29,285 nucleotides of DNA from a virus. Taxonomy: Duplodnaviria; Caudoviricetes. The stretch covers positions 1 through 29,285 of IMG/VR virus record IMGVR_UViG_3300011115_000256; one strand, written 5' to 3'. Position numbers and translations under genes: made by a program. The notes below the pieces were generated by a model, which saw nothing but the letters and a program-made list of their open reading frames with translations, did no database searches and was not told the origin of the DNA. This document shows, one piece after another, positions 1 to 29,285 of this stretch. How positions within the stretch are numbered: the first letter of the stretch is position 1; each line of letters opens with the position of its first letter.

Positions 1-476
1 GAAGTATTGACTACGGACTTTACAGAAGTTCCAGCGGTCAATGTAATGGATGAAGATGTAGTCTGAGCAAGAGCAATATTATTTGCTATAAGCGCTTGAG
101 GGATAGTGTCCCAAACGTATATGCGACCTAATGGGCCAACACCTACGCTCATTGGAGATGGATTTTCAAAAGGTTCGTTGTCGTGAAGAGTTAACGCAGT
201 TGTATTAGCAATATTAATTGCTTGGTTTAGCGTGTAAGTTCCTGTGCCACCATTACCAGTGCCAAAAGCAGTGATATAGGTTCCATCAGTTACGCTTGTA
301 CCATCAACGTACATACCAACAACGATTGGTGCGCCAAAATTTAACGCAGTAATTGTTAGAGTTGAAGAAGAAACACTACCAGTTCCGCCAGTTGCGGTGG
401 TGGAGTATGGGCGAAGACCCGTACCCATATAGGTTACGGCTGACCCTAAAAATAAATCATCTGAATATTGAGGCAT
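1..476 (-). CDS. Structural protein downstream of major capsid gene (3' end runs off the window)
   Basis: Not in ORF track. ATG at 476 with AAGGAG upstream; open frame MPQYSDDLFLGSAVTYMGTGLRPYSTTATGGTGSVSSSTLTITALNFGAPIVVGMYVDGTSVTDGTYITAFGTGNGGTGTYTLN..., Thr/Gly-rich beta-strand composition typical of virion proteins. Confidence 0.75.
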   Translation of the reverse strand, partial: MPQYSDDLFLGSAVTYMGTGLRPYSTTATGGTGSVSSSTLTITALNFGAPIVVGMYVDGTSVTDGTYITAFGTGNGGTGTYTLNQAINIANTTALTLHDNEPFENPSPMSVGVGPLGRIYVWDTIPQALIANNIALAQTTSSSITLTAGTSVKSVVNT

Positions 477-516
477 TTTGTCTGCTCCTTGAAAAGTTTG
501 ACAAATACAAATTAAC

Positions 517-547
517 AAAAAAGGGGCTGGGTTTTATCCCAACCCCC
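517..547 (-). terminator. Rho-independent terminator after major capsid gene
   Basis: Minus strand GGGGTTGGG-ATAAAA-CCCAGCCCC followed by TTTTTT, about 10 nt after the MCP stop. Confidence 0.85.
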
Positions 548-557
548 TGTAGCGCGA

Positions 558-1472
558 TTAAACGCCGGGTGTGCCGTAAACGGCGCGTGGGTCAGTGAAA
601 CCTACTTGGTAACGCTCAGTAGCCTTGTAGCGCATAGAGTCGGTCTCAAAATCACCTTCCATAGTTTTTTCGAGTTTACGACGCATTAGCAACTTCATGC
701 CTTCTGGAGCATCAGTTTGAACCCACCATGCTGTTTGGTTGGTCAAACGAGACAACACAGCCGCACCTTCGTCCAACAAGCCAATAGACTTGACAGGGTT
801 GATGTCGTTGTTGCCTGTACCAGCGCGAAGCACTGATTTCAACAGAACTTCAGCTTGGAAGACATTGCCGGGAGCCACAATCAACTGACGTGGAACCAAA
901 CGAATCTTCTTACCATTGTTGTCCACAGCTTGACGAATTTGAATCAACATCTGTTCGAGAGATGTTTGGCTCAAGTTAGCCGCAGTGGATAACAAATTAC
1001 TGAAAGTACCGTTCACGATTGGGTGAGATGTGCTGTTTAGAGCAACTCCATCACCGCCGGGGTAGCTTGAGTTGAATGCACGATTCAACACGTTAGCTGA
1101 CAACGTCTCTTTAGTCTCAATCAAAGACTGAGCCAAGTGACGAGCGTAAACCTGACCAATACGAATATGGTCGCCATCTTCAACCAACACTTTGGTTAAC
1201 GCGAAGGCTAGGCCATACACGTTATACACATAGCGTTGCAAGAAGAGTACGCCACCTTGCTGATACGAAACAGGAGTTCCGTCAGGCAATTGTGGAGCGG
1301 CTCCAAATCCATAAAGGACTGGTTCTTCGTGGTAATTACGAGGGATACCTTCTTGTTCACGAAAAACTCGTGACCATTCATCGGTACGTTGGTCATAGAC
1401 TCCATCGAAGCATTCGTTAAGAATTGGCTCAACGATACTTCTAAAGTCCGTACTGCGCATTGGAGCGGCCAT
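558..1472 (-). CDS. Major capsid protein (HK97 fold, Mu gpT-like)
   Basis: 304 aa; capsid-like segments (YGLAFALTKVLVED, PRQLIVAP, GDFETDSMRYKATERY, FTDPRAVYG); position after scaffold and before a strong terminator; GGGGGA SD. Confidence 0.88.
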   Translation of the reverse strand: MAAPMRSTDFRSIVEPILNECFDGVYDQRTDEWSRVFREQEGIPRNYHEEPVLYGFGAAPQLPDGTPVSYQQGGVLFLQRYVYNVYGLAFALTKVLVEDGDHIRIGQVYARHLAQSLIETKETLSANVLNRAFNSSYPGGDGVALNSTSHPIVNGTFSNLLSTAANLSQTSLEQMLIQIRQAVDNNGKKIRLVPRQLIVAPGNVFQAEVLLKSVLRAGTGNNDINPVKSIGLLDEGAAVLSRLTNQTAWWVQTDAPEGMKLLMRRKLEKTMEGDFETDSMRYKATERYQVGFTDPRAVYGTPGV

Positions 1473-1485
1473 TTTTTAGTCCCCC

Positions 1486-2058
1486 TTAAATAGCATTGAT
1501 GGTGGCAACATACTGGCTTCGGCTCACTTGAACCTGAACCACGGTGTATGCGTCACCCCATGCGTTATCAACACCGGGCGACAAATTGATGATACGCATA
1601 TCACCAACAGCGCTCGAACCCACCAAACTCGTAGAGATGGTGCATTGCGACAAACCAGTGGTCGTAGAACCAGCAGTAATGTTGCTAAAGTTTGCTTGGT
1701 CACCAACCGAAGTTTGAGCCAAACTACCGTCTGCCTGAATGTCGTAAACGATATTAGGGTCAGAATAGTAATAAGTCACTTCAGAACCAGTTTGGTATGC
1801 AGTGTTTGCAATCCATTGGTTGCTGACAATACGACGACCAGTAAGGTCGGTGTACTCGTGACCAGCGAAAGCACCTTGGTAGGCGCTACCAGCAGTAGCG
1901 GCAATAATGTTTCCGCTAGTGTTGAGGGCTACAGGCTGACCTTTTAAAATGCCAGAACTATAACCAGAGGCAATACCGTTGGAAAGCGCTACCGCTCTGT
2001 CCAAACCCGTAGGATGGAAAGAAGGGCGCATACCAAACGGAGCATTAGTTGAAGACAT
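1486..2058 (-). CDS. Probable capsid decoration/cement or minor head protein
   Basis: 190 aa, Ser/Thr/Gly/Ala-rich, starts NAPFGMRP; immediately upstream of MCP; AAGGAG SD. Confidence 0.6.
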   Translation of the reverse strand: MSSTNAPFGMRPSFHPTGLDRAVALSNGIASGYSSGILKGQPVALNTSGNIIAATAGSAYQGAFAGHEYTDLTGRRIVSNQWIANTAYQTGSEVTYYYSDPNIVYDIQADGSLAQTSVGDQANFSNITAGSTTTGLSQCTISTSLVGSSAVGDMRIINLSPGVDNAWGDAYTVVQVQVSRSQYVATINAI

Positions 2059-2087
2059 AGTCTTTCTCCTTTGTTCAGTTAAAAACC

Positions 2088-2627
2088 CTACCCAGCAAAA
2101 TGCGGAGCAGGAATTGGTTTGTCAATGTCATTAAGCCCTTCGCCTTCAATCTGACCGAGGCTTCTGCCTCGACTATCACGTCCAACATTTTGCTCTGCCT
2201 GAAGTCGAATTTTGTTCGCCTCCTCAAGCGGTGCATCATGGTGAAAATGAGACATAATTTCTTGATACATATCCATAGGGATTTTGTACAAGAGCATCTC
2301 ATTACACGAGATATAACCTTCATGTTCTCCAGCTTTTACACGGTTATTTCGCATTTGAGGTAACTCATCCGCTTTCACGGGAACGTACCCAAGTCGAATC
2401 CGTTTATCAATGCTGTCGTAACTGTTAGTTGTCGACAACCAGCAAACGTGCCATCCCTTTAATTCAGGAACAGCGGGCAATGCACTTTGTACCCATTCGT
2501 CTTTCCACATCTTGCGACGTTCATCCGACGATGCCATTTTGTCCTCTGGAGCCTCGCGAATCGTGTCGCGACTGCCGCGATTATCGCGGTCTCCAGCATT
2601 CAAATTTTTCTTTAAACGAGAATCCAT
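2088..2627 (-). CDS. Head-module hypothetical protein
   Basis: 179 aa, AAGGAG SD, between scaffold and head genes; motif GWHVCWLST...LGYVPV...EMLLYKIP. Confidence 0.7.
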   Translation of the reverse strand: MDSRLKKNLNAGDRDNRGSRDTIREAPEDKMASSDERRKMWKDEWVQSALPAVPELKGWHVCWLSTTNSYDSIDKRIRLGYVPVKADELPQMRNNRVKAGEHEGYISCNEMLLYKIPMDMYQEIMSHFHHDAPLEEANKIRLQAEQNVGRDSRGRSLGQIEGEGLNDIDKPIPAPHFAG

Positions 2628-2638
2628 TTTATTACTCC

Positions 2639-3613
2639 TTAACCGTTATTGTTGCGTGCTTCTAAGGCGTAGCGTCGAATCATCTTCGCTCGTTTCTCAG
2701 CGTCATCCCACATACCTGCATCTTTCATAGCCCTCACCTGTTCGGGTGACAAGGTAAATGAATTACCTCTACCATTATTCGATGCATATTCGCGGCCTGA
2801 ACTCGTCACTGCACTTCGCGGTCTTGAGCGAGGTTTCTCGTCTGCATCTTCAGTATACCTGTGAGGCACTACTCTTTGCAAGCGTCTATCAAGTTCTTCC
2901 CAATATTCCGCAGTTTTTGGGTCATAACCCTCTTCTGCAAGTATTGAATCTTCGTTGAGAGCGCGTCTAGAATCGGGGTCTTTCCCATTTGGGTCGTACC
3001 ACGGGTTATTTGCCATCCAATTGTTGGCGTGACGCTGTAGCTGTGGGTCTGGAGCCTGAATAGTACGTTGTGCCTGTGGGGCAACAGCGCGTTTCTTCAA
3101 GTTTGCCAAAGCCTCTGCCTGACGACGTGCTTCAAACCACATTTCTTGCGCAGAAGTCAGCAATTCACCGTTACCAGTGCGTGTTGCCTCAGAAATCTTC
3201 TGTTTTGCAAACAAAATGCGATTATCTTGGTCTTCAATTGCCTTATCTAAGCGTGCAAGGTCACTTCCGTGGGACTTGCGCTCTAAAACAGACAATCTTT
3301 CGAGCAATTGTTGGTTCTGACGTTCTAAAAGCGTCAACTTGACGTCTTTTTCTGTCGAAACTTGTTTGTGATACTCCTTACGACGCTGTCTTTTGAGGCG
3401 TTTTTGCTCACGAAGAGCCTCTGCGTCCTCATCTACCGCGCCACCAACCACCATTTCTTTTTGGCGTGCGCGTTCATCAGCTTCATCGGAGTCGTCATCG
3501 TGTTGTGGCTCAGGAGAAGGGATACTTTCGGGCAACTCAATGGTTGCTGAACCGTCTTTTTCTTCCTGAATAACAATAACTTCTTGTTCTGCTACCTGAT
3601 TATCGGTACTCAT
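2639..3613 (-). CDS. Probable capsid scaffolding protein
   Basis: 324 aa; acidic N-terminus, long coiled-coil, WMANNPWY, C-terminal LSPEQVRAMKDAGM helix; typical position between portal and MCP. Confidence 0.7.
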   Translation of the reverse strand: MSTDNQVAEQEVIVIQEEKDGSATIELPESIPSPEPQHDDDSDEADERARQKEMVVGGAVDEDAEALREQKRLKRQRRKEYHKQVSTEKDVKLTLLERQNQQLLERLSVLERKSHGSDLARLDKAIEDQDNRILFAKQKISEATRTGNGELLTSAQEMWFEARRQAEALANLKKRAVAPQAQRTIQAPDPQLQRHANNWMANNPWYDPNGKDPDSRRALNEDSILAEEGYDPKTAEYWEELDRRLQRVVPHRYTEDADEKPRSRPRSAVTSSGREYASNNGRGNSFTLSPEQVRAMKDAGMWDDAEKRAKMIRRYALEARNNNG

Positions 3614-4038
3614 ACGAATGCCCTCACTTCAAGTGGATTTCCAGTAATTCTGGCAATCACTTCGTGGTCATTCAACACCATAAATTCGACGTTTTCGTCG
3701 TCTCCATGCGGAACAACCCATCGGTCGCCAGTCCATTTAGGTACGCGAAGGTAGTCGCCTTCTTTGCACCATATGCCCTCGACCCAAGGTTCCATTGTGT
3801 CGCGCTTTTTAAACGCTAATGGCCCCATCGCTACCACTTTGGCAACGGGATTTTGCGCCCGTTCAGTGTCGCGAGTCTCTTCAGGCAGGATAATCCCCGA
3901 TTGTGTCATTCGTTTCTTGGCTTTGCGCAGTTGTACTAATACTCTTGCACCAAGGGGAATCGCACCGGGGTCTACAAGAGGAAAGGCTTCCTCTAAATCA
4001 GCGGCATTACCCGCTACCGTGCTATCTGTCATCTTCAT
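3610..4038 (-). CDS. groES: GroES/Cpn10-like co-chaperonin
   Basis: PLGARVLVQ, mobile loop TQSGIILPE, VAKVVAMGP, KEGDYL, FMVLNDHEVIARI match the Cpn10 pattern. The start may be the second ATG (4032). Confidence 0.85.
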   Translation of the reverse strand: MKMTDSTVAGNAADLEEAFPLVDPGAIPLGARVLVQLRKAKKRMTQSGIILPEETRDTERAQNPVAKVVAMGPLAFKKRDTMEPWVEGIWCKEGDYLRVPKWTGDRWVVPHGDDENVEFMVLNDHEVIARITGNPLEVRAFV

Positions 4039-4207
4039 CTTCTCTCAAAAGGTGGTTAAGAATCTCAAGGGATGCCTCAAGTCCTAAGTTCTCCCCGACT
4101 AGACGTTGGTATGCATAGTAGTCAGACGCATTTCCATGCGCTAACCCTTGTGCAATCTCAGCCTGACGCGCTTCTACAGCGCTTACAAAGTCGGAAATTA
4201 ACTTCAT
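4022..4207 (-). CDS. Small head-module hypothetical protein
   Basis: 61 aa, ATGA overlap with upstream ORF; LAHGNASDYYAYQRLVGENLGL. Confidence 0.7.
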   Translation of the reverse strand: MKLISDFVSAVEARQAEIAQGLAHGNASDYYAYQRLVGENLGLEASLEILNHLLREDEDDR

Positions 4208-4383
4208 GCGTTGGACTTATCAACACCCTTGGGTTGGGAAAAATTCCCGTGGTCGCTGTTAGCTAGTGGCATAGTCGCTGTTGACTTCTCTTTTAATGAT
4301 TCGCCTGTAATCCATGCGCCAGCCGCCATGCGGGTCTTCTGACGTACTTGCTCAGATTGCATTTCTTTAACTTCTTTTTCCAT
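4204..4383 (-). CDS. Small hypothetical protein (59 aa, below ORF-track cutoff)
   Basis: MEKEVKEMQSEQVRQKTRMAAGAWITGESLKEKSTATMPLANSDHGNFSQPKGVDKSNA; AGGAG SD in the portal 3' end; ATGA overlap with next gene; fills the gap exactly. Confidence 0.75.
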   Translation of the reverse strand: MEKEVKEMQSEQVRQKTRMAAGAWITGESLKEKSTATMPLANSDHGNFSQPKGVDKSNA

Positions 4384-4384
4384 T

Positions 4385-6898
4385 TCATTCTCCTAAGTTG
4401 CGTTGGGTTTGCTTGTTTAAAGCGATTGCAGTCTTCTCCTGCTCTTGCCGTAGCTTGACCTCATCTACGGTCAATTCTGCGGTCTTAATACGTTCAGTGG
4501 TAAGGTTGTTTTCGGCGTTCATAGCAATCTTGGCCTCCTGCTCTTGTTGGTCTTTTGCCATTTCGGCTTGGAACTTCTGACCATCGAAAGCAAGACGTGC
4601 TTGGTCTGCGGCAGTACGACGTTGTGTTTCTGCCATAGATGCTTGCAATACCGCTTGAGCCTCGCCTTCTAATGGAGGTGGTGGTGGTTTGAACTGTTGC
4701 ATGAGTTGGCCTAATTGCTCTAGTGCAGGCATAACACCTTGGAACACCTGAGCGGAGTCCAAACTAACGTGGTCGGACGCCACCGCAATAGCGCGGTCAA
4801 TTTCTTTAGCAATCTTGCTTTCCTCATATTTGCCCAATTTGACGTCTCCAGCCGCCAAGACGTAACCTTGTACTTGTTGGGTATACCAAAGCATCATGTG
4901 TTGCTTAATATGCTCTAAAGCCTGCGGGATGAACTTAGGCGCAATGAGACGATTTGAGCCTAGCGTTGGGTCAAGCGCAAAGGTTAAGTGCGTTTGGATA
5001 TGCGCCAAATGGTCTTGACGTGGGTAAGCAAATGCTGGCTTGCCTAACGCCATTGCGCTGTTCTCGTCCGCGGCGTTCAACTCTGCGGGTTTACCAGTAT
5101 TTGGCATCAACTCGTTGACGTTGGGGACTTTGAGTTGCTTGAGCATACGGCTTACCACCGCACGTTGGTCAAAAATCTGCGGGAACTGCGCGGACAACTG
5201 CATGACCGACTGCATCTGAGCGACACGTTGTGTCTCAGAGAAGATGTGGGGGTCGGATACAGGAACCACGTCGCTGTTGCGTTTGAAGTCTGAGCGCTTG
5301 ATAGGTAACTCAGCAACAATATCGCCTTTACGTTGCTCATCCAAGTGCCAACGATTGATACGTCCCAGAACGTGCAAAACACGTCTTTGAGCATCATGCA
5401 AACGTGAATGAATAGATGAGAAAACTACGGCTCCCTGCTCAATCAACGCTTGTGTTGTACCTACAGGCATATTGCTATTGGCATCGGCAATTTTTTCCTC
5501 AGCAGTAGTAACTACACCTTTGGCCTGATTAGTCAGCCAACCCAACAACTCAAAAAGTACAGGAGAAGGAGGGTTAAATGGCATAGGCATAGCAATTTTG
5601 CGGATGTCATCCACTCCAATACCGCCTTCAATCTCTGTTACCTGCGTAATTTCAATTTGGTCGGACTGTCCTGAGACCTTTGCACCCTTCAATTTCAACA
5701 TTGTTAGGGAGTTGTTAACGTGCGCAGTGTCCAACAAGGCGCGTAATGCACCCGTAGAGGCGGCAGAAAGACCTCCGATGAGATGAGGTAGCCCAATAGC
5801 ATAAGCGCCTCGCCAAGGAATAAATTTAAACTCAATAATCCAATCCAATTTGGTAAAGGTTTCGTCACCTTCTTCCCAATTACGATATAAACCAACAACT
5901 GAATTGTCAAGTTCGTCAATCATTAGGATATAAGGCGCGGTATCACCCTTAGTACGCTCGTCTTCTTCTAAATCCAACCATGTGTAGATGTGATACACGC
6001 GACGTAAACCGTCTTCACCGTCTTGGAATTGTTTGCCTTCAATCTTGGCGTTGGCTTTCTCCGCCGCAGTTTGCTCTGGTTCTGACGTAGTGCGAATAAA
6101 ATTGATGTCGCGGTATAAGCCACGGTCAATACGTTGTTTAAATTCCCATTCGCTGATGTCCTGCTGTTCTGTTACACGCTGTGAGGTGTAAAAGTTGGCT
6201 GACGCGAAAGGGAGCAGGATGTTGTCAATGGCAACGAACTCAGCGCACGGTCTACGCTTCTTATCGTCGAACCACAGTTTCATAAACTGTGAACCACCCA
6301 ACGGCAATTGGGTCAGCATTTGCTCCTGCTCGTCCCTAAACTCTTCAATCTGTTCGGTTAATTGCCAATTCATGTAGTCGCGCTTACGCTCTGCAACTTC
6401 AGTCTTTTCGTCTGTAACCTCGCCAATAATCTTAGTCTTGGCTGGGCCATCTGGCGGAAACATTTCTTTGATTGCGCGAGAGGCAAAGTCTACACAGGCC
6501 TCTGCCATCATTGGGTGTACTACTTTGGAGGCTCCGAGAAACTGAGCGCCGCCGGGGGCATCATCGCCCATACCCGTCCTACGCAAACCCTCTTCATATT
6601 GCTTGTCACGCTTCTTTCGTGCTTGGCGGTCATTGTCAAGTAGTTCGATGTATCGCATAGCTAAAGAATCTAACTCACGCACGCTGATAACTTCCTCAGC
6701 CAAATTGGCATAAAAGTCTTCGTCTTCTGCTGGGCCTTTGAAGTCTGCAAGACTTACAACAGCGGAACCGTCAGGCAACTCCTCAACATCAGGTTCTTCG
6801 CCGGGGAGCATATCAACCTCAGCACCTCCCTCTTCAGTCATGCGTATACCTTCAATAAAGCGGTCTTGGTTAGGGCCAATTGGGTAATCTGTTGCCAT
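4385..6898 (-). CDS. Portal protein (P22-like, long C-terminal coiled-coil)
   Basis: 837 aa; GASKVVHPMMAEACVDF, FPPDGPAKT, YMNWQLTEQI, LPLGGSQFMK, PVGTTQALIEQG; Gln-rich coiled tail; lies in the packaging/head module. Confidence 0.85.
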   Translation of the reverse strand: MATDYPIGPNQDRFIEGIRMTEEGGAEVDMLPGEEPDVEELPDGSAVVSLADFKGPAEDEDFYANLAEEVISVRELDSLAMRYIELLDNDRQARKKRDKQYEEGLRRTGMGDDAPGGAQFLGASKVVHPMMAEACVDFASRAIKEMFPPDGPAKTKIIGEVTDEKTEVAERKRDYMNWQLTEQIEEFRDEQEQMLTQLPLGGSQFMKLWFDDKKRRPCAEFVAIDNILLPFASANFYTSQRVTEQQDISEWEFKQRIDRGLYRDINFIRTTSEPEQTAAEKANAKIEGKQFQDGEDGLRRVYHIYTWLDLEEDERTKGDTAPYILMIDELDNSVVGLYRNWEEGDETFTKLDWIIEFKFIPWRGAYAIGLPHLIGGLSAASTGALRALLDTAHVNNSLTMLKLKGAKVSGQSDQIEITQVTEIEGGIGVDDIRKIAMPMPFNPPSPVLFELLGWLTNQAKGVVTTAEEKIADANSNMPVGTTQALIEQGAVVFSSIHSRLHDAQRRVLHVLGRINRWHLDEQRKGDIVAELPIKRSDFKRNSDVVPVSDPHIFSETQRVAQMQSVMQLSAQFPQIFDQRAVVSRMLKQLKVPNVNELMPNTGKPAELNAADENSAMALGKPAFAYPRQDHLAHIQTHLTFALDPTLGSNRLIAPKFIPQALEHIKQHMMLWYTQQVQGYVLAAGDVKLGKYEESKIAKEIDRAIAVASDHVSLDSAQVFQGVMPALEQLGQLMQQFKPPPPPLEGEAQAVLQASMAETQRRTAADQARLAFDGQKFQAEMAKDQQEQEAKIAMNAENNLTTERIKTAELTVDEVKLRQEQEKTAIALNKQTQRNLGE

Positions 6899-6908
6899 GT
6901 TTTAATCC

Positions 6909-9900
6909 TTATCTTGCCATAGCGGACAATCCGCCTTGTTGTTTTTTGGGTTCCTGTTTAGCAGGCTTTGCTCCACTAATCTTCTTGATACCCTTCTTAA
7001 TTAATCCTGCTGGCATAAGAACTCCAGCAACAGTCTCGGCTATAGGAAACTCATTTTCCCCAACCATACCTACCTTACGCATAGCATCAATGTATTGCTC
7101 ACTACCAAACCAAGGCTTTTCGGACGACAGATTAGTATCAGCAAGGGCGTCAACCCCCATCAATCCTAAGTTCAATAAGTCAGGAATTCCGCCAAGGTAT
7201 TGAGCGCCAGTGCGTAAAGCAAAGTCCTTTACACCTCGTGGTGACTTGAGTTGGCTGGCTTCGTCTTTGACGTTTTGCTTTTCCCACTCGTAAACTTCTG
7301 GCGCATTACGCTTCATGTTCTCCCAATCTTTTTCCGTCAGCAGTGGCTCACGTCGTGAGCCTTCCGTCATAGGAGTCATCTCAGGGAAGGCAATACCACC
7401 ACCGTCAAAGTGTTGGGCGTCTTTAAATTGAAGCGTCTTGAATGCCGCACCACCTTCAGCGTATATGTCTGGCAATTCAATTTCGGAACGCTGAATTTTT
7501 TTATCAAAAACGGAATTGTTCTTGACATTTTTCTTAGCCCATTCATATATTTCTGGTGCGGTTTGTTTTAATTCTTCCAAACTAGGCACATCAAACTTTT
7601 CTGGCAACACCATATTGTTAGTCATGGCAAGTTCTTTTTTCAAAGCATCTATATATTCTTCTTGAGAGCGACGAGGAAAAGGTTCGCGTAATTCAGCACG
7701 CGGTAGCAATTGAATTAAATTTGCATCTTCACCTGCGCTTGCCAACGCTCTATTACGATGGCGACCTTCATGTCCAGAAATAAAAGGTGTTAGGGGCAAT
7801 CCCTGCTCTCCTTTATTTATTTCAAGATAAGGCACGCTTTCAAAACCTCCAGAGATATTGCGTAAATAATTAACATACTCATCAGTTGGTAAATCATCTT
7901 TGTACAACTCTCCTGATTTTATTCTGTCTTCTAAACTTGCATAGGCAGGTTTGTGTTTACTTGGTTTTAATGGTGCGGCATAATTTTCAAAGTCCGCAGG
8001 GTTTATAGTCATTAATGCTCTAGCATTGTCACCAATAAAAGCACTCCTAAGCGCTTCTTCTTGATACATTTTCTCTAGATTAGGTATTTCATCAGACGCA
8101 CGCTCAACACGTCTTGCGCCGTACTCACCCTCACGCTTGCGAGCGGCCTCTTTTACATTACTGAGTTTGCTAGGAATGATAATAGAAGGCGCTTCTATTG
8201 TTTGTATTTTTGGCTCTTCCAATAATTTCTTGCCAACCTTAGACAAGCCTTTAACTATCTTACCGCCATCAGATTTATTAAGGTCAGGCTCGTTAATGTC
8301 GTAGGTTCCACGGTTGCCAGTAGCGCTCTTGACCGCGTTAGGTCTATAGGAAACCACCTCGTTTAGGTCATCACCACGATACTGCATGATGCCGTCGTAT
8401 CCTTGGGATTGCGCTCTAGATTGAATTTGCTTACCAATATTTCCTTTTTCTTCATAAGCACGCTCTACCAATCGCATAGCGCTTTCCTCATCCATGCCTA
8501 GTTTTATTAGCGCCTCAGCCGCTGGGTCAATGTTTCTTCCTGTCTGACCAATGATGAGGGGATTGCGTAACTGCGCATGGACTGGCAACATATTGCCACC
8601 CTCTTGCTCTGGTAGCAGTTCTCCTGTTTTGCGTTGGGTAAGCGCGTTTAATCCTGTATCTTGGTAATACTTGCTTGCCAACATTGCGTCAATTGCTTCG
8701 TCATTTGGAATGTTACTGTATCCGCTTGCGTGAGCCGTGTTAGGAGTAAGGTATACACCAGAGCCTAACGCGCCCTCTTTGCTTGGCTTAATGCGTCGAA
8801 TGGCCTCATTACCCTTGCCGCCTTCAGTTGCTGTTGTACCGTGGTACAAACGCATAGGCGTCTTGCTTGGCTCTAGAAACTTCTGTAAGTTTGCTTCGCG
8901 CTCTACCGCTGGCAGAGTATTGTCTGTCATTAGTTTCTTAGCTATTTTGCCAAGGCCACCAACAATCTTGCCGCCGTCAGCCTTAGTAATGTCCTTCTCT
9001 TTAGTATCGTAAGTTCCGCGATTACCAATAGCTGATTTAATTTTTTCAGGCTCAAACATAATGATTTCATGTGGGTCGCCACGTCCCCAAGGGTCAGCGA
9101 ATATGATGCTGTCATAATCCTTACGAACTTCATCAGCCCAACGCTTTGGCAATAACTCAGGAAACTCCCTACTTCCGCCAGCGTAAACATCCTGCGCCCA
9201 ACCCAACATATCTTTATCGTCAAGCACCATAGGGTTAGTAACCTGCGCATGGACAGGCATAACCTGAACGCCAAAATTTGGCATTCTTGGGTCACCTATG
9301 TTATGCGCGGCTGGTTGAAATGTAGGGTCGGACGATAGCCAAATAGCCTCACCGCTCATCATTGGGTCATTGCCGCCTAGCTTGAACTCTTTAAAGTCGG
9401 ATGGGGTTGCATGATACAACCGCTCCTTGTATCGACTTGGGCTTAGAAATTTTTCTTTGTTGGCCTGTCTTTCAGCTTCGGGCAATACGTCATTAGCCAT
9501 TAGTTTTTTGAGAACTTTTTTTGCACCTTTAACTATTTTACCGCCGTCTGCCATAAACTCTAGCTTCTTAAAGGCTCCGCCACCCTCGGCTTTGTTAATG
9601 TCGGACTCACCAAGGTCATAAGTACCTCGATTGCCTATAGCAGACTTAATCCTGTTAGGGTCGTAAATACCAAGGTTCTTAGTCCCTCGTTCACGCGTGT
9701 AGAAAGAATCAAAGCCTATGTCTTTTAACACGTCTTGAAATTGTTGGTTTTCAATTCTTCCCCAATTGTTTTCATCTTTAGGTAAATCATCGACTTTTCG
9801 GTTGAACCTATGCAAGTCCATAGACCGCTCAGAAGATGTAATATGTGGGTCATAAAACTCTGACTCAGGGTTGTGAAACATATCAAGGTAAGTTGCTTTG

Positions 9901-11699
9901 ACCTTCTGTAAATGCTCAGGATTGTCAAAATCAAATGGTCTTTCTACTTGCGCATAGACAGGATATGTAGTCGGTGCTTTACCTTCATCAGTATATCCCC
10001 AAACAGAAAAATCTTTGGAAAATTCTGGCTCAGGAGATAGGAACACAGCGTCACGTTCATCAGCATAGTGACCTGTCATATTATCTTCGTTGGTCAAGTC
10101 TTTCCTAGTCTTAAACTCTGTAATGTTTGGCTCTTTACTGCCGTGATACATCCTACGTTTTTCTGCTGATGGGGCGAGAAACTTTTGAAGGTTAGCCTCA
10201 CGTTCTGCTTGGGGCAATACATTGTTATCAGCAAACAACTTCTTACCAATCTTACCTAAGCCCTTGACTAACTTACCGCCATCTGCCATAAATTCAATCT
10301 TCTTGAAGCCAGTTGCTCCGCCTTCAGCCATTCCCATACGAGCATTGATAGCGGCCTCTAATCGAGCGTCAGCCGCCTCGATGTCAACTGAGCCACCTTT
10401 AGCCATACGCTTCTCAATTGCGGCGGCTAGGCGTGCATCAGCGGCGTCTATGTCGACACTACCACCATCTTTGTATTCGCCTTCCTTAATTCTGCGCTCA
10501 GTAGCAAGGCGTTGCTCCATCAACCTATTAAGCCATTCATCATCAGCATACTGAATTGGGTGGGCGCGTGAGAAGGAGTAGTAGTCGCCAGACTCTGGCT
10601 GACTCAACAAACGTCGAGCGTCAAAGTGGGATTGAAATATGTCTTTGTAGTCTGCGGGTACATCCAACCTACCAGCAACTTTGCCAGCCATTGCGGAGGG
10701 GTAGTCGGATGGAATGTTCGGGTTCTCAATAATGCGTCCTGTGGCATCCATGCGTGCTAACCTAAAGCCAGCCTGATTGGTAGGTACGTCAAGCAACTCA
10801 GGCTCAATGATGGCCTTACGAGTAGCAGGCACATCAGGAAAGCCCATTGATTGGAAGTTCTCTTTACCCATTACTCCAAACAGTTTGGTACGAGCAATGC
10901 CGTTGCTCTTGTCAAGCAACATGGCTTGCGCTTCAGGGCTACGAATCCCCGGCCAATTTGGAATAGGTGCAAACTCCTTAGTCCCTTCCTTCATTGCTCG
11001 GTCAAACTCGCGCTCCGCCTTCTTTGAAATTTTGCTATAAGGTATCTGTTGAAGTAGGGCGTTAGCACCCATTACGTTAAAGTCAGTGTTTGTACCAGAG
11101 CCTGCGGTGTAGATACCATAAACAGGGCGACCACCTTCTCCTGCGCGACCAGCTTGCTTTCCTAACGCAGTTGTACGACCAACACCAGACTCCCATGCGG
11201 CAGACAAATCAGGGTCAATGTGGTTGTAGTTGGCATCCATGTACAGCGGCCCAGCCGTCAGCCTGACAGGCGTCTCTAGTTCATTCTCCCCAACATGGGT
11301 TAGGTACTTGCCGCCAGCGGCTCGGTCACCAACAAGGGGAAACAGCGCCGCCTCTTCCTTTACCAACTGCTCTGGGGTGATGATGCCAATTTCTGGGGGA
11401 TTGAATTTAGGGTCACGCACGGTTGTAGCGTGCATACCATGAGTTGGTTTGGATAACTTGAGGCCACCACCTATTGGGTGATACAGGCCAAGCGCCTCGT
11501 TGGCTTTCTTACTTCGAGCAGGAAGGTTTGCCATTTGCTCTGCAACCTTTGCATCCTTGGCGGCACGGATAGCGGCTTCTTGCTCGTGGGCGGTACGTCC
11601 TGCGGTTCGTATTGCACTCAAGGCTCCTTCGTCGTTTGGAGCCGTCAAGCGCTTACCTATATTACCTAGACCACCTACAATTTTCTTTGCGTCTGCCAT
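6909..11699 (-). CDS. Large polyvalent multi-domain protein: unknown N-terminal domain, three ADP-ribosyltransferase-like (ART-PolyVal-type) domains, ParB-like domain, C-terminal helical tail
   Basis: Three copies of YH[G/A]...[FWY]L[ST]...PV[YH]AQ[VL]..P...[FY]D[SG]...KSA.GNRGTYD; GHEGRHR motif in the fourth module; modules separated by repeated xxDGGK[IL]VxG linkers. Confidence 0.75.
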   Translation of the reverse strand: MADAKKIVGGLGNIGKRLTAPNDEGALSAIRTAGRTAHEQEAAIRAAKDAKVAEQMANLPARSKKANEALGLYHPIGGGLKLSKPTHGMHATTVRDPKFNPPEIGIITPEQLVKEEAALFPLVGDRAAGGKYLTHVGENELETPVRLTAGPLYMDANYNHIDPDLSAAWESGVGRTTALGKQAGRAGEGGRPVYGIYTAGSGTNTDFNVMGANALLQQIPYSKISKKAEREFDRAMKEGTKEFAPIPNWPGIRSPEAQAMLLDKSNGIARTKLFGVMGKENFQSMGFPDVPATRKAIIEPELLDVPTNQAGFRLARMDATGRIIENPNIPSDYPSAMAGKVAGRLDVPADYKDIFQSHFDARRLLSQPESGDYYSFSRAHPIQYADDEWLNRLMEQRLATERRIKEGEYKDGGSVDIDAADARLAAAIEKRMAKGGSVDIEAADARLEAAINARMGMAEGGATGFKKIEFMADGGKLVKGLGKIGKKLFADNNVLPQAEREANLQKFLAPSAEKRRMYHGSKEPNITEFKTRKDLTNEDNMTGHYADERDAVFLSPEPEFSKDFSVWGYTDEGKAPTTYPVYAQVERPFDFDNPEHLQKVKATYLDMFHNPESEFYDPHITSSERSMDLHRFNRKVDDLPKDENNWGRIENQQFQDVLKDIGFDSFYTRERGTKNLGIYDPNRIKSAIGNRGTYDLGESDINKAEGGGAFKKLEFMADGGKIVKGAKKVLKKLMANDVLPEAERQANKEKFLSPSRYKERLYHATPSDFKEFKLGGNDPMMSGEAIWLSSDPTFQPAAHNIGDPRMPNFGVQVMPVHAQVTNPMVLDDKDMLGWAQDVYAGGSREFPELLPKRWADEVRKDYDSIIFADPWGRGDPHEIIMFEPEKIKSAIGNRGTYDTKEKDITKADGGKIVGGLGKIAKKLMTDNTLPAVEREANLQKFLEPSKTPMRLYHGTTATEGGKGNEAIRRIKPSKEGALGSGVYLTPNTAHASGYSNIPNDEAIDAMLASKYYQDTGLNALTQRKTGELLPEQEGGNMLPVHAQLRNPLIIGQTGRNIDPAAEALIKLGMDEESAMRLVERAYEEKGNIGKQIQSRAQSQGYDGIMQYRGDDLNEVVSYRPNAVKSATGNRGTYDINEPDLNKSDGGKIVKGLSKVGKKLLEEPKIQTIEAPSIIIPSKLSNVKEAARKREGEYGARRVERASDEIPNLEKMYQEEALRSAFIGDNARALMTINPADFENYAAPLKPSKHKPAYASLEDRIKSGELYKDDLPTDEYVNYLRNISGGFESVPYLEINKGEQGLPLTPFISGHEGRHRNRALASAGEDANLIQLLPRAELREPFPRRSQEEYIDALKKELAMTNNMVLPEKFDVPSLEELKQTAPEIYEWAKKNVKNNSVFDKKIQRSEIELPDIYAEGGAAFKTLQFKDAQHFDGGGIAFPEMTPMTEGSRREPLLTEKDWENMKRNAPEVYEWEKQNVKDEASQLKSPRGVKDFALRTGAQYLGGIPDLLNLGLMGVDALADTNLSSEKPWFGSEQYIDAMRKVGMVGENEFPIAETVAGVLMPAGLIKKGIKKISGAKPAKQEPKKQQGGLSAMAR
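10335..10475 (-). repeat. 69-bp (23-aa) tandem duplication in polyprotein linker
   Basis: YKDGGSVDIDAADARLAAAIEKR / MAKGGSVDIEAADARLEAAINAR; equivalent Gly codons at 10461 and 10392 are 69 bp apart. Confidence 0.85.
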
Positions 11700-11701
11700 A
11701 G

Positions 11702-13120
11702 TTACACCGCGTAAGGGTTGACTCGCTCTTTGCGAGTATAAGCATAATCATCATCATCGTCATCATAGCGCGGCTCAGGGTTAATGTCGAGGAATCCCAT
11801 ATCTTTCATTAAGCGAATCGCTTGTGTTGCGCTATCCACATAGTCGTCATGCGTCGAGTCAGGGAACGAGCATATTTGGCTGAGGAACCCTTCGCACCAA
11901 TCCTTCACATAGCCCTTGCGTTGGCTCGACTCTGGGAGCCAGACACGCCCTGTTGCGAAGATAGAAGCCGTTATCTGGAGCCTCTGCATCTTGTCAGCTT
12001 TGCCCGGGTTATACCCTCGCACAGGCAAGTGAGCCGCACGAAGTTCTTGAATCAGGGAGATACCCGCCGCCTTGTCCTCGACCAAGATAAGGTCAGGGCG
12101 CTTGGCCTCCTTCCCTTCGCCATAAGATACGCGCCATTCCTCTAGCACCTTGGGCTTGAGTAAGGGGAAGGTTAGGTGTTCAGCCCAACAGTCGATGAGA
12201 AGAACGGACATAGGGCCGTCCATAGGCTTGAATACGCCCCATGTCGTCATAGCAGTAGGGTCGTTGTACTCCTTATCGCTGAAGGCGCAGTCATAGGATT
12301 GGACTATGAACTCAAACTTAGGGAATGGTTTATCGTGCGGGTACAGCTTGAACATATCGCGAGATACAACCTTACCGTCTTCGAGGTCGACAATCTCCCC
12401 CATGACTTCCTGCTGATACAGCTTGCTACCCTTGTACTGCTCCAACTGCTGTCTAAAGGATGAGGCTAGGTTCTGCTCGTTCTCGTAGGTACTAGCGCGG
12501 TCGATGACCACGTCCTCACCTTCGCGCCCTACTAGGTCTAGTATCAAGTCCTTGGGGCGCGGCGTCGTTGTCACAATGACACGCGGCTTGTCACCCAAAC
12601 GTAAGCCCATCATCATCATATCCCACGCCTCACCAGAGCCAAGGTATTGGAAGGCCGCTAACTCATCGCACCAAGCGAAGTGGAACTGAGGCCCTCGTAG
12701 CCGCTCGTAGGAGTCGCCAGAAATGCCGCGAATGATAGACCCATTGGATAGCTTAATCTGATGGTCTTGCTTGTTGTAGTCCACCACGAGTTCGGTAGGG
12801 ATACAAGCCAATAGGCCACTCTGTCCCTCGAAGCAGGTGAACTTAATATCATTCGACGTGGGCGCGAGGACTAAGCACCTAGACTCAGGGTGAGTCCATG
12901 CCCACCACCATAGAGCCTCGGCGGCACTACGGGTTTTCCCTGCCCCTCGACCAGCGAGCATCATCCATACGGTGTAGTCGTAGGCCAACGGCGGAGGTAT
13001 TTGGTATCTATGGGCGCTCGCTACCCAAGTAGCGTGAGCAATCTGTGCAATACGGTCATGGTCGGCCTGAGCGTTGAACTCCGCCTGCGTCTCTGGGTCA
13101 GCAAGCAACTCAGCCAGCAC
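11702..13120 (-). CDS. terL: Terminase large subunit
   Basis: Walker A AGRGAGKT, Walker B AWCDE, motif III TTTP, LRGPQF, nuclease QSYDCA and HDDYVDS; GTG start overlapping the terS stop. Confidence 0.95.
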   Translation of the reverse strand: MLAELLADPETQAEFNAQADHDRIAQIAHATWVASAHRYQIPPPLAYDYTVWMMLAGRGAGKTRSAAEALWWWAWTHPESRCLVLAPTSNDIKFTCFEGQSGLLACIPTELVVDYNKQDHQIKLSNGSIIRGISGDSYERLRGPQFHFAWCDELAAFQYLGSGEAWDMMMMGLRLGDKPRVIVTTTPRPKDLILDLVGREGEDVVIDRASTYENEQNLASSFRQQLEQYKGSKLYQQEVMGEIVDLEDGKVVSRDMFKLYPHDKPFPKFEFIVQSYDCAFSDKEYNDPTAMTTWGVFKPMDGPMSVLLIDCWAEHLTFPLLKPKVLEEWRVSYGEGKEAKRPDLILVEDKAAGISLIQELRAAHLPVRGYNPGKADKMQRLQITASIFATGRVWLPESSQRKGYVKDWCEGFLSQICSFPDSTHDDYVDSATQAIRLMKDMGFLDINPEPRYDDDDDDYAYTRKERVNPYAV

Positions 13121-13706
13121 GCTTACTCATCTCCATGTTCTTAATAACCTCAAGGAACTTGTTAGCGCTAGTATCCTCGGTCTTAATAGTGGCTCCGCCT
13201 TCCACGCCTTCGAGCGCTACGCGGTCACCGTACTTGCGAGGCTTCAGCTTGGCGGCTGTCCACTTGCGTGCGTCGATGCGGTTCTTCTGCCATTGGATGA
13301 AGGTTACGTCAAGAGTCGTGCGACCTTTCTCGTCAGTGTACTCAGGCGGCATCTCGTCAGCGATGGCTAGGATTTCGTCAGCGTTAGTGTCAGCTTGGTC
13401 TTCCCGTGCGCGTGCGTACATCTCGCAGAAGATGGGGAAGCGTATCAACCACCGATAAATCGTCGCGCAGTGCGGGAGGTGTTCACTACTACAGATTGAG
13501 ACTAATGACTCTCCATGAGCGAGTCTCCAACATACCTCTTCTGCTATCTCTTCTGTGTACTCTATTGGTCTATGTGCGGGTCTAGGTATCTTTGCGTGCG
13601 CAGTATCTATATTTACGCCATCCATGCCTTTTTTGGGCGTGACTGTAGGCTTACTAGCCTTAGTAGGTTTGGATGCCTTGGCAGGCTTCTTAATGGTTTC
13701 TGGCAT
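13110..13706 (-). CDS. terS: Terminase small subunit (Sf6-like)
   Basis: YTEEIAEEVCWRLAHGESLVSIC...TIYRWL...YARARE...ADEILAIAD...RIDARKWTAAKLKPRKYGD; directly upstream of terL. Confidence 0.9.
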   Translation of the reverse strand: MPETIKKPAKASKPTKASKPTVTPKKGMDGVNIDTAHAKIPRPAHRPIEYTEEIAEEVCWRLAHGESLVSICSSEHLPHCATIYRWLIRFPIFCEMYARAREDQADTNADEILAIADEMPPEYTDEKGRTTLDVTFIQWQKNRIDARKWTAAKLKPRKYGDRVALEGVEGGATIKTEDTSANKFLEVIKNMEMSKRAG

Positions 13707-13742
13707 AACCCGTAATCCCCATGTAGGTGAGCGAATGTCATT

Positions 13743-13771
13743 AGTGTAAACGATTCGCTTTAGGTTCGCCA
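13743..13771 (-). promoter_or_regulatory. Putative promoter for the packaging/head operon with an operator-like site in the spacer
   Basis: TGGCGA-17 nt-TACACT on the minus strand; spacer contains AAGCGAATCGTT, a variant of the recurrent palindrome. The -35 is weak. Confidence 0.4.
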
Positions 13772-13779
13772 GTATAAGT

Positions 13780-13938
13780 TGTTGGTGGCCCTAAGCGGCT
13801 CTGGGCGCTGGTGCATCCTAACGGGTAGGCCCTCTCACTTAACTTAAGCACCTTGCTTTCACCAACACGGCTGAAGACTGAGTATCCCCCTGTTTTACGA
13901 GAGGCAATCTTCATGCGTGTTAGCCCCACTTGTGTGGG
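13780..13938 (-). ncRNA. Candidate structured RNA upstream of terS
   Basis: Nested helices GCTAACACG/CGTGTTGGT and TGAAGATTG/CAGTCTTCA, an alternative helix TGTTGGTG/CACCAACA, plus GGTGC/GCACC and CCCAC-ACAA-GTGGG hairpins. Confidence 0.5.
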
Positions 13939-13962
13939 AACCGACTCGGTTTTAATTCGCTT

Positions 13963-14130
13963 TCAATTCGTTTTCGATTGGCTACAAAGATTGTCGACAT
14001 ATGCGTAACTACTTTGTTTGGCGCAATCCTCTTGACTCAATGTGAAGTCAGGAACCCATACCATTAAAAGTAATGCCGCTATGAACATTATACCAATTGC
14101 AAACTTCTCAAGCAAGGTTTCTTCTCTCAT
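13963..14130 (-). CDS. Small membrane protein (55 aa)
   Basis: Not in track. MREETLLEKFAIGIMFIAALLLMVWVPDFTLSQEDCAKQSSYAYVDNLCSQSKTN; TGATG coupling to upstream gene, GGAGG SD. Confidence 0.7.
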   Translation of the reverse strand: MREETLLEKFAIGIMFIAALLLMVWVPDFTLSQEDCAKQSSYAYVDNLCSQSKTN

Positions 14131-14324
14131 CACGCTGTAACCTCCTTGGCTAAAATTTGCTGTAAACCAGCCATAAGCTGTTCTGCCTCTTTTCGCGTAA
14201 GTATTGCACTAGAACTGCCACCCTTGACCTGCAAGTGTAGCCATGCACCACCGTCGTCCCATTCGGAGACTGATACGCGGACACTGTCCTCTGTGTAAAT
14301 GATTGTTTCAATTTCGTTTGTCAT
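14130..14324 (-). CDS. Hypothetical protein
   Basis: Likely start MTNEIETII at 14324 with AAGGA SD; the track start at 14369 overlaps the upstream gene. Confidence 0.7.
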   Translation of the reverse strand: MTNEIETIIYTEDSVRVSVSEWDDGGAWLHLQVKGGSSSAILTRKEAEQLMAGLQQILAKEVTA

Positions 14325-14334
14325 GGTATTTTCC

Positions 14335-14580
14335 TTAGCTGTTAAAGTATTTAACGATTTCAGTTTCAATGCGGTCAGACTCTTTGCTAGTCAACTTCTT
14401 AGTTAACCACCCTGCTGGGCGACCACGACGGTCTAGAACTTCCCAATCAGACTCGGTATACCCGTAGTAGTCAACGTCGCTGTCAGCGCTGTGGCAACCG
14501 TCTACGCTGTCAAAGGTAAACACGCCAATCAGGCAAGGTATGCCTGCTACTCTTGATTCTATTTTTGCTATGTAAGCCAT
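14335..14580 (-). CDS. Hypothetical protein
   Basis: 81 aa; SDVDYYGYTESDWEVLDRRGRPAGWL; AAGGGA SD. Confidence 0.75.
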   Translation of the reverse strand: MAYIAKIESRVAGIPCLIGVFTFDSVDGCHSADSDVDYYGYTESDWEVLDRRGRPAGWLTKKLTSKESDRIETEIVKYFNS

Positions 14581-14621
14581 TTGATTCCCTTTCGATTTCG
14601 ATTCGCTTTTGATTCGTTATC

Positions 14622-14643
14622 GGGGGGTTTACACCCCCCTTTT
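14622..14643. terminator. GC hairpin, terminator-like (T-run on the plus side)
   Basis: GGGGGG-TTTACA-CCCCCC-TTTT between two minus-strand genes. Confidence 0.5.
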
Positions 14644-14646
14644 GAT

Positions 14647-14916
14647 TTAGCCGATTAACAAGGCCACGTCTTTGACGTCTTCCATGTTGGCAAGACGACC
14701 ATAGTTGCTGATGCTGTACTCAATCTGGGCAACTGTTGGCACGCCCAACAAAGAGTAATCCACGCCTTGTACGCACTGGTTTGTGCCTTCGTACCAAGTT
14801 AGCGTGACCATGAGACCCTCAACGCTTTCAACGGTACGAACCTGCGCTTCTGGGCTGTCGCTAGTAACCACGAGTTGACCTACGCGGATGTCTTTTAGTT
14901 TGATTGCTTTTTTCAT
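14647..14916 (-). CDS. Hypothetical protein (first gene after promoter cassette 1)
   Basis: 89 aa; ATG immediately preceded by AAAGCGAA. Confidence 0.75.
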   Translation of the reverse strand: MKKAIKLKDIRVGQLVVTSDSPEAQVRTVESVEGLMVTLTWYEGTNQCVQGVDYSLLGVPTVAQIEYSISNYGRLANMEDVKDVALLIG

Positions 14917-14971
14917 TTCGCTTTTCTTTCACTGTTACCTGACTATGCGATATTGCTGTGTCAGTGGTATT

Positions 14972-15034
14972 AGTATAACATCAAATTAAACAATGCAACA
15001 ACTTTTTTATAAATATTTGTAGGTACTTTCCCTA
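14972..15034 (-). promoter_or_regulatory. Early promoter cassette copy 1
   Basis: TAGGGAAAGTACCTA box, AT-rich tract, TGTTGCAT, conserved spacer, TGT-TATACT. Confidence 0.7.
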
Positions 15035-15057
15035 ATAGGGGCTTTCGCCCCGCCTGA

Positions 15058-15489
15058 TTAAAAATGTGGGTTACGCTCTTCATGGTGACCGCTAATCATT
15101 GACCAACAGCGCATAGTCCAAGCACCAGTGTTACGCTTACGATAGAAGACGCGGCCTTCAGTAGTCGTAATCTTCTTCATGGTCTTACTGATAGTCTTGA
15201 TATAACCACAAGGATATGAGTCACCGTTGAAGCAATAAGACACTGCATCCAAAACCTGCGGAGCCTTGATAACGTCATAACGTGGTGAAGTGCAAGCACC
15301 AGCGTCAGTAGCAATGTACTCAACACCTTCGAAGATGCTGGCGGCTTCTGCCACCTCTTGAGCCTTCTCGAACGAACTAAAGTCGTGACGAGATACCCAA
15401 CCATCTGCGTGTTGTACTTGCTTGCTGATTTCTACAACCTCAATACAGGCTGGAGCGTTACGGTGAGTTTGTGTTTTAAAGTAGTTCAT
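15058..15489 (-). CDS. Hypothetical protein
   Basis: Likely start MNYFKT at 15489 after AAAGCGAA-CT; the track extension to 15594 runs through a structured leader. C-terminus EERNPHF. Confidence 0.75.
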   Translation of the reverse strand: MNYFKTQTHRNAPACIEVVEISKQVQHADGWVSRHDFSSFEKAQEVAEAASIFEGVEYIATDAGACTSPRYDVIKAPQVLDAVSYCFNGDSYPCGYIKTISKTMKKITTTEGRVFYRKRNTGAWTMRCWSMISGHHEERNPHF

Positions 15490-15516
15490 AGTTCGCTTTC
15501 GTTTAGTTGTTAAGTG

Positions 15517-15643
15517 ATGCAGTAGGTTAGAACGCTGACTTGTTTTTATGTAGGCCTTGTTGCTACCTACCTTCCTCACCCTTGAACCTGTCATATAGAC
15601 TTCGTCTAGTGTTTTCCCGTCAATCTGGTAAAACCTACTGCAT
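15517..15643 (-). ncRNA. Candidate structured 5' leader RNA
   Basis: Perfect 12-bp closing helix ATGCAGTAGGTT/AACCTACTGCAT enclosing TGAC/GTCA, TAGAC-GAA-GTCTA and GTAGGT/GCCTAC stems; begins 6 nt after a -10 box. Confidence 0.55.
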
Positions 15644-15649
15644 AACTGA

Positions 15650-15713
15650 AGTTTAACACCACATTAAACAATGTCAACACTTTTATTAAAATATTTACTA
15701 GGTACTTTCCCTA
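15650..15713 (-). promoter_or_regulatory. Early promoter cassette copy 2
   Basis: TAGGGAAAGTACCTA box, AT tract, TTGACA-16 nt-TAAACT with extended -10 TG. Confidence 0.8.
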
Positions 15714-16754
15714 ACCCACAAATTCGTGACTGTAACACAACCTTTCTGCATGAGACAGCCTGTAATTTTGGTTTGTCCATTTCTTTTGACTCTTTGAGTC
15801 CCCTCGTACTTTTTGGTTTTTGCTGGTAGGTTTCCACAATGGTGAGTTGTTGCGATACTCACCCAAACGCGGCGACGAAGACTTGCTGAAGTACCTACCC
15901 CCCTCCGCCCTCACCATCATGCCCATAGCGTCCGATATACGAACGCCCATACCCAACCCTTGGAACTCAGGCAACACTACTGTCCTATGGCCTCTCCATG
16001 CGTTCTGAAGGGTTCCGCTTGGCATTGGTATCACAGCGGCAAATCCAATTGCTGTATTTTCCCATTTGGCAACCCAACAGCGTGCAGAGCGATTGATGTT
16101 TGCTGTGAGATAGTGATGCTTGCTGAATAGCGCCCATGCCCCAACGGTAGACGGTACGAGTTCCAACTCAATAGTTGGTCGCCTTTCTACCCCCCTTGTT
16201 GACAGCACGCCAACCGTTGTGTCAAACACCCAATCTGGTTGGAGCCACTCAACAATGTCGTAGTGGCAAGTAGCAAACACAATGTTTTTGAGTCCTTCTT
16301 TACGAACATACCTTGATGTAGCGTAAGAACACGACTTTGCCACGTTACGGTCAACCACCGACGTAAACTCGTCAATCACCGCGCCATCAACTAAACGACG
16401 CGCAAGGTCTGCACGAAAACGCTCACCAGTTGATAGCACATGATATGGCTTGACCCATACAGGCACAGAGTTTAGGCCAACCGCACCCAATCGCGTCATG
16501 GCCTCCTCTGCGCTATTGAAATGAGAGCATATAGACTTGTTGACAACCCAATCAATTTGACGTTCATTACCAAACTGAGCAAGCAACGTAGACTTGCCTG
16601 AGCCTGATGGGCCAACAATCAAACCAATTTGAAAGTCAAGCGGCGCTTTTAATACTGGCACGTCAAACGTACTGTTTCCATCAAACTCAAAGTCAAACGA
16701 CTTAGCGCATTCAATCGTTATGTTGTCCAACTCTACCGTTGATTTAAGTTGCAT
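15711..16754 (-). CDS. ABC-type ATPase fused to GNAT (Mom-like) acetyltransferase
   Basis: Walker A GPSGSGKST, ABC signature LSTGE, Walker B AVIDEF, H-loop ATCH; C-terminal FSKHHYL and acetyl-CoA motif RTVVLPEFQGLGMG. No transmembrane partner nearby. Confidence 0.85.
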   Translation of the reverse strand: MQLKSTVELDNITIECAKSFDFEFDGNSTFDVPVLKAPLDFQIGLIVGPSGSGKSTLLAQFGNERQIDWVVNKSICSHFNSAEEAMTRLGAVGLNSVPVWVKPYHVLSTGERFRADLARRLVDGAVIDEFTSVVDRNVAKSCSYATSRYVRKEGLKNIVFATCHYDIVEWLQPDWVFDTTVGVLSTRGVERRPTIELELVPSTVGAWALFSKHHYLTANINRSARCWVAKWENTAIGFAAVIPMPSGTLQNAWRGHRTVVLPEFQGLGMGVRISDAMGMMVRAEGGRYFSKSSSPRLGEYRNNSPLWKPTSKNQKVRGDSKSQKKWTNQNYRLSHAERLCYSHEFVG

Positions 16755-17064
16755 CAGGCTTGTCCTCCATCCTAAGATGGGCTAACAACTCCTGCAAAGC
16801 AAACTTATTGTCTGGATATTGTTTAATATACGTCTCAATCTCGTGCAATACGAACTGATAGCCGCTGTTAAATCCTTTGATGTACTCAGACATGGTGGCC
16901 TCTGGTTGTGGCCTCTTACACTTCTTATGCGTGTCAATGAAGTAATCCATAGCGTCAATGATTACGTTGATTGGCGCAGGCATGAAGGGCGGCTCTTCTT
17001 CTGTGCCGCAGAACTCGCACTTGAACTTGCCGTTCAGGCTGTTAGTAATGACGTGGTCGCTCAT
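16744..17064 (-). CDS. Hypothetical protein with Zn-finger-like motif
   Basis: CEFCG...HKKC. Confidence 0.7.
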   Translation of the reverse strand: MSDHVITNSLNGKFKCEFCGTEEEPPFMPAPINVIIDAMDYFIDTHKKCKRPQPEATMSEYIKGFNSGYQFVLHEIETYIKQYPDNKFALQELLAHLRMEDKPDAT

Positions 17065-17303
17065 TCTGTGACCCTCTCTAAGAACACTGGAGTCTGTTCA
17101 CCTATCCACGAGCCAGCCATGTTGAACTGATACCAATCCCAAGCATCCTGCTCGTCCATACCCTGTTTCATTAAAATCTTAATAACCATAGCTAAGTCGT
17201 AGCAAATTACTTCTAAGCCCATTCTGGTTACGACACCAATGATTGCCTCGTCATAACCATCCATAGTCGCAAGGTCTGGATACTTTTCTTTTAAATTTCT
17301 CAT
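17061..17303 (-). CDS. Hypothetical phage protein
   Basis: Likely start MRNLKEKY at 17303 (TAATG coupling, GAGGT SD); DGYDEAIIG...YD...FNMAGSWIGEQTPVF. Confidence 0.75.
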   Translation of the reverse strand: MRNLKEKYPDLATMDGYDEAIIGVVTRMGLEVICYDLAMVIKILMKQGMDEQDAWDWYQFNMAGSWIGEQTPVFLERVTE

Positions 17304-17521
17304 TACGCCACCTCTTGCACAGGTTTTAAGTACCACGCCATAGATTCATAACGCAATTCTGCATCGCGAGAAGATTCCAAAACTGCAATAACTTTGGATG
17401 TAATCTTGCGTGCCTTTAATTCTTTATTGGCCTGAATCAAAGTAGGCATTTTTGTAAAATCACCTAAAAATATTTCAGATGAACCTGTTTTATTTAAAGC
17501 TACAAACGCATAAGTTTTCAT
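17303..17521 (-). CDS. Hypothetical protein
   Basis: 72 aa, AAGGA SD, AT-rich. Confidence 0.65.
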   Translation of the reverse strand: MKTYAFVALNKTGSSEIFLGDFTKMPTLIQANKELKARKITSKVIAVLESSRDAELRYESMAWYLKPVQEVA

Positions 17522-17535
17522 TTTATTCCTTTGTA

Positions 17536-17739
17536 TTAATGTAATTTGATAACGCCAGAGCCAAACTTGGCCTTGGCATATGTTTTAACTTGGGCAAGAA
17601 CATCGTCGTAAGAGTTAGCCCAAAACTCGATTGGTGTACCTTTTAATTCTGGAACATTTGTGTTGATGCACAACTCAGAACTCTCGCCCATAAACACGTT
17701 TGTGTCCTCTTGGTAAATCCATAAATTAATTGTTTTCAT
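17536..17739 (-). CDS. Hypothetical protein
   Basis: Likely start MKTINLWIYQ at 17739 after a UUCG hairpin and AAAGCGAATCGGTT; the longer track ORF overlaps the upstream gene. Confidence 0.7.
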   Translation of the reverse strand: MKTINLWIYQEDTNVFMGESSELCINTNVPELKGTPIEFWANSYDDVLAQVKTYAKAKFGSGVIKLH

Positions 17740-17785
17740 AACCGATTCGCTTTCGTTTGGGTTAGCCCCCGAAGGGGCTGGTTGA

Positions 17786-18109
17786 TTACCACTGTCCAAA
17801 AAATGTTCTAAAAGATTTAGCTGTTTCGTAGGTATTAAAGTCATCCAATGAATTCCATACCGCGTACAACTTGTCGCCTCTTTGGCTTTGACCAATTTCG
17901 ATAATTTTTCCATCAACTGATTTGTAAACCTTTGGATAACTATCGTCGCCCCAGTACCGACCACGCAACTTAGTTAAAACGTCAGTCTCTGACATTTCAT
18001 ACGACTTGATTGGTTGCGCCCATGAGTAAGTAGTAGGCTTAACTACATTTGGATGTTTCTCTTCAAAGTCAGCCAAGTATGCTAAGTAAATTTCGTTCAT
18101 TTGTCCCAT
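17786..18109 (-). CDS. Hypothetical protein
   Basis: 107 aa, GGAG SD, flanked by two GC tetraloop hairpins. Confidence 0.7.
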   Translation of the reverse strand: MGQMNEIYLAYLADFEEKHPNVVKPTTYSWAQPIKSYEMSETDVLTKLRGRYWGDDSYPKVYKSVDGKIIEIGQSQRGDKLYAVWNSLDDFNTYETAKSFRTFFGQW

Positions 18110-18149
18110 TTTATTTCTCCCAAAGTAAGCCCCCGTAGGGGCTATTTAA

Positions 18150-18443
18150 TTATCGTGAAGTAACCTTAACGCTAAATACAGCAGTAGTCTTTGTATGACG
18201 AGCAATCTGTTCTGCTGTCGCGCCCAACTCAGCTAACAATGCTTTGTTGTCAACTACAGAGCGGTTGCTCTCGATGTATGTAGCCTTGAAGAGGTTACCT
18301 TCGATAACCTTGTCGCCACCTAAGCTGGCGCTGTCTTTGATGCCGTCTTTGATAGCGTCTGCCTGCTTAGTTAATTCGGCGATTTGAGCCAATAGGTTAC
18401 CGAGTGTATCTACCTGAGTTAATTCGATGTCATTTAGTTTCAT
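18150..18443 (-). CDS. Hypothetical protein (first gene after promoter cassette 3)
   Basis: 97 aa; VDTLGNLLAQIAELTKQADAIKDGIK; ATG after AAAGCGAA-TT. Confidence 0.8.
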   Translation of the reverse strand: MKLNDIELTQVDTLGNLLAQIAELTKQADAIKDGIKDSASLGGDKVIEGNLFKATYIESNRSVVDNKALLAELGATAEQIARHTKTTAVFSVKVTSR

Positions 18444-18497
18444 AATTCGCTTTCGTTTGGTTACCTGCTTTGCAACATTTGCTTAGTCAGTGATGCT

Positions 18498-18560
18498 AGT
18501 TTAACACCACGTTAAACGATGTCAACATCTTTTTATATTTATTTTCTAAGGAAAACCCTA
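18498..18560 (-). promoter_or_regulatory. Early promoter cassette copy 3
   Basis: TAGGGTTTTCCTTA box, AT tract, TTGACA-16 nt-TAAACT with extended -10 TG. Confidence 0.8.
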
Positions 18561-18857
18561 ATGTTGCTCTTGTGCAACACCTAACAATTCCAACGTATCT
18601 TTAAGTAAGTCAGCCTCGTCGTACCCATAGTGTTTAGGGAACGCTTTAGTGCCAAGGCCATGCAAGCCCGTAGCGCCACGATGATGCTCAGGACAGAGCG
18701 GTATAACACTCATGTTGTCAGAACGCCCCCAGCCCCCCGCTAATCGCCTCGGATGATGTAATTCCGCAGGCGTTCCCTCGTAACCCATCCTGCGGCATAC
18801 AGCACAACCTAATTCAGCTACCGCGTTCATGTGCTTACGCTCTGCTTTGGTAGTCAT
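18558..18857 (-). CDS. Ref-like (recombination enhancement) HNH/Zn nuclease
   Basis: VAELGCAVC...AELHHPR...VIPLCPEHHR...GLHG: CxxC, HH and CxxHH pattern of the P1 Ref/DUF968-like HNH proteins. Confidence 0.75.
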   Translation of the reverse strand: MTTKAERKHMNAVAELGCAVCRRMGYEGTPAELHHPRRLAGGWGRSDNMSVIPLCPEHHRGATGLHGLGTKAFPKHYGYDEADLLKDTLELLGVAQEQH

Positions 18858-19075
18858 TTACTTTCGGCTTTTTTTAATATTGCTCTGGCAAACAAAACAT
18901 AAGCCTCTTCCATTGTGGCTCCGTCTATGACTGGCATAGTCCTAGCAGTGTCTAGGATTTCCTCGTCAGTCAACTGATGCCTTTTATAAAGAGGCGTTAA
19001 TTCAAACATAGGGTTTGGTGGCAGTTCTTTAAACAACACGCCTTCTTCTGACATATACGCTACTGATTCAGTCAT
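18854..19075 (-). CDS. Hypothetical protein
   Basis: Likely start MTESVAY (ATGA overlap); LTDEEI...FARAILKKA motif; N-terminus paralogous to the adjacent gene. Confidence 0.7.
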   Translation of the reverse strand: MTESVAYMSEEGVLFKELPPNPMFELTPLYKRHQLTDEEILDTARTMPVIDGATMEEAYVLFARAILKKAESK

Positions 19076-19332
19076 TTCCCATCCCTCCACGCTACAAAAT
19101 GTTCACGCAAGTTTTGTTCCTGTAAATACTTTTGCATCAGCGTTACCTCTTCTCTTAGCAAAACTATTAAGTCTGTTTGTGGTTGCTCTTTAACTATGGG
19201 TTGCTCTTTAACTAAGTTATGCAATGCTTGTATTTCAGAAGATGTATACAACGGACTTAATTTAAGTATTGAATCAGGTGGTGACTCTTTAAACAATATA
19301 CCGCCATCAGATATGTATGCACTTGGTTTCAT
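19072..19332 (-). CDS. Hypothetical protein
   Basis: 86 aa, ATGA overlaps on both sides. Confidence 0.7.
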   Translation of the reverse strand: MKPSAYISDGGILFKESPPDSILKLSPLYTSSEIQALHNLVKEQPIVKEQPQTDLIVLLREEVTLMQKYLQEQNLREHFVAWRDGK

Positions 19333-19511
19333 TTCATGTCTCCGTTAATAATTAATTTGCCGTCATCTACAACACCATCTTTCCCAATAATTTCATACGT
19401 TTTACCCATATAAGAATCTAATATATTGTTTTGTATTTCTACAAATTCTTTTGCTTTATAGGTGGCAACTTTAACTGTAAATGTAATTTCAATTTCTTTA
19501 AGTTCGTTCAT
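19329..19511 (-). CDS. Hypothetical protein
   Basis: 60 aa, ATGA coupling, AT-rich. Confidence 0.65.
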   Translation of the reverse strand: MNELKEIEITFTVKVATYKAKEFVEIQNNILDSYMGKTYEIIGKDGVVDDGKLIINGDMK

Positions 19512-19780
19512 TTGTTCCTCGCTTTCATCATTGCATCTGCAAATTTATACGCAACATTTGCATACCCATCATACGGAAACTCATCATACGGAAACCCATC
19601 CATATCATCAATATACCAACAACTATCATCGCCTCTACTACCCTTTAACGGTAGCCCCATATGCTTCATGGCTTGAGCCGCAAAGTAATCCCTCAACTCC
19701 ATGCCAGCATTTACTTCATTGATTGCACGAACTTGTCCCATTTCAGAAACTGTTAATTGTATATTTGGAAATGCTTTCAT
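19508..19780 (-). CDS. Hypothetical phage protein (GMxLRDYFAA family)
   Basis: AFP...GMELRDYFAAQAM...AYKFADAMMKAR, a motif set common in proteobacterial phages. Confidence 0.8.
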   Translation of the reverse strand: MKAFPNIQLTVSEMGQVRAINEVNAGMELRDYFAAQAMKHMGLPLKGSRGDDSCWYIDDMDGFPYDEFPYDGYANVAYKFADAMMKARNK

Positions 19781-19977
19781 CTATCGCTCCTCATTGTTCG
19801 TTTGGCCTCTTCGCAAAACTTGGCAAATTCTTTTGGTATGTCAGGATGCCATCCGCCAAGTAGTAATTCACAGTTCAACTTGTAGACTTCCTCTTTACGA
19901 CTAAGTTCTGTCAAATAAATAAGGAAGCCACAAAATGTAATCCACATTGCAATGCACCAAAACATTTGTTTTCTCAT
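19777..19977 (-). CDS. Small membrane protein
   Basis: N-terminal hydrophobic helix; C...GGWHPDIP...C. Confidence 0.7.
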   Translation of the reverse strand: MRKQMFWCIAMWITFCGFLIYLTELSRKEEVYKLNCELLLGGWHPDIPKEFAKFCEEAKRTMRSDR

Positions 19978-19983
19978 AGTTTT

Positions 19984-20355
19984 TCAGTCGTTGATTTCTT
20001 TTAATCGCTCTTGACGTCGACCCGCATCAAACCCTGCAAGGTATGCACGTCGCTCAATAGAATATTGGTTTGGTTGATGACTATGCTCCCAAGCATTAAA
20101 AGATTGAATGCTGGCTCCCAATACAACAGGTTGGGTCTTACGCAAGTCCTCAGCGTCTCTGGCCTCCTGCTCCCTTGCAATACGCTCGAACTCCTCATCT
20201 TCTGGTGTCTTCATAATCATTCTCCAAAGTGAATAAAACATAAAAAAAAGTGCCGTGCCAAACAATACATGGTTGTGAAGCACCCATCCATCAGCCAAGC
20301 AAACTACCCAAGCCAAACCGTGGACGATGCCCCAATGAAAATTATTAAAACGCAT
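19984..20355 (-). CDS. Hypothetical membrane protein
   Basis: Two N-terminal hydrophobic segments followed by TPEDEEFERIARE. Confidence 0.65.
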   Translation of the reverse strand: MRFNNFHWGIVHGLAWVVCLADGWVLHNHVLFGTALFFMFYSLWRMIMKTPEDEEFERIAREQEARDAEDLRKTQPVVLGASIQSFNAWEHSHQPNQYSIERRAYLAGFDAGRRQERLKEIND

Positions 20356-20608
20356 ATCTATTGGCGCAGATAACGTCGATGACGGTCTCGGCGGTATAAC
20401 CGTTGACTAATCTCTTGCCGTACACCAAACGCGGTCGTAAGCCCACCTCTTGACAATCCTTGATGGCATCAATCTGCTCACCACGAGTTAGTGGTTGGAT
20501 ATTCCTATCCATCACTAAGTTCTGCGTTGTATAGATTGGGCCTTCAACTACTCTTGGGCTTGAACAACCAACCAATACGCTTACCACTAAAAGTAAAATT
20601 GTTTTCAT
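20345..20608 (-). CDS. Putative lipoprotein
   Basis: MKTILLLVVSVLVGC: signal peptide with lipobox-like LVGC. Confidence 0.65.
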   Translation of the reverse strand: MKTILLLVVSVLVGCSSPRVVEGPIYTTQNLVMDRNIQPLTRGEQIDAIKDCQEVGLRPRLVYGKRLVNGYTAETVIDVICANRYAF

Positions 20609-20937
20609 AGCGTTGCCTTTCCTTCTGCTCTATTATTTGCCTGCTCAGTGCGCCATATCTCTACACGCAACTCTGCGGCGGTTATGTCCCACTTCAGTTT
20701 TTCTTCTATTTCTACTGCGGCCTGCAATCCTTTTAGCAACTCCACCATCTCTGGGTGAGCATATGCCTCACGCTCCTGCGCACCGATTGCCGTTTCCATA
20801 CTTCGCTTCATTAAGATACCTTTGAGCGATTTGCGATAATGCTCAATGTAGGTACGCTCTGCCTTAGCCTTGGCAAACAATGCGGCGTGCTTTAGGATGT
20901 AGTCAACCGCTTTATGCGGGTCTCTTTCTTCACTCAT
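20605..20937 (-). CDS. Hypothetical coiled-coil phage protein
   Basis: AKAKAER...RKSLK...QEREAYA...AVEIEEKLKW...IWRTEQANNR. Confidence 0.8.
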   Translation of the reverse strand: MSEERDPHKAVDYILKHAALFAKAKAERTYIEHYRKSLKGILMKRSMETAIGAQEREAYAHPEMVELLKGLQAAVEIEEKLKWDITAAELRVEIWRTEQANNRAEGKATL

Positions 20938-21064
20938 AGTAAACCTTTCTTTTTGCGCGATTACGCTTAATTACCATTGCAATAAAACCTACCATACATA
21001 TCCAAAACATGAAACCAGACATTGCCATAAATGCCCAAAAAAATTCACCAAATGTATTAAACAT
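20930..21064 (-). CDS. Small membrane protein (44 aa)
   Basis: Not in track. MFNTFGEFFWAFMAMSGFMFWICMVGFIAMVIKRNRAKRKVYYE; AAGGAG SD. Confidence 0.65.
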   Translation of the reverse strand: MFNTFGEFFWAFMAMSGFMFWICMVGFIAMVIKRNRAKRKVYYE

Positions 21065-21187
21065 TTATTTCTCCTTATTCGGCTTACACAGCCAGTAGTA
21101 CCACGTTACAAAACAAACAAACAACCAAGTTATTATTCCAGTCACCAAAAAAATTAAGCCAAGAATATTTAAAAGAGCGTCCATCAT
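21065..21187 (-). CDS. Small membrane protein (40 aa)
   Basis: Not in track. MMDALLNILGLIFLVTGIITWLFVCFVTWYYWLCKPNKEK; ATGA overlap, stop abuts next ATG. Confidence 0.65.
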   Translation of the reverse strand: MMDALLNILGLIFLVTGIITWLFVCFVTWYYWLCKPNKEK

Positions 21188-21348
21188 TCATTCCTTTTGT
21201 TAATAAAGTCTTCTCGCACCTCCATCATTGCCTGCGCTTGCTCATATGCCTCATATGCAACATCTATCTTTGACATTCCCTTGACTGGCTTTAGCCTATC
21301 CAAAGCAAACATGGCAAAGATGTCAATTAATTCTGGTTCTGTTTTCAT
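21184..21348 (-). CDS. Small hypothetical protein (54 aa)
   Basis: Not in track. MKTEPELIDIFAMFALDRL...AYEAYEQAQAMMEVREDFINKRNE; resembles 19508..19780. Confidence 0.7.
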   Translation of the reverse strand: MKTEPELIDIFAMFALDRLKPVKGMSKIDVAYEAYEQAQAMMEVREDFINKRNE

Positions 21349-21467
21349 TTACGACTCTTTTCTTTTTCAACAACGTAATGCGTAACGCGGTCATGTAATA
21401 AGTCAATCAAAGGCGGCTCCCCTGAAAACAAAAAGTACACAACCACCAACGAAATAATCCAATTCAT
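21345..21467 (-). CDS. Small membrane/secreted protein (40 aa)
   Basis: Not in track. MNWIISLVVVYFLFSGEPPLIDLLHDRVTHYVVEKEKSRK; ATGA overlaps at both ends. Confidence 0.65.
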   Translation of the reverse strand: MNWIISLVVVYFLFSGEPPLIDLLHDRVTHYVVEKEKSRK

Positions 21468-21817
21468 AAAATACCCTCTATGGTTATCTTTACCATACCC
21501 CCTACCTCGTCTGCCCAATACACCCGTAAGTCTTCAATCAAGGCGTCATCCTGCATAACCCCAGCGTAGGTCATGGAGTCAAGCAATGCCTTCAAAAGAT
21601 TATCTAAATCGCGGCGTCGACGGTCTGGCCTAAAGCATTGAATCTCTACCTTCACCGCGTAGTCAATGTGCTTGGCGGCGTGTTGAATTAAGACTTGGTC
21701 AGCTACAGCCTTGCGATACTCGCGCCCCTTCGCGCTAACAATCGTTCGACCACCAAAGTTACGCCAATAAGTGTTAACCGTGGGAGGCCACGGCAGTGTT
21801 AGTTCAATCATTTCCAT
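21464..21817 (-). CDS. rusA: RusA-family Holliday junction resolvase
   Basis: LPWPPTVNTYWR, PDRRRRDLDNLLKALLDSM, DDALI. Confidence 0.92.
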   Translation of the reverse strand: MEMIELTLPWPPTVNTYWRNFGGRTIVSAKGREYRKAVADQVLIQHAAKHIDYAVKVEIQCFRPDRRRRDLDNLLKALLDSMTYAGVMQDDALIEDLRVYWADEVGGMVKITIEGIL

Positions 21818-22071
21818 TCTCCATCTTGGCCTCGATTACCCTTGGCCCATTGTTCTCTAATATCCGCTTCAAGGCGGGACTCAGGATGTAATGCATTCCA
21901 CCCTTTAAAATACTTGCCATCTTTACCCATTCCACCGTTAAGCCAAACGTGCGCTTCTTGACGGTCTTTCATTCGCATCTTGATAATTCCTCGAACGAGA
22001 CAACGATGCCTGTGTTCATCATCGCCTTCGCCCTCGTTCCAAACTCGCTTACCTGAAATGAGGCCAGTCAA
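21808..22071 (-). CDS. Hypothetical protein
   Basis: EHRHRCLVR...EQWAKGNRG..GEW; start uncertain. Confidence 0.65.
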   Translation of the reverse strand: MTGLISGKRVWNEGEGDDEHRHRCLVRGIIKMRMKDRQEAHVWLNGGMGKDGKYFKGWNALHPESRLEADIREQWAKGNRGQDGEWK

Positions 22072-23069
22072 AATGCACCTCCATTGTCAAAAGACATTGG
22101 CACTGAATCATTGTTCTCAACAAACTGCTGACTGTCTTTGAGATACCAAAGCGAATACCAATCCTCAGACTCGCCATTACGTTGCTTCTCGCACATGAGG
22201 TAGGCGTCTGGAATCATTGGGTCAACAGAACCGTTCTGAGCGTCGTGTTCTTTTTTCTTGTTGCGCCATACCATCAAGACGTTATCCACTTGGTCACTAA
22301 TTGAGCCTGAGCCTTTGATGTCATTTTTATTTGGCTTAATCTCTTCGCTTTGCAACTTACGAATGTGATGAATCAAATGAATATGAACATTGTGGTCACG
22401 AGCCAATGACGTTAACTCATCAACAAATGCCTTCTGTGCGTTGTAATCATCCTCACCAGATACGCACTTCATCAATGAGTCAATGAAGATATGCTGTACA
22501 CCTAATTCCATTGCGCTGTAGCGTGATACCGCAATGACCTGCTGTGCTGTCACAGTTCCCTGTTGGTCATACAACCATAGGTTCGCGTGAGCAAAGTTTC
22601 GCATACGCATAATCAATGCAGATAGGTACTTGTGCTTATCAGCATAACGCGGGAAGTCAATATTCTCACCTGCGAATTGGCGAAGCATACGAAACAATGT
22701 ACGCTTAGGCTTCATCTCAAACGAGGCAATCATTACGCGCTGATTTTGCTTAATCAAACCCATAGCAATCTGGCCTGTAACCATTGACTTACCACCGCCG
22801 TTACCACCCGCATACAACGTCACCTCACCTGCACGGAACTGGAACCCTGCATGGGTCTTTGCCCAAGGCATAGTTTGTGACGCCTCTATCACTGGACTGG
22901 CTAACTCAGCTTCAATCTCATCTAAGAATTCACCAGCACCCTTGACCTTTTGTGCTACGTCATGGGCTTTGAGATACTTCTCAAAATCCACCTCATCTGG
23001 ACGCACAATACGAATACGACGAGCCTCGTCTAACTCTTGCGCACGTTTTTGAATTTCAGAGGTTTGCAT
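22068..23069 (-). CDS. DnaB/T7 gp4-like (SF4) replicative helicase, no primase domain
   Basis: FRAGEVTLYAGGNGGGKS, SFEM, IFIDSL, HLIHHIRK, DIKGSGSISDQVDN, CEKQRNG. Confidence 0.9.
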   Translation of the reverse strand: MQTSEIQKRAQELDEARRIRIVRPDEVDFEKYLKAHDVAQKVKGAGEFLDEIEAELASPVIEASQTMPWAKTHAGFQFRAGEVTLYAGGNGGGKSMVTGQIAMGLIKQNQRVMIASFEMKPKRTLFRMLRQFAGENIDFPRYADKHKYLSALIMRMRNFAHANLWLYDQQGTVTAQQVIAVSRYSAMELGVQHIFIDSLMKCVSGEDDYNAQKAFVDELTSLARDHNVHIHLIHHIRKLQSEEIKPNKNDIKGSGSISDQVDNVLMVWRNKKKEHDAQNGSVDPMIPDAYLMCEKQRNGESEDWYSLWYLKDSQQFVENNDSVPMSFDNGGAF

Positions 23070-23490
23070 AGTTCATTGCCTCCTGTATGCGTTGATGGGC
23101 AACCTTGAGACGCGCCCTATCGTCTTCTTTTATAAACTTACCCACGCTCATGTCGTAAGCACAAATCGACACAACCAAACATTCAAAAGAAATGATTCTC
23201 AGTAAGTCACTTGCGTAGAACGCAGGCTTGAGACTCTTCTTGCCATCAACGGGATATTCACTACGCTTGTCGTCAGGCGGGAATAGGTCAGACAAATCCA
23301 TCCCCAAAGCCTGCACGACACTTAACGTCTCACAACCCGCAAAGCAGTGAATCAAAATACGACCGTCTGCATTTTCACGAATGGCAAGTGATGGCCCCTT
23401 ATCGTTATGCGCAGGACAACAAGCCGTCCAAGAACCATTACGACCCCTGACCTTAGTCAACATACCCAACATACGCTCGACTGGTGTCAT
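23056..23490 (-). CDS. Primase-type zinc-binding domain protein (no TOPRIM domain)
   Basis: ACCPAHNDKGPSL...IHCFAGC...DLF; likely start MTPVER at 23490 (ATGA overlap, GGAGG SD). Confidence 0.8.
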   Translation of the reverse strand: MTPVERMLGMLTKVRGRNGSWTACCPAHNDKGPSLAIRENADGRILIHCFAGCETLSVVQALGMDLSDLFPPDDKRSEYPVDGKKSLKPAFYASDLLRIISFECLVVSICAYDMSVGKFIKEDDRARLKVAHQRIQEAMNYANL

Positions 23491-24143
23491 ATCACCCTCC
23501 TGCCAATCGAAACCGAATCGGTTGTTGCGCCATCTTCCCAACGCTTCTGATTAATAAACGTCAAAGGAGATGGCTCAAAGCCAGAAATCCACTGTTCTGA
23601 GACCTTTAAAAGGGTCACCACGGCGTTTATTTTGTCGGTTAAGGGGTCAAGTGCTTGACGTTCCCATTTTGCCTTACAAGCGTTTTTAGCGACTTTTCGT
23701 TTTGAGGTAGGCCAATTGTTCCAAAACTCCTCAAATCGTGATGCTGTCGCTTGCGACGATATGGTTTTTATATTCTGTATCTGTATCTTCTTAGGGTTAT
23801 GATTCGCTTTCGATTCGATAACCGACTCGGTTTTTGATGGCCTGCCACCTCGCTTTCCGAGTTGTCGATTATTCTCTACTTGATGTTGATATTTAGTAAC
23901 TTCGACATGGCAACGATTGTTAAAATACCCTGTTTCGGTCTTTTCGAAAAACTCATTCAAAACCGATTCGGTTATGTCCAAATCTAAGCGTATTTTTCTC
24001 GCAACCGATTCGGTATCGAGTGGGATTTCTTTCTCGCTCATGTAGTACAAATCCATCAGACGACGATAAGCCAAATCCTCTGCATCTGATAGATGAACCG
24101 TGTGGGTGAGGTAGTCACCAATGTGAAATTTATACCATATCAT
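23487..24143 (-). CDS. DUF1376/YdaU-like replication initiator
   Basis: WYKFHIGDYLTHTVHLS..EDLAYRRLMDLYY, VLNEFF, GKRGGRP linker, C-terminal FEEFWNNWP...KVAK...PLTFINQKRWED. Confidence 0.85.
   Translation of the reverse strand: MIWYKFHIGDYLTHTVHLSDAEDLAYRRLMDLYYMSEKEIPLDTESVARKIRLDLDITESVLNEFFEKTETGYFNNRCHVEVTKYQHQVENNRQLGKRGGRPSKTESVIESKANHNPKKIQIQNIKTISSQATASRFEEFWNNWPTSKRKVAKNACKAKWERQALDPLTDKINAVVTLLKVSEQWISGFEPSPLTFINQKRWEDGATTDSVSIGRRVI
23511..24015. repeat. Four copies of palindrome AACCGA-N-TCGGTT inside the initiator gene (putative iterons/origin)
   Basis: Copies at 23511-23523, 23820-23832, 23961-23973 and 24003-24015 (one mismatch); degenerate 11-bp-period copies at 23798-23820. 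Confidence 0.65.
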
Positions 24144-24355
24144 CGCGCTGTCTTTCCAAAAATATCGGGTCGTAAATCTGCCCTCTTCACTTTCCTACCT
24201 GTAAGCAACTCAATGTCGCGTGCTAGTTCGGGGCTAGGTAGTTGTCGCCCTGTCACAACCAATGAAAACCATGTCTTGCTAATGCCCAATTTACGAGCCA
24301 TCGCAATCTTTGTTCCCCTTGGTTTATCCTGAAAAAACTCTTGTAGTGTCATCAT
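24140..24355 (-). CDS. Cro/YdaS-like HTH transcriptional regulator
   Basis: MARKLGISKTWFSLVVTGRQLPSPELARDIELLTGRKVKRADLRPDIF. Confidence 0.85.
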   Translation of the reverse strand: MMTLQEFFQDKPRGTKIAMARKLGISKTWFSLVVTGRQLPSPELARDIELLTGRKVKRADLRPDIFGKTAR

Positions 24356-24376
24356 TTCCCTTTCTTGGTTAATTGG

Positions 24377-24428
24377 ATATTACACTAAAAAAAATAATTG
24401 TGCAACACCAGATTAAACATGATACACT
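24377..24428. promoter_or_regulatory. Overlapping divergent promoters
   Basis: Leftward TTGCAC(24405-24400)-17-TAATAT(24382-24377); rightward GTGCAA-17-TACACT(24423-24428); contains the spacer box AACACCAGATTAAACA shared with the three early promoters. Confidence 0.6.
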
Positions 24429-24456
24429 ACAACCTGTTTAACTTGAAAGCGAACTT

Positions 24457-24642
24457 ATGGACAGAGAATATGAAATGCATCAATTGATGTTGGAGAGGCA
24501 ACAAATACTTGAGGAAGCGCTCGAAAGAGCCGAGACAGGTGTTGCAACGCAGGAGGACTGGAACATCATCCGCTACGAGTGCGGATTGTCCAAGAGACCT
24601 ATAGTAACTTTAGAAACTTTAACCTTAAATAGGAGCGAATGA
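24457..24642 (+). CDS. Hypothetical protein
   Basis: 61 aa, first gene of the divergent operon; ATG after AAAGCGAA-CTT. Confidence 0.7.
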   Translation: MDREYEMHQLMLERQQILEEALERAETGVATQEDWNIIRYECGLSKRPIVTLETLTLNRSE

Positions 24643-25298
24643 TGGCTTTAATAGCGAAAGAAAGCGGTGGCGGCGGTGGAGAATTTACACCAGTACCACA
24701 GGGGATGCACCTTGCACGATGTTATCGAGTTATTGATTTGGGAACTCAAGAATCATCTTACCTTGGTACAATAAAACACTTGCCCAAAGTAATGTTGCAA
24801 TTTGAGGTGCATGGCGAAGACGATGGCGGTAACCCAATAGTTACAGCCAAAGGCGAACCTATGTCTATCAGCAAGAACTTTACGCTCTCGTTGGCAGAGA
24901 TGGCAACCTTACGCAAAGACTTGCAAACATGGCGTGGACGTGAGTTTACTGCTGAGGAATTGCGCGGCTTTGAACTCAAGAACGTGTTGGGTGCGTGGGG
25001 AATGATTTCTGTCATCAAGGCAATGGGTAACAACGGCAAGGAATACACCAACATTGCCGCAATTATGTCTGTACCCCCAGCCATTAAAAAAGCAGGTATG
25101 CCAGACGGTCACAACAAATTGAAGATGTTTTCAATTGATGAGCCTGACATGGTACTGTTCGACAGCTTTAGCAACGGCCTACGAGAGAAAATCCAAAAGT
25201 CGCCAGAGTGGCAGGCACGAGGTAACTCAAGCGCTTCAAAGCCCGTTAAAGCATCCGCAGGTGGCATTGATGACTTGGACGACGACATCCCGTTCTGA
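24639..25298 (+). CDS. Probable single-stranded DNA-binding protein
   Basis: FTPVPQGMHLARCYRVIDLGTQ...YTNIAAI; acidic SSB-type tail DDLDDDIPF. Confidence 0.75.
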   Translation: MMALIAKESGGGGGEFTPVPQGMHLARCYRVIDLGTQESSYLGTIKHLPKVMLQFEVHGEDDGGNPIVTAKGEPMSISKNFTLSLAEMATLRKDLQTWRGREFTAEELRGFELKNVLGAWGMISVIKAMGNNGKEYTNIAAIMSVPPAIKKAGMPDGHNKLKMFSIDEPDMVLFDSFSNGLREKIQKSPEWQARGNSSASKPVKASAGGIDDLDDDIPF

Positions 25299-25300
25299 CC

Positions 25301-25678
25301 ATGAAACTCATGCGTAACCAATACGCGACGCACGTTGATTTCTTTCAGTTTAAAGGACTGATTGAGACCAATCCAAAGGCGACGCCCTGCAACATTGACA
25401 TGGTTTTTGAACGTAAGTGCAAATTCTTTGTTGGTGAATGGAAGCGAGACGGTGAAGGCATGAGCCAAGGACAGGGGTTGTTACTGCGCAATCTGGCAAG
25501 GCAACCCCAGTTCACTGTGGTCATTATCCAAGGCAATACGGATGGTGATACGGTGGTCGAGAAGTTTGAGCAACTTTGCTCAGACGGTCGTTTTAGGGTG
25601 CGTGGCAAGTCTTTTGATGACCTCAAGAAGTTTGTTACGCGCTGGTACAAATGGGCAGACGCCCAAGAATTTCAATAA
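25301..25678 (+). CDS. Putative PD-(D/E)XK-fold nuclease-like protein
   Basis: TPCNIDMVFERKCKFFVGEWK...MSQGQ: D...ExK spacing. Confidence 0.55.
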   Translation: MKLMRNQYATHVDFFQFKGLIETNPKATPCNIDMVFERKCKFFVGEWKRDGEGMSQGQGLLLRNLARQPQFTVVIIQGNTDGDTVVEKFEQLCSDGRFRVRGKSFDDLKKFVTRWYKWADAQEFQ

Positions 25679-25686
25679 GGAAATAT

Positions 25687-26472
25687 ATGACCATAACAAC
25701 CCCAGCGGTACGCGCAAGCGAATCGAATCATTGGTACACCCGTGACGGCGTGCCACAATACACTGTGCCATCTAAGAAGGACGGTTCACCTCGTAACACG
25801 ACCCTTAGAGACGCACGAACAATGAACCTAGTACCGTCGGTAACGACAGTGCTAAACGTAGCGGCAAAGCCTGCGCTGACCAATTGGCTTCAGCAACAGG
25901 TATTACTTGCCGCGTTAACCCTTCCCCGACGCCCAGACGAACCTGAAAAAGAGTACATCGACCGAATAATCAACGACTCAAAAGAACAGGGTCGTTCTGC
26001 GGCGGACGCGGGAACTGACATCCATGCATCTATTCAAGGCTTCTATGAAAACAAATCGACAGGCAAACACCAAGAAAGTGTTAACGCTTGCGACCAAGCA
26101 ATCACCAAACACTTCGGTCGACAACAATGGGTCTCTGAGCGTTCTTTCGCACATGACCTCGGTTTTGGCGGTAAGTGCGATTTATTTTTTAGGGACGGAG
26201 AAGGCATCGGAGAAGGCATTGTTGTTGACATCAAAACCAAAGAGTTTACTGACCCCGCAAAGGTTGATGGATACGACGAGCATCTAATGCAACTCTCAGC
26301 TTATCGAGTTGGTTTAGGCATTCCCAAAGCACGTTGTGCCAATATCTTTGTCTCTCGTAACGTACCTGACCTTGTCGTTGTGCGTGAGTGGAGTGCAGAA
26401 GACCTTGACCGTGGTTGGGAGATGTTCCTACACCTACTACAATTCTGGCAACTTAAAAATTCACATAAATAA
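25687..26472 (+). CDS. PD-(D/E)XK exonuclease (RecB/Cas4-like family)
   Basis: PSVTTVL, AADAGTDIH, SERSF, GFGGKCDL, VDIKTK, QLSAY; likely start at 25687 with AAGGA SD. Confidence 0.85.
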   Translation: MTITTPAVRASESNHWYTRDGVPQYTVPSKKDGSPRNTTLRDARTMNLVPSVTTVLNVAAKPALTNWLQQQVLLAALTLPRRPDEPEKEYIDRIINDSKEQGRSAADAGTDIHASIQGFYENKSTGKHQESVNACDQAITKHFGRQQWVSERSFAHDLGFGGKCDLFFRDGEGIGEGIVVDIKTKEFTDPAKVDGYDEHLMQLSAYRVGLGIPKARCANIFVSRNVPDLVVVREWSAEDLDRGWEMFLHLLQFWQLKNSHK

Positions 26473-26481
26473 GGAGTAAAA

Positions 26482-26703
26482 ATGTTAAGCGAAGAAACAG
26501 TAAAACAAATCTTTTTTCAAAGCGATAGGCCACGCAAAGACGCTTTGCTTGCAGATGAGATTGATATTTTGCAATTTGCCCATAATATAGAGTTGTATGT
26601 GGCTGTAGAGTATGCTCGAAAAGAACACGCTCGTTGCGTAGAGATTGTCAAAGACATGAATCGCGCAGTTGGCGAGGCTTTAGATAATCAACGTCCCGAA
26701 TAG
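26482..26703 (+). CDS. Hypothetical protein
   Basis: 73 aa, AAGGAG SD. Confidence 0.75.
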   Translation: MLSEETVKQIFFQSDRPRKDALLADEIDILQFAHNIELYVAVEYARKEHARCVEIVKDMNRAVGEALDNQRPE

Positions 26704-26712
26704 GAGTAGAAC

Positions 26713-26898
26713 ATGGACATCCAACTCATTAAATTACTTGCTAAAGATTACGAAGAAGGGCGCGTAGACCCTAAAACATTGATGGCTAAAGTCTGTCTTG
26801 ATGCTTATCAGCAGGGGTTTGATGAGGGTGTCCAACAAGCAGATAAGGCAAATTTTAATAACCACGTTTTGCTTCATTTTACTGCTGGGACTGCCTAA
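26713..26898 (+). CDS. Hypothetical protein
   Basis: 61 aa, AGGAG SD. Confidence 0.7.
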   Translation: MDIQLIKLLAKDYEEGRVDPKTLMAKVCLDAYQQGFDEGVQQADKANFNNHVLLHFTAGTA

Positions 26899-26950
26899 AA
26901 AAAGCCCCCCCGATTAAGGGGGGCAAAAAGGAGAGTGGCAACTGCTCCTC
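26897..26950. terminator. Terminator region between convergent operons
   Basis: GCCCCCC-CGATTAA-GGGGGGC with a T-run on the minus strand; second hairpin AGGAG-AGT-GGCA-ACT-G-CTCCT. Confidence 0.8.
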
Positions 26951-26955
26951 GAAAT

Positions 26956-28668
26956 TTATTCTTGTGGCGGTCTCAGCAGGCGTTTTCCTAACTCATAAGC
27001 ACCTAAACCTAGCCCACCAATTACGCCAGCGCCGCGTACCTTAGTCGCGGCCTTACCTGCTGGGGGAACCATAGCCGCTGTAGCCGCGCCAGCCTCTAAA
27101 GCCTTTAAAACGGCTTCGCTAGTGTCACCAGCTTTATAACGCTCTAAGGCTTCTTGATAACTCATTACGCCAAGGTATCCTGCGCCAGCACCGACAGTTG
27201 CTCTTGGCAAAGCGCCCATCTTAGTAGAGGCTACGCCAGCACCTTCAAGCACGCGCCCTGCGGCGTTTGGCTGTTGTTGCGCACGCTCTAACTTACGTTT
27301 GGCCATTTCTGCGTCAGTCTCAGCTTTGGTAAGTGCTTTTTGTAGAGGAGCCGCACCCTTTACTTGCGAAGTAATAATGTTGTGCTGACTTCCTTGAGTC
27401 GCACGTTCTTGACGAATGCGGTCTAATTCAGCTTGAAGTCTTGCGCGTTCTTGCTCTTGTTGCTGTGCAAGGATGGCTTGTTGATTTCTGTTGGCCTCAT
27501 TACGCTGTGCAATTTCTTCGTTTCTTGGGTCTGCTATTTCTGGGGGTAGATAGAGTTCGCCGGGGCCTTTTTCTCCAGTAAGACTAAAGTCCTGCAATCC
27601 TAAATTCTCGGCTCGTGCTTTACCCTTATTGAACAAGTCAATAATGTCGTGAGCGCCTCTTCCATGTCCTTCACCACGAGTCATATCAATAGCTTGATTT
27701 GCCAAGTTAAAAGGCACGCGCTCACTAGCCATAGCCTGCACAGTGTTGTAAGGCGCACCCGCGCCAGCAATCTTTCTAGACTCAACCTGTACTTGGTCTG
27801 GAGAAACTTCTGTTGGGGGCGATGGATTGGGTATCCCTTTAAGCCTAGCCTCAAGTAATGCTTGTTCGTTTTTAATACGATTCAGTTCGTCTTGGCTTTG
27901 GTTATAAAGGTCGTTCAGATTTTCAATACCCTGTGGTGCGGCTTTTTGTAAATTGGCACGCGCTAGTTCTATCTTGTCTTTGGCGGTAAGGTTGGCTTCT
28001 TCTGCTTTACCTGTGTCAACCTTTGGAGATATTCTTGGGTCAGTAAACGCAGGCAAGAGTGCATTGACTCCAGCACCAATAATTGCCCCTGCTTCAGGAG
28101 CGTTTACTCCACCCTGTTTGTCTTCTGGATTTACTTCTTTATTACTGTCTATTTGTTCTTGATTTTTTTTAAATTTAGATGACTCAGACTCATAAGTTTC
28201 AAAAACGCTTGGTTCTTTTACCTCTGTAATTTCTGGGTCTTTGTATAGATTAGACGTAATTTTATGTGCGTTACGAATAGCCTTCTCATAGTTTTCGTCT
28301 TCAGCGTAGGAGCCTTTTACTCCATTGCGTAAGCCTTCTGCGTATTTAGTTACATCTGTGCCAGAGTTTAAAGTTTGCGGATACAGACGACGCATCATAT
28401 GAGCGTAGTAATCCCCAAAAGCCTCTGGACTTTCAAAGTTTACATACTTGTCCTTGGACTTAGTCTTATTGTCAATAGCCTCAGTGCCTGAGCCAGACAT
28501 ATCTTTGATGTTACCAAAGTTAAAATGACCAACAGGACTACGTCCGTAGTTAGACTCCATACCCCATTGAGCCAAAAGAACTGAAGGCGCAATACCAGTT
28601 TGCTTGCTTACTTGCACAGCAATTGGTGAATACTCTTCAATGAACATCTTTACATGGTCATTTGCCAT
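26956..28668 (-). CDS. Probable ejection/internal virion protein with N-terminal GH73 (FlgJ-like) peptidoglycan hydrolase domain
   Basis: GIAPSVLLAQWGMESNYG, FNFGNIK, YVNFES, SYAEDENY; coiled-coils and Gly/Ala-rich hydrophobic C-terminal helices. Confidence 0.8.
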   Translation of the reverse strand: MANDHVKMFIEEYSPIAVQVSKQTGIAPSVLLAQWGMESNYGRSPVGHFNFGNIKDMSGSGTEAIDNKTKSKDKYVNFESPEAFGDYYAHMMRRLYPQTLNSGTDVTKYAEGLRNGVKGSYAEDENYEKAIRNAHKITSNLYKDPEITEVKEPSVFETYESESSKFKKNQEQIDSNKEVNPEDKQGGVNAPEAGAIIGAGVNALLPAFTDPRISPKVDTGKAEEANLTAKDKIELARANLQKAAPQGIENLNDLYNQSQDELNRIKNEQALLEARLKGIPNPSPPTEVSPDQVQVESRKIAGAGAPYNTVQAMASERVPFNLANQAIDMTRGEGHGRGAHDIIDLFNKGKARAENLGLQDFSLTGEKGPGELYLPPEIADPRNEEIAQRNEANRNQQAILAQQQEQERARLQAELDRIRQERATQGSQHNIITSQVKGAAPLQKALTKAETDAEMAKRKLERAQQQPNAAGRVLEGAGVASTKMGALPRATVGAGAGYLGVMSYQEALERYKAGDTSEAVLKALEAGAATAAMVPPAGKAATKVRGAGVIGGLGLGAYELGKRLLRPPQE

Positions 28669-28669
28669 A

Positions 28670-29285
28670 TCACTCGCCCTCGCGTTTCTTACGAATTACG
28701 CCTGTTTTGGGGTCTTGAATATAACCCGGCGGTACTGAAGGATTATTTGGTGGTAACTTAGTTGCAGGAGCGTTTGAAGGGTTTGCAGGAGTCTTTTTAT
28801 CTTTCTTTTTAGGAGAAAGCAAGTCCATATTCTCTTCGCGTATAGCGTCAAGTTTTTTACGATAGTCTGTTTTAAGCGCTATATAGTCGTCGTCAACAAG
28901 AAAATCGTTATAGTTATAACCAGATTCTTTGCTCTTTTTGTTCCACAACTTAAAGCGCTCTTCGTCAAACATACCCTGCATGATAAGTGCATCAGACTTT
29001 AAGATGATAGCGCGTTGGCTGTCAGACGGTAACGCATAGATACCGCCAAGTAGTTTTGTTTCGTAGTCTGAGGTTGAACCCTCTCCCGGCGTTCTATTCA
29101 ACTGTCTACCACGCGACTGTAGCTGTGCGCTCCTCTGCATAAACATCTGCAACGCGGTCAAATCATTTTCGCTAAGTTCGTACTGTTTAATAATTCAAAC
29201 AGGTAAATTAATGTTGAAGTTACCAACATTGACACCTTCTTGAACCGCACGAGCAATGGCGTTACCAAGGCCGGGTCTGTTCATC
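28670..29285 (-). CDS. C-terminal part of a probable internal virion/ejection protein, interrupted by one in-frame TGA at 29195-29197
   Basis: Frame is open from the window edge (MNRPGLGNAIARAVQEGVNVGNFNINLPV*IIKQYELSENDLTALQ...) to 28670 except for one TGA; contains GEGSTSDYETKL. Confidence 0.6.

Follow-up and report, generated by a model that had tools for sequence, protein, structure and literature searches.

Phage-type polyvalent proteins have been described as single polypeptides that carry 2-15 functionally unrelated domains (Iyer et al. 2017, PMC5512222; Iyer et al. 2022, PMC9503650). According to the description of T4 in PMC9026906, one protease both fragments the core and trims the cargo. 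The T5 tail protein pb2 is cleaved after R1127 (PMC10038345), and a 2025 lambda paper (PMC12617516) gives the catalyst of tape-measure cleavage as unknown. The choice of the proteins that a phage loads into its head and the activity that cuts tape-measure proteins are open questions in the field.

The window, the whole stretch of 29,285 nucleotides (29 kb) analysed here, is a fragment of an uncultured tailed phage (labelled G000), in which a 1596-aa open reading frame at 6909-11699 on the minus strand sits between the terminase large subunit gene (terL) and the portal gene. The late operon runs in the order terS, terL, 1596-aa ORF, portal, GroES-like gene, probable scaffold, two small head proteins, and capsid, and a 99%-identical contig (L001) holds the same 1596-aa frame. 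The head-module genes around the 1596-aa ORF are as follows:

11702..13120, minus strand: terminase large subunit (terL; Pfam Terminase_6N/6C), flanking the cargo gene.
4385..6898, minus strand: portal (phrog_1216, E 8.8e-23); the GG joint defined below is at background in the portal family.
2639..3613, minus strand: probable scaffold, assigned by position and coiled-coil character; MVVGG at aa 54-58, MAxGG in many relatives.
2088..2627, minus strand: conserved 179-aa head-module protein; N-terminal LxAGG in the family, LNAGD in the window copy.
558..1472, minus strand: major capsid protein, with one conserved YQQGG at aa 70.

This phage group is common, since an estimated ~1500 IMG/VR stretches match its portal patterns, and relatives of it have been cultured on Roseobacter, Pelagibacter, and Caulobacter. 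By portal identity, the nearest of these are Caulobacter phage RW (48%), Roseobacter phages CRP-901/902 (34%), and Pelagibacter phages HTVC023P/027P (29-32%). Complete relatives of 53-56 kb encode a tail adaptor, a DNA-ejection protein, and a lytic internal protein, from which we infer a short-tailed virion for the window phage. No close solved structure was found by sequence for the capsid or the portal.

A preliminary description of this DNA reported that the N-terminal leader of the 1596-aa protein recurs four times internally, and this was confirmed: the copies start at aa 471, 716, 906, and 1142 (positions 10289, 9554, 8984, and 8276), and 9-14 of 18 residues are common to each other and to the N-terminus. 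The leader itself had been taken as the repeat unit. The repeat consists, however, of two separate parts, a GG joint and a basic amphipathic leader helix, and the most conserved element is the shorter and more frequent joint, five residues of the form [M/F/Y/K]-A/K-x-G-G that are often followed by x-V. The natural N-terminus lacks the joint motif. Counted with the pattern [MFYK][AKSQDN]xGG, the joint matched the window protein 12 times, against a mean of 0.87 and a maximum of 7 in 10,000 shuffles; 11 of the 12 matches lie in linkers or at the C-terminus, and one lies inside the second ADP-ribosyltransferase module (ART2, aa 772). The 103 non-redundant relatives contain 475 joints versus 67 expected, and in linkers the joint often stands in tandem with no leader behind it. 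The resulting layout of the protein is as follows:

6909..11699, minus strand: modular cargo polyprotein, by its tested features a phage-type polyvalent protein (1596 aa).
11646..11699, minus strand: N-terminal basic amphipathic leader, aa 1-18, with no GG joint ahead.
10476..11645, minus strand: N-module, aa 19-408, with a confident structure model; a stand-alone gene in CRP-901-type phages.
10290..10475, minus strand: linker 1, with three tandem joints (YKDGG at aa 409, MAKGG at 432, MAEGG at 457).
9594..10289, minus strand: MADGG joint, leader, and ART-PolyVal module 1, aa 471-702.
9555..9593, minus strand: linker 2, aa 703-715, with joint KAEGG.
8985..9554, minus strand: MADGG joint, leader, and ART-PolyVal module 2, aa 716-905; the motif match at aa 772 is off-boundary.
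8277..8984, minus strand: KADGG joint, leader, and ART-PolyVal module 3, aa 906-1141 (E 5.5e-13).
7464..8276, minus strand: KSDGG joint, leader, and probable ParB/sulfiredoxin-like module, aa 1142-1412 (GHEGRHR).
7410..7463, minus strand: linker, aa 1413-1430, with joint YAEGG.
6945..7409, minus strand: joint-like FDGGG and C-module of an unnamed family, aa 1431-1585.
6912..6944, minus strand: C-terminal joint-like KQQGG and a 6-residue tail.

The three ART domains proposed earlier were recovered, as Pfam ART-PolyVal (PF18760) matches three stretches (E 2.7e-37). The signature of this Tox-ART-HYD2-like family is His on strand 1, Tyr on strand 2, and Asp on strand 5; His and Asp are present in all three modules, and with strands assigned by alignment alone, the strand-2 aromatic is Phe in ART1, Trp in ART2, and Tyr in ART3. 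The motif LPxxERxANxxKFLxPS, formerly counted as part of the tag, forms the opening of the ART module. The closest relative of ART1 is 73% identical and comes from a phage with a terL identity of only 59%, and in a quick tree each of the three ARTs has its own separate nearest relatives. Tandem duplication of one ART is not favoured, as each groups with modules of other phages and the starred branches of the quick tree force three origins.

The fourth module with an internal leader, earlier called ParB-like, is a probable ParB/sulfiredoxin-like domain judging from its conserved GHEGRHR, the active-site motif of that superfamily being G-x-H-R, and from an Atlas score of 0.85 to ParB_N/sulfiredoxin, a family or clan common to 8 of the 10 best named matches. 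It gave no Pfam and no PDB profile match, and the assignment is a lead only. The structure of the N-module was predicted with a pLDDT of 80.6 and had no Foldseek match; its six best VIA rows were all YTH/EVE (PUA-like) proteins (Z 5.2-6.3, rmsd 3.3-4.2, 120-141 residues), values below the usual trust level, and the model thus bears only a weak resemblance to YTH/EVE readers. The previously assumed five-module layout overlooked a sixth module (aa 1431-1585), which is 60-82% identical in 9 of 20 close relatives, the near-identical L001 excluded. The last GG lies within 15 aa of the protein end in 33 of 103 proteins. Cargo families among the relatives include ART-PolyVal, PcfJ, LPD23, ParB_N, GDSL, DUF7178, and L5 gp82-like, and most of the 108 module-cluster representatives had no Pfam match.

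With six modules, the hallmark ART-PolyVal, its place as a phage late gene between portal and terminase, and LPD23 and PcfJ in relatives, the 1596-aa protein is by the sequence features tested a phage-type polyvalent protein. It resembles this class, as described in PMC5512222 and PMC9503650, in its unrelated enzymatic domains, its position beside terminase and portal, its predicted packaging and injection, and the processing that has been proposed. Unlike the class as described there, the window protein shows no match to MuF or zincin MPTase, the proposed self-processing enzyme, and its modules are delimited by a peptide joint plus leader. A variable effector gene adjoining the portal has also been described for MuF polymorphic toxins (Jamet et al. 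2017, PMC5576092). Neither Pfam nor PHROGs gave a MuF match in the window protein or the 108 module representatives. Window-type proteins hold up to six modules in any order, unlike MuF polymorphic toxins, which carry one C-terminal toxin. The polyvalent class and ARTs beside terminase and portal are already described, so the "undescribed system" claimed earlier is limited to the junction code, of which no description was found in the open-access literature searched; the contrast between fused and split cargo was likewise not found described there. The present analysis adds a test of where the joints lie, their register with the natural start of the protein, a split lineage at background for the joint, and a domain that co-occurs with it, all presented below.

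Variation in architecture and swapping of modules at the linkers were supported. Among 157 loci fetched by terL or portal, 104 hold both genes (some are repeats of one contig), and the largest ORF between the two ranges from 443 to 2393 aa. The window and 20 phages that match it at no less than 82% in terL and 83% in portal gave 21 different module strings for 21 proteins of 989 to 1631 aa, which is an upper figure because the splitting relied on the joint motif itself and over-splits some ARTs. A fixed architecture was not seen. With boundaries taken from BLAST here and in the position test, 71 of 168 homology breakpoints, which are not independent events, fell within 10 aa of a joint (11% expected), as did 59 of 93 DNA block ends, repeated contigs included, within 60 nt (19% expected). 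A putative host-takeover arsenal is reshuffled between genomes whose terminase and portal are more than 90% identical. Identity to the window differs between terL and portal in L030 (93/84), L082 (83/92), L084 (83/91), and L033 (92/84), which suggests that crossovers inside the cargo gene reassort its flanks.

DNA-level repeats had been thought to drive these swaps, and this part of the proposal was not supported. The linker pair quoted for its DNA likeness does belong to one family (D5), but conservation of the protein accounts for the likeness: 48 of 117 codons are identical versus 44.4 expected, and the longest exact stretch common to linkers is 12 nt. Joint and leader are conserved at the protein level, synonymous sites are saturated, and the DNA repeat as the selected unit was rejected because codon identity is no higher than codon usage predicts. 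The same figures bear on the view, implied by the DNA-repeat idea, that joint and leader are mere remnants of gene starts that became fused and flexible spacers at which recombination takes place. Breakpoints do cluster at joints, as this view expects, and linkers would be tolerated crossover sites in any multidomain gene; nevertheless, it is very improbable, given that conservation is confined to the protein level and that the joint also occurs in cassette-free proteins.

The T5 site offers a different reading of the joint. In AY692264 the pb2 site reads FVPR|AEGGMM, and the 92 residues behind it (1219-1127) equal the pb2C length given in PMC12617516. Like the T5 site, the window joints have a large residue ahead of A-x-G-G and lie at domain boundaries. 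In T5 pb2, whose cleavage yields pb2* and pb2C (Linares et al. 2023, PMC10038345), the cut directly precedes A-E-G-G, and a small GE-containing segment comes after it; pb2, however, is a siphophage tail protein with one site and Arg at P1, whereas the window has about ten predicted sites in a head-module cargo with M, K, Y, or F at P1. Arg, the P1 residue of the T5 site, is not enriched before the joint in window-type proteins (1.1-fold). The masses published for lambda gpH agree better with the Gly-rich stretch 709-720 than with FATGG 733-737. A cut after GG, as made by the adenovirus and ASFV proteases, was dropped because the T5 cut precedes AxGG.

The position of the joint also fits a cut. 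None of 103 natural N-termini bears a joint, and a module at the N-terminus of one phage's protein begins with M-A-D-x-x-K and a helix, without a joint. When modules that are N-terminal elsewhere occur as internal copies, a joint lies within 15 aa of the projected start in 43 of 72 cases (11% expected). The natural N-terminus would lose its Met, and a T5-like cut would produce A-D-G-G-K-L-V-K-G-L, in register with the natural Met-less start A-D-A-K-K-I-V-G-G-L. In 80 CRP-901-type loci, the joint is at background (81 versus 68 expected), and the cargo homologues are stand-alone single-module genes in 16 of 16 cases (356-553 aa), 15 of them without a joint and many with amphipathic leaders; most CRP records are fragments, and only three are at least 62% complete.

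The joint is not confined to the cargo. Observed versus expected counts were 867 versus 78 in a Lys/Gly-rich protein, 87 versus 11 in the MPSKS protein, and 45 versus 4 in the scaffold (45 of 117 family members), and the joint was also found in two ejection proteins; portal (10 versus 16), terL (2 versus 14), and adaptor (0 versus 6) were at background. In the capsid protein, YQQGG is kept in 90 of 90 copies, and a C-terminal FDxGG is present in 12 of 16 DnaB proteins. Matches in capsid, in DnaB, and inside ART2 must be spared or due to chance, as not all can be cut. In HTVC023P-type loci (L413-L492), the joint count was 167 versus 60 expected, yet no cargo module was detected; HTVC023P itself has joints in small basic proteins and in ejection-region proteins, and its joint-bearing proteins include gp30, gp32, gp82, and gp83. 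Two genes after the capsid gene of the complete relative G001 (L159:10656-11837) is a Lys/Gly/Met-rich protein of 390-460 aa, which consists for the most part of 10-13 joints, ends in GG-x-C, and is likely to be a fragmenting core or a DNA-binding internal protein.

This distribution resembles the substrate list of T4 gp21, T4 being compared by its description in PMC9026906. The system there is also alike in having a shared N-terminal tag on diverse cargo (the internal proteins), a virion-delivered ART (Alt), and one motif across scaffold and cargo. In contrast, T4 cargo is encoded by separate genes and a known prohead protease cleaves its tag off behind Glu, while the window tag would be exposed instead. 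The T4 combination of CTS and gp21, a prohead protease cutting after Glu, was not found in the window phage or G001: the joint has no fixed Glu, and no prohead protease family was detected among the scanned G001 and window proteins. By analogy, the window system would work like T4 targeting plus maturation without being a member of it.

Since the joints match the mapped T5 cut and leader copies mostly stand behind them, we hold with moderate confidence, from sequence comparisons, that the polyprotein is packed in the virion and cut into leader-tagged effectors; cutting is favoured by the position test, the T5 cut site, the joint-less split lineage, and the joint distribution across late proteins. 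The cargo protein would be made late, with terminase and portal, and recruited into the prohead, the leader helix being a likely packaging or ejection tag. A cut at each [M/F/Y/K]|A-x-G-G joint during assembly would then release separate enzymes, most of them starting with a leader, and the cutter would be the same activity as for T5 pb2. The products would be ejected with the DNA, the ART modules could ADP-ribosylate host targets, and the ParB-like module may act on nucleotides or DNA. The locus would thereby work as a cassette array, because a leader-starting gene fused behind a joint would keep its free N-terminus.

Cutting might also take place with a different role for the leader, as an ejection or membrane-translocation signal, or might occur after injection or by a host protease. 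Basic amphipathic helices would suit membrane contact, a 1973 T5 paper points by its title to host involvement in tail-protein cleavage, and Iyer 2017 (PMC5512222) allows for post-injection processing. Against these variants, the T5 and lambda tape measures are cleaved during tail assembly according to PMC10038345 and PMC12617516, and the joint is also present in the scaffold, which would not be injected; we consider them quite unlikely.

The leader was assessed by a moment-and-charge criterion. The amphipathic and basic fraction was 0.48 for N-termini, 0.28 after internal joints, and 0.38 for CRP cargo N-termini, against 0.09-0.11 in controls; only 28% of post-joint segments therefore pass, and the CRP leaders lack a net basic charge. 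The leader is not an integral helix of the ART fold, as had been argued already, because at least five unrelated module clusters have it in front and stand-alone genes begin with it too. In the cultured Roseobacter phage CRP-902, four hypothetical genes in gp63-gp72 (L325:23270-29406), gp66, gp68, and gp72 among them, start with a common MANP(V/I)K amphipathic leader, which is a candidate for a natural capsid-targeting sequence.

The best candidate for the cutter in the favoured model is a small D..DGE domain, which co-occurs with the joint and is our candidate reader of it. It makes up the last ~90 residues of the largest ejection protein (L244:6001-6327 in G001), has an invariant D, D-G-E, K, and R, and begins with a degenerate joint. 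In Caulobacter phage RW, a single MARGG stands ahead of the domain in gp066c. Absent from the window fragment, it is present in 25 of 25 clade records, 4 of 10 HTVC023P-type records (the four largest, with weak E), and 0 of 14 CRP-type records. Among 13 genomes, several partly fetched, it occurs in 6 of 6 joint-rich ones and in three with few strict joints (RW, HTVC023P, and Pag-Yong1) and is absent from the other four, a correlation that rests on about three lineages. The domain matches the tape-measure segment behind YAxGG (8zdo, E 7.5e-6) and 14,643 representative proteins at E <= 1e-3, tape measures included; T5 pb2 and gpH were not detected with the A2 profile. Its structure model had a pLDDT of 50.7 and was unusable for the fold. 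That the D..DGE domain is an undescribed protease cutting before A-x-G-G, namely the T5/lambda tape-measure catalyst, generalised here with the leader as a portable capsid-loading tag, is unlikely. The 179-aa head protein was rejected as the protease, as it has no PDB match and its homologues are present in joint-less CRP phages.

The D..DGE domain may equally be a portal-binding anchor: among named Atlas clusters, crAss cargo protein 1 comes closest to it (0.84, a lead only), and residues 425-552 of crAss gp45 form a compact domain that binds the portal wing, as described in PMC10172136. This would suit a role of the joint as an uncut docking peptide for a prohead receptor (D..DGE domain, portal, or scaffold), with recruitment by avidity and ejection of the whole polyprotein, and the degenerate joint at the start of the domain points the same way. 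The tandem joints and the disordered protein with 10-13 copies also fit multivalent binding, and an M15 endolysin was the sole representative of a known protease family detected in G001. Docking, however, leaves the lack of joints at natural N-termini unexplained, does not account for leaders behind the joint in register with the natural start or for a joint-less lineage that has split genes only, and has to contend with a T5 site that is a mapped cut; we consider it rather unlikely.

For the questions of head loading and tape-measure cleavage alike, the locus offers testable sequence rules: it predicts which bond would be cut, proposes a tag and a reader domain as candidates, and comes with a natural joint-less control lineage whose cargo genes are separate. 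A short portable loading tag, if true, would be a useful tool for protein delivery in bacteria.

Several further features of these genomes were observed. The reader domain occurs as two tandem half-copies in L494:8091-8684 (MW202675, a 197-aa stand-alone protein) and L328:10075-11994, which hints that it works as a dimer. It also lies inside open frames of 3022 aa and 2673 aa (G047:C1:39527-39820 and G048:C1:50042-50299), and thus the ejection protein too has become very large in some relatives. As its lytic domain, the last ejection protein carries a glucosaminidase in the window (26956-28668) and an SLT transglycosylase in G001 (L158:2783-4663), and the C-terminal ends of the two proteins are alike. 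G001 also carries a beta-ketoacyl-synthase-like gene (Pfam E 7e-15) beside an acyl-carrier-like gene (PHROG E 3e-4) at L158:12313-14362; together with a 148-aa gene they directly precede the ejection genes, and they may serve to acylate proteins of the virion. An ABC-type ATPase fused to a GNAT-like domain is encoded at 15711-16754 of the window (phrog_11143, E 3e-112). Finally, a phage GroES-like co-chaperonin gene (window 3610-4038) always lies between portal and scaffold in the window clade, and the same place is kept in the CRP, HTVC023P, RW, DSL-LC04, QDWS535, and Pag-Yong1 records.
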